NCBI GenBank assembly: GCA_047633135.1
Contig: JBLIES010000001.1
Location: forward strand, 3,749 to 67,748
DNA length: 64,000 bases
Reading direction: 5' to 3'
Origin: Roseivirga sp.
Lineage (GTDB): Bacteria; Bacteroidota; Bacteroidia; Cytophagales; Cyclobacteriaceae
Positions 1-64,000 of this stretch are shown one piece after another (the first letter of the stretch is position 1; each line of letters opens with the position of its first letter). A program made the position numbers and the translations under genes. The notes below the pieces were generated by a model. It made no database searches. It was not told the origin of the DNA and worked only from the letters and a program-made list of their open reading frames with translations.

Positions 1-1
1 G

Positions 2-1912
2 ACTATACGTCAATACGCTGGCTTTTCTACGGCAGAAGAATCCAATGCTTTTTACCGAAGAAATTTAGCCGCTGGACAGAAGGGCTTATCCGTAGCTTTT
101 GATTTAGCCACCCATCGAGGTTATGACTCAGATCATCCTAGAGTCGTTGGTGATGTTGGTAAAGCCGGTGTTGCGATTGATTCTATTTTGGACATGAAAC
201 TGCTTTTCGACCAAATACCATTAGATAAAATGTCGGTTTCAATGACCATGAATGGCGCTGTACTTCCCATCATGGCATTTTATATTGTTGCTGCCGAAGA
301 ACAAGGCGTTGCAAAAGAAAAACTCATTGGAACGATTCAAAACGATATTTTGAAGGAGTTCATGGTCAGGAATACCTATATCTATCCTCCCCTTCCCTCC
401 ATGAGAATTATCGGGGATATTTTCGAGTATACTTCTAAGTATATGCCCAAATTTAACTCTATAAGCATTTCGGGTTATCACATGCACGAGGCAGGTGCGC
501 CAGCACATATCGAATTGGCCTATACGCTAGCCGATGGCCTTGAGTACATCCGAACGGGTATTGATGCCGGACTTAGTATTGATGATTTTGCCCCTAGACT
601 TTCCTTCTTCTGGGGAATTGGGATGAACCATTTCATGGAAATTGCTAAACTCAGGGCTGGCCGTTTACTTTGGTCTAAAATCGTAAAACAATTCAACCCT
701 AAGAGTGAGAAATCAATGGCCTTGCGGACGCATTGCCAAACCTCGGGTTGGAGTTTAACAGAGCAAGACCCTTTCAATAATGTAACGCGCACTTGTGTTG
801 AGGGCATGGCGGCAATTTTAGGCCATACGCAATCATTACATACCAATGCCCTCGATGAAGCCATCGCTTTGCCTACTGATTTTTCTGCCAAAATTGCCCG
901 AAACACACAAATCTACCTTCAAAACGAAACTGATATCACCAAAGTAGTCGATCCTTGGGGAGGGTCTTACTATGTAGAATACCTCACTGATCAATTGGTG
1001 AAAAAAGCTTGGGCCTTGATTGAAGAAGTAGAAGAAATGGGTGGAATGGCCAAAGCCATCGAACAAGGGCTTCCAAAAATGAAGATTGAAGAAGCGGCAG
1101 CGAGAAAACAAGCCCGCATTGATTCTGGAAAAGACATGATCGTAGGCATCAATGCCTACCAAGTTGATGAAGCATTCGATTTAGAGCTACTAGAGGTTGA
1201 CAATACCGCAGTCAGGAAATCCCAATTAGAAAGATTGGCCGTCTTAAAAAGCGAACGAAATAACACTACTGTAGCGGCCAACTTAAAAGCCATTGAAGAA
1301 AGCGCAAGAACTGGTGAGGGCAATTTATTAGCGTTGGCTATAGATGCCGCTAGAAACCGCGCCTCATTGGGAGAAATTTCCACTGCCATGGAAAACACCT
1401 TTGGCCGCCATAAAGCTGTGATCAGATCAATATCTGGTGTATATTCAAGTGAGGTGAAGGACAACAAAGACTTTAAAAAAGCGAGAGAACTCTCAGATAA
1501 ATTTGCTGAGTTGGATGGTCGAAGGCCACGTATTATGGTGGCAAAAATGGGTCAGGATGGACACGACAGAGGGGCGAAGGTGATTGCCACCAGTTTTGCC
1601 GACTTAGGCTTTGACGTAGACATTGGACCACTTTTTCAAACCCCAGAAGAAACTGCTTTGCAGGCTGCCGAAAATGATGTTCATATTATAGGTGCATCCA
1701 GTTTAGCTGCGGGTCATAAAACCTTGGTGCCGCAACTGATCGCAGAATTAAAGCGATTGGGCCGAGAAGATATTATGGTCATTGCGGGTGGTGTGATTCC
1801 ACCTGCCGATTATGATTTTTTACGAAATGCAGGAGCCTCTGCCATTTTTGGGCCTGGCACAGTGATCGCCAAAGCTGCTCAAGAAATTTTAATGAAGCTG
1901 ATGGAAGAATGA
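2..1912 (+). CDS. scpA: Methylmalonyl-CoA mutase, catalytic subunit (5' truncated by window edge)
   Basis: Frame is open from base 2 ([15 protein letters not shown]...ATHRGYDSD). Contains [11 protein letters not shown] and SISGYH, and the C-terminal B12-binding motif GQDGHDRG (DxHxxG). Confidence 0.97.
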
Positions 1913-2307
1913 CAACCATCGATAAGCTCGCTTGGCTCGAAATTCAAGACGGAAAAATCCTTGTAGCAAAATCGAAGAGTAAAACTGCATTCTACATTCC
2001 TGGCGGAAAACGAGAAACTGGTGAAAGTGATGAACAGGCGCTGTTAAGAGAAATTGAGGAGGAGCTTTCGGTACAGTTAAAACCAGAGAGCCTCAAGTTT
2101 TATGGCATTTTCGAAGCTCAAGCACATGGCCATGCTGAAGGCATCATCGTAAAAATGACCTGTTACCAAAGCGACTATTCCGGTGGTATTGAGGCTAATT
2201 CAGAGATCGAAGAAATCGCTTGGGTCAATCATAAAGACAAGCAAATGGTTTCTTTCGTAGATCATATTATTTTTGATGATCTTAAATTGAACGGCCTTTT
2301 AGATTAA
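1909..2307 (+). CDS. Nudix hydrolase
   Basis: Nudix box [22 protein letters not shown]; ATGA overlap with the mutase stop codon. Confidence 0.9.
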
Positions 2308-2379
2308 ATAAACGTACAAAGATTTCGAACAGAACTATTAATAATATTCCTTTGTATCCATCAAGATAAGCTAAGGTCA

Positions 2380-3507
2380 ATGCAAATCATCGAGGTAAAA
2401 GATAAGGTCAATGCGAAAGATTTTTTAGACACTGCCCGTGTCATCTATAAAAATGATCTTGTTTGGGTATGTCCTTTAGACCAAGAAATCAACAATATTT
2501 TTGATCCTCAAGGCAATGCTTTTTTTCAAAATGGAGATGCTGCTCGTTGGATCGTCAAAAATGAAAAAGGTGAGCTCATAGGTCGAATTGCAGCTTTTAT
2601 CAATGAAAATAAGGCAAATTTTGACAACAAGCGCATTGGTGGGATGGGTTTCTTTGAAGTAATCAATGATAAAAAAGTAGCTTTCGCCCTGTTCGACATT
2701 GCCAAGGCTTGGTTGACTGAACGCGGTGTAAATATGATTCAGGCACCGATCAACTTTGGTGAAAATGACTCTTTTTGGGGCCTATTGGTAGAGGGTTTCA
2801 CACACCCCTCGAATGGAATGACCTATAACCACACTTATTACAAAGCGTTTTTTGAGTCTTACGGCTACACCACCAAAATGGAGCAGCTGACCAATCAATT
2901 GAGCATTAAGGATGGTTTGCCAAAAAGATTTGTGAAAATTGCTGAATATGCAATCTCCAAGAGGCCTAACCTCACCTTGAAGCCTTTCGACATGAATAAC
3001 TTCGATCAGTTTGCCAAAGACTTCATGATAATATACAACGAAGCTTGGGCAGGCCATGAAAATTTTACTCCAATCAAAAAGGAGTATGTCAAAGAGACTT
3101 TTAAAAAAGTAAAGCCTTTTCACGATCCCAAATACATTTGGTTTGCCTATATCGATGAGCAGCCTGCTAGTTTCGTCTTGGTTTTGCCAGATGTGAACCA
3201 GATTCTTAAGAAGCTAAATGGGAAACTCAACTTATGGAACAAACTCCGTTTTTTCTACTATAAAAAAACGAAAGTGATGAACCGCCTCCGTGTTTGGGTA
3301 ATGGGTACACACCCCAAATACCAAAATATGGGCTTAGAATCCGTCCTTGTCTACAAATGCTTTGAAGGTGCTGTGCCAAGCCACTACGAAGAAGGAGAAC
3401 TAAGTTGGGTAGCTGATTTCAATGATAAAATGATTGCGATTCACAAGGCCCTTGGGGCTGTACCTGCAAAAAAGCACATCACCTACGAGTTGGATTTGAC
3501 AAAATAA
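2380..3507 (+). CDS. YghO-like double-GNAT N-acyltransferase (bacterial ceramide synthase-like family)
   Basis: 375 aa with GRIAAFIN..GFFEV..ALFDIAKAWL..GLLVEGF..YNHTYY and a C-terminal GNAT segment (MGTHPKYQNMG, ELSWVADFN). Confidence 0.7.
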   Translation: MQIIEVKDKVNAKDFLDTARVIYKNDLVWVCPLDQEINNIFDPQGNAFFQNGDAARWIVKNEKGELIGRIAAFINENKANFDNKRIGGMGFFEVINDKKVAFALFDIAKAWLTERGVNMIQAPINFGENDSFWGLLVEGFTHPSNGMTYNHTYYKAFFESYGYTTKMEQLTNQLSIKDGLPKRFVKIAEYAISKRPNLTLKPFDMNNFDQFAKDFMIIYNEAWAGHENFTPIKKEYVKETFKKVKPFHDPKYIWFAYIDEQPASFVLVLPDVNQILKKLNGKLNLWNKLRFFYYKKTKVMNRLRVWVMGTHPKYQNMGLESVLVYKCFEGAVPSHYEEGELSWVADFNDKMIAIHKALGAVPAKKHITYELDLTK

Positions 3508-3531
3508 AAAAGACGCTATAGGCATAGCGCC
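3506..3531 (-). terminator. Intrinsic terminator of the ABC ATPase gene
   Basis: Minus strand GGCGCUAU-GCCU-AUAGCGUC followed by U6, between convergent genes. Confidence 0.75.
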
Positions 3532-3554
3532 TCTGCATTTGGCAATTTTATAGA

Positions 3555-4229
3555 TTAATGTCTATTATCAGAATCGACTGTACCATCCACAATATTGATT
3601 GTCCTTTTGCCATAAGCCGCATTTTCTTTGGAATGGGTTACTTGAACAATCGTCATTCCTTCACTATTCAATTTTTGGAAAAGCTTCATGATTTCTTCTG
3701 CCTGATCAGAGTGTAAGTTACCTGTTGGCTCATCTGCCAATAAAAGCTTTGGTTGCCCAATTAATGCCCTTGCCACTCCAACCAATTGCTGCTGTCCACC
3801 AGAAAGTTGCTCTGGGAAGAGGTCTTTTTTAGCTACCATCTGAAATCTATCAAGCATTTCTGCTACTAAAGATTTTCTCTCGGCAGATTTCACTCCTTTA
3901 TACAAAAGTGGGGTTTCGATGTTTTCATAAACTGTCAATTCATCGATTAGATGATAGGCTTGAAATACAAATCCTATGTGGTGCTTATGAAGTTCTGAGC
4001 GCTTGCGCTCTTTCATTTTATGAATCGGCTCATCTAAGAAGTAGTATTCTCCCTGAGAGGGTTCGTCTAACATACCAATGATATTCATGACCGTAGATTT
4101 TCCGGCACCGCTCGGCCCCATAATGGTCACGAATTCACCCTGTTCTATATTGAGATCAATGCTTTTTAAAATGAATGTTCTTTGATATTTAGAATCGACA
4201 AACTTATCGACATCACGTAGTTTAATCAT
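3555..4229 (-). CDS. ABC transporter ATP-binding protein (LolD/MacB type)
   Basis: Walker A GPSGAGKS, signature LSGGQQQ, Walker B LLLADEPTGNL. Start placed at MIKLRDV (4229) rather than 4259. Confidence 0.93.
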   Translation of the reverse strand: MIKLRDVDKFVDSKYQRTFILKSIDLNIEQGEFVTIMGPSGAGKSTVMNIIGMLDEPSQGEYYFLDEPIHKMKERKRSELHKHHIGFVFQAYHLIDELTVYENIETPLLYKGVKSAERKSLVAEMLDRFQMVAKKDLFPEQLSGGQQQLVGVARALIGQPKLLLADEPTGNLHSDQAEEIMKLFQKLNSEGMTIVQVTHSKENAAYGKRTINIVDGTVDSDNRH

Positions 4230-4260
4230 TGTTCTGGGTTTAATTGCGACCAACAGCATT

Positions 4261-4278
4261 TACCAATTAACATGCCAA
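4261..4278 (-). promoter_or_regulatory. Candidate sigma54 (-24/-12) promoter
   Basis: Minus strand TTGGCATG-TTAA-TTGGT matches the TGGCACG-N4-TTGC spacing, with C to G at -12. Phased GTTC repeats lie upstream at 4331, 4341 and 4351. Confidence 0.55.
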
Positions 4279-4370
4279 GGGCTAATTTATTCATACTTAG
4301 CATTTAAGCAAAGCTTGACTTAAAAATAGCGTTCGTTTTCGTTCAATTAAGTTCGATTTTGAAACGCTCT

Positions 4371-6776
4371 TTAGTCAATTCTCAAAGCATTCACGGGATT
4401 TGACCTTGCGGCTTTCCATGTTTTTAAACTGATGGTAATTAAAGCGATCATTAGCGCTCCCATTCCTGCTACAAGAAAGGTTAAAATCGTGAGATTAATC
4501 TTAAATGCAAAATTCTGCAACCACCAAGTAGAAAGATAATAAGCCATAGGGGACGCGATCAAAAAGGCGATTAAAATCAATAAAGCAAAATCCCTAGAAA
4601 GCAATAATAATACTTGAGCGATAGATGCCCCTAAGACTTTCCTAATCCCAATTTCTTTGATTCTTTGTTCGGTAGAAAATGAGGCCAAACCAAATAAACC
4701 CAAGCAAGCAATGACCATGGTAAGCAGTGCAAAAAGAATAACCACCTTACTCAATTGAGCCTCGTTGCTGTATAGCTCATTCAAATCATCTGATAAAAAC
4801 GAATAATCAAATGGCTGCTCTGGTGCGAAGTCATTCCACAAGGTGCTGGCTTGTTGAACTACATTTTTGCTTGCTCCTTCGCGATAGCGCACATACAAAT
4901 AAAGGTATGAACCAAAGAATGGGGCATAAAAAGTAGATTCTGTTTTGCGTTGAAGCGGTTCGAAATTAACATTTTCGACCAAACCAATGATCCATTTATT
5001 AACCCACTCATTGCCTTGCCTAATTTGGATCATTTTGCCAATTGGATTTTCTCCCATGTTTAACTCCAAGGCCGCTTGTTGATTAATAATAATGGACTGT
5101 GTAGAATCGTTCGGAATCTCAGCATCAAAATCACGCCCCTTTATTATTGAAATGCCAAAGGTTTTCATGTAGTCAAAATCTACATTGATCCCCGCTAAAC
5201 TCAGGTTGTCCTCATCGTCAATTACCGTTTCGGACTGAATAAATATGATGGGCCTTAAGCCCCCAGGTTTACTAAAAGAAGCCGCTACAGATTCTACTCC
5301 AGTATTTTTTAGAAGTTCATTTTTAAATGCGCTCAAACTGGGGGTCAGCGCGTTTCTGGTATTAGAAATCACGAGCATATTATCTTTTTGAAAACCCAGC
5401 GATTTGTTTTGCATAAAATTCAGCTGTTGATACACTGTGTAAGTACCAATGGTAAGCGCTATGGAAATGGCGAACTGAAAAACGACAAGCGCCTTTCTTA
5501 AACTACCAGAGCTATTCATTCCTGGGGCCATTTTACCCTTAAGCACTACCGCGGGCTTAAAAGAAGATAAAAATAAGGCTGGATAAATCCCCGAACCAAA
5601 ACCAACCACTAAAATAATGATCAATAATAAGCCAAATACTTGCCCACTGAACAGCATGTCTAAAGTGAGGGCCTTTCCGGTAAACTGTGCCATGAACCTT
5701 AACATAGCCGCCACTATAGCAAAAGAAAGAACAGCAGAAAAGGCAGTAATGAGTATCGACTCCCCCATAAATTGACCAATCAATTGCTCTTTATAAGCAC
5801 CCAATACCTTTCTAACACCCACTTCTTTTGCCCTTTTGGCAGAACGTGCTGTCGCTAGATTCATATAGTTGATGGCGGCTATCAATAAAATAAAAACCGC
5901 AATGGCAGAAAAAACATAGACTGAATCTAGATTACCGTTCGGGGCCATCTCATTCCGAAGGTTGGATTTAAGGTGAATATCCGTCAGCTTAATGAGGCTT
6001 GGATTAACATTATTCCTTGCACTCTCCTCTACATTTTTATCTCTAAGGGTAATCAGTTTTTCCTCCACTAAGGCGAAGTCTTGAGGGGATCTTAACTTAA
6101 TAAAAGAGAAGAATCCTCCTCCACGCCAATTCTCTAATCCATTAGGGTTATTGGGGGTTTTCAGGGTTTCATTCGAGAGTAAAATTTCAAATTTGAGATG
6201 TGTATTTGCGGGAAGGTTTTCAAAGACACCGGTGACAATAAACCGTTGATCTTGATTGCCCTTTAACTCTAGTATTTCTCCTATAACATTGACTTTTCCA
6301 AAGTATTTAACGGCTGCTTTCTCACTTAAAACTGCTTGCAAAGGAGCCTGGAGTAGATTAACAGGGGAACCAAAAATCAATTTAAAATTAAAGAATTCGA
6401 AAAAATTGGGATCCGCATAGAATAGCTGGTCTTCCTTGAAAATCTCATTCCCAATCTTAAAGATCACTTGCTGTCCACCACCATTTAGGCGGGTATAGGC
6501 TTCGACTTCGGGTACTTCTCTCAACAATGCTGGACCAAAAGCAGAGGGTCCGTTGGGGTATTTGTATACACCGGTACTCAGGTTGAGTGCGTTGTCTATT
6601 CGAAAGATATTTTCTGCTTTTTTATGGAATTGATCGAAACTCAATTCGAATTTAACGACCAAGAAGATCAACAGAAAACAGGTGATGCCCAGCGTTAATC
6701 CGAATATATTGATTGCGGCATAACCCGGCTGCCTAACGATACCTCGGACGGCAATTCTAAGATAGTTTTTAATCAT
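4371..6776 (-). CDS. ABC transporter permease, MacB/FtsX family (duplicated architecture)
   Basis: MIKNYLRIA..R start, INYMNLATARSAKRAKEVGVRKVLGA, and second-half RIKEIGIRKVLGAS. Confidence 0.93.
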   Translation of the reverse strand: MIKNYLRIAVRGIVRQPGYAAINIFGLTLGITCFLLIFLVVKFELSFDQFHKKAENIFRIDNALNLSTGVYKYPNGPSAFGPALLREVPEVEAYTRLNGGGQQVIFKIGNEIFKEDQLFYADPNFFEFFNFKLIFGSPVNLLQAPLQAVLSEKAAVKYFGKVNVIGEILELKGNQDQRFIVTGVFENLPANTHLKFEILLSNETLKTPNNPNGLENWRGGGFFSFIKLRSPQDFALVEEKLITLRDKNVEESARNNVNPSLIKLTDIHLKSNLRNEMAPNGNLDSVYVFSAIAVFILLIAAINYMNLATARSAKRAKEVGVRKVLGAYKEQLIGQFMGESILITAFSAVLSFAIVAAMLRFMAQFTGKALTLDMLFSGQVFGLLLIIILVVGFGSGIYPALFLSSFKPAVVLKGKMAPGMNSSGSLRKALVVFQFAISIALTIGTYTVYQQLNFMQNKSLGFQKDNMLVISNTRNALTPSLSAFKNELLKNTGVESVAASFSKPGGLRPIIFIQSETVIDDEDNLSLAGINVDFDYMKTFGISIIKGRDFDAEIPNDSTQSIIINQQAALELNMGENPIGKMIQIRQGNEWVNKWIIGLVENVNFEPLQRKTESTFYAPFFGSYLYLYVRYREGASKNVVQQASTLWNDFAPEQPFDYSFLSDDLNELYSNEAQLSKVVILFALLTMVIACLGLFGLASFSTEQRIKEIGIRKVLGASIAQVLLLLSRDFALLILIAFLIASPMAYYLSTWWLQNFAFKINLTILTFLVAGMGALMIALITISLKTWKAARSNPVNALRID

Positions 6777-6867
6777 ACTATTTTGATTGAGCTAAGACAG
6801 CGTAAAATAAATTTACGTTATTTAATCAACAAGCAAGTACCATTAATAGAAGGGAGTTCTTATCGAA

Positions 6868-8091
6868 TTAGAAGATATAGAATTTCTGCTGATCATCTGG
6901 TGGAAAGAATAGCATAGCACAAACAAAGGCTAATATAGCAAGCACAAAGCCAATCATAAAAATGGTGTAGGCAATCCTAAGCAGTTTGTACTTCTTCCCC
7001 AATACTACACCAAGAAAGTAAATATCCTTAATCATACTGCCATAAAGGTATTCGCTATCTTTCATCATTTCCTTCATGCCCCATTCATACCTGTCCAGTT
7101 TCATTTTATGAAAATTACCGAAGAACAACAGGTTAGTTTTCTTTGCCAATACCTCGTCATCGGTAAACATACCAGAAGAAATATTTGGCCTAGTGGCGAG
7201 AATCGACATAACAATAGTCGCCAAACATACGATGACCAACATCACCGTAGGCACTATAAGGTTAGGGTATTCGTATAGTTTTCTGATCAAGACAGAAACC
7301 ACAACCGAAAGAATAATTGTGTTGACAGAGATCATAATGTTGGCTTTATTATCAGCCATTCCACTCAACTCAAGATGATTTTTCGATGTCGTTCGAAACA
7401 TTGTTTCTATCCCTCTGTCAGGCTTTAAAACCAGTTTACCTTCGAGCTTACTCACCTTGGCCTCGAGCTGACTTATGTAATCATCATTAATACTCTTTTT
7501 CGCCTTTTTTTGCTTTTTAATCGTTTTCAAATTTTTCTTTTTTAAAGGCTCTAGCGCAGCTTTTCCGTAAGGCGTAAAAAACTCATGCGATTTAAAGAAA
7601 TTGAAATTCATAATATTCCAATCTTCCTTATTAATTTTTTGACCCTTCATGATCTCAACTTCACTATGCATTTTTTCTGCCATCATTTCGTAATCCTGGC
7701 AGGCCAAATGATTGAGGTCTGCATCGCACAAAACTTCTTCAGTCAAATTCTGAGGATTTTGAGGCATTTGAGTTGCCATAATACAGCCGATCACCGTATC
7801 AATTTTAGGGTATCCCTCTTTTGTCAAAAAATCTTTCGCAATTTGGGCACTCACTTTTTCATGATGTTCACAACCTTCTTTATAACCAGTGTCATGAAAC
7901 CAAGCAGCAATAATCACCGATTCTAAATCCTCCTCTGAAAGCATCGATGCCTTACCTATATGCAGCGAAGCCTCTACTACTCTCTGGGTATGGTAAAGAT
8001 CATGGTAAACGAACTGCGAAGGAATCTCTGTCTTGAGAATCAATTCACAGTGCTCTTCTACTCGTCTTAAAAGTGCAGATTGATCAATCAT
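6868..8091 (-). CDS. HD-domain phosphohydrolase fused to a PycTM/DUF5706 membrane domain
   Basis: YHDLYHT, WFHDTGY and LCDADL HD motifs; Lys-rich linker; C-terminal ADNKANIMIS, NLLFFGNF and KKYKLLRIAY with three hydrophobic helices. Confidence 0.85.
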   Translation of the reverse strand: MIDQSALLRRVEEHCELILKTEIPSQFVYHDLYHTQRVVEASLHIGKASMLSEEDLESVIIAAWFHDTGYKEGCEHHEKVSAQIAKDFLTKEGYPKIDTVIGCIMATQMPQNPQNLTEEVLCDADLNHLACQDYEMMAEKMHSEVEIMKGQKINKEDWNIMNFNFFKSHEFFTPYGKAALEPLKKKNLKTIKKQKKAKKSINDDYISQLEAKVSKLEGKLVLKPDRGIETMFRTTSKNHLELSGMADNKANIMISVNTIILSVVVSVLIRKLYEYPNLIVPTVMLVIVCLATIVMSILATRPNISSGMFTDDEVLAKKTNLLFFGNFHKMKLDRYEWGMKEMMKDSEYLYGSMIKDIYFLGVVLGKKYKLLRIAYTIFMIGFVLAILAFVCAMLFFPPDDQQKFYIF

Positions 8092-8174
8092 TGCATAAAT
8101 ATAAATCGCTGTTTTTTAATAACATAGCTGTTAGTCTTCCTATGTTGAATTATCAATTGACTATTTTTGTTCGT

Positions 8175-9017
8175 ATGACCATGAACTTTAGAACCATGAT
8201 ACCTCTTATTATAGTATGTCTGACCCTTACTTTTTCTTCCACCGCTCAGAATAAAGAGCAATTCCCCTATAACTTAGAAGCACCTGATGACATCTATCTG
8301 ATGCCTTCGGTACTTGAGGAAATCTCTGGCCTCTCCTACTTTGGCCCCAACCAATTGGCCGCTTTAAATGACGAGCATGGCCGAGTTTACATTTATGACA
8401 TAAAAGAAAGAAAAATCGTTCAACGCATTCGCTTTGAGGGTAATGGCGATTTCGAAGGCTTAGAATTAGTGGGTAAAGACATGTTTGTAATCAAAAGCCA
8501 CGGTAAAATGTTTCGTTTTAATATCGACATTGATGGCGTAGTAGAGACCATAGAAAGTCCTTTCAGTTCAGAAAATAACCTTGAAGGCCTTGGGTATGAT
8601 AAAAGCAGCAATAATTTATTGATTGCCTTGAAAGAGAGTGGCGACATTAAAAATGTGAATGTAAAAGGTAAAGCTGTTTATGGCTATAACCTTGACTCGG
8701 AAAGTTTTTCAAAAAAACCTCTATTTGTTTTAAGAGATGCCGATTTAGAAAGAGTTTTAGGTGCTAAAAGCACCAAACTAAGGCCTTCAGGAATCGCTGT
8801 GAACCCTATCAACGGAGACATTTATATGATCGCCTCCGTTGGTCGTGCCCTAGTGGTCTTTGATAAGTCTGGTAAGCCCAAAAACCTAACGATTTTAAAG
8901 AGGAGTATATTTCCACAACCAGAAGGAATTACTTTTACCCCCAATGGCGATCTATTTATTGCCAACGAAGTAGATGGTGATGGAGGAACAATTCTCAGGT
9001 TTGAAATGAAGAAGTAA
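8175..9017 (+). CDS. Secreted SdiA-regulated-like beta-propeller protein
   Basis: Signal peptide, then repeated blades (EISGLS, DFEGLE, NLEGLG, PSGIA, QPEGITF). Start at 8175 or 8181, just after a TATTTTTG (-7) element at 8162-8169; the 8073 start would overlap the divergent gene. Confidence 0.8.
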   Translation: MTMNFRTMIPLIIVCLTLTFSSTAQNKEQFPYNLEAPDDIYLMPSVLEEISGLSYFGPNQLAALNDEHGRVYIYDIKERKIVQRIRFEGNGDFEGLELVGKDMFVIKSHGKMFRFNIDIDGVVETIESPFSSENNLEGLGYDKSSNNLLIALKESGDIKNVNVKGKAVYGYNLDSESFSKKPLFVLRDADLERVLGAKSTKLRPSGIAVNPINGDIYMIASVGRALVVFDKSGKPKNLTILKRSIFPQPEGITFTPNGDLFIANEVDGDGGTILRFEMKK

Positions 9018-9078
9018 TCCATTTTGAATTTTCTTTTAGTATTTCTGGTTGTTCAGAAATAATTAAGCCCACGTAATT

Positions 9079-12000
9079 ATGAAAACTCGTTTCATCAGTA
9101 TACTCTTTTTAATCGCTATAAGTGGAGTAAAAACCTTCGGTTATCAACAAAGCGCAGTACCTATTCACTCCGTTTTTCTTGTGGGTGATGCTGGCGAACC
9201 AATAGAAAACCCTGTACTCATCTTATTAAAAAAGGAATTAGCCTTGCTTGGAGATAAGGGCACGGTAGTCTATTTGGGCGATAATATTTACCCTAAGGGT
9301 ATGCCTCAAAAAGGAGACAAACTACGTGCTGATGCTGAAAAAGCAATTAATGGGCAAATTGAGGCTGTTAAAGACTTTGATGGCAACAAATTTTTCATCC
9401 CTGGTAATCACGACTGGTCGAAAGGAAGAAACGATGGAATTGAATGGCTCGCCAGGCAAGAAAATTACGTTGAAGATAGGTTAGACAGTCAAGATGTCTG
9501 GATACCCTCCCGCGGTTGCCCAGGACCCACAGAGATTAATTTAACTGAGCAGATTACGCTGATCGTTATCGATACCCAGTGGTTTTTACACAAAGGAACA
9601 AAGCCTGAAGAAGGCTCGGATTGCGATGCAATTAGCAAAGAAGAGCTGGTGGCTAGTTTTCAAGATGCCCTCTTGAGAAATGCTACGAAGAAGGTGATTG
9701 TAGCATCACACCATCCCATGTATACTTATGGTATACATGGGGGAGTATTCAACCTTAAAGACCATCTATTCCCACTCACAGCATCCAAAAAGACCAAGTG
9801 GCTCTATTTACCTTTGCCAGGCATAGGGTCTATCTATCCACTTTATAGAAAGTGGTTTGGAAATATTCAAGATACGTCTCACCCAATTTATCAACAGTTC
9901 AGAGATGCCATGGTGACTTTGATGAAACAGCATCCCGACATTGTACACGTAGCTGGCCACGAACATGCTTTAGAGCATATTCAAAAAGAAGGAATGAACT
10001 TTATTGTGAGTGGGGCTGGTGCCAAAAATAATGCTCACGTTAAGCAAAAAGATGACGCAAAATTTGCCACCAATACAATTGGCTACGCCAGACTAGATTA
10101 TTTCGCGGATGGACGTACTGAGCTAAAATTTGTAACCCCCGTAGAGGGCAGTACAAAGGAACTTTATTCTACCAATATTTCTACAAAGCCTTTTCTTCCC
10201 AAGCCAGAAAGCCTGATGGCTAAATATTCAAAAATCAGCTTTGAAGGAAAAGACACTATTTTTCCAGCCAGTGAGCTTTATCATATCCGTAGCAAATTTC
10301 ACATTAGTATGTTCGGAGAAAACTATCGTAAGGAATGGGCCAGCCCAATGAAAGTACCGATTTTTGATATTGCTACAGAAAAAGGTGGATTAAAAATACT
10401 TCAGCGTGGAGGTGGTCACCAAACCATTTCTTTAAGATTAGAAAATAAAAAGGGTAAGCAGTTTGTCTTGAGGTCTATGGATAAAAATCCAGCATTAACA
10501 TTGCCACCTGAGCTGAGACAGACCTTCATAAAATCAATTGTACAAGATGGTATTTCAGCATCACATCCTTACGCTCCTTTTGTAATTCCGGCACTGGCCG
10601 ATGCGGCTGGAATATACCACACCAACCCAAAAGTAGTTTTTATTCCTGACGACCCTCGCTTTGGGATCTACAGGTCTGCGCTGGCCAATTCTTTAGCCCT
10701 ATTCGAAGAAAGGCCTAATAAAGAAAATATAGAAGAAGAATTTTTTGGAGATGGTGACGATGTTGAATCCAGCATTGATCTGTATGAATCACTTAGAAAT
10801 GACAATGATAATCACGTTGATCAAGTATTTGTCACCCGAAACAGGCTCTTCGATTTTTGGTTAGGCGATTGGGATAGGCATGACGACCAGTGGCGATGGG
10901 TAGAGTATAATAAAAAAGATGATGAGAAGCTTTACCGTCCTATTCCCAGAGATAGAGATGTAGCTTTCTTTGCTGGCGAGGGCCTTTTCAAAAAAATAGC
11001 TTCTTCAAAATGGGCACAACCCGCACTTAGAGGATTTCATGATGACATTGATTACGTGCCTGGCCTTGGGGCTTACAGAATCCGCTATTTTGATAGAATT
11101 TTCATGACCGAAGTTTCTCTAGACAGTTGGATTGAGCAAGCAAATGAGCTCAAGGCCGCACTCACTGACGAAACAATAGAAACAGTCATTAGACAGTGGC
11201 CTGATGAAATTTATGATTTGAGTGGAGAAGAAATCATTAGGAAACTCAAAAACAGGCGCGACAACTTGGATAAGTATGCACGTGAATATTACCTATTTAT
11301 TTCTAAAACGGTCGATGTCTTAGCAAGCGATAAACGCGAACTATTCAAAATTGAGCGCTTAGATGATGAAAACACGAAAGTCACCGTCATTAAGATTTCG
11401 AAAAAAGGAGCGATTGATCAAGTGATTTATCAACGTACTTTTAAATCTTCTGAAACGGAAGAAATTCGATTATTCGGCTTCGATGGAGAAGACCGATTCG
11501 AAGTGTCCGGAGAGGTGAACGATGGAATCAAAGTGAGAATAATTAGCGGTGATGATGACGACATAATCATTGATAATAGCACCGTAAAGGGCTGGAGTAA
11601 AAAAACCATCGTGTATGATAATGTCAAAGGAACCCAGCTTACGAGCAGTGGAGAAACAAAAAACCTGACCTCTGATAAGGACACAGAAATCAACAGATAC
11701 AACCGACAAGAGTTCGATTTTGACATAATTTCGCCTGTAGTTTCATTCGATTATAACCCTGATGATGGGCTGTTTCTAGGAGGTGGGATAACGATCAAAA
11801 AAGATGGGTTCAGAAACGAGCCCTATCAATCTAAACAGACGATTCAAGGTAATTATGCTCTTGCCACCGCATCTTACAGCCTGTCCTATGATTTAGACAT
11901 TATAGATGCATTTGGTAAGGCAGACTTTTCTTTTAGGGGGGATGCAAAAGTGCCCAACTTCGTAAATAACTTTTTTGGATTAGGCAATGAAACCACCTTT

Positions 12001-12768
12001 GATGACGACCTCGAAAGGACATTTCACAGAACTAGATTTGAAGAGTTCAACCTAAGACCCACTGTCAATTTTAACTTGGGGCCTAAGTTTACTTTAAATA
12101 TTGGCCCAACTTTCAGAGCTGTTGAGATTGAAGAATCCAACGATCGCTTTATCCGCGTTTTTGCCAATGGCGGGGGCCTCGGGGACAATCTTTTTGAACA
12201 AAAGTTATATGGTGGAGCAACGATTGGTTTCCATTTTGATAGCCGCGATGACGCCCTCATTCCTAAGAATGGAACCGTATTTAATGCCACCTACGATTAC
12301 AGCAACGGACTGAACGATGCCTCTTTTAACAGTGCGCAATTTAAGACAGACGTCACCTTCATTTGGTCTTTTAGAGAGCCTTCTCGGACTACTTTTGCAA
12401 CAAGGATCGGCTATCAAAAGAGTTTTGGTGATTTCGAGATTTTTCAATCTGCCCAACTCGATGGATTCAATACGTTGCGAGGTTACAGACGGTATAGGTT
12501 TTCTGGTGAGAGCAGTTTCTATCATCAATTCGATATCAGGATAAAGCTGTTTGATTGGCAATCTTACTTTTTACCCTCCCAGGTGGGCTTAATCCTTTTT
12601 AATGATGTTGGTCGTGTTTGGGTAGATGATGAAGATTCGAATACCTTGCACCACGGGTATGGAGGCGGATTATTCATTACGCCATTCAATTTTGCAACCA
12701 TCACAGTTTTAGCCGCGGCTTCAAAGGAAGGCGTAAGTCCATTATTAAAATTTGGTTTCTTTTTCTAA
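9079..12768 (+). CDS. Outer-membrane protein: metallophosphoesterase + atypical kinase-like domain + Omp85/BamA-type barrel
   Basis: Signal peptide; GDAG, GDNIY, GNHDW, VASHH and GHEH phosphoesterase motifs; GGGHQT, GDWDRHDDQW and IPRDRD in the middle; beta-strand-rich C-terminus with TLRGY loop motif, ending KFGFFF. Confidence 0.85.
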   Translation: MKTRFISILFLIAISGVKTFGYQQSAVPIHSVFLVGDAGEPIENPVLILLKKELALLGDKGTVVYLGDNIYPKGMPQKGDKLRADAEKAINGQIEAVKDFDGNKFFIPGNHDWSKGRNDGIEWLARQENYVEDRLDSQDVWIPSRGCPGPTEINLTEQITLIVIDTQWFLHKGTKPEEGSDCDAISKEELVASFQDALLRNATKKVIVASHHPMYTYGIHGGVFNLKDHLFPLTASKKTKWLYLPLPGIGSIYPLYRKWFGNIQDTSHPIYQQFRDAMVTLMKQHPDIVHVAGHEHALEHIQKEGMNFIVSGAGAKNNAHVKQKDDAKFATNTIGYARLDYFADGRTELKFVTPVEGSTKELYSTNISTKPFLPKPESLMAKYSKISFEGKDTIFPASELYHIRSKFHISMFGENYRKEWASPMKVPIFDIATEKGGLKILQRGGGHQTISLRLENKKGKQFVLRSMDKNPALTLPPELRQTFIKSIVQDGISASHPYAPFVIPALADAAGIYHTNPKVVFIPDDPRFGIYRSALANSLALFEERPNKENIEEEFFGDGDDVESSIDLYESLRNDNDNHVDQVFVTRNRLFDFWLGDWDRHDDQWRWVEYNKKDDEKLYRPIPRDRDVAFFAGEGLFKKIASSKWAQPALRGFHDDIDYVPGLGAYRIRYFDRIFMTEVSLDSWIEQANELKAALTDETIETVIRQWPDEIYDLSGEEIIRKLKNRRDNLDKYAREYYLFISKTVDVLASDKRELFKIERLDDENTKVTVIKISKKGAIDQVIYQRTFKSSETEEIRLFGFDGEDRFEVSGEVNDGIKVRIISGDDDDIIIDNSTVKGWSKKTIVYDNVKGTQLTSSGETKNLTSDKDTEINRYNRQEFDFDIISPVVSFDYNPDDGLFLGGGITIKKDGFRNEPYQSKQTIQGNYALATASYSLSYDLDIIDAFGKADFSFRGDAKVPNFVNNFFGLGNETTFDDDLERTFHRTRFEEFNLRPTVNFNLGPKFTLNIGPTFRAVEIEESNDRFIRVFANGGGLGDNLFEQKLYGGATIGFHFDSRDDALIPKNGTVFNATYDYSNGLNDASFNSAQFKTDVTFIWSFREPSRTTFATRIGYQKSFGDFEIFQSAQLDGFNTLRGYRRYRFSGESSFYHQFDIRIKLFDWQSYFLPSQVGLILFNDVGRVWVDDEDSNTLHHGYGGGLFITPFNFATITVLAAASKEGVSPLLKFGFFF

Positions 12769-12770
12769 AG

Positions 12771-15700
12771 TTAGAGGTCTGGTAGGTCAATCGTAAAAAC
12801 GGTGCCTTTACCCAATTCTGATTGATAAGAGATGGTTCCGTTATGGATTTCTATAAACTGCTTGACTATTATTAGACCTAAACCCGTTCCTTCAATATCG
12901 CCTACATTGCTGGCTCTTGAAAAGGATTCGAAGAGGCCCTTTTGATCTTTGTCGGGAATACCAATTCCGTAATCTTTAATGTCAATATTCACCCCTACTT
13001 TTTTGAAGGTAATGATGATTTCTGGATCAGTTTTTTCTGATGAATATTTCAGCGCATTATTGACCAAGTTGGACAAGGCATGGCTAATAAGTTGACTATC
13101 CAAATTTACATGTCTTTCTACTCCGACTATTTTTATGGCAACGTTTCTCGTTTTATTTACCACTCTATTGTCTTGAACCACTTGATTTATAATCCCCACC
13201 AATGAGGTAATGTCCTTCTTAAGTTCTGTTTTCCCAACATCGAGCCTTCCTAAAGTAAAAACATCTTTGAGTAAAGAATTCATTCTTTGTAACTCGGTTC
13301 TGATTCTACCAACGTGCTTTTTTAATTTCACATTTGGTTCTGGATCAGAATCCAAATACATATTGATGAGCTCATTACTAGACTGAATGGTCGTTAATGG
13401 CGTACGGAACTCATGAGAGGCCATGGAGATAAAACTAGACTTCAACTTCCCTAATTGACGCTCTTTTTCAAGGGCCTTAATTCTTTCTGAAATATCTCGT
13501 GTGGAGGATTGTAAATAAAGGAATTTACCTGCACTATCTTCTATCGAACTATAAGAAGATTCTACCCAAAGCCAATCCTTGCTTGATGATTTTATCCGGT
13601 AAGTGGCTTTTACGTTTTTCCTTTTATTCTCAATCGTTTGGTCCATGATTGTAAGAATAAAAGTCTTCTCATTTGGATGAATTAAATCGGCAAACTTTTT
13701 TCCTAAAAGGCTTTCTGGTTCAAAGTTCAACAGGTATTTTAAGGAAGGTGATATGAATGAAATCTTTCCCTCAAAATCTTGTAATGCGATTACGTCTCCG
13801 GAGTTTTCTGATACTAACTTATACTGTTCTTCCTTTTCTCTCAGTTTTTGCTGTGTTAAAACCTTATCGGTAATATCTCTTTTGTTACTTCGTACAAAGA
13901 TTATCTCTCCATTTTCATCGAGAATAACCCCGCCCTGAGCCTCTAGCCATCTCCATTCACCCTTTTTGTTTTTAAATCTAAAAATAGCTTTGCCATCCTT
14001 AGTCTTATTCTTTAGTGTTTCTAACATATCTAGTTCAACCCTCTTGAGGTCATCTGGATGGACATGTATTGTAGGTGATGTTCCTATTAGTTCTGAAACT
14101 TCATACCCCAAAATATCTTTCACAGAGGGCGAAACAAAATCGTATACCCCTTGCATATTAATGAGGGTAACAATGTCGTTTGAGTTTTCCGTGATGAGCT
14201 TATAGCGCTCTTCGCTTTCCTTTAACCTTTTAGCTGCAACAACTCTTTCGGTTACGTCTCGTGTCGAGGTAAGTAAATAGAGTGGATCGCCATCGGTATC
14301 TGTAATAAGGCCTCCTCGGGTTTCAAGCCATACGTCTTGCCCCTCTTTATGCCGCACTTTAAAGGTGACATTGGCCATTTTGGTTTTTTGCTGCAACACC
14401 GTAACCATGGCTTTTGAAACTTGAATAAGAGAATCCTTACCCATAAATTCTCTTAACCTCAGCCCTTGCAATTCATTGGACTCGTAACCAACAATATCTT
14501 TGCTTGAAGGGCTAACAAAGACAAAGGCCCCGTCAGGGCTTTGTAAACAAATACAATCACTTGAGTTTTCAGAGATGAGCTTATACTTGGCTTGACTTTC
14601 TCTTAACTTAGACTCGGTTAACTTTAAGGAAGAGATATTGGAAAGCGACCCTACAATTCTTTTAGGTAGTCCATTGGCCCTATAAATAATTTTAGCCTTA
14701 ATAAAGACCCAAATAACGTTCTCATTTCCGCCAATAAACCTAGATTCTACCTCTAGTTCCTCTTCTTTATCATCGAATTTATTTCTGATTTTTTGTATAA
14801 AATCAGCTCTATCTTCTTCGTGAATAAACTTGGCCAACAAGTTACTATCCAGTGGGTTTTTTTCTGGAGGTAAACCCATCGTTCCCCAAAATTGAGGTGA
14901 AAAGTAAGAGGTCCCACTCTTAAAGTCATACTCCCAAATCACATCATTAGTACCTTCTACAGCGAGTTGGTATCTTTCATTACTCACTTTTATTTCTCGT
15001 TCCAATGATTTGCGAACGGTGATATCCTGTAGAATCGTGATGTGGCATTCTTCATTTTGAAAATCCAAAGGCATGGTAGAAGCACTTACCCAATACGATT
15101 CCCCCTTTTTGTTTTTGAGTAAAAGCTCATGGTTCTGAACCGTTCCCTTTTTCAACAGCTTTTCAAGGTATGATTTCCTACCTTCGAAGTTCTGGTAAAA
15201 CTGAAGCACTTTATTTCCTAAGAATTCATTTGGCTGCATGCCATACACCTTAAAGAGCACTTCATTTGCGAAAATAATAACTCCACTCTTTTTTGTCGAA
15301 ATAAATACAGGATCAGGCAAAGCATCTACAATACTTTTAAGTCTCTGCTGGCTGAGTTCTAAGTTTCTGCGCGATCGCCTAATGTCATCGATATCAAAGG
15401 TAATCCCATCTAATCGGAGCGGTTTTTCGTCTTTATAGAGCACATTAACTCTATCTCTGACATAGCGGTAATTATTCTCTCCTCGGAGCGTTCTATAAGA
15501 GTAACTGCCATAGCCGTTGTTCAACACATTGACTACCTCATCCAAAATTCTTTCCTGATCCTCGGGGTGGATCATCGTTTGCCACTCTTCTATTGTGGCT
15601 GGAGCCCTGGTATAGAGATTACCTGGAGTTCGCCTCAACGGATTATTTAAATATATAATTTGATATGGCTCAACTGTTAAATCGATGCTCCATACAACTT

Positions 15701-15791
15701 CTGAAAGGTTTTGAACAACTGACTCATAACTTAGGTTTTGTCTGTTTGAATCTGGTATTTCGCGCATTGTACCCTCAAAAACGTTTTGCAT
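12771..15791 (-). CDS. Cytoplasmic multi-PAS sensor histidine kinase
   Basis: About six PAS/PAC repeats (IHPED/VHPDD), H-box SHEFRTPL, N-box NLVNNALKYS, G-boxes DYGIGI and GTGLGL; no transmembrane segment. Confidence 0.93.
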   Translation of the reverse strand: MQNVFEGTMREIPDSNRQNLSYESVVQNLSEVVWSIDLTVEPYQIIYLNNPLRRTPGNLYTRAPATIEEWQTMIHPEDQERILDEVVNVLNNGYGSYSYRTLRGENNYRYVRDRVNVLYKDEKPLRLDGITFDIDDIRRSRRNLELSQQRLKSIVDALPDPVFISTKKSGVIIFANEVLFKVYGMQPNEFLGNKVLQFYQNFEGRKSYLEKLLKKGTVQNHELLLKNKKGESYWVSASTMPLDFQNEECHITILQDITVRKSLEREIKVSNERYQLAVEGTNDVIWEYDFKSGTSYFSPQFWGTMGLPPEKNPLDSNLLAKFIHEEDRADFIQKIRNKFDDKEEELEVESRFIGGNENVIWVFIKAKIIYRANGLPKRIVGSLSNISSLKLTESKLRESQAKYKLISENSSDCICLQSPDGAFVFVSPSSKDIVGYESNELQGLRLREFMGKDSLIQVSKAMVTVLQQKTKMANVTFKVRHKEGQDVWLETRGGLITDTDGDPLYLLTSTRDVTERVVAAKRLKESEERYKLITENSNDIVTLINMQGVYDFVSPSVKDILGYEVSELIGTSPTIHVHPDDLKRVELDMLETLKNKTKDGKAIFRFKNKKGEWRWLEAQGGVILDENGEIIFVRSNKRDITDKVLTQQKLREKEEQYKLVSENSGDVIALQDFEGKISFISPSLKYLLNFEPESLLGKKFADLIHPNEKTFILTIMDQTIENKRKNVKATYRIKSSSKDWLWVESSYSSIEDSAGKFLYLQSSTRDISERIKALEKERQLGKLKSSFISMASHEFRTPLTTIQSSNELINMYLDSDPEPNVKLKKHVGRIRTELQRMNSLLKDVFTLGRLDVGKTELKKDITSLVGIINQVVQDNRVVNKTRNVAIKIVGVERHVNLDSQLISHALSNLVNNALKYSSEKTDPEIIITFKKVGVNIDIKDYGIGIPDKDQKGLFESFSRASNVGDIEGTGLGLIIVKQFIEIHNGTISYQSELGKGTVFTIDLPDL

Positions 15792-15896
15792 AACAAGTAT
15801 AGCCTCACTTAATTTTATTATCTAAATTTAAGATAGCATATTGATGAATTACTGACAAAAAAACTATTCATCGGACTCACCTCAATTAATTAAATC

Positions 15897-16673
15897 ATGC
15901 CTGTAATTGAAACAAACTACGAACTATCGCCTAGAATACTGATCGTAGAAGATGAACCCTTCATCGCTGAAAATCTTCAAGAAATGCTTGGTATTTTTGG
16001 TTATGAAAACACAGAAATCGCCAATTCTGCCAACCAAGCAATCAAGTCAATCAAAACTTCAAGGCCAGATTTGGTGCTACTTGATGTAAAAATTAAAGGT
16101 GATCAAGATGGGATTGAACTAGGTGGAATTATTCATGATCAGTATAAGTTACCCTTTGTTTACATCACTTCTTACTCAGATAAGGAAACTGTAAATAGGG
16201 CAAAGCATACCCAACCATTAGGTTTTATAGTTAAGCCTTTTACCAAAGATGATGTTTATGCTGCCATAGAAGTCGCTCTTTTCAACAAAAACAGAATGGA
16301 GGTTAACTCAGGTATGAACCTGCATGAAGCTAATCCAACAACCTATAACAACGACTCCATATTTATCAAAAGAAGGACACTTTTAGAAAAGGTGAAATAC
16401 TCAGACCTGATCTGGATAGAGGCAGATGGCAATCACATTACCTTACATGCTTCTGGCGATCGTGATTTTACTGTTAGAAAATCTTTAAAAGAAATAACAG
16501 ACAGATTACCCAAAGATAGATTCTTGAGAGTACACAAGTCTTTTGTTGTTCAAGTGGATGCTGTTACGGCTATTGACACTAACCATGTTCATTTGGGGGA
16601 TAAGAAAATACCAATTGGAAGGTCTTATTATAATGCGTTTACCGCAACTTTGAACACCATTACAGCCAGTTAA
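15897..16673 (+). CDS. Response regulator, REC + LytTR
   Basis: ILIVEDE, LLDVK, KPF; C-terminal FLRVHKSFVV and IPIGRSY. Confidence 0.93.
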   Translation: MPVIETNYELSPRILIVEDEPFIAENLQEMLGIFGYENTEIANSANQAIKSIKTSRPDLVLLDVKIKGDQDGIELGGIIHDQYKLPFVYITSYSDKETVNRAKHTQPLGFIVKPFTKDDVYAAIEVALFNKNRMEVNSGMNLHEANPTTYNNDSIFIKRRTLLEKVKYSDLIWIEADGNHITLHASGDRDFTVRKSLKEITDRLPKDRFLRVHKSFVVQVDAVTAIDTNHVHLGDKKIPIGRSYYNAFTATLNTITAS

Positions 16674-17620
16674 TTTCTACGGTAAAATAGTATGGGTACG
16701 GGTTGATCTGAATCCATTTCACTCAATGTAAAAAACCCATCGCCTTTGTTCGAAAAACATATGGCTTCTCCTTGTGGCTCTGGTGTATAAACAATTTTTT
16801 GCGGCACAACTGCCAATGCCTCGGCAATTGTTTGACCATTCGCTCTTTGCCAATAATAAACATTGAAATAATTTTTAATCAGGATCTCTGAACCATCGCT
16901 AGAAATATCCCCTGCGGTAAACATTGTAAATGGAATATTGATTAAAAATTCAGCCGTATCCATTTCATTTGTGGCTTGTGGAAAAGGCAAAACATACAAA
17001 CCCACTTGCGACTCTCTCTTAGAAACTACGTATATGTCGTTTGTTAATGGATCAACCATGAGCGACTCCGCATCTCTGGCTCCATTAGAGTATATAAAAT
17101 CGATGCTTTCTATGTTTGTCAAGTTCTGGGTAGCAGGAATGTTCTGATCATTTAAATCAGGCTCTGGCAATCTATATATGGTAAGATTGTCTCTAACGGC
17201 TCTATTGTCTCCGATATCGCCAACATACAAATATTGAATGCCTGCGTCTGGCCCAGGCCCAATGGCTATATCTTCCCAATCCACATTGTCAGCTCCAGAC
17301 AGTACGAATCTGCCAGAGTCTGCTCCTACCGTACTGATAAGAAATAAGGAAGGGCTACCTCCACTATCGTTATGTGTCCACAAGTATAAGTCGTTGGAGC
17401 GACTAGCAACCAAACCAGAGGCCTCATCAAGGTCTGGAGATTGCAAATCTCCCGAAGATTGAGCTGCAGCAAAGGCACTACTCTGACTGGTATTGGAGTC
17501 AACAGGGTCAGTTTCTACTAGAGCTTCTATGCAACCGGCAGCAACAAAACTCATAAGCGTAAACATTACAAATACACTTTTCAGGGTTCTCATTATCTTT
17601 CTAGCGCTCATGGCCATCAA
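16670..17620 (-). CDS. Putative lipoprotein with SdiA-regulated/phytase-like beta-propeller repeats
   Basis: Lipobox-like FVAAGC; EASGL, WTHNDSG, DWEDIA, GDIGDN, DAESL and QGEAI motifs. Exact start uncertain. Confidence 0.7.
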   Translation of the reverse strand: MMAMSARKIMRTLKSVFVMFTLMSFVAAGCIEALVETDPVDSNTSQSSAFAAAQSSGDLQSPDLDEASGLVASRSNDLYLWTHNDSGGSPSLFLISTVGADSGRFVLSGADNVDWEDIAIGPGPDAGIQYLYVGDIGDNRAVRDNLTIYRLPEPDLNDQNIPATQNLTNIESIDFIYSNGARDAESLMVDPLTNDIYVVSKRESQVGLYVLPFPQATNEMDTAEFLINIPFTMFTAGDISSDGSEILIKNYFNVYYWQRANGQTIAEALAVVPQKIVYTPEPQGEAICFSNKGDGFFTLSEMDSDQPVPILFYRRN

Positions 17621-17649
17621 TGTGTTTTAATGAATAACAGGAAAGGTCA

Positions 17650-17678
17650 AAATAAAAATAGCTTCAGACGAAGCTATT
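17650..17678 (-). terminator. Intrinsic terminator after the cytochrome c gene
   Basis: Perfect 9-bp stem AATAGCTTC-agac-GAAGCTATT, followed on the minus strand by a U-rich tract. Confidence 0.75.
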
Positions 17679-17687
17679 ATGCCAATA

Positions 17688-18113
17688 TTATTTTTTCGCT
17701 TTGGCCCTCACTTTAGCGACTTGTTGGACAGTCACTGTTTTCTCGCCTTTATTTCCCCAAGAATTGCGAACGTAATTAAGCACATCTGCGATATCCTTAT
17801 CGTCAAGTCCAGGGGCGGGCATAACCCCGTTGTATTTTTTACCGTTCACGATAATTTCCCCTTGTTGTCCTTCAAGCATTATTTTTATCGAACGGTCTAA
17901 ATCTGCCATTAGATAATCTGATTTTGCTATCGGAGGGAAAACTGAAGCAATACCTTGGCCTTCATTCAGGTGACATGCCATGCAAAGTCCTTGATAAATA
18001 CCTTTTCCATCTTCCATACTCTTTTTCAACGCTGCATCTTGATCTGCTGACGTAAAACTAAATGAAACGGTGGCTGCTGCTAAGGCAACGAATAGTATGT
18101 AGACTCTTTTCAT
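17688..18113 (-). CDS. Monoheme cytochrome c
   Basis: Signal peptide, CMACH heme motif, distal Met in GVMP. Confidence 0.92.
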   Translation of the reverse strand: MKRVYILFVALAAATVSFSFTSADQDAALKKSMEDGKGIYQGLCMACHLNEGQGIASVFPPIAKSDYLMADLDRSIKIMLEGQQGEIIVNGKKYNGVMPAPGLDDKDIADVLNYVRNSWGNKGEKTVTVQQVAKVRAKAKK

Positions 18114-18228
18114 AATATCAAATGGTTAAAAGATAAAAGTATAAGATTTTTTTCAATAGGGAAGCCCATTCAAAGAAAAGCTCAGAATAGATCATGCCGC
18201 ACAGTATGCATAAACCGAACCAAGTTCT

Positions 18229-19461
18229 TTAGATGTCAAGTTCTATTTGATTCCTTAGAATATCATCGAAATCTTCTCTTTTCCTGATCAATTGTGCCTT
18301 TCCGTCTAATATTAATACTTCTGCTGGTTTTAATCTAGAGTTGTAATTCGAAGACATGCTAAAAGAATAGGCCCCAGCATTCTTGAATGCGATTGTATCC
18401 CCCTCCTTTACTTCTCCCAGTTTTCTGTCTAAGCCAAAAGTATCGGTTTCGCAGATATACCCTACAACAGTATAAATACGCTTAGTACCGGTAGAATTGG
18501 ACAGGTTCACAATTTCATGAAATGAATCATACATCATAGGTCTTATCAAGTGATTCATTCCAGAATCTACGCCAACGAAAACTGTAGCAGGAGTGGTTTT
18601 AACCACATTGACCTTGGTCAAAAGATAGCCAGATTCACTCACAAGGTATTTACCTGGTTCAAACCACATTTCTAGCTCCCTACCATACTCTTTACAGAAA
18701 GCTTTAAAAACCGTACTAAGCTTTTCGCCTAACTCCGCGATATCGGTAACGATATCTGCCTCCTTATAACCTACCTTAAAACCACTTCCAAAATCAATAA
18801 ACTCAAGGTCATTAAAATTTCTGGCAGCATCGAAAAGGATGTCTGCTGCTCTTAGGAATACCTCTGCCTCCAAAATATCAGAGCCAGTATGCATGTGTAA
18901 ACCCGTCACCTTTAAACCGCATGTTTTAACTACCCTAACAATATGCTGTAATTGGTAGATTGATATACCAAATTTTGAATCAGCGTGACCAGTAGAGATT
19001 TTCTTGTTTCCACCGGCCATGATGTGTGGATTAAGACGAATACATACGGGCACGCTTCCGTGAAATTCATTGCCGAATTGTTCGAGAATAGAAATATTGT
19101 CGAGGTTGATCATCACCCCAGCTTTAACAGCCTCTTTAATTTCGGCAAACGAAACACAATTAGGGGTATATAATATTTGTTCAGGCGTAAAACCTGCCTT
19201 TAAACCCAATTGCACCTCTTGAATAGAAACGCAATCTAGTTCTGCTCCCATCTTTCGGATTAGTTTTAAAATCGAAATATTACTCAGCGATTTAGTCGCA
19301 TACTTGACGCGCATTTTTACCGAACTGAAAGCATTGCTGAGTTCGTTGAACTGTTGCTCAATTTTTTCAGCATTATAAACATAAAGTGGTGAACCAAATT
19401 GCTCTGTAAGAGCCACTAAGTCTACACCTTGAACCGAATATTTATCGTTAATCAAATCCAT
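18229..19461 (-). CDS. lysA: Diaminopimelate decarboxylase
   Basis: YATKS (PLP lysine), SKFGI, HMHTGS, EPGKY, GYICETD and MSSNYN. Confidence 0.95.
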   Translation of the reverse strand: MDLINDKYSVQGVDLVALTEQFGSPLYVYNAEKIEQQFNELSNAFSSVKMRVKYATKSLSNISILKLIRKMGAELDCVSIQEVQLGLKAGFTPEQILYTPNCVSFAEIKEAVKAGVMINLDNISILEQFGNEFHGSVPVCIRLNPHIMAGGNKKISTGHADSKFGISIYQLQHIVRVVKTCGLKVTGLHMHTGSDILEAEVFLRAADILFDAARNFNDLEFIDFGSGFKVGYKEADIVTDIAELGEKLSTVFKAFCKEYGRELEMWFEPGKYLVSESGYLLTKVNVVKTTPATVFVGVDSGMNHLIRPMMYDSFHEIVNLSNSTGTKRIYTVVGYICETDTFGLDRKLGEVKEGDTIAFKNAGAYSFSMSSNYNSRLKPAEVLILDGKAQLIRKREDFDDILRNQIELDI

Positions 19462-19501
19462 TCAAAATAAATTAAGCAGTAAAGATAATGCCTTGACAAA
19501 C

Positions 19502-19528
19502 AAAAAAAAGGAAGGTAGACCAAACCTT
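19502..19528 (-). terminator. Possible intrinsic terminator downstream of the T9SS-CTD relic
   Basis: Minus strand AAGGU-UUGGUCU-ACCUU-CC-U8. Confidence 0.45.
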
Positions 19529-19561
19529 GCTTTTTATTAAAAGCCGAACTCATTAGGGTAA

Positions 19562-19741
19562 TTACTCCGCTACAACCCTTCTGGTTAGCTCCTTGTTCTG
19601 CTGAATTCCTTTCAAGATATAAATCCCTTCGTCTTGATCAGAACTATCCACATTGAAATCAGTGTTTTTAAGCCCTGGCTTGTCCGTTTAATTATGGACA
19701 ATTTTTCCTGATGGATTAATTGTTCTCACTTGAATACGTGC
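19562..19741 (-). pseudogene. Degenerate remnant of a T9SS type-A C-terminal sorting domain
   Basis: Manual translation ARIQVRTINPSGKIVHN*TDKPGLKNTDFNVDSSDQDEGIYILKGIQQNKELTRRVVAE*; internal TAA at 19688-19690; no ATG start. Confidence 0.6.
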
Positions 19742-19785
19742 TTAAGTATTTGATCTGAAAGTATTTAATAAGTTATTTTGCCTGT

Positions 19786-19821
19786 GTTAAAGGCTGGTTA
19801 AATCATGTTAATTTTTGTTAA
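19786..19821 (+). promoter_or_regulatory. Phased GTTAA x4 array upstream of the sensor kinase
   Basis: GTTAA at 19786, 19797, 19807 and 19817 (spacing 11, 10, 10); TACTTTTG -7 element at 19850-19857. Confidence 0.6.
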
Positions 19822-19861
19822 GCTCTCCAACAACCCAATTTTATTAAAGTACTTTTGATGC

Positions 19862-21436
19862 ATGAGCAGTAAGAAGATAAGATGGTTGATAGGTCTACTA
19901 AGCATTGGAATGCTCGGGCTGATCGTCTTTCAATTTTATTGGATAAAAGAAGTAACTAAGGTGAATGAAGAGCGTTTTTCTCAAAGCGTTCAATCGGCCT
20001 TAAATGATGTCACCAGTAAGCTAGCGAGAGAGAGCGATACTAAGTTTTTAAGTACTGACATTAACCAAAACTTTCGTCCTAATCCACAAATGGAGGGCAG
20101 GAATGATAGCGCTTTTAACATACGTAATATGCGTCCTCAACCAACGAACTATGTTAACCCTGCCCAAGGGTTCGCTGAATCAAGTTTCAGTGTGGAATAT
20201 GATGAAGAGTCTCAACAAATAAATTTTGTGTTTGATTTTCAAGCCTTCTCTCCCAATCCACAGTATGGGTTTCAGCCTAATGCTGATGAAAGGCAGCAAC
20301 AACTCATGCTAGAGCGACAGGTGGGGCAAAGATTTAAGGCCATTCAGCGCGATTGGGCTACACATCTAGAAGGAAGCAATAACTTGTTTGAACGCGTTAA
20401 CCCAATGCGGCTTGATACACTCTTAAGACGAGAACTTGAAAATCGAGGAATTGAATTAGACTATAATTACGGAATTATTGAGCGTAAAACTGGAGAAACT
20501 AGCCTGATCAACACATCTAACACTGAAGATATTCCGTTGATTAAAAAATCTAATCTACGAGCCAATCTATTCCCAATGGACCTTGTTCCAAAAGATTATT
20601 ATTTAAGTATTTACTTTCCTAGTCAGAAAAAATTCTTGTTGAAACAGGGCCTTTTGCCATTGACTGCGTCTGGTTTATTCATGCTTATTGTCATCGGTTG
20701 TTTCGCTTATGCCATTATGATCATACTCCGCCAAAAGAAGATCTCTGAGATCAAAAATGATTTCATCAATAACATGACGCATGAATTTAAAACACCCATT
20801 GCAACTGTTTCTTTGGCTACTGAAGCACTTCAAGATCATGATTTAAGACAAAACCAGACCATCGTTGACAGGTACATTCAGGTGATTAGAGATGAGAACA
20901 AGCGCCTAGGTATGCAGGTCGAAAAAGTTCTTCAAATTGCCAGTCTAGATAAGAAAGACTTTCGTCTCAAGTTTGAAAATGCCGATGTGCATGATATTAT
21001 AGAAAAAGCACTCGTCAACATAAATATTACAGTAGAAAAAAGGCAGGGGGTAATCACCACCCAACTGTTAGCCTCCAATGCAATCATTGAAGCAGACAAG
21101 GTGCATCTCACTAATATCATCTACAACCTACTCGACAACGCTAACAAATATTCACCAGAGGCTCCTGTAATACATCTGCGTACAGAAAATATTTCTACAG
21201 GAGTAATCATCAAAATTTCGGACCATGGCATTGGTATGGCTAAAGAAGCTACTGAAAGAATTTTCGAGAAGTTTTACCGTGTTTCTACAGGTAATGTTCA
21301 TGACGTAAAAGGATTTGGCCTAGGCCTATCCTACGTAAAAAACATCATGGATATGCATGGTGGTACCATATCAGTAAAAAGTGACCTTGGCAAGGGCAGC
21401 ACATTTAAAGTTTACTTACCTTTCAATCATGGCTAG
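19862..21436 (+). CDS. Membrane sensor histidine kinase (RprX-like)
   Basis: Two TM helices, H-box NMTHEFKTPI, N-box NLLDNANKYS, G-boxes DHGIG and GFGLGL. Confidence 0.93.
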   Translation: MSSKKIRWLIGLLSIGMLGLIVFQFYWIKEVTKVNEERFSQSVQSALNDVTSKLARESDTKFLSTDINQNFRPNPQMEGRNDSAFNIRNMRPQPTNYVNPAQGFAESSFSVEYDEESQQINFVFDFQAFSPNPQYGFQPNADERQQQLMLERQVGQRFKAIQRDWATHLEGSNNLFERVNPMRLDTLLRRELENRGIELDYNYGIIERKTGETSLINTSNTEDIPLIKKSNLRANLFPMDLVPKDYYLSIYFPSQKKFLLKQGLLPLTASGLFMLIVIGCFAYAIMIILRQKKISEIKNDFINNMTHEFKTPIATVSLATEALQDHDLRQNQTIVDRYIQVIRDENKRLGMQVEKVLQIASLDKKDFRLKFENADVHDIIEKALVNINITVEKRQGVITTQLLASNAIIEADKVHLTNIIYNLLDNANKYSPEAPVIHLRTENISTGVIIKISDHGIGMAKEATERIFEKFYRVSTGNVHDVKGFGLGLSYVKNIMDMHGGTISVKSDLGKGSTFKVYLPFNHG

Positions 21437-22136
21437 TTTCAAAATATTACTTGTAGAAGATGACCTCAACCTTGGGCAAATCTTGAGTGAATATCTCACT
21501 GTAAAAGGATATGAAACCAAACTTTGTCGTGATGGCGAAGAAGGTGTCAAAGCATTCAAGCGCGAGGCTTTTGATCTTTGCCTTTTTGACGTTATGCTGC
21601 CTAAAAAGGATGGCTTTTCAATGGCAAAGGAAATCAGACGAGAGGATAAAGTCACTCCTATTATCTTCCTTACGGCCAAGTCTATGAAAGAAGACACGAT
21701 AGAAGGGTTTAAGATTGGTGGTGATGATTACATCACTAAGCCATTCAGTATGGAAGAGCTTCTCCTCAGAATTCAAGCCATTCTAAGGCGAACGGCAGAA
21801 AAAAATCCACAGGTGTCTGATCAAAAAATATTTGAATTCGGATCATTCAAGTTCGATTATGACAGGCAGATACTCTCTAGGCCCGGGAGCTCAGAGGTCC
21901 GGCTTACCTCAAAGGAGTCTGAACTTTTAAGATTGCTTTGTTTACACGTTAATCAGCCTTTAGATAGATCTACAGCATTAAAGATCATATGGAGGGACGA
22001 CAGTTATTTCAATGCCAGAAGTATGGATGTGTATATCGCTAAGCTGCGAAAAATGTTGAAAGAAGATACCACTGTGCAAATCATTACGATTCATGGGTCT
22101 GGCTTCAAACTAATTACAGAAGAACAAGAAAGCTGA
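21429..22136 (+). CDS. rprY: OmpR-family response regulator, RprY-like
   Basis: KILLVEDD, FDVMLPKKDG, DDYITKPFSMEEL and YFNARSMDVYI, typical of Bacteroidota RprY. Start set at MASFK. Confidence 0.85.
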   Translation: MASFKILLVEDDLNLGQILSEYLTVKGYETKLCRDGEEGVKAFKREAFDLCLFDVMLPKKDGFSMAKEIRREDKVTPIIFLTAKSMKEDTIEGFKIGGDDYITKPFSMEELLLRIQAILRRTAEKNPQVSDQKIFEFGSFKFDYDRQILSRPGSSEVRLTSKESELLRLLCLHVNQPLDRSTALKIIWRDDSYFNARSMDVYIAKLRKMLKEDTTVQIITIHGSGFKLITEEQES

Positions 22137-22282
22137 TTGTTAAAATAGCCTGACTGCATGAGCGTATTGAGTGAAGAATACAGCTTGTCAGTGGGCGATG
22201 GAATAAATTAATGACCGCAAATATTGCAGGATTGCGCTTTTAATTGCTATTTTTAAAGCCTTCAGTTTTTTTTTCTAACAAT

Positions 22283-23014
22283 ATGATTCAGATCTTACCC
22301 TCAATATCGATTATCGATGGAAAACTTACTCGCCTAAAGCAAGGTGATTACACCAGTGAAACTGTGTATCAAGACAGCCCTGTCGAGATCGCAAGACGAT
22401 TTGCAGATTGTGGAGTGAAAAAAATACACATTGTAGATCTAGATGGTGCCAGAAAAGGAACAGCATTGAACTTTCATGTACTCCAAGACATCGTAGGCCA
22501 TACAGGTATGCAGGTAGACTTTAGTGGTGGTATTGCGACTGATGGTGACATAAGTAAAGCTTATGAATATGGAGCAACTACCATTACAGCCTCTTCTATT
22601 GCCGCATCAGATCAAAAACAATTTGCTTCTTGGCTTATCTCTTATGGAAGAGAAAAAATCACATTAGGCGCTGATGCACGAAATGGTAAAATCGCCATTA
22701 AGGGATGGCAAAAAAATACTGAAATTGATCTTTTCGAACATATCGATTATTATCACATGCGTGGTTTAAAGTATGTAAAAAGTACCGATGTAGCCAAAGA
22801 CGGTATTCAAGAAGGACCAAATTTTGAAATGTACGAGAAGATGGTCGCCAAATTTGAAGGGATTCACGTTCTTGCTAGTGGTGGTATCAGAAATATCGAT
22901 GACATTAAACGACTTGAGGACATTGGCGTGAAAGGTGTAATTTTTGGAAGAGCATACTATGAAGGAAATCTTAGCCTCAAGGATCTCGAAACATTTATTG
23001 CACAGCACTCCTGA
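22283..23014 (+). CDS. HisA-like (beta/alpha)8 barrel protein with divergent active site
   Basis: RLKQGDY, HIVDLDGA, TDVAKDG, SGGI and IFGRAYYEG fit the HisA fold. The N-terminal PAxD motif reads PSIS. Confidence 0.8.
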   Translation: MIQILPSISIIDGKLTRLKQGDYTSETVYQDSPVEIARRFADCGVKKIHIVDLDGARKGTALNFHVLQDIVGHTGMQVDFSGGIATDGDISKAYEYGATTITASSIAASDQKQFASWLISYGREKITLGADARNGKIAIKGWQKNTEIDLFEHIDYYHMRGLKYVKSTDVAKDGIQEGPNFEMYEKMVAKFEGIHVLASGGIRNIDDIKRLEDIGVKGVIFGRAYYEGNLSLKDLETFIAQHS

Positions 23015-23026
23015 GTTGATGTGCTG

Positions 23027-25399
23027 TTAAAAAGTATAATTCAATTTAATACTAAAGTTTCTCCCCATATCATCTGAGAAGTAACGGAGTCGATTTAAAT
23101 AATCACGGTAGCTATTATTAAACATGTTGTCTACAGCCAAATAAACCGCCAATAACTTATCTCTTACCGGTAATTTAAAACCCGTGCTTAAGCCCAGATT
23201 GATATAGCCCTCTGGTGGTGCCAAAAAATCGAATACTGTATTGTCAGATTGAAATAAGTCGGAACCAGTACTCTTAGCAGCAATTACCTCTGTAATAGAA
23301 ACTACCCTCGGTGCATTACGCTGTTTGTCCACAAAGTCTGCCGCTAGTGAAATATAAGGCTCTTTGACTTTACCTTCTTTGAATTTAAATGTAACCCCTG
23401 TGTTCAATCGGTTAGCCGGAATATTGATTAAAGGACCGTTGTTCAGCCTATCCTCAGCTTTTATTAAGGAGAGCTTGCCATTAAAGTCTATTGAAGAAGA
23501 TAAATGATAAGTAAAGTCAGTATCTATACCGATAAAAGAAGCGTCCGTTTGGGTATAGCTAAACAAAGGAAAAGCTCCCTGAATCGTCAGGATCACATTT
23601 TCAGGTCTTAAATAAATGTAGTCTGCTATTAGGTTGTAATAAGCAGCAATTGTCAAGTCGTATTTAGGTGAAATACGCTCTAAACTGTTAATCCACTTGA
23701 TTGCTTTTTCTGGTACCAATAAAGCATTTCCCTCTTCTACTCCTGCTGAACCGTTATGCAGCCCACCACTAAACAACTCATTTATTTGGGGCGCGCGCCA
23801 TGCCGTTCCTAGATTCGAGCGAAAACTCCACCCTTGATTAAAGAATAAAATGACCCCCGCAGACCCCGTTATATTATTGAAATCAAACTCAGGTGTTTGA
23901 AGCATATTTTGCGAATCAAAACGCTTAACCAAATAATGCTTAAAGTCATACCTCACTCCTAGTTCTAGTTCATAACTTTCTTTAATATATCTTCCTATGG
24001 CATGCACTCCTGCAGTCCAATTATTAAAATTAGGAATAAGTGGCCTAATGCCAGTTTCTGGGTTGTTAGAGTTTCCTTGGTAAAGAAAACTTGCGCCAAC
24101 ATCCCCTTTAAAGGCACCTTGCGCTTTCATATCAAGGTCTAACTCTATGGTGTGAGTGATTAATTCTAAGGATAAGGCAGGTATCTCTGAACGACCTCCA
24201 CGTCTGATATCATACTCTTCTCTCTGATTCACCTGCAAACCATACTGAGCAGAAAATTCGCCTAATTTAGTTTCTGTGTGCCCATTGAATTTGAACAACT
24301 GATGTCTTATCGCTTGTCGAGGGTTATTGATGTCATAACTAAAGTCTTGAATCACAAAAGGCCTATCACTCCCAATTGCTCGTTCTAAATCAGTAAGGTT
24401 TCCGGTATGGGCACTCCTTAGTATGCCGATTTCTGCATCAAAACTGCTAAAAAACAGTTCTAAACCCGACTTCCTGTTATGATAACCCAAGCCTAGAGAA
24501 AAATTCTTTTCTTTTGTTCCAGTGTTCGTCAATCTATAGTTCGCGGCCCGTGCATCACCCGCCTTTTTAACACTCCCTTGTAAACGCCACCCAAAGCCCT
24601 TAAGTCCCGAAAGACCTCCTTCGATCATTGCACTTGTGTTAACTAGCCCATTATTCGAATTACCCACAACGTTGATTGAGCCAGATAGCCCAGCCTGCTC
24701 AGGCAAGTCTGGAGGGTTGACCAGGATAACTCCGCCTATCGCATCAGAACCATATTTGACGGCAGCAGCTCCTTTAATCAATTGTAAATTGGCAGCAACA
24801 AAGGGATCAATCTCTGGCGCATGTTCCTGTCCCCATTGCTGACCTTCCTGTCGAATTCCATTATTTAAAATTAGAATACGATTACTATGCAAACCATGTA
24901 TAATGGGTTTAGCTATATTCGGCCCTGACTGAAGAAGATTGATTCCAGAAATAGATTGAAGTGACTTGCCTAAAGATTCCCCACTCCTTTTGAACAATTC
25001 ATCCTTTGATACCACAGCGCTAGATAAGGTAACTATCTCTTGTACTTTTTTGGCCTCGACCGTCACTTCTTCTAAGTCCTGAACCTTAACCACCAAGCGA
25101 ATCTCAATCTCTTTGGAGCCCTCGAGGACTACAGTTCGTTCAAACATTTGATAACCAATAAAGCGCACCAACATTTGGTAGGTGCCATCACAGAGCTTTG
25201 GTATGGAAAATCTACCTAAGCTGTCCGTCACAATTCTTTTATTCGTGTTTAGGAGTTCTACCGTAGCCAAAGGAATAGTCTGTTGGTCTTCACTAGATAT
25301 TACTATACCCGAAATGTACCAATCGCAAGCCTCTTGACTTTGAAGGGAAGCTTGGATCAGAAAAAAGCAAAAAACACAAAGGACTAGCCTATTATACAT
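23027..25399 (-). CDS. TonB-dependent receptor, probably for metal uptake
   Basis: Carboxypeptidase-regulatory-like N-domain, plug NGIRQEGQQWGQEHAPEID, C-terminal GRNFSIKLNYTF. Confidence 0.92.
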   Translation of the reverse strand: MYNRLVLCVFCFFLIQASLQSQEACDWYISGIVISSEDQQTIPLATVELLNTNKRIVTDSLGRFSIPKLCDGTYQMLVRFIGYQMFERTVVLEGSKEIEIRLVVKVQDLEEVTVEAKKVQEIVTLSSAVVSKDELFKRSGESLGKSLQSISGINLLQSGPNIAKPIIHGLHSNRILILNNGIRQEGQQWGQEHAPEIDPFVAANLQLIKGAAAVKYGSDAIGGVILVNPPDLPEQAGLSGSINVVGNSNNGLVNTSAMIEGGLSGLKGFGWRLQGSVKKAGDARAANYRLTNTGTKEKNFSLGLGYHNRKSGLELFFSSFDAEIGILRSAHTGNLTDLERAIGSDRPFVIQDFSYDINNPRQAIRHQLFKFNGHTETKLGEFSAQYGLQVNQREEYDIRRGGRSEIPALSLELITHTIELDLDMKAQGAFKGDVGASFLYQGNSNNPETGIRPLIPNFNNWTAGVHAIGRYIKESYELELGVRYDFKHYLVKRFDSQNMLQTPEFDFNNITGSAGVILFFNQGWSFRSNLGTAWRAPQINELFSGGLHNGSAGVEEGNALLVPEKAIKWINSLERISPKYDLTIAAYYNLIADYIYLRPENVILTIQGAFPLFSYTQTDASFIGIDTDFTYHLSSSIDFNGKLSLIKAEDRLNNGPLINIPANRLNTGVTFKFKEGKVKEPYISLAADFVDKQRNAPRVVSITEVIAAKSTGSDLFQSDNTVFDFLAPPEGYINLGLSTGFKLPVRDKLLAVYLAVDNMFNNSYRDYLNRLRYFSDDMGRNFSIKLNYTF

Positions 25400-25417
25400 T
25401 GGCGCAATTAACCACTA

Positions 25418-25434
25418 ATGCAACAGCATTGCAA
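25418..25434. promoter_or_regulatory. Candidate Zur-type operator
   Basis: ATGCAAC-AGC-ATTGCAA, an imperfect 7-3-7 inverted repeat 18 bp upstream of the receptor start. Confidence 0.45.
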
Positions 25435-25473
25435 CAATGAATTTTTTAATGGTAAAATGAACAGTGGAATGAA

Positions 25474-25830
25474 TTACTTTTTCTCTAAAACGTCAGAGGG
25501 CTTGAATTTATAAAAAATGTAATAAAGGAAGTTGAACGAAAGGTTAGATTGACTATCGTCTTTTTTGATAAGCTTTGGCTGAACCAGTTTAATTTTCAAG
25601 GGTTTGTTCGCCTCTTGTCTTGGCTGACGGATGACAGCGCCTTCCGAATCAGTCAATTCTTTATTCTCAGGCGTGAATTCATTCATCAAAATGCTATCCT
25701 GGGAGGACGTCATCGGTTTAGGAAGCGGTAACAATACCTCTTCTCCCTGCTCTTGAGCAACTATACCGATAGAATGAAAAATCATTCCTAGTATTCCAAA
25801 CATAAATAAGCGTACAACTCTTTTGAACAT
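25474..25830 (-). CDS. Hypothetical exported protein
   Basis: N-terminal signal-like segment, low-complexity middle, C-terminal amphipathic LSFNFLYYIFYKFK. Confidence 0.6.
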   Translation of the reverse strand: MFKRVVRLFMFGILGMIFHSIGIVAQEQGEEVLLPLPKPMTSSQDSILMNEFTPENKELTDSEGAVIRQPRQEANKPLKIKLVQPKLIKKDDSQSNLSFNFLYYIFYKFKPSDVLEKK

Positions 25831-25959
25831 GTTGAAATTTGTAGAGCGCTAAATTTAATAAAAAATTGTTACTTCCTTAACGGTGACTATTATATTTTGT
25901 TTAGTTTTCTTACATGATGCCTTTAAATAAATTGATTCTTTCTGTTGTAGATTAAATTT

Positions 25960-26298
25960 ATGAACACTATTGAATGGTCTGATTTTGAAAGAGTAGAGCT
26001 ACGAGTAGGTACAATTATCAATGTTAAACTCTTCAAAAAAGCCCGAAAGCCTGCCTGGGTTCTCATGGTCGATCTAGGGCCAGAATTTGGGATTAAAAAA
26101 TCCAGTGCACAAATAACACAACTCTACTCAAAAGACGATCTCATGAATACCCAAGTGGTATGCGTAGTTAATTTTCCACCAAAGCAAATTGCAACTATAA
26201 TTTCCGAAGTACTAGTAACAGGCTTCCCAGATCAAGATAATAATGTAGTATTGTGCAGACCAGATAAAGTTGTTCCAAATGGTTCAAAACTCTTTTAA
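25960..26298 (+). CDS. csaA: tRNA-binding/export chaperone CsaA
   Basis: ELRVGTI, KKSSAQIT, VVNFPPKQI, SEVLVTGF and VPNGSKLF. Confidence 0.9.
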   Translation: MNTIEWSDFERVELRVGTIINVKLFKKARKPAWVLMVDLGPEFGIKKSSAQITQLYSKDDLMNTQVVCVVNFPPKQIATIISEVLVTGFPDQDNNVVLCRPDKVVPNGSKLF

Positions 26299-26309
26299 AG
26301 ACTGAACGA

Positions 26310-28745
26310 TTGAAACTCTCAGAAATAGTCAATGTAATAAGTGGCACATACCTTTCCAAGGGTGAAGACGCTATGATAGAGCACTTGAACACTGATAGTA
26401 GGAAATCCTTCGACACGAAAAAAAGTCTGTTTTTTGCCCTATCTGGACCCAACCATGACGGTCATGACTTTATACCTGAACTGATAAAGGCTGGTTTCCA
26501 AAATTTTATAGTTGAAAAGTCTATTCCTGTCTCAGTTCAGAATATCAATCTTATCAAAGTCACCTCGTCAATAGCAGCACTACAGTCGGTAGCCAGAAGG
26601 AAACGAGAGGCCTTCGACAGCAGCGTAGTTGGTATTACCGGAAGCAATGGGAAAACAATAGTGAAGGAATGGCTTGCCCAACTCCTCTCGGATCACTATT
26701 CGGTATGTAAAAGTCCTAAAAGTTATAATTCACAAATTGGCGTCCCCTTGTCCGTTTGGCAGCTCTCCGACAATGATGAGTTAGGCATATTTGAAGCTGG
26801 AATTTCCATGCGCAACGAGATGTCTAAGATTAAGAATATTATTCAGCCTACGGCAGGAATACTCACTAATATTGGTTCAGCCCACGAAGAGTTTTTTGAA
26901 TCAATAGAGCAAAAATTAGATGAAAAACTCAGGCTTTTTGAAGACTGCGAAACTCTGTTTTATAGAAATGATAACCCCATTATTCGCAATGCGATCAAGC
27001 GAATGAAAAAATTTCCAGGACGATTAATTTCTTGGGGATTCAATAATTCCGCAGATTTAAGAGTCAAAGCAAGAGGCAACAAAATTTTCGAGTTCACCTA
27101 TCAAACAGAAAAATTCGAGATGCAATTGCTCTCTGAGAATGAATCCTATGTTGAGAACATCATTCACTGTATTTGCTATGCCTACTTTGATGGACTAAAG
27201 CCCTCTGTCATCCAAAACGCTATAAATGGACTAAAGCCTATTAAGATGCGACTGGAATTGAAGAAAGGGGCTAACAATACCTACGTTATTGACGACACCT
27301 ATAACAACGACCTTGCGGGCTTAGAGAATGCCTTGGATTTTTTAGCACAACAAAAACAACATGCTAAAAAGACCTTAATTCTCTCTGATATTTTACAATC
27401 AGGCTCAAAAATCTCTACTTATAAAAAGATTGCCTCCCTAATTGAAGAGAAAGGTGTAAATAAACTCTTCGCCATTGGGAGTGAGATGAAAACATTTCAA
27501 GACCTCTTCCCAAAAAATAGCGAGTTTTTTGAATCTACATTGTCCTTTTTAGAGCACTCTCCTAAAGTCTTTGAAAAAGAGGTAATCCTAATCAAAGGTG
27601 CGAGAGAATTCGGTTTCGAAAGAATCGTGAAACAGTTAGTAGAAAAAATTCATAGCACTGTTCTAGAAATTAATTTAGATCATTTAACACACAACCTTAA
27701 TGTTTATCGGAAGCAACTCAACCCTAAGACAAAGCTTTTAATTATGGTAAAAGCACTTGGCTACGGAAGCGGTGGTGCTGAAATAGCAAGTTTGCTCGAA
27801 TTTCATAAAGTAGATTATCTAGGTGTTGCCTATGTTGACGAAGGGGTTCAGCTCAGAAAAGCGGGCATCAACTTACCGATAATGGTAATCAACCCAGCCG
27901 AAGAGGATCTCGACAACCTAATCAACTATAATATTGAGCCAGAAATATACAGCTTTAGTCAGCTGAAGTCTTTTTCTGAATTCTATCTGAGAAAGAATGT
28001 GCAATTGAAAGGTCACTTTACTATCAATACAGGCATGAATAGGCTCGGGTTTAACCCAGAGAGTATTGATGCTCTAGTTGAACAAATCAAAAAACTATCA
28101 CATCTGAAGGTTCAAAGTATCTACACCCACTTAGCTGCAGCAGATGATGAGGCCCATGTAGATTTTTCTCTTCAACAGCTCGAAACCTATAGAATTGCAG
28201 CAGAAAAAATTGAACACTCACTTCAAATTACCACCCTAAAACACGCACTAAACTCAGCAGGTATTACACGATTTCCCAATTATCAGTTTGATATGGTAAG
28301 GCTTGGAATAGGGCTTTATGGCATTGAACCGAACGGAATTCTTCAAAAAGACTTAAAACCAATAAGTACACTCAAAACAATTATTTCTCAAATCCGCAAT
28401 TTGAAAAAAGGTGAATCCATAGGCTATGGAAGAAAGGGAATAGCTGAAACCGACATTAGAATGGCAGTCATAGCAATTGGTTACGCTGATGGGTTTTCAA
28501 GAATCTTCAGCAATGGCAACGGTGAGGTTTTAGTGAATGGAAAGCCCGCAAAAGTGATTGGCAATGTCTGCATGGATATGACAATGATAAATATCTCTGA
28601 TATTGAAGCTGAAGAAGGAGATGAGGTAATAGTCTTCGGAGAAAGGCCAACCATCTCTGAGCTTGCACTCAAGGCAGAGACTATTCCTTATGAAATCCTT
28701 ACCAATGTAAGTGACCGGGTCAAGCGTGTTTATTATACCGAATAA
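26310..28745 (+). CDS. alr: Bifunctional MurF-like ligase / alanine racemase
   Basis: TTG start; Mur domain GITGSNGKT, KSYNSQIG and DDTYNND; Alr domain MVKALGYG, SIGYG, GYADG and VCMDM. Confidence 0.93.
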   Translation: MKLSEIVNVISGTYLSKGEDAMIEHLNTDSRKSFDTKKSLFFALSGPNHDGHDFIPELIKAGFQNFIVEKSIPVSVQNINLIKVTSSIAALQSVARRKREAFDSSVVGITGSNGKTIVKEWLAQLLSDHYSVCKSPKSYNSQIGVPLSVWQLSDNDELGIFEAGISMRNEMSKIKNIIQPTAGILTNIGSAHEEFFESIEQKLDEKLRLFEDCETLFYRNDNPIIRNAIKRMKKFPGRLISWGFNNSADLRVKARGNKIFEFTYQTEKFEMQLLSENESYVENIIHCICYAYFDGLKPSVIQNAINGLKPIKMRLELKKGANNTYVIDDTYNNDLAGLENALDFLAQQKQHAKKTLILSDILQSGSKISTYKKIASLIEEKGVNKLFAIGSEMKTFQDLFPKNSEFFESTLSFLEHSPKVFEKEVILIKGAREFGFERIVKQLVEKIHSTVLEINLDHLTHNLNVYRKQLNPKTKLLIMVKALGYGSGGAEIASLLEFHKVDYLGVAYVDEGVQLRKAGINLPIMVINPAEEDLDNLINYNIEPEIYSFSQLKSFSEFYLRKNVQLKGHFTINTGMNRLGFNPESIDALVEQIKKLSHLKVQSIYTHLAAADDEAHVDFSLQQLETYRIAAEKIEHSLQITTLKHALNSAGITRFPNYQFDMVRLGIGLYGIEPNGILQKDLKPISTLKTIISQIRNLKKGESIGYGRKGIAETDIRMAVIAIGYADGFSRIFSNGNGEVLVNGKPAKVIGNVCMDMTMINISDIEAEEGDEVIVFGERPTISELALKAETIPYEILTNVSDRVKRVYYTE

Positions 28746-28747
28746 GC

Positions 28748-28927
28748 CTACCCCCCGCAGCCAAGGTTGCTTTTAAACGGCACATCTTTAGGCAATCCAC
28801 CAAAATCAAACGGATCCTCCATAAGTTCCTCTTTTTTTATAGGGATAACTGCCGCTTTCAATTCAGGTTTGTCCTTTTCTACTTTCTCATTTTTCGCTTT
28901 TTTGTTCATCGAATTAAACTCTTTCAT
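28748..28927 (-). CDS. Small 59-aa protein missed by the ORF track
   Basis: MKEFNSMNKKAKNEKVEKDKPELKAAVIPIKKEELMEDPFDFGGLPKDVPFKSNLGCGG*. Fills the alr-feoA gap; alternative start at 28909. Confidence 0.7.
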   Translation of the reverse strand: MKEFNSMNKKAKNEKVEKDKPELKAAVIPIKKEELMEDPFDFGGLPKDVPFKSNLGCGG

Positions 28928-29046
28928 TCGTTCTGATAATGTTCATAAAACAATTTTGGTTCCTAAGGCTTCATGACTTGGATAAAAAACATGGATGTAA
29001 ATAGAACCACAATTTTGTTATAATGAATGGCTCTGCTAAATTGCAT

Positions 29047-29069
29047 TTGTTTATAATTAATCTAAATAA
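29047..29069. promoter_or_regulatory. Candidate iron-responsive repressor box
   Basis: TTGTTTATAAT-T-AATCTAAATAA, with 8 of 11 positions symmetric, 11 bp before the feoA start. Confidence 0.55.
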
Positions 29070-29080
29070 GCATAAAGCTT

Positions 29081-29302
29081 GTGAAAAGCCTCGACCAACT
29101 AAAAAAACATGAGAAAGGAATCATTAAGGGATTTAGTGATGATACCCTTTCGGTAAAGTTAATGGAAATGGGATGCTTACCCGGTACAGAGGTGTCAGTC
29201 GACTTGATAGCCCCCTTTGGTGACCCAATAGCAATAGGGGTAGCGGGCTATTGCTTATCGCTAAGAAAAGCAGAAGCGGCCTGTATTATGATTGAAGACT
29301 AG
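29081..29302 (+). CDS. feoA: Ferrous iron transport protein A
   Basis: GTG start; KLMEMGCLPG, APFGDPI and LSLRKAEA. Confidence 0.93.
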   Translation: MKSLDQLKKHEKGIIKGFSDDTLSVKLMEMGCLPGTEVSVDLIAPFGDPIAIGVAGYCLSLRKAEAACIMIED

Positions 29303-29307
29303 AAAGT

Positions 29308-31422
29308 ATGTCGAAGGCCAAAAAAATTAAAATAGCCCTTGTTGGGAATCCAAACTCTGGCAAAACAACACTATTCAATCTACTTACTGGCTTAAATCAG
29401 AAGACAGGAAACTTCCCTGGGGTTACAGTAGACAAAAAATCTGGCTTCTGTAAACTACCCGATAGCTCGGTAGCTGAAATCATTGATTTGCCTGGTACTT
29501 ATAGCATCTATCCCAAAACACTAGACGAACAAGTAGTGCAAGATGTACTGCTTGACTTTAACCATCCTCAGCACCCAGATAAGGTTATTGTTGTTGCAGA
29601 CGCCTCGAACCTTAAAAGAAACCTTCTTCTTTTTACACAAATTAGAGACTTAGGGATTCCATTAGTCTTGGTTTTAAACATGATGGATGTTGCTCAGCTT
29701 AAACAGCTGAACATAGATTTAAGAGGGCTTTCTATTGACTTAGGAATAAAAATAGTTCCTACCAATTCTCACTCTGGTGATGGCATTAGCGTACTTAAAG
29801 AGGCGCTTACAAAACCATTGATCAGAAGTAAAAGGCCCTTTTATGATACTTACGAACTCGCCCCCCGCACAATTGATAAGATCAAGGAGGATTTTCAGTT
29901 GGAGGAAAACTATAGGGCTTATCAATTTGCGCAACAGTCGGTTCGATTAAACTTTCTTTCCGAAAAGGAAAAGCAGATCATAGATAAAATCAAAACTGAT
30001 AATGGTTTTTATGACGTACCAACACAAACCCAAGAAACACTCGGTAGGTATCAACTGATATCGGATATAGTCGATAGGAATATAAAGAACTCCAAAGATC
30101 CTCTCAAAAAATCAATTACAGAAAAAATAGACCGCATAGTCACCCACCCAGTGCTAGGTTATCTGATTTTCTTCATGCTCTTACTGCTGATCTTTCAGGC
30201 GATATTTGCTTGGGCAGAGGCTCCAATGAACTGGATTGAAGGTGGTATTGCGGAGTTCAGCAACCTTGTCCGTGACGTTCTGCCTGAGGGAGTCATTACC
30301 GATTTAATCACCGATGGTATTTTGGCTGGTTTAGCGGGAGTACTCGTTTTTATTCCTCAAATCGCAATCTTATTCGCCTTTATTGCGCTCTTAGAAGAAA
30401 GCGGCTACATGTCGCGAGCGGTTTTTCTGATGGATAAATTCATGAGAAAATTCGGTCTCAACGGAAAATCTGTAGTCCCTCTTATCAGTGGTATGGCTTG
30501 TGCCATCCCTGCAATTATGGCAACTCGAAACATAGAAAACTGGAAAGATAGACTCATCACTATCTTTGTAACTCCATTTATGAGTTGTTCCGCAAGACTC
30601 CCTGTCTATGCCATTCTTATTGGCCTGGTTGTACCTGAAGAAAGCGTTCTCGGCATTTTTAACTTACAAGGCCTTGTTCTTCAAGCGCTTTATTTACTCG
30701 GTTTTCTTGCTGCCATTGGTTCAGCATTTGTGATGCAGTTTTTGTTGAAAACTAAAGAGCGGTCTTATTTCATCATGGAATTACCCGGTTATAAAATTCC
30801 AAGTTGGAAGAACATAGGTTTAACGATTTACGACAAGTCCAAAACCTTTGTTTTTGAAGCTGGTAAGGTAATTATAGCGATCTCTATTATTCTTTGGGTA
30901 CTAGCCTCCTACGGTTGGAGCGATGATTTTAAAAATGCAGAATCAAATGTAAAGCTTCAAGTTGGGTCGCAAGCAACCGATGAAGAATATGAAATCGCAC
31001 TTAATTCCTACAAACTAGAGCACTCAATAGCAGGATCATTTGGGAAGCTGATAGAGCCTGCCATTAGGCCTTTAGGTTACGATTGGAAAATCGGTATTGC
31101 TTTAATAACCTCTTTTGCAGCGCGAGAAGTTTTTGTAGGCACAATGTCTACTATTTACAGTATTGGGACCAGTGAGGAAAGTGAAACAACGATTCGAGAA
31201 AAGCTAAGGAATGAAAAGAATGCAGAAACTGGTGAACCAATGTATTCACCAGCGGTAGGGTTTTCGCTCATGGTTTTTTATGCCTTTGCAATGCAGTGCA
31301 TGAGCACACTTGCTATAGTCTACAGAGAAACTAAGGGTTGGAAATGGCCAATGATTCAAATGGTTTTTATGACCGCTGTGGCCTACCTCTCCGCATTAAT
31401 CACCTACAACATTTTTTCTTAA
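29308..31422 (+). CDS. feoB: Ferrous iron transport protein B
   Basis: GNPNSGKT, NFPGVTV, DLPGTYS, NMMD, PFMSCSARLP and C-terminal AMQC. Confidence 0.96.
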   Translation: MSKAKKIKIALVGNPNSGKTTLFNLLTGLNQKTGNFPGVTVDKKSGFCKLPDSSVAEIIDLPGTYSIYPKTLDEQVVQDVLLDFNHPQHPDKVIVVADASNLKRNLLLFTQIRDLGIPLVLVLNMMDVAQLKQLNIDLRGLSIDLGIKIVPTNSHSGDGISVLKEALTKPLIRSKRPFYDTYELAPRTIDKIKEDFQLEENYRAYQFAQQSVRLNFLSEKEKQIIDKIKTDNGFYDVPTQTQETLGRYQLISDIVDRNIKNSKDPLKKSITEKIDRIVTHPVLGYLIFFMLLLLIFQAIFAWAEAPMNWIEGGIAEFSNLVRDVLPEGVITDLITDGILAGLAGVLVFIPQIAILFAFIALLEESGYMSRAVFLMDKFMRKFGLNGKSVVPLISGMACAIPAIMATRNIENWKDRLITIFVTPFMSCSARLPVYAILIGLVVPEESVLGIFNLQGLVLQALYLLGFLAAIGSAFVMQFLLKTKERSYFIMELPGYKIPSWKNIGLTIYDKSKTFVFEAGKVIIAISIILWVLASYGWSDDFKNAESNVKLQVGSQATDEEYEIALNSYKLEHSIAGSFGKLIEPAIRPLGYDWKIGIALITSFAAREVFVGTMSTIYSIGTSEESETTIREKLRNEKNAETGEPMYSPAVGFSLMVFYAFAMQCMSTLAIVYRETKGWKWPMIQMVFMTAVAYLSALITYNIFS

Positions 31423-32897
31423 TTCTCAGGTTTATAATTGAGTGGAAGCTTTACCGAGAAGCCCCCCCAAGTCCACCAGCCTAGGTAAAGAGCCGAGCGC
31501 TTACTTGCAAAGTACCCTGGGTAAGAAATGATTATCGGTTGACCCTGCTGAAAAAGAATTACCGATTTTTGAAATAATGGCACGTCACTAATGTCCAATC
31601 CAACTACTTGATAACTGGTAAGGCTTTGGTCATTGGAAAGAGAAATAGTTGAGCGTGACTTCTGATCTGTGTATTTGTAATTGCCTGTTTTAGACTTACT
31701 TCTGTAGAGTTTTTTATACTCTTCGTCTTCATAACCATGTTTGTAGGTCACTTCAATATTCGACTTTACGTTAAGTTTAAATTCGAACTCTTTATTCGTA
31801 GGAGTAAGGCTAATAATCTCAGCCGCTGATGGAGGATTTAATGGAGTACTGTATTCTGAAGTAACAGAATCAAATTGAACAACATTAACGGAAAACCCTT
31901 CTTCAGTCAACTTATTCTCCATCATTGAATTCAAAAAATGATTGACGGACCCATGATATGCCTTTGACCTAGCCTCATCCCATTTGAGATTTTGCTTCTT
32001 CGATTTTGCCTCTAACTCTTTGAACTGTGCTTTACCGATGGTGGTTTTAATGCCATTTTTGAAAGAGAATTCTTCCAACAGGTAGCCTATTCGATAACCC
32101 ATGGCATAATTCTCAATAAAAAGAATATCAGTCGCGCTTACCTCGTAATTATCAAGAGAATCAATCAGGTAAAGTTCTAATACTTCAGGGTTGACTATTC
32201 TACTATCTTTCGCATTACCATCACGCCCCAAAAAGTCCTCCTCAAATCTTTTTAGTAATTTCCTATCCCTTCTTCGTTGCAACCGCGTCTTTCTAGCCGT
32301 AATCTGGAAAGGATCCAAAGCTTTCTCCTCTATTTCAAGCTCGATAATAAACTTACCTTGATCTATCTTTTGAGAATTATTGAATCTAATGGTTTTAGAA
32401 GTATAGCCAACATAAGAGGTAACGAGGTTGAAAGCGATGTAAGGAATGTCTTTGATAATGAATTCACCAACAACATTGGTCGCTGCGCCCAGTGTACTAT
32501 TATCGATAAAGACATTGGCGTAAGGCAAAGGGGCTTGTGTCTTGGCGTCCACTACCCGCCCGATGATCTCTCGGTCAGTCAATATTCTTTTCAGGATAAT
32601 AATGGTTCCGCTCACCTCCCTAAAGTAGAGGTTAGCTTCATCCAATAAATCAGTTAGCACATCGCGAAGAGTTGCTTGATTGTAATCAGCTGAGATGCGT
32701 TCAGTCTTCGGAATTATACTGCTATTGTAGGAAAAATTAACATGGACTTGCCTGTTGATTTGACGCAATGCTGCGCTAAGCGATACTTTATTAAAGCTTA
32801 TAGTAACCTCACGGTCTAAAAGCGAATCATTAACACTCTGTGCATGACCGCTAATACACCAAAGTATGTAGATGGAAACCAGAAATTTCCTGCGCAT
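31419..32897 (-). CDS. STN + carboxypeptidase-regulatory-like domain protein with no TonB barrel
   Basis: Signal peptide; STN-like SLSAALRQI..VNFSYNS; GRVVDAKTQAPLPYANVFI; non-barrel C-terminus ending YKPEN. Confidence 0.75.
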   Translation of the reverse strand: MRRKFLVSIYILWCISGHAQSVNDSLLDREVTISFNKVSLSAALRQINRQVHVNFSYNSSIIPKTERISADYNQATLRDVLTDLLDEANLYFREVSGTIIILKRILTDREIIGRVVDAKTQAPLPYANVFIDNSTLGAATNVVGEFIIKDIPYIAFNLVTSYVGYTSKTIRFNNSQKIDQGKFIIELEIEEKALDPFQITARKTRLQRRRDRKLLKRFEEDFLGRDGNAKDSRIVNPEVLELYLIDSLDNYEVSATDILFIENYAMGYRIGYLLEEFSFKNGIKTTIGKAQFKELEAKSKKQNLKWDEARSKAYHGSVNHFLNSMMENKLTEEGFSVNVVQFDSVTSEYSTPLNPPSAAEIISLTPTNKEFEFKLNVKSNIEVTYKHGYEDEEYKKLYRSKSKTGNYKYTDQKSRSTISLSNDQSLTSYQVVGLDISDVPLFQKSVILFQQGQPIIISYPGYFASKRSALYLGWWTWGGFSVKLPLNYKPEN

Positions 32898-32905
32898 GCA
32901 CTAAT

Positions 32906-33892
32906 TTAATTAGTACATCCGTTTCCTTCTAATTTTATTCGATTTTCTTTGAAAGAGATAACTGTGATGGTAGGAAAGGTGACATCGATTAAATCTATGA
33001 TCTCTTTGATAGATTTATTCTCGTAAGTTCCAGTAATGGGACAGCTTGAAATTTCTTTATTGTACTCAATTTTTACCCGATAGGCATCCTCTAAGTCTCT
33101 AATTACTTCGGCCAAAAAGGTGTTTTCATATTCAAACCTCTTTGTCCACCATCCGCTGTAGTTGGTGTTTTTAATAGTTTCCTTTTTAATCGACTGGCCC
33201 GTTTTATCCATCATGGCCATCTCTCCTCTGACAACTTTCTCGGTAATCTTTTCATTCTTAATTGAAGAAAACTCTACGCTTCCTTCGGTAACATTAAGTT
33301 CGATACTTTGATTGAGGTTGGTTGTCAAATTGAAACTAGTACCTAGTACTCTTACTTTCGCATTTCCTGCCTGAATAATGAAGGGAAGGTTTTCGTTTCT
33401 AATAATGTCAAAATTTGCTTCCCCTACTAAGCTCACAGTACGGTTGGCTTCACCGAAATCAGAGGCCAGCTTTAAAATTGAACTTGCGTTCAGCTTTACT
33501 ACAGAACCATCAGGAAGTGTATATTCTTTGAATTCATTTGTAGCAGAGATTAACTCTAATTGATTTCCATCTGTAGCAGGAGTTTTATTGTTTTCTACCA
33601 CAAGAAATCCCGCTATTGCCACGACCAAAAGCACCGCAGCAATCTTTATAAAAGTGTACTTAGGCTTTTCTATTCCAATTACTTTTGATTCTTTAGTCTT
33701 GTGATCAACTTTAGCCCAAGCAGATTCACTATCGAATACAGGACTATCCATACGATCGGTTAGCTCATAGATCATTGACTGAGCCTCTAATTCAAGGCTG
33801 AGCGCTTCGTTTTCGATCAATTGTGATTCGAAGTTCGTCCTTTCGTTCGCATTTAATTCGTTAGCCAAGTACTTGGCTACTAATTCTTCCAT
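32906..33892 (-). CDS. FecR-family anti-sigma factor
   Basis: Cytoplasmic N-domain, one TM helix, LPDGSVVKLNASS, GEANFDI and VRVLGTSFN. Confidence 0.92.
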   Translation of the reverse strand: MEELVAKYLANELNANERTNFESQLIENEALSLELEAQSMIYELTDRMDSPVFDSESAWAKVDHKTKESKVIGIEKPKYTFIKIAAVLLVVAIAGFLVVENNKTPATDGNQLELISATNEFKEYTLPDGSVVKLNASSILKLASDFGEANRTVSLVGEANFDIIRNENLPFIIQAGNAKVRVLGTSFNLTTNLNQSIELNVTEGSVEFSSIKNEKITEKVVRGEMAMMDKTGQSIKKETIKNTNYSGWWTKRFEYENTFLAEVIRDLEDAYRVKIEYNKEISSCPITGTYENKSIKEIIDLIDVTFPTITVISFKENRIKLEGNGCTN

Positions 33893-33942
33893 TACTTTGT
33901 GCTTTCTGTCAACCTTAGTAACAACGCTGACAATTTATTCCC

Positions 33943-34515
33943 CTATAAAAAAACTACCAAGGGCAGAAAAAAAGATAAATAATCTTTCAGCCCAATTCTT
34001 AATATTTTTAAAGCCTTACCCATATGTACCTCTACTGTCTTTTTAGAGATGCCCAATTCAATTGCAATTTCATGATATTTTAGCCCTTCTTCCCTACTCA
34101 TCCTAAACACTTTTTGGCACTGTGGCGGAAGGCTTTTGAGAGATTTTTCAATTCTTTTTTGAAGCTCAAAATCTGGCTGATGGCTAACATAACTCGCCTT
34201 AATCTCTTGAATAGAATCCTGATGCTTTGTGGCATACTTGATTACTATTTTCTGATGTTTAATGTAATTAAGCGCTGTATTATGGGCCGCTCTAAAGAGG
34301 TAGGCCTTGAAACTAATATCCTCGTGCAGCATTTCTCTCTTCTCCCAAAGGTTGACAAAAGTGCTTTGTGCGATCTCTTCTGCTGTATCAGAGTCGCGAA
34401 TAATCCTTTGCACATAACGACAGGTTGGCTGATAGTAAGTATTGAACAGTTGTTCAAAAGCTTTTCTATCCCCTTGAGAAAATGCTAGCAGTAATTGACT
34501 CTCGTTAATCGGCAC
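33943..34515 (-). CDS. ECF sigma-70 factor
   Basis: AFEQLFNTYY, AEEIAQSTFVNLW, LPPQCQKVF and YHEIAIELGISKKTVEVH. Confidence 0.94.
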   Translation of the reverse strand: MPINESQLLLAFSQGDRKAFEQLFNTYYQPTCRYVQRIIRDSDTAEEIAQSTFVNLWEKREMLHEDISFKAYLFRAAHNTALNYIKHQKIVIKYATKHQDSIQEIKASYVSHQPDFELQKRIEKSLKSLPPQCQKVFRMSREEGLKYHEIAIELGISKKTVEVHMGKALKILRIGLKDYLSFFLPLVVFL

Positions 34516-34687
34516 TCAGTTTTAACTTTAAAAGACTTTGAAGTTAAAAAGAAAAAACAATTTCTAACCATCTGGCCTTTGTTGGAACAATTAATGAAGA
34601 TTTTCAGTAGAAGTGTTATTCCCAATTAATAAGTTTGATGGGAATATAAAAAGCCATTTACAGAAAGCCCTAGCTTCACGCAATCAT

Positions 34688-36475
34688 ATGACAAACGACT
34701 ATTCAGAAAGAGTTAAGCAATTTGAGCAAGAAAAGAATCGGCTAAAAAAAACATCGACTAACCTGGCTTGGGCAAGAGTAGGTCTCTTTTTAGTGGCACT
34801 TGTTTTAATCACCCTCAGTGCAAATGCCAAGTTCACGGAAGGCATTACCATAACGTCAATAGTTTTTGTGGGGCTATTCCTTTATCTCTTCAAAAAGCAT
34901 ATTAAGGTAAAATCACAACTTTTGATCAAAGAGGCGCTCTTAAAAATTAATGAGGACGAAGTTTTAAGGTTAAATATGAAGTTCTCTAGCCTCGATGCAG
35001 GAGAAGAATTCATCACGCCAATTCATGAATACCACATTGACTTAGATATTTTTGGTAAGCATTCTATTTTTCAATTACTCAACCGTACTTCTACAGAATT
35101 CGGAAAACAGAAATTAGCCCAGTGGCTAAGTATTCCTGAAAACCGTCCAGAAATCATAAAGAGACAGACGGCCATCAAAGAGGTAAGTCCTCTTATTGAA
35201 TGGAGACAAGATATTCAAGCGGTTGGCATGGCATATCAAAACGAAAAAGGAAGTGTTCTGCCTTTACTTGATTGGATTAAAACTAAAAACACAATCCTCA
35301 ATCAAAAATTCTACCATATCGTAATAGTATTGATGCCAATTGCAATGGTTTGTGCCATAGCACTATCCGCTTTTGGTGTCGCACCCATTGGATTACCATT
35401 GTTGATGATTTTAATCAACATGGGTATTTTAAGCTCAACTTTTCAAAGGGCGAGTGAAATATACAAACAGACTATTGAAGGCAACAAGGTACTGAAAGCC
35501 TATCAGGCCCAAATTGGACTTATTGAAAAACAGAAATTTAGTGCTCCTCTTTTAACTGAATTAAAAGCGAAGCTTAATAGCGAACACAACAAGGCATCGG
35601 TTACCATAAAACAGCTCCAGTTTATTTTAGATAACCTACATAACCGGGCTAACATGATATATCAAATCTTCAATTTTCTATTGCTGTTAGATGTGTTCTT
35701 ACTTATTAAGGCTGAAAAATGGAAAAAGAAGACAAAAGATGATATCGGGGTTTGGTTCGAAGCCATTGGTGAAGTTGAAGTGATTAATAGCATAGGTGGT
35801 TTCCTTCACTCAAATCCTGATTTAAACTTCCCGAAGATTGTTGAAAGCCCATTCGAAATCTCTGCTGAAAAAATGGGACATCCAATGATCAACGCCAGTA
35901 AAAGGGTGAGTAATTCGTTTAATTTTAGCGGAAAAGGTGGGATCTGCCTTATCACCGGCTCTAACATGAGTGGGAAGAGCACCTTTTTAAGAACTGTTGG
36001 AGTAAACTCTGTACTGGCACTTATGGGAGCACCCGTTTGTGCAGTAGGCATGAGAATTTCTAAACTACAAGTGTTTACAAGCATGCGCACGCAAGATGAC
36101 CTTGAAGAAAGCGTTTCTTCATTTTATGCTGAACTTAAAAGGCTCAAGCAACTCTTAGGCTCTATCAATCAAGCATTACCGACTCTATTTATGGTAGACG
36201 AAGTGTTGAAGGGTACTAACTCTGAGGATAGACATACAGGTGCGACCGCGTTAATTAGGCAGCTGAATAAGGCTGATGCTTTTGGCTTTGTGTCTACACA
36301 CGATTTAACTTTAGGCAAAATCACTACAGAATTAGAGGGCATTAAAAACTATAGCTTCAATAGTGTGATTGAAAATGATGATATTATTTTTGATTATACA
36401 CTTACACCTGGTATTTGTAAAAGCTTCAACGCAACCAAGCTCATGCAGAAAATGGGTATAGAAATTATTGATTAA
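34688..36475 (+). CDS. Membrane-anchored MutS-related ATPase (domain V only)
   Basis: N-terminal TM pairs; ITGSNMSGKSTFLR, SSFYAELKRL, VDEVLKGTNS and VSTHDL. A TAAGTTTG promoter at 34630-34637 argues for the 34688 start. Confidence 0.88.
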   Translation: MTNDYSERVKQFEQEKNRLKKTSTNLAWARVGLFLVALVLITLSANAKFTEGITITSIVFVGLFLYLFKKHIKVKSQLLIKEALLKINEDEVLRLNMKFSSLDAGEEFITPIHEYHIDLDIFGKHSIFQLLNRTSTEFGKQKLAQWLSIPENRPEIIKRQTAIKEVSPLIEWRQDIQAVGMAYQNEKGSVLPLLDWIKTKNTILNQKFYHIVIVLMPIAMVCAIALSAFGVAPIGLPLLMILINMGILSSTFQRASEIYKQTIEGNKVLKAYQAQIGLIEKQKFSAPLLTELKAKLNSEHNKASVTIKQLQFILDNLHNRANMIYQIFNFLLLLDVFLLIKAEKWKKKTKDDIGVWFEAIGEVEVINSIGGFLHSNPDLNFPKIVESPFEISAEKMGHPMINASKRVSNSFNFSGKGGICLITGSNMSGKSTFLRTVGVNSVLALMGAPVCAVGMRISKLQVFTSMRTQDDLEESVSSFYAELKRLKQLLGSINQALPTLFMVDEVLKGTNSEDRHTGATALIRQLNKADAFGFVSTHDLTLGKITTELEGIKNYSFNSVIENDDIIFDYTLTPGICKSFNATKLMQKMGIEIID

Positions 36476-37643
36476 ATTTGACCGTATTCCACAAAACAAA
36501 TCCATGTCGGCTTTTGATTCAGATTATAAAATAGGTGTTTTAGGGGGAGGTCAACTTGGCAGAATGATGATTCAGTCTGCAATTGACTTTAACTTTAATG
36601 TGCATGTGCTCGACCCAGATGTCAACGCTCCGTGTAAATCTATCGCTTCCTCGTTTACGCAAGGTTCGTTGACAGATTTTGACACCGTTTACGCTTTCGG
36701 AAAGGACAAAGATATTGTGACCATCGAAATCGAAAACGTTAATACCCAAGCCTTAAAGGCATTGAAGGCGGAAGGTATTGCAGTCTTTCCTCAGCCAGAA
36801 TTGATTGAGTTGATTCAAAATAAGACACTTCAAAAGAGATTCTACAAAGAAAACAACATACCCACAGCGGATTTTATAGAAACTTCGAACAAAGAAGATG
36901 TTGCACAACAAAAATCGTTTATCCCCTTTGTAAACAAACTAGCAACAGGCGGTTATGACGGTAGAGGGGTTCAGATGGTTCGTTCTGAGCAAGATTTAGC
37001 GAAAGCCTTCGATGCACCCGGGTTTGTGGAAAAGCTTATTCCTTTTGAGAAAGAAATTGCCGTAATCGCAGCTCGCAACCTCAAGGGTGAGGTGGAATGC
37101 TATCCCACTGTAGAGATGGTCTTTCATCCTGAACATAACCTCGTTGAATACCTCTTTTCACCTGCTACAATAAGCCCACAGATAGAGGAAAAGGCGCAGG
37201 CAATAGCCAAGAACTTGATCGAAAAGCTTGAGCTTATTGGCCTCTTGGCGATAGAGATGTTTTTAACGAAAGAAGGCGAAATACTCGTGAACGAAATTGC
37301 TCCAAGAACCCACAACAGTGGCCACCAGACTATAGAGGGCAACGAAACTTCTCAATTCGAACAGCATTTAAGGGCTATTCTAAATCTTCCTTTAGGAAGC
37401 ACGAAGATTAAAACACCCGCTGGAATGATTAACCTTTTGGGAGAAGATGGCTTTGAAGGATCCGCGGTGTACGAGGGAATGGAGTCTGTACTCGCACAAG
37501 AGGGCATTCACGTCCATCTTTATGGTAAAAAGATCACTAAGCCATTCCGTAAAATGGGCCACGCTACGGTCACAGCCAAGGATATGACAAGTCTCAGGGA
37601 AAAGATTAACATTGTAAAAACTCAATTAAAAATAAAGGCATGA
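36468..37643 (+). CDS. purK: N5-carboxyaminoimidazole ribonucleotide synthase
   Basis: [30 protein letters not shown] and RKMGH. Start may be 36504. Confidence 0.95.
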
Positions 37644-38143
37644 CAACTCCAATAGTAGGTATAATTATGGGAAGCCAATCTGATTTAAAAATCATGTCAG
37701 AAGCCGCAAATGTTCTCGAAGAGCTAGGCGTTGAATTTGATTTGACGATTGTTTCCGCTCATAGAACCCCTCACCGAATGGTAGAATATGCTGAAGCAGC
37801 CAAGTCAAAGGGACTCAAAGTAATTATAGCGGGTGCCGGTGGTGCTGCACATCTGCCTGGAATGGTGGCTTCTTTAACTACGTTACCTGTGATTGGAGTA
37901 CCCATTAAATCGAGTAACTCCATTGATGGATGGGATTCTGTTTTGTCAATTCTTCAAATGCCAGGTGGTGTTCCTGTGGCTACCGTAGCACTAGATGGTG
38001 CTAAGAATGCAGGGATTTTAGCGGCCCAAATCATAGGCACTTTTGACAATACAGTAGCAGAAAAGCTAATTGATTTTAAAAATAGGCTTCGCGAAAAAGT
38101 TGAATTAAGTATTGATTCCATTAATAAAAATGGATGGAAATAA
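37640..38143 (+). CDS. purE: N5-CAIR mutase
   Basis: [26 protein letters not shown] and SILQMP. Confidence 0.97.
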
Positions 38144-38153
38144 CCTCCCATAG

Positions 38154-38375
38154 CTAAACACCAAACTCGTATTCAGGCTCACTGTTAAATTGGAAATCGA
38201 ACCAATACTCATATTCTGAATATTGAATACAATCTTTGTGAATTGAATTATCAGAAAACAAGTTGATAAAACTAGTTTGTGGTAACCACTCCCTCAACTT
38301 TAAGGCTTGGTCAAAAGGCAGTTTAGAAATTTGTACATAACCTGTACCGAATTCTATATGGGGAGATGCTTTCAT
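38154..38375 (-). CDS. Small hypothetical protein (73 aa)
   Basis: Non-overlapping ORF convergent with purE; globular-looking composition (YVQISKLPFDQ, IQYSEYEYWF). Confidence 0.55.
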   Translation of the reverse strand: MKASPHIEFGTGYVQISKLPFDQALKLREWLPQTSFINLFSDNSIHKDCIQYSEYEYWFDFQFNSEPEYEFGV

Positions 38376-38431
38376 TTACAATACGAAATTACGATTTCAA
38401 TGTGTCTTCTAGGTAATTCATTATTTATCAG

Positions 38432-38473
38432 ATTGTTAAGTCTAGCGATCGAATGCTTAGGAATTGTTAAGTC
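38432..38473. repeat. 11-bp direct repeat ATTGTTAAGTC x2
   Basis: Exact copies at 38432-38442 and 38463-38473 (period 31 bp) in a 289-bp intergenic region. Confidence 0.6.
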
Positions 38474-38663
38474 CAATTATATCAACGGTCACCATAAGTA
38501 AGATGTATGCGAAGCGAGAAATGTTACGCCCCCATCATGATTTAATATGACTAAGAAATTATAGAGGGTAATCAATTCTACTCATCGAGCGCAAAAAACT
38601 TCGCCCAATACAATTTTAGGCGAGTTACTCAATATTGAAACCAAAAATATTTGAGTCTATATT

Positions 38664-41600
38664 CTAATTGCCTTTCTTCTTCTTTTTAAGAAGTCCTTTC
38701 AATACGCCTTCCGCTTTTTTCTTAGCCTCCTCTAAACTCTTATCTACACTGTCTTTGTTGACCCCCATTTTCGTAGCCAAATTAGTAGCAATACTGTCTT
38801 TCTGAGATTTTAATAAAGAGTCGGCTTGCGCCTTCAGCACCACCTTTTTTGCATCAATCACCGTATTTGCAGAATCTTTAGCTTGGTTTACCTTAGCTTC
38901 TGCCTGTTGCTTTACCACCCCTTTCTTCTCTTCTACCTTTGTCTTTACAGAGGCCGCCACAGCACTTTTAACACTCGTGCCATCACCAGCACCAACACCA
39001 ACACCTCTAAGACCAAACTCAGGGATGCCATAAGTGCCTCCAACTCCAATGTTTAATCTTATTGTATTACCAGCCAAGGCAGATGTACCCGTTACCTGTG
39101 ATAATAAACCATTTAGCTGTGTTCCTATCTGCCCTGAAGGTACATCCATCCCCAAAGTATAATCGATTGATCCATCAACTCCAGTACTCCCAGCAATAGT
39201 CGTTTTGTAGTCTCCTAAGTTTACATCGAATGGTTTTATGAATAAACGACCGTCCCTAATTTCCGCAGACATCTTCACTTTTTCCAAAGTAGAAGTCGAA
39301 AGCTTAGAGAGCTTAGTCAACGAAGTTAAACCGGTGACAAATTTTGAGTCTTGGTCTAGACTGGCCTGCAGGATTTGAATTAAGCCACCGCCTGTCAGTG
39401 TCGTATAATCAGGCATCATATCCGCACCAAGCGCTCCAGCCATCGAGAAATCTGTAGACATCAACCCACTCATTTTCTCAGCCAGAGGTGCCAGTTTTTG
39501 AATCATGTCAATACTTTGAAAAGAGGCTGGTATTGAAATTTCTTGCACCTTAAACCCAAAGTCAAAAAGTGGTTTTTGAGGCTTGCTGTCATAGGACCCC
39601 TTTAAGCCCACTGTACCCTTGAGCGTTTTCATTGTGGTATTCTCTAAACTTACCTTACCCTCATTAACTGTCAAGGCACTTTTAACTTCTTTTAGTTCAA
39701 GCTTATCATACATCACCTTTCCAACCGAGGCATTCATATCGAAAAGAACGTTTTTCGGAATTCTTAGCACCTGCAACGGCTCGCCTGTTTCATCAACAAC
39801 ATCTTCGTCTGATGTGGTCATCCATTCATTAACATTCAACACATCTGCCGAAGCCTTAAGGTTTCCCTTGAGTACCTCGTTGTTTAAGGCAAAGCCCATG
39901 TAGTTTTCTATCTTTCCTGTCGCGCGGAAGTTAGTCTCCCCTGCTGAACCTTTCATTTCTATTAGGTTGATGTCTTTCTTATCGAATGATGAATTGGCCA
40001 AAATAATCTTAAAGGTTTTACCCATTTCGGCATCGGTGTAAACCAAGTTTTGTACTTGCATTACTCCTTTTGTGTCCAAATTCTGATATCTACCTGCCTC
40101 AACATCACTCATCTTACCCTTAGACTGTAGATCAGCAACGATAACACCCGAGACATCAATACCTTCCATTGGATAGAGTTTTAAAAGCTTTGCCAAATCT
40201 AAAGTACCTTTTGCCGTGGCATCCCACTGAAAGTTATCTGGATTCTCTAAATCCAATGTGGCCTGAAAGGGCTGGCCATCTAGTATGAAATCCATGTGAG
40301 TCACACTAATTTTAGTGTCATCGATATTTCCCGTTGAATTTAAAATTGCCGCAGTAACATTGATACTTTCTAAAGGTGTTGGTAACTCGGCCGATTGAAT
40401 TTTACCGTTCACCAGGCCCAACTTAATATTCAGCTGAGGAATGATAGACCTAAGACTATCATACTTACCATTGGCCGTTGCGTCTATGGATAATAGGCCC
40501 TCTAGATTCAGGCCTTCCATAGGAATCATTGCATTAATATCTGCTAAATTCAGGGTTCCATGCATATCTGCGACAATTGGGTAGTCTTTCAGGTTAGCTA
40601 CTTTCAGCTTAGCAAAGAATGGATTTTTACCGAAATCCACGTTGAATTTTTTAAGGTCAATCATCGTATTTTCAATGACACCTGTTCTATTATCTATACT
40701 AAGATCCACAACTATATTTTGGATAGACTGAGGCAAATCAGGATACTGAACAGCGCCTTGGTCTACGTTTAGATTGAAGCCAAAGGCCGGCATTTCATTG
40801 TCTGAATACGTCCCGTTAACTCTACCAGCAAAGGCAACATTACCGGTAGCACTCACATCAGCAAAGCTCTCTGTATATGCGCCAGGAATTAGCGAGAATA
40901 TTTTTTTGAAGTCTGAAGAAGGCGAACTGAATGATAGATCCATTCCATAAGAATCATCAAGCATGGTAAAAAAACCATTTACGGATAACGGAAATTCATT
41001 GATCAGAAACTCATTTTCTTTGAAGGTATATTTTGAGTTCGGTAAGTCCATACTTAAAATCATAGCTACGGTTACAGATTTATTGGTAACATATTCAGTT
41101 CCTTCATAAGTGACTGTTGCTTGATCCACTTTGCCATTCGCCACCAGATCAAAAATGTCTGAGGCAAAATCGCCCTTTCCAGCTACGTTGATGCCATTAA
41201 GTTGCGTAAAGACTTTTACAGATTGATCATAATAGATAAAACCTCCGTTGGTCACAGCGAAAGAATTGAGCGCGAAACTTAATGAGCCTTCTTCTGAATT
41301 TTCGTTTTCTACAGGTCCTGCTGAGGCCTTACCGATATCGTAATTCGCTGTCCCGTCTTCTAAAACAATGACAGTGATGTCTGGAGAGTCTAGGCTGACT
41401 CCTTTAATGCTCATTTTTTCTTTAAAGAGTACATCGCTTAGATTGACTCTTGCCTCAAGGTTCTTAACATTAACGAGGGTATCCCCCTCAAATACTCCTT
41501 TCCCAAGTATGCCAAAATCCCCCATGCTCACCGTAAAATCAGGGAAGTTGCTGATTAGAGATAAACCAAAATTATCGACATCAAAAAATAGAGTGGCTTC

Positions 41601-41726
41601 AGTATTTTTATCAAATTCAGTAATGATTAAGTCTTGAATTTTTTGCTTGAAAAAAATAGGAATCAGTAACAATGCCAAGAAGAGCACTGCAATGAAGCCA
41701 AAGAGCATTTTGAAAAATCGTTTCAT
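38664..41726 (-). CDS. AsmA-family protein
   Basis: N-terminal TM anchor, long beta-rich repeats, AsmA-like C-terminus (IKPFDVNL..GSTGVDGSIDY), Lys/Ala-rich tail. Confidence 0.85.
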   Translation of the reverse strand: MKRFFKMLFGFIAVLFLALLLIPIFFKQKIQDLIITEFDKNTEATLFFDVDNFGLSLISNFPDFTVSMGDFGILGKGVFEGDTLVNVKNLEARVNLSDVLFKEKMSIKGVSLDSPDITVIVLEDGTANYDIGKASAGPVENENSEEGSLSFALNSFAVTNGGFIYYDQSVKVFTQLNGINVAGKGDFASDIFDLVANGKVDQATVTYEGTEYVTNKSVTVAMILSMDLPNSKYTFKENEFLINEFPLSVNGFFTMLDDSYGMDLSFSSPSSDFKKIFSLIPGAYTESFADVSATGNVAFAGRVNGTYSDNEMPAFGFNLNVDQGAVQYPDLPQSIQNIVVDLSIDNRTGVIENTMIDLKKFNVDFGKNPFFAKLKVANLKDYPIVADMHGTLNLADINAMIPMEGLNLEGLLSIDATANGKYDSLRSIIPQLNIKLGLVNGKIQSAELPTPLESINVTAAILNSTGNIDDTKISVTHMDFILDGQPFQATLDLENPDNFQWDATAKGTLDLAKLLKLYPMEGIDVSGVIVADLQSKGKMSDVEAGRYQNLDTKGVMQVQNLVYTDAEMGKTFKIILANSSFDKKDINLIEMKGSAGETNFRATGKIENYMGFALNNEVLKGNLKASADVLNVNEWMTTSDEDVVDETGEPLQVLRIPKNVLFDMNASVGKVMYDKLELKEVKSALTVNEGKVSLENTTMKTLKGTVGLKGSYDSKPQKPLFDFGFKVQEISIPASFQSIDMIQKLAPLAEKMSGLMSTDFSMAGALGADMMPDYTTLTGGGLIQILQASLDQDSKFVTGLTSLTKLSKLSTSTLEKVKMSAEIRDGRLFIKPFDVNLGDYKTTIAGSTGVDGSIDYTLGMDVPSGQIGTQLNGLLSQVTGTSALAGNTIRLNIGVGGTYGIPEFGLRGVGVGAGDGTSVKSAVAASVKTKVEEKKGVVKQQAEAKVNQAKDSANTVIDAKKVVLKAQADSLLKSQKDSIATNLATKMGVNKDSVDKSLEEAKKKAEGVLKGLLKKKKKGN

Positions 41727-41812
41727 AACAATGGAAATTTTATACGAAGTACCGAAATAATTTACTCTTAAGACAACGAGAGAACAAATTATAAGATTTA
41801 TAAATCCCTCCT

Positions 41813-42352
41813 TTAAGATTTAATCTTTCTTATTTTTTTGGGACCATACCATAGATAGAAGCCAGTAAATAATAAAATGATGAGGCCGAAACCTAGAAAA
41901 TTCATAGAGACAAGCTTAAAAAAATCAGAGATAATACTGCCATCATGAATTTGCTCAATCCAGTCTGAATTACGCTTTGCCACTGAAAGCACTTGGAGGT
42001 TTGTAGCATCTACTTGAACTTCCCAACTGCCTGTATCGAATATTACTTTTGCTATACCTTTTGTTGGTCGGTATTCAATTCTATCAAGATTCGAAGCTGT
42101 TAAACCTAAAGAGTCTACTGCCAACAAAGCTGTGGCTGATAAATCTTGCACTGGCTTCCATTCATTCAAGTCTAAACTCTGACCCTTCTCTGTTACCGGT
42201 TGAAGAATACTCACATTTTTTTTCCACCCCAATAAAATCCCAGTAATGGCACTAATCAATAAAAGTAAGGCAAGCGTCAAGCCTGCATACCGATGTATTT
42301 TTCGATAGTTTCTAATTGATTTAGCAATTTCTTGAGAAGGTTTCTTTGCCAT
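41813..42352 (-). CDS. PepSY-associated TM helix protein
   Basis: RKIHRYAG..ITGILL; WIEQIHDG..TGFYLW. Confidence 0.85.
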   Translation of the reverse strand: MAKKPSQEIAKSIRNYRKIHRYAGLTLALLLLISAITGILLGWKKNVSILQPVTEKGQSLDLNEWKPVQDLSATALLAVDSLGLTASNLDRIEYRPTKGIAKVIFDTGSWEVQVDATNLQVLSVAKRNSDWIEQIHDGSIISDFFKLVSMNFLGFGLIILLFTGFYLWYGPKKIRKIKS

Positions 42353-42477
42353 ATGATGCTTAACGAATAAGCGAAGAAGTGGATTTTAAGCCGTATTCAC
42401 AATAGTTTTCAGCACAAACGGTCTAACAATAGACAGGGGGGCAGAAGACTTTCTCAAATGAACTCAAAATAAATTAA

Positions 42478-42531
42478 ATGTTAATTTACTTGTTCTTATG
42501 TTACGCTAATGTTACCTTAATGTTAATGTTG
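42478..42531 (+). promoter_or_regulatory. Phased ATGTTA repeat array
   Basis: ATGTTA at 42478, 42498, 42509 and 42520 (spacing 20, 11, 11), overlapping a -7-like TAATGTTG. Confidence 0.6.
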
Positions 42532-42563
42532 GATCGAAGACTCAAGCTAATCCACCTTCACCT

Positions 42564-43424
42564 ATGATAAAAAGAGGAAACATATGGCTATTAATACTTT
42601 TTGGATTTGTCCAAAATAGCCTATTTTCTCAAGTCATCGATCAGAAAGCAACGCGATTAGAGAGTACACTTCGAAAGGTTGAGTTATTCATAAACCAAGA
42701 AGACTCTTTAGACCGAAATGAAATCATTGACAGTTTTACTTCAATGATTGACCGCTTAGAGGCGACAAGACTCAAAGAGCCTAACGATCATTCCTTTCTC
42801 AGCAAAATATTCTTCAAGACGCACAGAAAAAGGTTAAATAGATACAGTCTATATTCAGACTTTGGCGACACAATGCTTAGCGGCAAATACGGTTGCCTCT
42901 CCGGCACTATTACCTATGCGCTCATTCTTACCCATTTCGGTTATAAGAACGAAGCTGTTGAACTTTCCAATCATGTTTACCTTAAGGTTTATTACGGCAA
43001 CACGAGTATTCTTTTAGAGTCAACACTAGCTTCTAGCGGGTTTTTATACCGAAATCAAGACATAAATGATGCGCTCGAAAGGTACACTAAGGGAAATTCT
43101 AGTGGAGAAATGGTAGCGATTGCCAGTGGTAATAATGGCGTGCCAAATTCGAAAATTCAGAACACCATTGGTTTAACAGAATTAGCAGGCTTACAGCGAT
43201 ATAATAGAGCAATAGAAAATCATAAAAACTTAAAGCTTATTTCTTCGTTAAATTATGCTATTGAGGCAGACCAGTTTTATCCCTCACTTAGAATGAAATA
43301 TCTTATGCAGTTAGTTATTAATGAAATATTATTTAGTGAGGAGTTAAGTAAGAAAGCAAAGCAGAGTGCCTTAAATCATTACATCTCTCATGTCCGTGAG
43401 AATAAAATCAGTCAAACCAAGTAA
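42564..43424 (+). CDS. Exported transglutaminase-like/papain-fold protein with TPR-like tail
   Basis: Signal peptide; GKYGCLSGT (Cys), NHVYL (His) and LLEST (Glu) in transglutaminase-core order. Confidence 0.6.
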   Translation: MIKRGNIWLLILFGFVQNSLFSQVIDQKATRLESTLRKVELFINQEDSLDRNEIIDSFTSMIDRLEATRLKEPNDHSFLSKIFFKTHRKRLNRYSLYSDFGDTMLSGKYGCLSGTITYALILTHFGYKNEAVELSNHVYLKVYYGNTSILLESTLASSGFLYRNQDINDALERYTKGNSSGEMVAIASGNNGVPNSKIQNTIGLTELAGLQRYNRAIENHKNLKLISSLNYAIEADQFYPSLRMKYLMQLVINEILFSEELSKKAKQSALNHYISHVRENKISQTK

Positions 43425-45647
43425 TTACATACTCAATATCTTGAATTCAACTCTTCTGTTGATCGCTCTCCCAACTCGGGTTCTATTGGTGGTCAATGGC
43501 CTGGTTTCACCGTACGAAACGAACTTCAGTCTATCTTCTTTTATCCCTAAAGTGGCCAACGCCTCACGAACGGACTTTACTCTCCTTTGAGATAAGTCTA
43601 CATTATAGTCTAGTGTTCCATAACTGTCAGTATGGCCTCCTAGCTCTACCACCGCTGTGGGGTAGTCGTTCATAAACTTAGCAAGGTTTCTTATCTCTGT
43701 CCATGACCTAGGTTTCAGTAGGTCTAAATCAAAGTCGAAAAATACATTCCTTATGATAAAACTAGCACCCGGTGCCGCTTTTACAATCTGAGCATTTAAA
43801 TTTATGATTGGCGCCTGAACGCCACTTACTATTGCATTTGAATAGATCTCTGGCTGACCTAATTCTCTTCTTTGAGCATTAAGTATCGCAAAAGTATCAC
43901 GTTTAATCTCTGGTAATTTCAAGTCTAAACTTACTGCTCGAAGAATATCATTCGGTACACTAATCGGTACACCAGTGGCCAAATCCGCACTATCCAAATC
44001 AAGCTTGTCGAGCGTTACCGCATAAACATTGATCTCTGAAATATCTAATAAATCTATCGTAGAGCCTACAGGAATAAAGCCCGGTATTTCTGCTCGATAA
44101 CTATATATCTCATCTGCTGGCAATTCAATACAATAGTTACCCGCTACGTCTGTTCTTACGCGCCCCACTTCAACACCATCACGGAGTCTGGCGAAAACAA
44201 CTTCCGCGTCTAGTGGTTCTTGCGTTTCTGGGTCAATAATTTTACCACAGAGCGTTACCAGCCTTAGTTGCTTAGTAACCAAAGGTAAGGTCAAAGAATG
44301 TATATCTAAGTCATTCCCCTCCACATCTCTACAGAAATAAGCATAAGAACCATCCTGAGGAATAAACAAGAAGGCATCATCAACCTCTGAATTAATTACA
44401 GGCCCCAAGTTTTCAGGTTCCGTCCAACTGGTCCACGAGTTATCAAGCCTTCTGGTAACGAAAATATCTTTTTTACCATAGCCGCTATGTCCTTCGGAAG
44501 TGAAGAAAAGTGTTTTCTTATCGGGTAAAAGAAATGGTGCCTCTTCTTCACCAGCAGAATTAATTACTGGTCCCATGTGCAATGGCTCAGTCCACAAGCC
44601 ATCCTTCTGTAAAAAGCTCACATATAAATCTCGAACCCCCTCTGTTCCCCTTCCCTCTTCTGAAATTATTAATACCTCACTATCAGGCGTCAACCAGAAG
44701 TTTACATTTCGATGAACGTTAACATCATTAAAAATCTTAAGGTTTTCAGGTTTAGTCCATGTGGTATCTGATGTTCGAAGGCTTTTAGACAAGCCATAGT
44801 TCATTCCGCCAGGGAGGTACTCATTTCCTAAAATAATCAGTTCTTCGTCCTCTTGCAAAAACGAGCTTATAAAGTTGGGGTCAGTATTATTTAATACATC
44901 CCCGATATTTTTTGCTTGCCCCCAATCGTTGGTCTTAGGGTCATAATCAGCATACCATATATCTTCAAGGTCTTCTTCACCACCAACATTTTCTGGATGG
45001 CCTCTTCTGCTGTAGTAAAGTGTATTCTTATCACGAGTCATTAATGGTCCAATCTCACGACTCGTACTATTGACCAAGTCATTTAATCTGTACACTACCA
45101 ATTTAGTATTAATATTAGGCATTAAGTTGATTGTAGCATCAATAGGTTCTCTAGAGTTCGATACACCTATACAATCTATTGCTACATATCCATCGACTGA
45201 GCTTCCGTCAATCACTAACTTGATCGCTTTGACGTTATAGGCTGTTCGATCGAAAAAAATCCGAAACATCCTAAAAGGCTGTACAATTGGCCCTGGTTTT
45301 TTTGTATACACAGAATATTCCTTGTCATCTTCATCGTAGAAAAAAATTTCTCTAATCGCTCCGGGATTAAAGGTTTCACCAATAGCCAGTTGCTCAATAG
45401 GCATTGCTATGTCGAACTGTACTTTTAAGAAATCGATAGTATTTGGATTGAATGGCGACCAAGCACTAGGGTTATCTCCACCAGCGGGTAAAATATTAGG
45501 GTGACCTAACGCTTGTCTAGCAGATCCCTGCAGTTCTGATAACTCTGAAGAATAATCCATTACCCTTGAAGCCCACTGCACAGTATTTTGGGCAGAAATA
45601 ACAAAAGAAAAAGACACCCATAAAAGAGCACACACTGTAAACCTCAT
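43425..45647 (-). CDS. OmpA-family protein with PD40 repeats (PorE-like layout)
   Basis: PD40 repeats (DIWY, DLYVS, APFL..DKKTLFFTS), carboxypeptidase-regulatory-like domain, OmpA_C GHTD..LSQRR..NRRVEF. Confidence 0.88.
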   Translation of the reverse strand: MRFTVCALLWVSFSFVISAQNTVQWASRVMDYSSELSELQGSARQALGHPNILPAGGDNPSAWSPFNPNTIDFLKVQFDIAMPIEQLAIGETFNPGAIREIFFYDEDDKEYSVYTKKPGPIVQPFRMFRIFFDRTAYNVKAIKLVIDGSSVDGYVAIDCIGVSNSREPIDATINLMPNINTKLVVYRLNDLVNSTSREIGPLMTRDKNTLYYSRRGHPENVGGEEDLEDIWYADYDPKTNDWGQAKNIGDVLNNTDPNFISSFLQEDEELIILGNEYLPGGMNYGLSKSLRTSDTTWTKPENLKIFNDVNVHRNVNFWLTPDSEVLIISEEGRGTEGVRDLYVSFLQKDGLWTEPLHMGPVINSAGEEEAPFLLPDKKTLFFTSEGHSGYGKKDIFVTRRLDNSWTSWTEPENLGPVINSEVDDAFLFIPQDGSYAYFCRDVEGNDLDIHSLTLPLVTKQLRLVTLCGKIIDPETQEPLDAEVVFARLRDGVEVGRVRTDVAGNYCIELPADEIYSYRAEIPGFIPVGSTIDLLDISEINVYAVTLDKLDLDSADLATGVPISVPNDILRAVSLDLKLPEIKRDTFAILNAQRRELGQPEIYSNAIVSGVQAPIINLNAQIVKAAPGASFIIRNVFFDFDLDLLKPRSWTEIRNLAKFMNDYPTAVVELGGHTDSYGTLDYNVDLSQRRVKSVREALATLGIKEDRLKFVSYGETRPLTTNRTRVGRAINRRVEFKILSM

Positions 45648-45741
45648 ATGGCAGAGAATCGAAACGAAATTGTTGACTATTATTAAAAATCAAATATAGT
45701 AAGGAATAATAAGGGATACAGGCCAAAAACCAACTGCTTTA

Positions 45742-48072
45742 CTAGTCCAAAGACTTTTGACTAAAGATCATATACCCGAAAGACAGTGAAAGCCCTACTC
45801 GCGCCTCTGGATTTTCAAGATAATTTACCCTTGCGGTCAAAGGGCCCAAAATAGAGTTATATATTATGCCCACCATGCCGAACAACCGTACTTCGCTAAA
45901 GCCTAAATCGTCAGTCACTGTTTGATTTAAACCATCATTAGGTCTATTATAGGACGTAAAAGCGTAGAACTCGCTTCTCAAAAATAAGCTCTTGGCGACT
46001 CTTAAAGAATGTACCATGCCCGTTCCAACATAACTATATGCCCTATATTCACCTAAAAAATAAGTATCTGAATCAAACATTGGGTTAAACTGTTTGGCAA
46101 ATATTAAACTCGATTGGTAGTTTCTTAAGTTGGGTTGAGTACTCAAAACTGACTCTATTTTCCAACCAAATGTATAATTTGTTGACACTTTTTTATACTC
46201 TTCAAACCCGACCTCTAACGAGATCCAATTTCTATTATCTATGTACCTTTGAACTTGGTTGGGTACGTGAACTAAAGAGGTCGACCCTGGAGTATACTGA
46301 GTTTGGCCAGCGACAATGCTCGCTGTACTATAAAAGCGGACTCCCTCTGTAGCAAATTGCTTATTGTTGAGTGTATTGCGCTCATAGCTTAATTTCGCCT
46401 TAAAGGAATCGAACTCTAAGTCATCAAGCTCTTCATCAATAGCCACATTTGATATATTACTGAACTTATCTGAATTCTTTACATAGGCAGCCTCAGCGGT
46501 AAATAAACTCCTTTGACCAGAACCAATCCCCACCTTTACGCCTAGCTTCCTGTCGACCCTCGAAAGAATGGTAGCGCTATAATCAGTATCAAAAAAATCA
46601 TCCGTATTCAAGTAATTCCATTGGTTAAGAGTAAATGAGGGTTCTAAAAAGAGCCTAAGCCTTTGATTCAAATTGAAACGAGATGAGAATAAGACGGACT
46701 CATAAAATCTACCCGTAGAAACCTTAAACTTATAAGTGTTTAAATACCGATTGAAGTTATTGAAAGCAACGCCAAAATGAAGGGTACTCACACTTCTTGT
46801 CGATAAGTTCCCTCCAACATCAACAGAAAGCGCATTCTTTGCAGTTGGTTTCATGTAGAGTTCTAAAACATAAAATTCTTCTTTTGCATCATAAGCGAAA
46901 TTCAAATAAACATTCTTAAAATATGGTTCCGAAACCAGCCTGAAATAAGCTTGGCGCACCTCTTGTAAATTAAGTTTACCGTCTTTAAAGGTTAAAAGAG
47001 AATGAATAAGCAAGCCCTGCTTTTTTTCAAAACCATAAAGCTTCAGCGCGCCAAATTGATAGGGTTCAAAGTTTTGTCTGTATTCCGTTCTACTATGTTC
47101 AATTTCTTCTTTTGGAACCCTTCTTAAAATTTTACTTTTAATGCTCTCCATTTTACTTAATGTGGCCTGATATCCCGCCTCGATAAGCCATTCTACCTCA
47201 TCAAAATCAAAAGCGGTAAAAGGCTTCATATTTGGCTCAATATAGATATCGGTAGAATCTAGGTCATTGGGGTCAGTTTTATTCAGAAATAAAAACAGAA
47301 GCGCGTCCGTTAAAATCTCCTCATCCCCTTCGTAAGGATACGATTCTGACTTCTTAGAAGCCACATTTACACCAATAGTCACATCTGGCTTAAAGTCTCT
47401 TTTCATTATATCCACTGGAAAATTATCATAGATACCGCCATCAAACAGATACTTGTTTTGAAATTTTATTGGCCGATAAAAGAATGGAACGGCCATTGAT
47501 GACCGTGTAGCCTGCATAAGTGACCCTGAGTCTAATGGGACCACTTTTTCGGAAAATATTTCTGCCGCTATGGCCTTAAAAGGGACGAAGAGATTGTTGA
47601 AGTTATAATTCGCTGCTTGAGCTGCCTGACCAAGGTATTCACTAAGAATAAAATTAATAATAAGGTCATTAGCAATTGGCGTATTAAAGGTCGCCTGAAG
47701 TTTTTCATTCAAAAGTAAATCAAGGGAGAGGATGGACGCATCATCTTGTGATTTAGTATAGTTGTACTGATAGCGTTCTGTTGATTTACCTGTCACCCAA
47801 TCCTCAAAAGACGGGTTTAATGTAATTTCAGCAATCTCTTCAGGGCTAAAACCTGCTGAATAGAGCGATCCGACTACAGCCCCCATTGAGGTGCCGACCA
47901 CATAATCTATTGGGATTTCATTTTCTTCTAGCGCTTTGAGTACACCAATATGGGCTATCCCTTTTGCTGCCCCTCCACTCATCACCAACCCCACCTTCTG
48001 CGCATTCACCACGCTTGGAATGAGCAGACAAATAAATGTCAGCGTGAGTTTTGTGAGGCGTGGAATTGACAT
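45742..48072 (-). CDS. Patatin-like phospholipase with C-terminal beta-barrel (PlpD-like)
   Basis: SGGAAKG, GTSMG and DGG patatin motifs; beta-strand-rich C-half. Confidence 0.88.
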   Translation of the reverse strand: MSIPRLTKLTLTFICLLIPSVVNAQKVGLVMSGGAAKGIAHIGVLKALEENEIPIDYVVGTSMGAVVGSLYSAGFSPEEIAEITLNPSFEDWVTGKSTERYQYNYTKSQDDASILSLDLLLNEKLQATFNTPIANDLIINFILSEYLGQAAQAANYNFNNLFVPFKAIAAEIFSEKVVPLDSGSLMQATRSSMAVPFFYRPIKFQNKYLFDGGIYDNFPVDIMKRDFKPDVTIGVNVASKKSESYPYEGDEEILTDALLFLFLNKTDPNDLDSTDIYIEPNMKPFTAFDFDEVEWLIEAGYQATLSKMESIKSKILRRVPKEEIEHSRTEYRQNFEPYQFGALKLYGFEKKQGLLIHSLLTFKDGKLNLQEVRQAYFRLVSEPYFKNVYLNFAYDAKEEFYVLELYMKPTAKNALSVDVGGNLSTRSVSTLHFGVAFNNFNRYLNTYKFKVSTGRFYESVLFSSRFNLNQRLRLFLEPSFTLNQWNYLNTDDFFDTDYSATILSRVDRKLGVKVGIGSGQRSLFTAEAAYVKNSDKFSNISNVAIDEELDDLEFDSFKAKLSYERNTLNNKQFATEGVRFYSTASIVAGQTQYTPGSTSLVHVPNQVQRYIDNRNWISLEVGFEEYKKVSTNYTFGWKIESVLSTQPNLRNYQSSLIFAKQFNPMFDSDTYFLGEYRAYSYVGTGMVHSLRVAKSLFLRSEFYAFTSYNRPNDGLNQTVTDDLGFSEVRLFGMVGIIYNSILGPLTARVNYLENPEARVGLSLSFGYMIFSQKSLD

Positions 48073-48093
48073 AAAAAAAGCAGAAAATTCTGC
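48073..48093 (-). terminator. Weak intrinsic terminator-like hairpin after the M23 gene
   Basis: Minus strand GCAGA-AUUU-UCUGC-U7. Confidence 0.45.
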
Positions 48094-48107
48094 CTCTGTT
48101 TTTTTAA

Positions 48108-49391
48108 TTACTTACTACTTGCCGAAACACCTTCGGTAGGCCAATCTAATTGGATGTCATTAAGTCTTTTATCCATTAAGCCTTTTAACGCTTCAAATTT
48201 AACTATTTGATCTTTTGACAATGGTTTTTCAGCTGGAAGACGTTCTTTCAAAAAATCAACTTGTCTTCCATTTTTCCAAAACCTGAAACATAAGTGAGGA
48301 CCTGTAGCCAAGCCTGTTTTACCGACATAACCAATTACATCCCCCTTTCTTACTTTCTGCCCATTCTTTGGACTACTGAATTTGGACATATGTAGATATC
48401 CTGTTGTGTAAGTCCCGTTATGGCGAATTTTAATATAGTTACCATTACCGTTAGTCCAGCCTCTTGCAATAATGATTCCGTCTGCTGCTGCCTTGATAGG
48501 GGTGCCTGTAACTGCTGCGAAGTCAGTACCTAAATGCGCTGTAGTTCTTTTTAATACTGGGTGATATCTATTTGGGTTATAGCGTGAAGAAATCCTAGAA
48601 TATTCAACGGGGTATCTTAAAAAAGCCCGCTGTAAGCTTTCTCCTTTATCATCATAAAAATCAAATCCCTTTCCTTGGTCATATGCATAAGCCATGTAAG
48701 TGTTATTTACATGGTTGAACTCAGCCCCTAATACTCTGCCAATACCAATGGACTGCCCTTCTATACGCTTGTCTTCGTACACTACTTTAAACCAATCCCC
48801 TACTTGAAGGACCCTGAAGTCAAGCTGCCAACCAAATACATCTGCCACTGAACTTACCAAGGCGGCCGAACCTCCTTTTTCTCTAATCGCATGGTCTAAT
48901 GAAACTGTGATTTTTCCAGTCATTGTTCTTTCGACAATTTCAACATCTCTTGACTCTTTAGAAATCACAATTGAGTCTTGCAGTTGATAAATAACATACT
49001 CTAAAGGATTAGGCTCATACACAAAAAAAGCTGCTTTTTTAAGCGAGTCTTCAGTGTAAAAAAGAGTGTACTCTTTATTAGTAATGAATTTTCGAACGCT
49101 GAAAACGTCTTTTGAAAGCTTATCAAGGCTAAAAACATCTTGATTGCTGATGTTGTAAGGCAAAAGGATGTCTGCAATAGTTTCGTTTCGCTTGATTTTA
49201 CCTTCTAAGGTTTTATACGCGTCCAAAGAGATTCCAAATTTATACTCAGGAGGAATTACTTCTGCTTCTTGTTCAACTACAAAGTCATCTTGAACAGGAT
49301 TTGGCTCGACTGAACGAGAATTATAAAGCACAATAATGAGGGTTAACAACCCGATTATAGATACTCCTACTGCTAAATATTTTTTATTCAT
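48108..49391 (-). CDS. M23-family peptidoglycan endopeptidase (MepM-like)
   Basis: N-terminal TM, RISSRY, HLGTDFAA (HxxxD), YLHMS and GPHLCF. Confidence 0.9.
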   Translation of the reverse strand: MNKKYLAVGVSIIGLLTLIIVLYNSRSVEPNPVQDDFVVEQEAEVIPPEYKFGISLDAYKTLEGKIKRNETIADILLPYNISNQDVFSLDKLSKDVFSVRKFITNKEYTLFYTEDSLKKAAFFVYEPNPLEYVIYQLQDSIVISKESRDVEIVERTMTGKITVSLDHAIREKGGSAALVSSVADVFGWQLDFRVLQVGDWFKVVYEDKRIEGQSIGIGRVLGAEFNHVNNTYMAYAYDQGKGFDFYDDKGESLQRAFLRYPVEYSRISSRYNPNRYHPVLKRTTAHLGTDFAAVTGTPIKAAADGIIIARGWTNGNGNYIKIRHNGTYTTGYLHMSKFSSPKNGQKVRKGDVIGYVGKTGLATGPHLCFRFWKNGRQVDFLKERLPAEKPLSKDQIVKFEALKGLMDKRLNDIQLDWPTEGVSASSK

Positions 49392-49476
49392 TCTTTAATT
49401 TTTAACCCTCTAACGGCAAAGTAATAAAAATGTGTGCGATATAAGAAACTATTTTATTCATGCCTTATCTTATTGA

Positions 49477-51681
49477 TTATCTAAGCCTTAAACTATTGAA
49501 AACTACAGACACTGATGAGAAAGCCATAGCGGCACCAGCAATCATAGGGTTCAGTAAAAAACCTGTAAACGGAAATAATATTCCAGCAGCCAAAGGTATG
49601 GCAATGACATTATAAAAAAATGCCCAAAACAAATTCTGTTTCATGGTGGTAACGGTTTTGGCAGAGAGCGACATTAATTGAAATATTTTTGAAATATCTC
49701 CATTCAATAAGGTGACAGAAGCGCTTTCTAATGCTATATCTGCTCCTGTGCTCATGGCGATGCCCAAATCAGCCTCAGCCATCGAAGGCGCATCGTTGAT
49801 TCCGTCACCAGCAAATGCTACGATGTGACCTTTTGCTTTGGCCTCTTTCACAATTTCGAACTTGTCAGAAGGTAAAAGATTCGCTCGATATTGGTTGATT
49901 CCCGTTTCTCTCGCCACATTAGCACAAATTTGCTCATTGTCTCCAGACAACATCTCTACTTCAATCCCTTTGGCGAGTAACTGCTCAATGAGTTTAGCCG
50001 AAGACTTTTTCACTGTATCGTTTAACGCTATTAAAGCGATCAAGACACTGTCTTTCACAAAATAAACCAAGGTTCTCCCTTTCTTATTCTGCTCATTAAT
50101 TCGCGCTTCAGCTTCCTCTGGAATAACTACCTTTTTCAAACCAGCATTACCAACAATTTGAAACTGACTTCCGTCCAAACTTGCATGCAGCCCTATTCCT
50201 GGGATATTCTTTAACTCTTTTAACTGAATTGGAAAAAGGTCGTACTTCTGCTCTAAATAGTTTGTGACCGCAGCAGCAATAGGATGGCTTGAACTAGCCT
50301 CCATGCCATTAAGAATACTCAAGAACTCAAGGTTGTTGTCCTCTAGAAAGAAAGTATAAAAATCAGTGACCGATAACTTCCCTTCCGAAATAGTCCCTGT
50401 TTTATCCACAAATAGCTTAGTGATCTTCGATGCATTTTCAATAGCTTTTGCATCTTTGATCAGGATCCCTTCTTTCGCACCTCTACCAATACCCACCATA
50501 ATTGCCATTGGCGTGGCCAAGCCTAATGCGCAGGGACAGGCAATAATCAGCACCGAAAATGTATTTACAAAAGCATAAGTCAGTACTGGGTCTGGACCAA
50601 AAATAAGCCAAACAGCAAAAGTGAGGGCAGCCAATAACAATACAATGGGTACAAAAATGCTGGCAATCTTATCTGCCAATTGCTGAGCGGGTGCTTTAGA
50701 GCCTTGTGCTTGAGTCACCATTTCGATGATCTTTCCAAGGATGGTATCTTGACCAATGGCCTCTACTTTAATTTCTAAACTTCCGTCACTGTTGATCGTA
50801 CCGGCCTTTACCTGATCGCCCTTCGTTTTTTCTAACATAAGCGACTCCCCTGTAATCATGGCTTCGTTGATTTCAGCTCGGCCAGCAACAATGACACCGT
50901 CTATGGGAATCTTTTCCCCGGCTTTCACTAAAATGATATCATCTGTCTTAAGCGCTTCGATGAGTATTTCATCTTGCCTTCCGTTTACGATTTTAATCAC
51001 CCTTTTTACCTGAAGCTCGTACAGCTTTTCTATGGCACGTGAGGTAGTAAACTTGGCCTTTTCTTCTAAGTATTTGCCCAATAAGATAAAGGCGATGATC
51101 ACCGCTGCCGATTCGTAGTAAACGTGCACCGCCAAACCTTGCTGTTCGATAATAGAAGGGAATATGGTGTTGAACGCACTGAATAAGAATGCAGAACCCG
51201 TTCCAAAAGAGATGAGGGTATCCATATTTACCGCTCCATTCTTAATTTGCTTTAAAGCACTGGTGAAGAATCGGCCCCCTGCTCCAAAGATTACAGGGAC
51301 AGATAAGACTAATAGGAACCAATTTTTGTATTGAAAATCACCCACAAACATGGAGAGCACCATGATAAAGGAAGCCAATACAACAGCGAAGAAAAGCTGG
51401 TTCCTGGCTTTTGATAATCCTTTGCTTCGGTCTTCATTTACCTTCGCCTTTTCCTCTTTGGCTTGCAATTGATAGCCCGCATTGTCGACTAGCTGCTGTA
51501 ATTCTTTAAAGGTTACTTGCTTATCGTGATAGGTTAAACTGACAGTGTTCGTTGCAAAGTTGACATCGACTTTTTCAACCCCTGTTTGTTTTACGAGGGC
51601 CTTTTCGATACTTGCAGCACAGCCGGCACAATGCATTCCTTGTACTGGATAGGTGTCTTTAATTGGTGTTTCTTGCATCAC
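49477..51681 (-). CDS. copA: Copper-translocating P1B-type ATPase
   Basis: GMHCAGC HMA domain, TGES, CPC, DKTGT, HP, GDGIND, YN and MAFSS. Confidence 0.93.
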   Translation of the reverse strand: MMQETPIKDTYPVQGMHCAGCAASIEKALVKQTGVEKVDVNFATNTVSLTYHDKQVTFKELQQLVDNAGYQLQAKEEKAKVNEDRSKGLSKARNQLFFAVVLASFIMVLSMFVGDFQYKNWFLLVLSVPVIFGAGGRFFTSALKQIKNGAVNMDTLISFGTGSAFLFSAFNTIFPSIIEQQGLAVHVYYESAAVIIAFILLGKYLEEKAKFTTSRAIEKLYELQVKRVIKIVNGRQDEILIEALKTDDIILVKAGEKIPIDGVIVAGRAEINEAMITGESLMLEKTKGDQVKAGTINSDGSLEIKVEAIGQDTILGKIIEMVTQAQGSKAPAQQLADKIASIFVPIVLLLAALTFAVWLIFGPDPVLTYAFVNTFSVLIIACPCALGLATPMAIMVGIGRGAKEGILIKDAKAIENASKITKLFVDKTGTISEGKLSVTDFYTFFLEDNNLEFLSILNGMEASSSHPIAAAVTNYLEQKYDLFPIQLKELKNIPGIGLHASLDGSQFQIVGNAGLKKVVIPEEAEARINEQNKKGRTLVYFVKDSVLIALIALNDTVKKSSAKLIEQLLAKGIEVEMLSGDNEQICANVARETGINQYRANLLPSDKFEIVKEAKAKGHIVAFAGDGINDAPSMAEADLGIAMSTGADIALESASVTLLNGDISKIFQLMSLSAKTVTTMKQNLFWAFFYNVIAIPLAAGILFPFTGFLLNPMIAGAAMAFSSVSVVFNSLRLR

Positions 51682-51726
51682 AGTTAACTTAACAAAAGTG
51701 AAAGTAAAAACGTGCCGTCCCCTCTT

Positions 51727-53790
51727 TTAGCGAGTCGAAAACTCTTTTACGCCTTTATCCAAAAACTGGATGAAATTGGTGATCTCTGCATCATACGATT
51801 TAGGCCTGATCAAAGGCTGTTCATCATTGTCTAAAAGCACGTAGTAAGGCTGTGCATTACCGTTGAATTGCGTGATCTGAAAATCAAAGTTTTGCTTTCC
51901 AATGGTCTTCTTCACTTTGTCGTCATACTCAGAGGTGTACCATTCTGTTTCAGGCAAGGTCGTTTTATCATCTACATAGAGTGCTACTACAACATACGCT
52001 TCCTTCAATCTTTTTAATACTTGAGGGTCAGACCAAACGTATTCTTCCATTTTTCGGCAATTCACGCAGCCATGACCCGTGAAATCAATGAATAGTGGCT
52101 TTTTCACTTTTTTAGCGTAGGCTATTGCCTCCTCGTAATCAAAAAAACCTTGAATTCCATGGGGTAAATGAAGAATTCCGTCATACTTTACTTTAGTAGG
52201 AAACTGGTTTTTACCTTGTGCAGGACCGGTAATTTGAGCCTTTGTAATTTCATCTCTCATTAATTCCTTCATGGCAAAATCATGAGTACTCAATGGAGGT
52301 AAATAGCCAGAGAGTCCTTTTAAAGGAGCGCCAAAAAGGCCAGGAAATAAATAGATAGCAAAAACGAAACTGATGATCGCTAAAATCAATCGAGGGACTG
52401 AGGTTTTTTCAGATGGGCTGTCATGTGGAAGTTTTATTTTTCCCAATAGATAGAAGCCGAGCAAAATGGCAATCACAAACCAAATGGCAATATAAATATC
52501 CCGATCAAGTAGGCCCCAATGATAGGCTTGGTCTGCGATGCTCAAAAACTTGAAAGCCAAAGCCAGTTCGATAAAGCCCAAAACGACTTTTACAGAATTT
52601 AACCACCCACCAGATTTAGGGAGCTCTTTAAGCATGCCTGGGAAAATGGCAAACAAGGTAAAAGGTATTGCAAAGGCGATAGAAAAGCCGAGCATGCCCA
52701 CTACTGGTTTTAAAACTTGCCCTTGAAAAGATTCAATCAAAATCGTTCCTACAATTGGTCCTGTACATGAGAATGAAACAAGGACCAAGGTAAAGGCCAT
52801 GAAAAAAGTACCAATAAAACCTCCATTATTTGCCTTCTTATCCATTCGGTTCACAAAGCCGCTGGGCAAAACAATTTCGAAAAGGCCGAAAAAGGAAAGT
52901 GCAAAAAGCACAAATACCAAAAAGAAGATAATATTAGGAATGGCACCTGTGGCAAGTTCATTCGCAATGCCTACCCCAAATAAACTGGTAAAGAGTAGGC
53001 CGATCAGAATGTATATTACTATAATCGATATTCCGTAAATAACAGCCTTGGTGATGGCTTGACTTCTAGACTGACTGCTGTTGGTAAAGAAGGCAACCGT
53101 CATCGGAATCATGGGGAAAACGCAAGGAGTCAGGAGCCCTGCTAAACCAAAAACAAATGCTGCAATAAAAAAGCCCCATAAGGAGCCATCATCTTCGGGA
53201 ACGAGGAGGTAATCAAAACTCTCTCCTGTTGGAGCCTCCGCCTTTTTAACTTCTACTTTCTCCTCTTGAACACTTTCTAATTCAGGTTGTGCTTCTTTCT
53301 GAGCCTCCTCCCCTGAGACAATGATAAATTCAATCGTAAACTCCTTTTCTCCCGGAATGCACTGCCCTGTAAGGTCGCTACAGGTTTGGAACTCCAGTAA
53401 GCCCGAAAGATTGAGTGCTTTATTTAAAACCTTAATCTTCTGTTTAAATTCGCCCTTGACAAGGAAATAGGTCACCTCTGCACCCCAAACATCCTCGTAC
53501 TTCTTTTTTGGATCTGTAGGAATGAAGTCACCGATCAATTCAAACGACTCATTCTCATTAAATGCTACTGTGGTAGGTGTAGGGCCAATTTCTGGGTCTA
53601 AATCACTAGAATAGATGTACCAATTGTCTATTAAATCTACCCTAAAGATAATGTCTATCTCTTCTCCAACTTTTACTTCCTTTTTAGAGGCGTCATAAGA
53701 CCAAGTACCCGTTTGACGTACTTGACCAAACTGGCCAAATAGGGCAACAGAGAAGAAAAGAGAAATAAGAACAACTACATTTTTGAACAT
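51727..53790 (-). CDS. dsbD: Thiol:disulfide interchange protein DsbD
   Basis: N-domain CSDLTGQC, TM cysteines PCVFP and SCTGP, thioredoxin GCVNC. Confidence 0.92.
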   Translation of the reverse strand: MFKNVVVLISLFFSVALFGQFGQVRQTGTWSYDASKKEVKVGEEIDIIFRVDLIDNWYIYSSDLDPEIGPTPTTVAFNENESFELIGDFIPTDPKKKYEDVWGAEVTYFLVKGEFKQKIKVLNKALNLSGLLEFQTCSDLTGQCIPGEKEFTIEFIIVSGEEAQKEAQPELESVQEEKVEVKKAEAPTGESFDYLLVPEDDGSLWGFFIAAFVFGLAGLLTPCVFPMIPMTVAFFTNSSQSRSQAITKAVIYGISIIVIYILIGLLFTSLFGVGIANELATGAIPNIIFFLVFVLFALSFFGLFEIVLPSGFVNRMDKKANNGGFIGTFFMAFTLVLVSFSCTGPIVGTILIESFQGQVLKPVVGMLGFSIAFAIPFTLFAIFPGMLKELPKSGGWLNSVKVVLGFIELALAFKFLSIADQAYHWGLLDRDIYIAIWFVIAILLGFYLLGKIKLPHDSPSEKTSVPRLILAIISFVFAIYLFPGLFGAPLKGLSGYLPPLSTHDFAMKELMRDEITKAQITGPAQGKNQFPTKVKYDGILHLPHGIQGFFDYEEAIAYAKKVKKPLFIDFTGHGCVNCRKMEEYVWSDPQVLKRLKEAYVVVALYVDDKTTLPETEWYTSEYDDKVKKTIGKQNFDFQITQFNGNAQPYYVLLDNDEQPLIRPKSYDAEITNFIQFLDKGVKEFSTR

Positions 53791-53897
53791 AACAGAAAAA
53801 TTTTCATTGACATAACACTATCGTGCCCACAACCATTCAATGCGTTAAAAACGAGCCTACCTAACCTACGATTTCGAATTTTAGCAGTGTATAGACT

Positions 53898-55277
53898 TTA
53901 TTGATTTAACGCTGCAAAGTTCTTGAAAAACAAGGGAATAGTTTCAATCCCTTTAAAATAATTAAATACGCCATAATGCTCATTTGGAGAGTGAATGGCA
54001 TCTGAATCTAGCCCAAATCCCATCAATACTGTTTTGACCTCTAACGTTTGCTCGAACAAAGCTACAATAGGAATACTGCCCCCTCCACGGAATGGAATTG
54101 GCTTTTTGCCAAAAGTAGTTTCCATCGCTTTTGATGCGGCCATATAGGCTATTGAATCCGTTGGGGTTACCGCTGGCTGGCCACCGTGGTGCGGTGTTAC
54201 TTTCACTTTTACACAAGGTGGTGCAATGGCCGTAAAATGATCTTGAAAAAGCTTAGTGATTTTACCTGGGTCTTGGTTCGGCACTAATCGCATTGAGATC
54301 TTAGCATAAGCCTTTGATGCGATCACCGTTTTTGCACCTTCGCCAATGTAGCCACCCCAAATTCCATTTACATCTAAGGTTGGTCTTATCGATGAGCGCT
54401 CCATTGAAGTATAACCCGCTTCCCCTTCTGTACCGGTTAAACCGATCGATTTTTTATAGTCTTCTTCATTGAATGGCGCTTTGCCCATTTCAGCTCTTTC
54501 TTCTAATGAAAGCTCTATCACATCGGCATAAAAACCTGGGATGTTCACTTTCTTATTTTCGTCTTTTAAAGAAGCAATCATTTCTGCCAACACATTAATT
54601 GGGTTGGGCACTGCACCACCATAAAGGCCAGAATGCAAATCGCGATTGGGGCCAGTCACTTCCACTTGAACATAGCTCAAGCCTCTTAAACCCACAGTAA
54701 TTGAAGGCACATCGTTGGCGATAATGCCAGTGTCTGAAACCAATACGATATCTGTAGCTAATTTTTCTTTATTCTCTTCTAAGAAAATGCCCAGGTGGTC
54801 TGATCCTACTTCTTCTTCGCCCTCGATTAAAAACTTAATGTTACAAGCGAGATTGCCCGTTTGCACCATCGTTTCAAAGGCTTTGATGTGCATGTACATT
54901 TGGCCTTTATCGTCACAAGCGCCTCTGGCAAAGATGGCTCCTTCGGGATGCAGTTCTGTTTTCTTAATAACGGGTTCGAATGGAGGTGAATCCCATAACT
55001 CGTAAGGATCAGCTGGTTGTACATCGTAATGCCCGTAAACCAGCACTGTTGGTAATTTTGGGTCTACCATTTTTTCGCCATACACAATTGGATGACCTGC
55101 AGTTGGGCAAATTTCAGCAAAATCAACACCTGCCTCGATCAATTTTGTGTGAATAAACTCAGCAGCCTTTAATACATCGCCTTTGAATTTGCCATCGGCA
55201 CTTACCGAAGGAATGCGAAGTAATTCTAATAGTTCGTTGAGGAAACGGTCTTTATTGGATTCGATGTATTGGTTCAT
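53898..55277 (-). CDS. M20-family dipeptidase
   Basis: YGHYDVQP, RGACDDKG, EGEEE, DLHSG and HSPNE. Confidence 0.93.
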   Translation of the reverse strand: MNQYIESNKDRFLNELLELLRIPSVSADGKFKGDVLKAAEFIHTKLIEAGVDFAEICPTAGHPIVYGEKMVDPKLPTVLVYGHYDVQPADPYELWDSPPFEPVIKKTELHPEGAIFARGACDDKGQMYMHIKAFETMVQTGNLACNIKFLIEGEEEVGSDHLGIFLEENKEKLATDIVLVSDTGIIANDVPSITVGLRGLSYVQVEVTGPNRDLHSGLYGGAVPNPINVLAEMIASLKDENKKVNIPGFYADVIELSLEERAEMGKAPFNEEDYKKSIGLTGTEGEAGYTSMERSSIRPTLDVNGIWGGYIGEGAKTVIASKAYAKISMRLVPNQDPGKITKLFQDHFTAIAPPCVKVKVTPHHGGQPAVTPTDSIAYMAASKAMETTFGKKPIPFRGGGSIPIVALFEQTLEVKTVLMGFGLDSDAIHSPNEHYGVFNYFKGIETIPLFFKNFAALNQ

Positions 55278-55357
55278 AACAAGCCTTTTTTTCTAAGGCA
55301 TGCAATTTAATTGAATTTGAAGAGAGAAAATAAGGATTTAGGAAAAGATAACTAGTG

Positions 55358-55446
55358 CTCAATAACAAGCTCTGTTACGGGTACGCACCCTAGTCCTCGT
55401 TTGTAAAGAGGACTAAGGCTTACTGCATTTTTAATGCGGCATTGAG
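55358..55446 (+). ncRNA. Candidate structured RNA (five-way junction)
   Basis: Closing stem CTCAAT/ATTGAG encloses four hairpins, including the 8-bp TAGTCCTC/GAGGACTA. Confidence 0.4.
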
Positions 55447-55722
55447 AGATAACACTTTTGATATTGCCCTCTTTCACTCCAACGCCTAACTTCTCTCTTC
55501 TAATTTCTATTCGTTACCTCTTCATTCTGGGACGGCTCACAGGCCTCTTTGAATATCAAAAAACGGCCATATTTTCTTGTTTATTGGCTACTATTCATCT
55601 AACGAATTCGCGTTTTATAACGCTATCGGTCTTCATTACGTAAAACATCATATATTTTCGTTAACTTTTATAGTGGTCAAGCTTTTTAACGAACTCAAAA
55701 GTCAAATCTAAAAACAACAAAC

Positions 55723-58119
55723 ATGCTTAAAAATTACATTAAGGTTGCCTTGCGTAGCCTAAAACGACAACCCAGTTACACATCTCTCAACATAATTGGT
55801 CTTACTGTTGGAATTGCCTCTAGTCTAATAATTCTACTGTACATTTTTCACGAAACAAGTTTCGATAAACAGCACACTAAGGGTGATCGAGTCTATCGTC
55901 TTTCTACAGAAATTACGGAGCCAGACAATTCATTTAGGTGGGCAAGTATGACAAGAGCCGCTGCATTTACGATTAAAAATGAAAACCCTGAGATAGAACA
56001 AGCCGCAAGAATGCAGCCTTGGGGTGGTCAAGGTGGAAGACGCTTTGATTTCAACCAAGTTGACTATTATCAAGAAAACGTCTATGCGGCAGACTCTACA
56101 ATTTTCGAATTATTTGATTACGAATTTATAGCCGGCAACCCTAAAACCGCATTAGCGGCTCCAAACTCGATTGTCATCAATCAGTCCATGGCTACAAAAA
56201 TATTCAAAAATGAAGACCCAATGGGTCAAACCATAAAAACAGGTGGGGATAGAGAAATCTCTTTACAGGTCACTGGGGTATATAAAGACATGTCTCAAGC
56301 TTCTCACCTTGTCGCTGAAGCATTGGTGTCTTGGAAAACTGTCTTCACAGGCGGAGATGGAAGCTGGGGTGGCTGGGGTGTTTTTTCCTATGTTTTGGTG
56401 AATGAAGGTGTGACACAAGAAGCCTTACAAGTGAAGCTTGATTCAACTGTAGCTCAATACATCGCTCCGATTTTTGACCCCCTCAATATCAAGGTTAAAA
56501 TGATTCCAGTAGCGTTAACAAGTATCCATTTGACATCAGATTTTGAAGGAGAACCTGTGGCAGCAGGCAACATTGAATATGTTCAAATCTTCACTGCAAT
56601 TGCCATTTTCCTTATCATTATTGCCAGTATCAACTATATGAACTTGGCCACAGCCCGATCTGCCAAGCGGTCTATGGAGGTTGGTTTAAGAAAAGTAATG
56701 GGTGCTCAAAGAAGTGGTTTAATAGGTCAATTTTTAACAGAATCAATTCTAATTACGCTGATCTCTTTAGTCTTAAGTATTCTTGTGATGATGGCTGTTG
56801 TTCCAGCAATAAACAGCGTTTTGGGTACTACTTTAGCCATCGAGGCATTGCTCAACACCAATGTGATATTGGCAGTGATCGGTATCGTATTTGTCACGGG
56901 ATTTCTAGGCGGTTGTTACCCTGCATTCTTTTTATCTTCTTTTCAGCCAGCGGCTGTGCTTAAAGGAGGTGGCGGAAAATCTGGCAACAAACTATTAAGG
57001 AAGTCTTTGGTAACACTACAGTTTGCCATTTCCATCTTTATGTTAATTGGCACTTTGGTTATTAATAATCAAATGCAATTTCTCAGGAGTAAAGATTTAG
57101 GTTTTGACAAAGAGCAAATGATGCAAATCGACTTTAGAAGTAGAGCAGATGTGGAGCAATGGGGGGTCCTTAAAAATGAATTGGTTCAAAATGCCAATAT
57201 CGGTGGAATCGCATCTTCAAGCACGACTCCCGGCAATGATGCTTATAGTAAAAACGTAATGCCAATTGAGACTGAAGAAGGGCCGATGGATAACCGTGGG
57301 TTAGACCACTATCAGGTTGATTATGATTTCTTTTCCACCTTGGGTATTGAGGTGATTGAAGGCAGAAACTTTTCGTTGGACTATCCTTCCGATTCTTCTC
57401 AAGCTGTAATGGTGAATGAGGCCATGGTGCGCAGAATGAACTGGACCAGTCCAATTGGTAAAAAGATAGATCTTCAAGGAAATGAGTCCATGCCTTCTGC
57501 TGTTGTGGTTGGTGTGGTCAAAGATTTTCATCAACAATCGCTTTACGCTCCAATTTCTGCCCTAATGTTCACTCCAAGCCGTATCAATGCTTCTGCAATA
57601 GTTAAAATCACGGGAGATATCGCTTCTACAATTGCTTTTATCGAGAAGGCATGGGAAAAAACATATCCTACCACGGCATTCGAGTATACGTTTATTGAGG
57701 AGAAATTCATGGAGAATTACGAGGCTGATCAAATCCGTGGTCAATTGTTCTTGGGCTTTTCTGTTATGACCATCTTGATTGCTTGTTTAGGATTATTGGG
57801 CCTAGCTTCATACACTGCTGAGCAACGCGCTAAGGAAATTAGCATCAGAAAAGTGCTTGGTGCTAATACACAAGGGCTAATCAACCTTCTTATTAAAGAC
57901 TTTGTGCTCCTCATCGTAATTGCCGCCATACCAGCCTCGGCATTTGGTTATTATAAAATGAATCAGTGGCTAGAAAACTTCCAATTTCATACGACCATTG
58001 GACTTCCCATTTTCGCAACTGTATTGGCGGGCACCATCGCTGTAACAGTAATTACCACTGGTTATCATGCACGCAAAGCAGCCACCGCTAATCCTGCAGA
58101 GAAACTTAGAAGTGAATAA
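55723..58119 (+). CDS. ABC transporter permease, MacB/FtsX family
   Basis: MLKNYIKVALR, INYMNLATARSAKRSMEVGLRKVMGA and RAKEISIRKVLGA. Confidence 0.93.
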   Translation: MLKNYIKVALRSLKRQPSYTSLNIIGLTVGIASSLIILLYIFHETSFDKQHTKGDRVYRLSTEITEPDNSFRWASMTRAAAFTIKNENPEIEQAARMQPWGGQGGRRFDFNQVDYYQENVYAADSTIFELFDYEFIAGNPKTALAAPNSIVINQSMATKIFKNEDPMGQTIKTGGDREISLQVTGVYKDMSQASHLVAEALVSWKTVFTGGDGSWGGWGVFSYVLVNEGVTQEALQVKLDSTVAQYIAPIFDPLNIKVKMIPVALTSIHLTSDFEGEPVAAGNIEYVQIFTAIAIFLIIIASINYMNLATARSAKRSMEVGLRKVMGAQRSGLIGQFLTESILITLISLVLSILVMMAVVPAINSVLGTTLAIEALLNTNVILAVIGIVFVTGFLGGCYPAFFLSSFQPAAVLKGGGGKSGNKLLRKSLVTLQFAISIFMLIGTLVINNQMQFLRSKDLGFDKEQMMQIDFRSRADVEQWGVLKNELVQNANIGGIASSSTTPGNDAYSKNVMPIETEEGPMDNRGLDHYQVDYDFFSTLGIEVIEGRNFSLDYPSDSSQAVMVNEAMVRRMNWTSPIGKKIDLQGNESMPSAVVVGVVKDFHQQSLYAPISALMFTPSRINASAIVKITGDIASTIAFIEKAWEKTYPTTAFEYTFIEEKFMENYEADQIRGQLFLGFSVMTILIACLGLLGLASYTAEQRAKEISIRKVLGANTQGLINLLIKDFVLLIVIAAIPASAFGYYKMNQWLENFQFHTTIGLPIFATVLAGTIAVTVITTGYHARKAATANPAEKLRSE

Positions 58120-58140
58120 GAGATAGAATTATGAAAAGCT

Positions 58141-58176
58141 AAAAGGCTCATTCCAATAATGGAATGAGCCTTTTTT
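58141..58176. terminator. Bidirectional intrinsic terminator
   Basis: Perfect 15-bp inverted repeat AAAAGGCTCATTCCA-ataa-TGGAATGAGCCTTTT, with U tracts on both strands. Confidence 0.9.
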
Positions 58177-58180
58177 ATAA

Positions 58181-58330
58181 TAGCCCACACAAGGTTCATC
58201 GCCTCCCTCTGCTCTAGCTTTGAGCCGTTCTCAGTGTACATGGGCAAGCTCAAACTAATTTGAGCGCCTTTTTGCTCTTGAAGTGTCCGCTTTCTGTAAC
58301 CTTCGGGAAGAAAATCAGGCGTTTGGGCTA
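58181..58330 (-). ncRNA. Candidate 150-nt rod-shaped ncRNA
   Basis: Ends pair (UAGCCCA/UGGGCUA); apical hairpin GCUCAAA-UUAG-UUUGAGC at the midpoint; -7-like TACCTTTT 6 nt upstream; terminator immediately downstream. Confidence 0.5.
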
Positions 58331-58426
58331 GGATTGAAAAGGTAATAAAAACGAATAAAAAAATCAGACTAATTCGTGTCGCAGCGCATTCAAGTTTACC
58401 TTCAATTTATAATTATCAGGAAGGAA

Positions 58427-61400
58427 TTAAAAGCCATCGCCTTCCACCACTTCTTTCTTTTTAAGTTTTTGGTTACCCTCTCCCGCCATGGCAAGAACAA
58501 AAGGCTCATCTATACCATAAAACAGTTTTTTATAATTCTGAGCCCATGCGATCACCTCCTCTAGCGAATAGAGGCCTATTTTAGAGTTACCGATTTTATT
58601 CTTTTTTCCATCGCCACCAAGTAAAGAGGCATTAAACACTTCGTTTGAAGAAAAAGCGCCTAGGCGAAACCCATCATATGTAAAGTAATACCAAGTGCCT
58701 TCTGTCATTTGAATCAACACGTTAACGATATCACCCTCTGGGGTTTTCTTAATCTCGACAAAGCCGTCAAGTTCCATATTGATATCGAGGTTATTGATAT
58801 TGCTGACACTAATTTTCCCTTCGCTGTAAAAAGACCTTAACTGCTTAGACCATTTAAGGTCCACGTTAGAGATGACTAAATTCTTCATGAGCTCACCTGC
58901 GCTTGAAGCATTTACAAGCGGGATTGGTACTGTTTGATATGAAGCATCCCATTTTTTGGTGGCTTCGTCTCCAATGAATTCGGCTACTTTATAAATCAAG
59001 TCTGAACGATCATCATGCGCTCTTCTCACGCCTAACTTATCCCCCATTTGTCTTAAGTTTTCCGCCATCAATGGAGCACTAGTAATTGGTAGCCCAAAAT
59101 CCATCGCCATCATTGCATTCACCTTAAAATCTGCAGAGTCTAAATTTCCAGTGCCTTTTCCCGAGGCCTCAATCGCAAACCCCTTGCTCAAAGGACTCAC
59201 AAAGTTCAGTTTTCCCTCAAATGTCACCTCTTCTGTGTCTTCGTTATAAGAAAACATACTGCCCTTATAAAAATTTGAGGGCTCAGCTGATTTTTTTGGA
59301 TTAGCAATATTATAAGTGCCTAAGCCTTGATCATAGAAAAGGTCTCCACCAGTTGGAATAAAAAAGTCATCATCGTCAAAGCCTCGTTTTTCGGTAATGA
59401 AAGAAAGGTAAATATCTCCGCTATTAAAGTGAAGCCCTGCATTTAGAGGCTCTCCAAACTCTGTCCTCGCATTGTCAAAACTAAATACAACTTCAGAAAT
59501 GTCATCATTTGATTCGTATTCGATCCACACGTTTTTCTCTTTCAGCTTTTGAAGGTTGAGCTTTACAGCTCCTTTTATTTCCAACGCTTTTCTAAAAGCA
59601 TACATAAAAACCTTCCCCTTAAAGGTAAAGCCAGGGGAAATGATGACGCCATCCTCTGCTTTAACGTCTCCACTGGATTTCGTGAAGAGCCCATGTTCCT
59701 TATCTTCTACAAACTTAAACTCATCAAACTTTATGGCAAAAGTATCTTGAACCGTCACTAGCTCATAGGTGCCTACTCCACGGAACCTAGTGCGCGACAG
59801 AATTTCAATTTCAGCATCGAATAATTTGTGATTCGTATTGGCAGTATCAAAAACAACGACTGCGTTTTTTAATATCCCCAGTTCAGCGTTTTCGAGAATC
59901 AACACCTCATCGTTTTCTGGTGAAATAAGCGCATCTGCAACAATTATATAGGGAATTCCTTCCACCTTTAATTCCTGTTTTTCGATGTCGTACTTGGCGT
60001 TTGTTCCAGAAAAAGCTAACGAATCCATACTTTTTCGAGTAGAATAAAAGAATGATTTTTCAATTGGAACGGTATCTGGCTTTACCATGGTAATCATCTT
60101 ATTCTCTATATCCCATTCCGCATTGGGTATGGAGGTTTTGTATTGCGCAAAGGGAAAAGAAAGTGCTGCATTACCTTGCACCTCAGGTTGTATATTGGCC
60201 TTATTTCTAAACAAATCATAGTCTACCCTAACGTCCTCCGAACTCAAGATTGGTTTTCTTGGATTAGCCGAACTTAGCTCAAAGCTTGAGTTTCTTGCTT
60301 CATAAAGCGTCTCAGCCATGGTAAAATTATTGGATTTGGTTGTGGAACCTTGCATTTTCATTTCCCCATTACCGTATAAAGCCTTTGTTGAAAGAGCAAT
60401 AGTTCCATCGAAGACGCCTAGGCTGTCATATACTTTAAAAGGCTTTTCTAAATTCCTAAGCAGCATACTGTCCTTTTTAGCTAACCAGTTGATTTCGTAG
60501 CGTGCTAGCTTAACAGATGGATAAGAAGTTCCATTGAGTGTTCCCGCCACAATACTTCCATCAATTCCTTTATTAGAATACATAGAATCAAGATAGAAAG
60601 TGACTCTTTCGGCATTGAAAGTACCTGTCAAAAACTCGATTATTCCAGGCGATGAAAGACCTGATTGGTCCATATTGATTTCGCCATAAAGCCTACCTGT
60701 AGTATTGTATAAATTATAACCTGAATCGGGGAGAGCATGAACAAAACCAAAGGATTTATCTGGCATTGCCCTAAGGCTCTCTTTAAAGTCTGGAAAAATT
60801 CCATTCGAATAGAATGTTCCCTCAAACTGATATGCAGAAGGGTCTGCCTTCGATGCACTATCCAATACAAAAGGAGGAACATCAAAATAGATAGTACTAT
60901 CATAAGCACCACCAAGCACTCGGCTTTTGTCAAAGAAAACATTAGCGCTTTGGTCTGTTGAGAATATCGGATACTCCGGTTTAGAAATTCTTGCAGATTT
61001 ATTGTTTGGATTGTTGATTAGTAACCTTCCAGAAGTATTTACCAGTTGGTTGTTCAGTGCTTCTCTTCTGCCTTTAGATACTTCTACCTCTAGCTTGATA
61101 GAGTCTATCTGTGTGAGTTGAATCAGAAAAGTGTCATATCTGAATTTAAATTTTTTTCCGTTGAACTGAAAGTTTCCTGCTTCTAAGGCGCCATCAAATT
61201 CAATATTTCTGTTTTCAAGAATTTTGATTATGCCATCCTTAGGGGTTATCAGTACATCTAACGAATCGCTAAGATAGAACTGCTCAACGCCACGAACAGT
61301 AAGTGTATCATTCGCCAAGTCAATGGTGGCATTAGGCAAAGTACTGGTGATAGACGGAATTACCAAATCATCAAAATCGGATTCATCTCGGGCTGAATCA

Positions 61401-63109
61401 TAATAATGCAATCCCTTTTCGGTAATAATCACCTGATCGGTGTAACTATTGTAAAGCACCATGCCTTTAGACATCAAGTCGATCATGGTACGCTTTAAAA
61501 TTCCAATATTCAGCTTTCGTTCATCTGCCAATTCGGTGAGATAGAACTCATTTTTAGGCTCATATTTCTGAGCTTGCCTCACTGCTATAATCAGTGGATG
61601 AAAATTGTAAAGCTGAGAAAGGCCGTTGAATCGTGAAGCACTATAAAAATTCTTAGATTCCACCACTAAAGGTACTTCTGTCCTCGCTGATAATATGGAT
61701 ATATTCAGACTATCCGATTTAACATTCCATATCAGTAAATCACCCGTTAAGTCAACATTGTAATAAGACGAATTAAAAGGAGTGGTTCTAAAGTCCTTCT
61801 TTTGAGGCTCTAAGTTGAGTTGGTATATACCATATTGATAAGAAAATTCAACTGCGGGGTGATGGATTGAGTCCGCACCATGATAAATTGTGACTTGAGC
61901 CTGAGGAGAAGTTACCACGGAGTCCTTATTGTTAAAAAAGAAGGTAGAACTCTGCGCTTTAAATTTTCTTTCTCCTTCTAAGAAAGCCTCAATTGTTGAA
62001 AGTTCATTGAAAGCTGACCGACTAAAGAATTGTCGCCCCTCATAACTTACGCCCCCTTTATAGCGGAGGCCTGCAGTGCCTAAGTCGTTGATGGGTGCAT
62101 CGGCATAGTCAGAAACAAACTTTGGATAATTATCAACCGTAGTACGCTGAGGAGTTAGAGTGATTTCAACAGTTCCCGATACTGGATCGTTAAGCTTTCC
62201 TGTATAATGAAAAAAAGTCTCTTCGAACTTGATATCTGTTTGGGTAACATTAAATACATAGTTCCTAAGCTTAGCATAAGCACTTTCTGCAGGTAACCCA
62301 ACATTGGTCCAATCAATTGCTCCACCCTGTCCTTTGAATTCTAAGGTCTCAAAAGAAAATGTCCCAGAGGTTCCTCGGAGATAAATGGTATCTAACCTAT
62401 TTAGAAATACCAAATCGATGTTCTGGAGTTCAATCACTGGCCCCATCACCAAGGGTAATGAGGACAGAGGTTCATCAGCAGGGTTTATCTTAGGTTCAGT
62501 TTCTTCAGGCACAATCCCTTGCTGTTTCATTATTAGCAATTCAATTGCATCTGGGCCTTGTTTTTCTTGAACAATAGGAGCTTCATCCTCGAAGTCATCA
62601 TATCCATTGAACTTAAGTGCTGAAGTACCATTTTTTACATAAATTCCATAACTACGGTCTTTATAAAGCGCCTTGTCATTGATAAAAAAAGCGGAGTATT
62701 GATAAAACTGATCTATAAGTTTCTTATCGTAACCTTCGGAAACCCTTAAGCAAGCCTTGATCAATGCATTCAACTGATCTTGGTTAAATCCTGACTTGTC
62801 TTCAACAGAACTCAAAATGTTAAAAATACCCTTAAAATCGAATCGCGGACGGAATCCCTTCTTTTCCATGTTGAGAAGGCTTTGTCCGATCTGGTTTTTT
62901 TGGTCTGTTGTAAAACCGCTTGATTGCCATTTTTCAATAAAGGGTTGGTAATCTGTTCCAAAACTGGCAGGATTGGGCGTAGAAAAGATTCTTTGAATAT
63001 CGGCCGTATAAACAATAGAGTCGTTTGCCAATTCATCTTGTGCAAAAGCGCAGCATGAAAAGGCAATCACAAAGAGTACCGTAAACAAAACCTTCTTTAA
63101 TCCGACCAT
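58427..63109 (-). CDS. Large exported beta-rich hypothetical protein (1560 aa)
   Basis: Uninterrupted ORF with signal peptide and long runs of amphipathic beta-strands; no family recognised with certainty. Confidence 0.85.
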   Translation of the reverse strand: MVGLKKVLFTVLFVIAFSCCAFAQDELANDSIVYTADIQRIFSTPNPASFGTDYQPFIEKWQSSGFTTDQKNQIGQSLLNMEKKGFRPRFDFKGIFNILSSVEDKSGFNQDQLNALIKACLRVSEGYDKKLIDQFYQYSAFFINDKALYKDRSYGIYVKNGTSALKFNGYDDFEDEAPIVQEKQGPDAIELLIMKQQGIVPEETEPKINPADEPLSSLPLVMGPVIELQNIDLVFLNRLDTIYLRGTSGTFSFETLEFKGQGGAIDWTNVGLPAESAYAKLRNYVFNVTQTDIKFEETFFHYTGKLNDPVSGTVEITLTPQRTTVDNYPKFVSDYADAPINDLGTAGLRYKGGVSYEGRQFFSRSAFNELSTIEAFLEGERKFKAQSSTFFFNNKDSVVTSPQAQVTIYHGADSIHHPAVEFSYQYGIYQLNLEPQKKDFRTTPFNSSYYNVDLTGDLLIWNVKSDSLNISILSARTEVPLVVESKNFYSASRFNGLSQLYNFHPLIIAVRQAQKYEPKNEFYLTELADERKLNIGILKRTMIDLMSKGMVLYNSYTDQVIITEKGLHYYDSARDESDFDDLVIPSITSTLPNATIDLANDTLTVRGVEQFYLSDSLDVLITPKDGIIKILENRNIEFDGALEAGNFQFNGKKFKFRYDTFLIQLTQIDSIKLEVEVSKGRREALNNQLVNTSGRLLINNPNNKSARISKPEYPIFSTDQSANVFFDKSRVLGGAYDSTIYFDVPPFVLDSASKADPSAYQFEGTFYSNGIFPDFKESLRAMPDKSFGFVHALPDSGYNLYNTTGRLYGEINMDQSGLSSPGIIEFLTGTFNAERVTFYLDSMYSNKGIDGSIVAGTLNGTSYPSVKLARYEINWLAKKDSMLLRNLEKPFKVYDSLGVFDGTIALSTKALYGNGEMKMQGSTTKSNNFTMAETLYEARNSSFELSSANPRKPILSSEDVRVDYDLFRNKANIQPEVQGNAALSFPFAQYKTSIPNAEWDIENKMITMVKPDTVPIEKSFFYSTRKSMDSLAFSGTNAKYDIEKQELKVEGIPYIIVADALISPENDEVLILENAELGILKNAVVVFDTANTNHKLFDAEIEILSRTRFRGVGTYELVTVQDTFAIKFDEFKFVEDKEHGLFTKSSGDVKAEDGVIISPGFTFKGKVFMYAFRKALEIKGAVKLNLQKLKEKNVWIEYESNDDISEVVFSFDNARTEFGEPLNAGLHFNSGDIYLSFITEKRGFDDDDFFIPTGGDLFYDQGLGTYNIANPKKSAEPSNFYKGSMFSYNEDTEEVTFEGKLNFVSPLSKGFAIEASGKGTGNLDSADFKVNAMMAMDFGLPITSAPLMAENLRQMGDKLGVRRAHDDRSDLIYKVAEFIGDEATKKWDASYQTVPIPLVNASSAGELMKNLVISNVDLKWSKQLRSFYSEGKISVSNINNLDINMELDGFVEIKKTPEGDIVNVLIQMTEGTWYYFTYDGFRLGAFSSNEVFNASLLGGDGKKNKIGNSKIGLYSLEEVIAWAQNYKKLFYGIDEPFVLAMAGEGNQKLKKKEVVEGDGF

Positions 63110-63167
63110 TCTTTGACCATTGACTGACTTCTAATAACGCACAAACCATCAAAATTATGATGGAGAA

Positions 63168-63998
63168 TCAGACTTTCTTTAGGAGAATCGCAGCCCAATT
63201 TTTTCTTTCTGTAGATTTTATCTTTTCAAAACCATTAGTTGCCGTACATTCTAAAATATCAGCTTCGTCTTCAGTGTAAAATCCACTTAAAAACAAATGC
63301 CCTCCAGACTTGGTCAGTTTTGAATAATATTCCATTTCAGCCAATAACACATTCTTATTAATGTTGGCATAAAGAATATCAAAAGTATCTTCAAAAGTAA
63401 ATTCATCGATAGTGCCTAAAAGCACTTGCTTAGGCTCAATGCTATTGAGGGCAAAATTTTCCCTAGCATTGTCGATACACCAATCATCAATGTCGGTTGC
63501 TGAAACCTCTGCAGCCCCAAGCTTAGACGCCATTACTGCCAAAATTCCTGTGCCAGAACCGACATCTAAAACCTTAGCCCCCTTATGGTCAAGCTCAAGT
63601 TGTAGCGCCAGCATTTGGTGGGTAGTTTCATGATGCCCCGTCCCAAATGACATTTGTGGGTGGATAATAATTTCATGTTTGAATCCTGGCTTCGACTCAT
63701 GAAAAGTAGCCCTTACGAATATATCATCTCCTATTTCAATAGGGTCGTAGTTCTTTTCCCACTCCTCATTCCAATTCTTTTTAGGAATTTTATTCAACTC
63801 ATACCAAATGCGCGTTTGCTCTCGGTATTTATTAAAAAGGGTTTGTAATGCCGGGTGGCTAAAAATATCTTCGGCTATGTAGCCATCAAAACCAACCTCG
63901 CTTTCTACGAAAGTATCAAAGTCCAATTCGCCCATTTCGGCAATGAGAATATCGGCAAAGGGAGCGTCACAGTGAACTTTGATTTCGATATAATTCAT
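63168..63998 (-). CDS. prmA: Ribosomal protein L11 methyltransferase
   Basis: NWNEEWEK, PQMSFGTGHHETT, VLDVGSGTGIL, ANINKN and LSGFY. Confidence 0.96.
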   Translation of the reverse strand: MNYIEIKVHCDAPFADILIAEMGELDFDTFVESEVGFDGYIAEDIFSHPALQTLFNKYREQTRIWYELNKIPKKNWNEEWEKNYDPIEIGDDIFVRATFHESKPGFKHEIIIHPQMSFGTGHHETTHQMLALQLELDHKGAKVLDVGSGTGILAVMASKLGAAEVSATDIDDWCIDNARENFALNSIEPKQVLLGTIDEFTFEDTFDILYANINKNVLLAEMEYYSKLTKSGGHLFLSGFYTEDEADILECTATNGFEKIKSTERKNWAAILLKKV

Positions 63999-64000
63999 AA

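Follow-up and report, generated by a model that had tools for sequence, protein, structure and literature searches.

A candidate extracytoplasmic kinase-like domain between the phosphatase head and the Omp85 barrel of a conserved Bacteroidota envelope protein

What lies between the phosphatase-like head and the Omp85-type barrel of a 1229-aa protein of Roseivirga sp., a marine member of the Bacteroidota, and could it be an enzyme? The protein is encoded at 9079..12768 of a 64,000-nucleotide stretch of contig JBLIES010000001.1 (the window), where its + strand ORF is the sole long frame. Pfam assigns Metallophos (PF00149; 24.5 bits, cut-off 21.5) to residues 60-223 and Omp85 (PF01103; 32.8 bits against a cut-off of 24) to residues 946-1190; the middle domain of ~390 aa has no sequence match in Pfam, NCBIfam or PDB, and residues 375-893 give zero Pfam matches even at E<=10. 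A preliminary description had placed a CotH/HipA-like kinase in this region. All the motifs that it listed are present in the product, although its nucleotide coordinates were off by 3-9 bases: RGGGHQT starts at 10405 (not 10408), GDWDRHDDQW at 10864 (not 10873) and PIPRDRD at 10939 (not 10942), with FVLRS at 10462. The layout is as follows.

9079..12768, + strand: whole gene (1229 aa: signal peptide, purple-acid-phosphatase-like metallophosphoesterase, kinase-like domain, RTX-like turns, Omp85 barrel)
9079..9141, + strand: signal-peptide-like N-terminus MKTRFISILFLIAISGVKTFG, read directly from the sequence
9160..10203, + strand: purple-acid-phosphatase-like metallophosphoesterase domain (residues ~28-375; GDAG, GDNIY, GNHD, ASHH, GHEH)
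10216..11403, + strand: predicted kinase-like (HipA/CtkA/PI4KII-like) domain (residues 380-775), the conserved family core, from AlphaFold2 and Foldseek
10405..10425, + strand: Gly-rich loop RGGGHQT (443-449) between model strands beta1 and beta2, similar to the HipA S150-VAGAQEK loop
10462..10491, + strand: beta3 strand FVLRS with R465 at the HipA K181 position, then K469 (HipA alignment, conservation)
10699..10716, + strand: LFEERP strand with E543/E544, counterpart of the hinge motif AVE234RF in the HipA alignment
10864..10893, + strand: catalytic-loop motif GDWDRHDDQW (from 596), D599/H601/Q604 resembling HipA D309/H311/N314
10939..10959, + strand: PIPRDRD (from 621), D625 or D627 resembling the metal-binding Asp D332 of HipA (DFG equivalent)
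11452..11574, + strand: two RTX-like turns of the GGxGxD type (LFGFDGEDRF; IISGDDDDIIID), after the kinase-like domain and before the barrel
11713..12768, + strand: Omp85-type beta-barrel (residues ~880-1229; PF01103; loop-6 LRGY 1133-1136; C-terminal FGFFF)

The N-terminal domain is predicted from its motifs to be a purple-acid-phosphatase-type metallophosphoesterase. The five purple acid phosphatase motifs reported for it were all located, at residue 37 (DAG, within GDAG 36-39), 67-71 (GDNIY), 109-112 (GNHD), 208-212 (VASHH) and 293-296 (GHEH). The head thus shares all five metal-ligand motifs with purple acid phosphatases/TRAP (1ute), including the GDxxY tyrosine; the sequence match to the mammalian enzyme 1ute in the PDB is only a weak one (E 0.019). 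Unlike these enzymes, the head is fused and membrane-tethered, and the metal ligands, which are kept in ~80-95% of 208 full-length homologues, are lost in ~5-20% of the family.

At the other end of the protein, the barrel matches that of PDB 9ccg by profile (E 3e-10) and NCBIfam NF047779 at E 3e-23, yet under the whole-protein cut-off of the latter. No POTRA (PF07244) was detected by sequence, either in the whole protein at E<=1 or in residues 375-893 at E<=10. Metallophosphoesterase-Omp85 fusions had been put forward as a known Bacteroidota architecture, and rightly so: the same architecture defines the Omp85 'Metallo' subfamily (PF00149 + Omp85), whose barrel clusters with POTRA-less Omp85 proteins (Heinz & Lithgow 2014, PMC4104836). 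In that work PF00149 was read as a metalloprotease, the subfamily was judged genus-restricted, and the ~390-aa kinase-like domain went unnoticed. The two RTX-like turns (family consensus LYGLxGxDxF...GGxGxDxxxD), a segment without a Pfam match, lie just before the barrel, as a folding-prone stretch where autotransporters carry an autochaperone. In the type Vd autotransporters PlpD/FplA, a surface-exposed patatin passenger is followed by a single POTRA and an Omp85 barrel. The Roseivirga protein likewise has N-terminal enzyme domains fused to an Omp85-type barrel but, unlike PlpD/FplA, has no POTRA by sequence and carries two large passengers.

An AlphaFold2 model of the middle domain was built from a 148-sequence alignment (pLDDT 95.8, pTM 0.93). 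The kinase proposal hinged on a kinase fold; the model is indeed kinase-like, and its top Foldseek matches in PDB and BFVD are all protein-kinase-like. The 18 PDB matches at E<=1e-3 are all HipA-family kinases, with CtkA (3akl, E 1.5e-5, TM 0.53 on the target) and HipA (E 1.8e-4) as the best and the bacterial kinases 7vkb/7wcf/7vkc and HipT also among them. Just short of that threshold come PI4KIIa (4hnd, E 1.7e-3, TM 0.40/0.45), Rio2, DAPK and mTOR, while the top BFVD matches are phage PI3/4-kinase-like proteins at E 1e-6. TM-scores are modest throughout (0.3-0.54). A previously unannotated HipA/PI4K-type kinase fold is therefore supported at the level of a predicted structure. At the level of sequence, neither HipA_C (PF07804, E<=10) nor PI3K/PI4K (PF00454) gives a Pfam match in the domain, and hhalign against 27-30 HipA sequences returns probabilities of 17% and 0.65%, which are not significant.

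The HipA half of the original label accordingly stood, with HipA/CtkA and type II PI4K as the closest folds, while the CotH half did not. A divergent CotH-family kinase, that is, a secreted ATP-dependent protein kinase like spore-coat CotH, would account for the likeness of the motifs to the DWD and IPxDxD types of this secreted atypical kinase fold (PF08757): hhalign sets DWDRH on the CotH nWD and PIPRDRD on iPwDxD, and one CotH protein appears at rank 6 in BFVD (E 1e-3). However, the hhalign probability is 4.5%, PF08757 gives no match at E<=10 although it scores 203 and 146 bits on two true CotH genes of this genome, and CotH is absent from the PDB top 50 fold matches, where CtkA and HipA dominate. 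A parallel in its favour comes from the pel operon of Streptococcus intermedius, in which a secreted CotH lies beside a VTC-like polyphosphate polymerase in a cassette with a TM protein (bioRxiv 10.1101/2024.04.20.589940). In both cases the gene for a kinase-like protein outside the cytoplasm is linked to those for an enzyme that makes polyphosphate and for a small membrane protein, but the Roseivirga protein belongs to another kinase family, its relatives are linked to PPK1 rather than VTC, and it is anchored by Omp85 in a diderm envelope. We consider a CotH kinase very improbable.

The Ser/Thr kinases HipA, CtkA and HipT (PF07804; 3akj/3akk/3akl, 3dnu, 3tpv, 7ab3), the best predicted-fold matches, also provide the closest active-site register. 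On alignment, the middle-domain motifs follow the order of S150/K181/E234/D309/N314/D332 in E. coli HipA: a GxQ Gly-rich loop, a basic beta3 residue, an ER hinge, G-x-x-D-x-H-x-x-N/Q and a P-x-x-D metal site. Among 387 homologues with identity down to 27%, the motif residues are 95-100% conserved. D597, R600, R626, D627, K469, R589 and D592 are invariant (387/387), R465 and D625 are each found in 386, D599 is kept in 96%, H601 in 98% and G444/G445/Q448/T449 in 96-99%; position 604 is Q in 377 and N in 10, and nothing else. DRH and PRDRD, on whose conservation the preliminary description had staked its kinase, are thus near-invariant, and judging by these sequences the motifs are not a product of chance. 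Its two substitutions, Arg for the beta3 Lys and Gln for Asn, fit the register against HipA K181 and N314: the ATP-binding Lys is replaced by Arg in 386/387, with the invariant K469 four residues on. Unlike HipA, CtkA and HipT, the domain shows these two changes, lacks significant sequence or profile similarity to them, and has ~120 extra helical residues after its kinase core. Moreover, HipA is a cytoplasmic toxin paired with HipB, whereas this protein is extracytoplasmic by its signal peptide and Omp85 fusion and has no HipB-type antitoxin among its neighbours, which are a propeller and an HD-PycTM gene instead.

Arg for the canonical beta3 Lys and Gln for the catalytic-loop Asn could mark a pseudokinase or non-kinase chemistry. 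A kinase-derived fold without catalysis, taking the place of the Omp85 POTRA as a rigid module for binding or scaffolding, would agree with these substitutions, with an extracytoplasmic location where ATP is scarce, with the lack of a POTRA match, and with the loss of D599 or H601 in a few relatives that lack the metallophosphoesterase (MPE). Nevertheless, it is usual for the catalytic loop and metal site of pseudokinases to decay, and here D597, R600, D627, R626 and K469 are invariant, the D-D-R-H-Q set is kept in 211/212 full-length homologues, more strictly than the phosphatase metal ligands, and both residues allowed at position 604 are capable of metal ligation. A pseudokinase thus seems unlikely to us. 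The HipA-type active-site set appears complete (GxQ Gly-rich loop, basic beta3 residue, ER hinge, D-R-H-x-x-Q/N, PRDRD), which argues for an active phosphotransferase, not a spacer.

The fold matches raise the further option of a kinase for lipids or small molecules, in the manner of type II PI4K, which would act together with the phosphatase on phosphorylated outer-membrane lipids (lipid A, inositol lipids, sphingolipids). PI4KIIa is among the better PDB matches, phage PI3/4-kinase-like proteins lead in BFVD, DRHDDQ equals the DRHxxN catalytic loop of PI3K/PI4K but for N to Q, and the outer membrane is where the protein is tethered. In its N-lobe motifs and in the register of P-loop, hinge and catalytic loop, the domain is nevertheless closer to HipA, and no lipid-metabolism genes recur in the neighbourhoods. 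We regard this option as quite unlikely.

The kinase-like domain is the core of the family, which occurs in three architectures: alone, as a secreted protein or lipoprotein; with Omp85; and with phosphatase and Omp85. Within each architecture, the majority of homologues match a crude regex for a signal-peptide-like or lipobox N-terminus. The family is large and found across Bacteroidota and relatives, with at least 595 loci counted in the species genomes of GTDB and a presence in 81/201 sampled Bacteroidota genomes (40%); it is usually single-copy and strongly conserved, and phylum-wide, unlike the genus-restricted 'Metallo' subfamily as formerly conceived. In the window, the gene is preceded by two others.

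8175..9017, + strand: secreted SdiA-regulated/YjiK-like beta-propeller, upstream (PF06977, E 7e-11)
6868..8091, - strand: divergent gene for an HD domain (PF01966) and a PycTM (Pycsar-effector-type) membrane module (PF18967, E 1.5e-37)

The 61-nt gap between the propeller gene and 9079 holds no terminator. Neighbours were counted within 8 kb at 49 independent full-length loci and in a smaller set of 23 relatives: HD-PycTM was found at 44/49 loci (17/23 in the smaller set), PPK1 at 23/49, the YjiK-like propeller at 19/49 (9/23), placed as it is here, and a class III cyclase at 15/49, although these counts are not fully independent because many sampled loci come from related genera. Gene order around the loci is variable, PPK1 where linked is often a second and divergent copy, and in one family a Guanylate_cyc+TPR gene lies directly downstream. 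The locus belongs to a conserved, previously undescribed envelope gene set with HD-PycTM and the Omp85 protein as its core.

The membrane module PycTM is that of Pycsar effectors; here it is carried by the partner gene, not by the Omp85 protein, and a class III cyclase is often near. Unlike in Pycsar, the partner is a single-copy gene (a genome has only 1-2 PycTM genes) with vertical conservation; its PycTM module is joined to HD, not to a cNMP-binding domain, and its linkage is to PPK1 and envelope genes. It looks like housekeeping rather than defence. This suggests a housekeeping role for a 'Pycsar effector' membrane domain.

Given the apparently complete active site and the gene set, we favour, with a probability of roughly 60%, an outer-membrane-anchored protein in which a phosphatase and an active extracytoplasmic kinase-like phosphotransferase sit on an apparently POTRA-less Omp85 barrel. 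The barrel would anchor both domains in the outer membrane; the kinase-like domain, probably the ancient and most constrained part, would be a putative phosphotransferase outside the cytoplasm. An HD-PycTM protein at the inner membrane would form the core of the set together with the Omp85 protein, to which a periplasmic YjiK-like propeller, a class III nucleotide cyclase and PPK1, the last in many cases as a second paralogue, may frequently be added. The protein most likely serves to handle phosphate, polyphosphate or nucleotides in the envelope, and its phosphatase and kinase-like domain would share one extracytoplasmic substrate. Catalysis, donor, substrate, the side of the outer membrane that the enzymes face and the opposition of their activities are what we infer here.

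The donor is of particular concern, as we know of no ATP availability in the periplasm. PPK1 linkage, at 23/49 relatives, is circumstantial and unexpected support for polyphosphate. For Bacteroidota and their relatives, a dedicated envelope-spanning system could be pictured in which the PPK1 paralogue and HD-PycTM make polyphosphate or another energy-rich phosphate and carry it over the inner membrane; the HipA-like domain would take this donor in place of ATP, and the fused acid-phosphatase-like domain would undo or trim what it does. Arg for Lys, Gln for Asn and the many invariant arginines (R417, R465 in 386/387, R589, R600 and R626) might then be adaptations to a polyanionic donor. We think this scheme a rather long shot. 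PPK1 is absent from this Roseivirga genome and from a complete genome of the same genus, and PPK2 was not found in this genome; without PPK1, any polyphosphate role in this organism cannot depend on that enzyme. If true, the scheme would provide the first polyphosphate-driven protein-kinase-fold enzyme and answer how an ATP-poor periplasm powers phosphorylation.

To our knowledge, few enzymes with a kinase fold are found outside the bacterial cytoplasm, and what powers them is an open problem. The predicted active phosphotransferase would add a phylum-wide extracytoplasmic kinase-fold family for which there is no Pfam or NCBIfam domain model, and its tight linkage to HD-PycTM, in many cases also to a second PPK1 and a nucleotide cyclase, marks out an envelope module that can be tested. 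D599, D625/D627, R465 and K469 are concrete residues for mutation, and tractable relatives exist. It should also be noted that members of the family currently carry no annotation other than 'metallophosphoesterase' or 'BamA/TamA family protein'.

The gene at 9079-12768 on the forward strand is one long frame encoding 1229 residues, and all nine motifs listed in the preliminary description were found at the correct protein positions, with nucleotide positions 3-9 bases out. When the whole protein was compared with Pfam, only a weak Metallophos match (residues 60-223, 24.5 bits) and an Omp85 barrel (residues 946-1190) were returned, and the NCBIfam matches are Omp85-type models only. The nearest named homologues are Roseivirga proteins labelled 'metallophosphoesterase' or 'BamA/TamA family outer membrane protein'. 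In the N-terminal domain all purple-acid-phosphatase ligands are present, the tyrosine of GDxxY among them, and a search against the PDB gives it weak sequence similarity to mammalian TRAP. A loop-6 LRGY motif is present in the barrel, and Pfam, applied to the whole protein and to residues 375-893, detects no POTRA domain at the sequence level. Between the kinase-like middle domain (residues 380-775) and the barrel lies a further element:

11452-11574, forward strand: two RTX-like GGxGxD turns (residues 792-832), just before the barrel

The family consensus of this region is LYGLxGxDxF ... GGxGxDxxxD. Many homologues have a perfect GGxGxDxUx at these turns, which stand-alone lipoproteins of the family also have at their C-terminus and which may act as a calcium-dependent folding element. 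The two enzyme domains may face the periplasm, which is usual for the N-terminal domains of Omp85 proteins, or else the cell surface, as in type Vd autotransporters.

Residues 375-893 have no Pfam match even at E<=10. For the middle domain, nothing was found in NCBIfam, by phmmer against the PDB, or with a 148-sequence profile against the PDB, the only match of that profile being the barrel structure 9ccg. Positive controls for these Pfam searches come from the window's own genome:

C63:1872-3011, C46:10818-11765 and C146:6808-7557: two genuine members of the CotH family (open frames of 473 and 751 aa) and a HipA_C protein, with strong Pfam scores

Given these strong scores, the non-detection of the middle domain reflects real divergence rather than a failure of the tool. 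Relatives numbered 2472 by word-indexed search, and 2572 clusters matched at E<=1e-3 when their representatives were searched exhaustively with HMMER; the family is spread throughout the phylum (81 of 201 genomes, 40 of 108 genera). Three architectures recur among the homologues: phosphatase, middle domain and Omp85 (about 1230 aa); middle domain and Omp85 (about 860 aa); and the middle domain alone (about 400-540 aa), with some stand-alone forms carrying a lipobox, such as LEGC in P0268 and LTGC in P0208. A crude check of the N-termini finds a signal-peptide-like or lipobox sequence in the majority of each architecture, suggesting that these proteins lie outside the cytoplasm.

When 387 domains are aligned, the polar residues that stand out as conserved are G413, R417, W420, G444, G445, Q448, T449, R465, K469, D490, E543, R589, D592, D597, D599, R600, H601, Q604, D625, R626, D627 and D672. 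The catalytic-type residues are near-invariant: the exact D597-D599-R600-H601-Q604 combination is present in 211 of 212 full-length proteins, and losses of D599 or H601 are confined to forms without the phosphatase. Constraint on the metal ligands of the phosphatase is weaker, D37 being kept in 169, D68 in 177 and H296 in 172 of 209 sequences, which makes the kinase-like domain the family's core and the phosphatase an accessory. The middle domain is an independent and very conserved module.

Single-sequence AlphaFold2 on residues 368-799 gave an unusable model (pLDDT 35), whereas prediction of residues 380-775 with an alignment of 148 sequences (28-80% identity to the query) reached a mean pLDDT of 95.8 and a pTM of 0.93. 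The elements of this model run in the order small beta-sheet, long helix, two further strands, helix into loop, beta-hairpin and helical bundle, which in the prediction matches a bilobed kinase-like core. Foldseek against the PDB returned 18 matches at E<=1e-3, all of them HipA-family kinases; the best is Helicobacter CtkA (3akl/3akj/3akk; E 1.5e-5, TM 0.53 on the target), and the remainder are the bacterial Ser/Thr kinase entries 7vkb/7wcf/7vkc, HipA and HipT. Below these stand PI4KIIalpha (1.7e-3), Rio2, DAPK, ADCK3, PINK1 and mTOR, so that every meaningfully scored PDB match is a kinase-like fold. CotH structures are absent from the PDB top 50. Among predicted viral structures, PI3/4-kinase-like phage proteins score best (E about 1e-6), and a CotH protein ranks sixth (E 1e-3).

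The motif order of the middle domain is also that of E. coli HipA, which was taken from NC_000913 and its published functional residues checked in the sequence. RGGGHQT lies opposite S150-VAGAQEK of HipA, FVLR465 opposite IIK181, LFEERP opposite AVE234RF, WLGDWD599RH601DDQ604W opposite WLIGATD309GH311AKN314F, and YRPIPRD625RD627 opposite YRLTPFYD332. With self-built hhalign profiles, HipA (27-30 sequences) aligned in the same register at the Gly-rich loop, hinge and catalytic loop, at non-significant probabilities that differed with the alignment used (17% and 0.65%), while CotH (31 Bacteroidota CotH domains) aligned at 4.5%, placing DWDRH on the CotH nWD and PIPRDRD on the CotH iPwDxD. As these probabilities are non-significant, homology is not claimed from sequence alone.

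The preliminary description had proposed a hidden CotH/HipA-like kinase. The predicted fold and the conserved motifs support the kinase reading, with HipA and PI4K rather than CotH as the nearest relatives; CotH membership was rejected on testing. By sequence criteria, the middle domain falls outside both HipA_C and CotH as those families are defined. We conclude that it represents a new family of the protein-kinase-like superfamily, with a predicted fold nearest to HipA/CtkA and type II PI4K. The kinase-like domain would be an active phosphotransferase, and it and the phosphatase would share a common substrate.

No paper describing the middle domain, or its combination with a phosphatase and Omp85, was found in the literature. 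The 'Metallo' subfamily of Omp85 proteins, which has PF00149, goes back to Heinz & Lithgow (2014; PMC4104836), who took PF00149 for a metalloprotease and discussed periplasmic versus surface topology; the middle domain went unnoticed. Papers on Riemerella OMP76/Omp85 and on metallophosphoesterases concern unrelated architectures and were set aside.

In the window, the gene is flanked as follows:

3555-6776, reverse strand: MacB-type ABC exporter pair (FtsX/MacB_PCD permease and ABC ATPase), downstream of HD-PycTM
6868-8091, reverse strand: HD-PycTM, 407 aa, N-terminal HD and C-terminal PycTM membrane module, divergent from the propeller and main gene
8175-9017, forward strand: secreted SdiA-regulated/YjiK-like beta-propeller with signal peptide MTMNFRTMIPLIIVCLTLTFSSTAQ; the main gene begins 61 nt downstream
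12771-15791, reverse strand: histidine kinase, 1006 aa, multiple PAS domains, converging on the 3' end of the main gene with stop codons 2 nt apart

The propeller is probably co-transcribed with the main gene; no terminator was found in the gap between them, and promoter and terminator scan counts equalled those of shuffled sequences and were thus uninformative. The histidine kinase occupies the matching place in three related loci (L068, L089 and L090), its conservation being limited to the genus, and the exporter pair sits where relatives have PPK1.

Linkage of these genes was counted in two independent samples. The first comprises 23 full-length loci, drawn from contigs encoding the protein and from whole genomes representing different genera; 17 of them have HD-PycTM within 8 kb, 9 have the propeller as the gene directly upstream, 4 have PPK1 and 11 have a class III cyclase. 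The second sample, 80 GTDB species loci with the pattern [GNS]DWDRHx[DG]Q, includes Cytophagales, Chitinophagales, Sphingobacteriales, Marinilabiliales/Bacteroidales, Rhodothermales and one Chlorobiota MAG; in the 49 of these with full flanks and full architecture, HD-PycTM is present in 44, PPK1 in 23, the propeller in 19 and the cyclase in 15, counts that overstate independence since several species share genera (e.g. Hymenobacter, Pontibacter). Despite the shared genera, the linkage extends over several orders. An estimate based on the sizes of genome and window puts co-location within 8 kb by chance at below about 1% per genome, with 1-2 PycTM copies in each. The propeller holds the same upstream position in about 40% of relatives. 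Gene order is variable, a common layout being PPK1 behind HD-PycTM, the two divergent from the propeller followed by the phosphatase-kinase-Omp85 gene; some loci have all genes of the set on one strand. Loci lacking the phosphatase are mostly without the partner genes (present in 2 of 8; also lacking in L066 and L067). In Rufibacter hautae (L067:3256-6593), the kinase-like domain is encoded by two adjoining, divergently transcribed stand-alone genes (529 and 530 aa) without the usual partners.

PycTM is a Pycsar-effector-type membrane domain familiar from defence against phages. A role of this neighbourhood in Pycsar-type defence was rejected, given the 1-2 PycTM copies per genome, the conservation of the set across orders with identity that tracks taxonomy, and the company of PPK1 and envelope genes rather than variable islands. 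HD-PycTM, which in relatives nearly always adjoins the phosphatase-kinase-Omp85 gene, looks like a housekeeping use of a phage-defence domain; a literature search on HD+PycTM and DUF5706 found nothing relevant. A phosphate-starvation (Pus/Pho) link was likewise dismissed, as the literature shows that the calcineurin-like enzyme encoded at pus1 in F. johnsoniae is another protein. The gene set would handle phosphate, polyphosphate or nucleotides in the envelope. What is new is an unannotated kinase-like family, apparently extracytoplasmic and Omp85-tethered, within a conserved gene set without prior description.

Polyphosphate as the phosphoryl donor, also suggested in the preliminary description, is speculative, and gains circumstantial support from the linkage of PPK1 in relatives. 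In genomes with two PPK1 genes, the linked copy is the lower-scoring, divergent one. In a Roseivirga-like MAG (L089), whose kinase-like domain is 75% identical, PPK1 adjoins HD-PycTM. A PPK1 paralogue belongs to the set in about half of relatives, yet is in neither Roseivirga genome: PPK1 was not found in the window's own genome (92% complete), where PPK2 is not detectable either, nor in a complete genome of the same genus (G135), which has two tandem PPK2 genes. As its genome is without PPK1, the window carries a trimmed set of HD-PycTM, propeller and Omp85 protein. For the polyphosphate idea there is also a published Gram-positive parallel, the Streptococcus intermedius pel operon, in which a secreted CotH-like kinase has a membrane protein and a polyphosphate polymerase of VTC-like type as neighbours (bioRxiv 10.1101/2024.04.20.589940).

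Eight loci of one Bacteroidota family (L077-L084) have a further gene, for example:

L078:4602-6554, reverse strand: Guanylate_cyc+TPR gene, 650 aa, N-terminal class III cyclase and C-terminal TPR, immediately downstream of the Omp85 gene

The architecture of the nearby cyclase differs in other families, as in the response regulator-cyclase of L064. The only match labelled as a gammaproteobacterium (L132; JBLHWH010000298.1, Halioglobus sp.) also has HD-PycTM; because it is a short MAG contig of 6.1 kb, binning contamination is likelier than true transfer.
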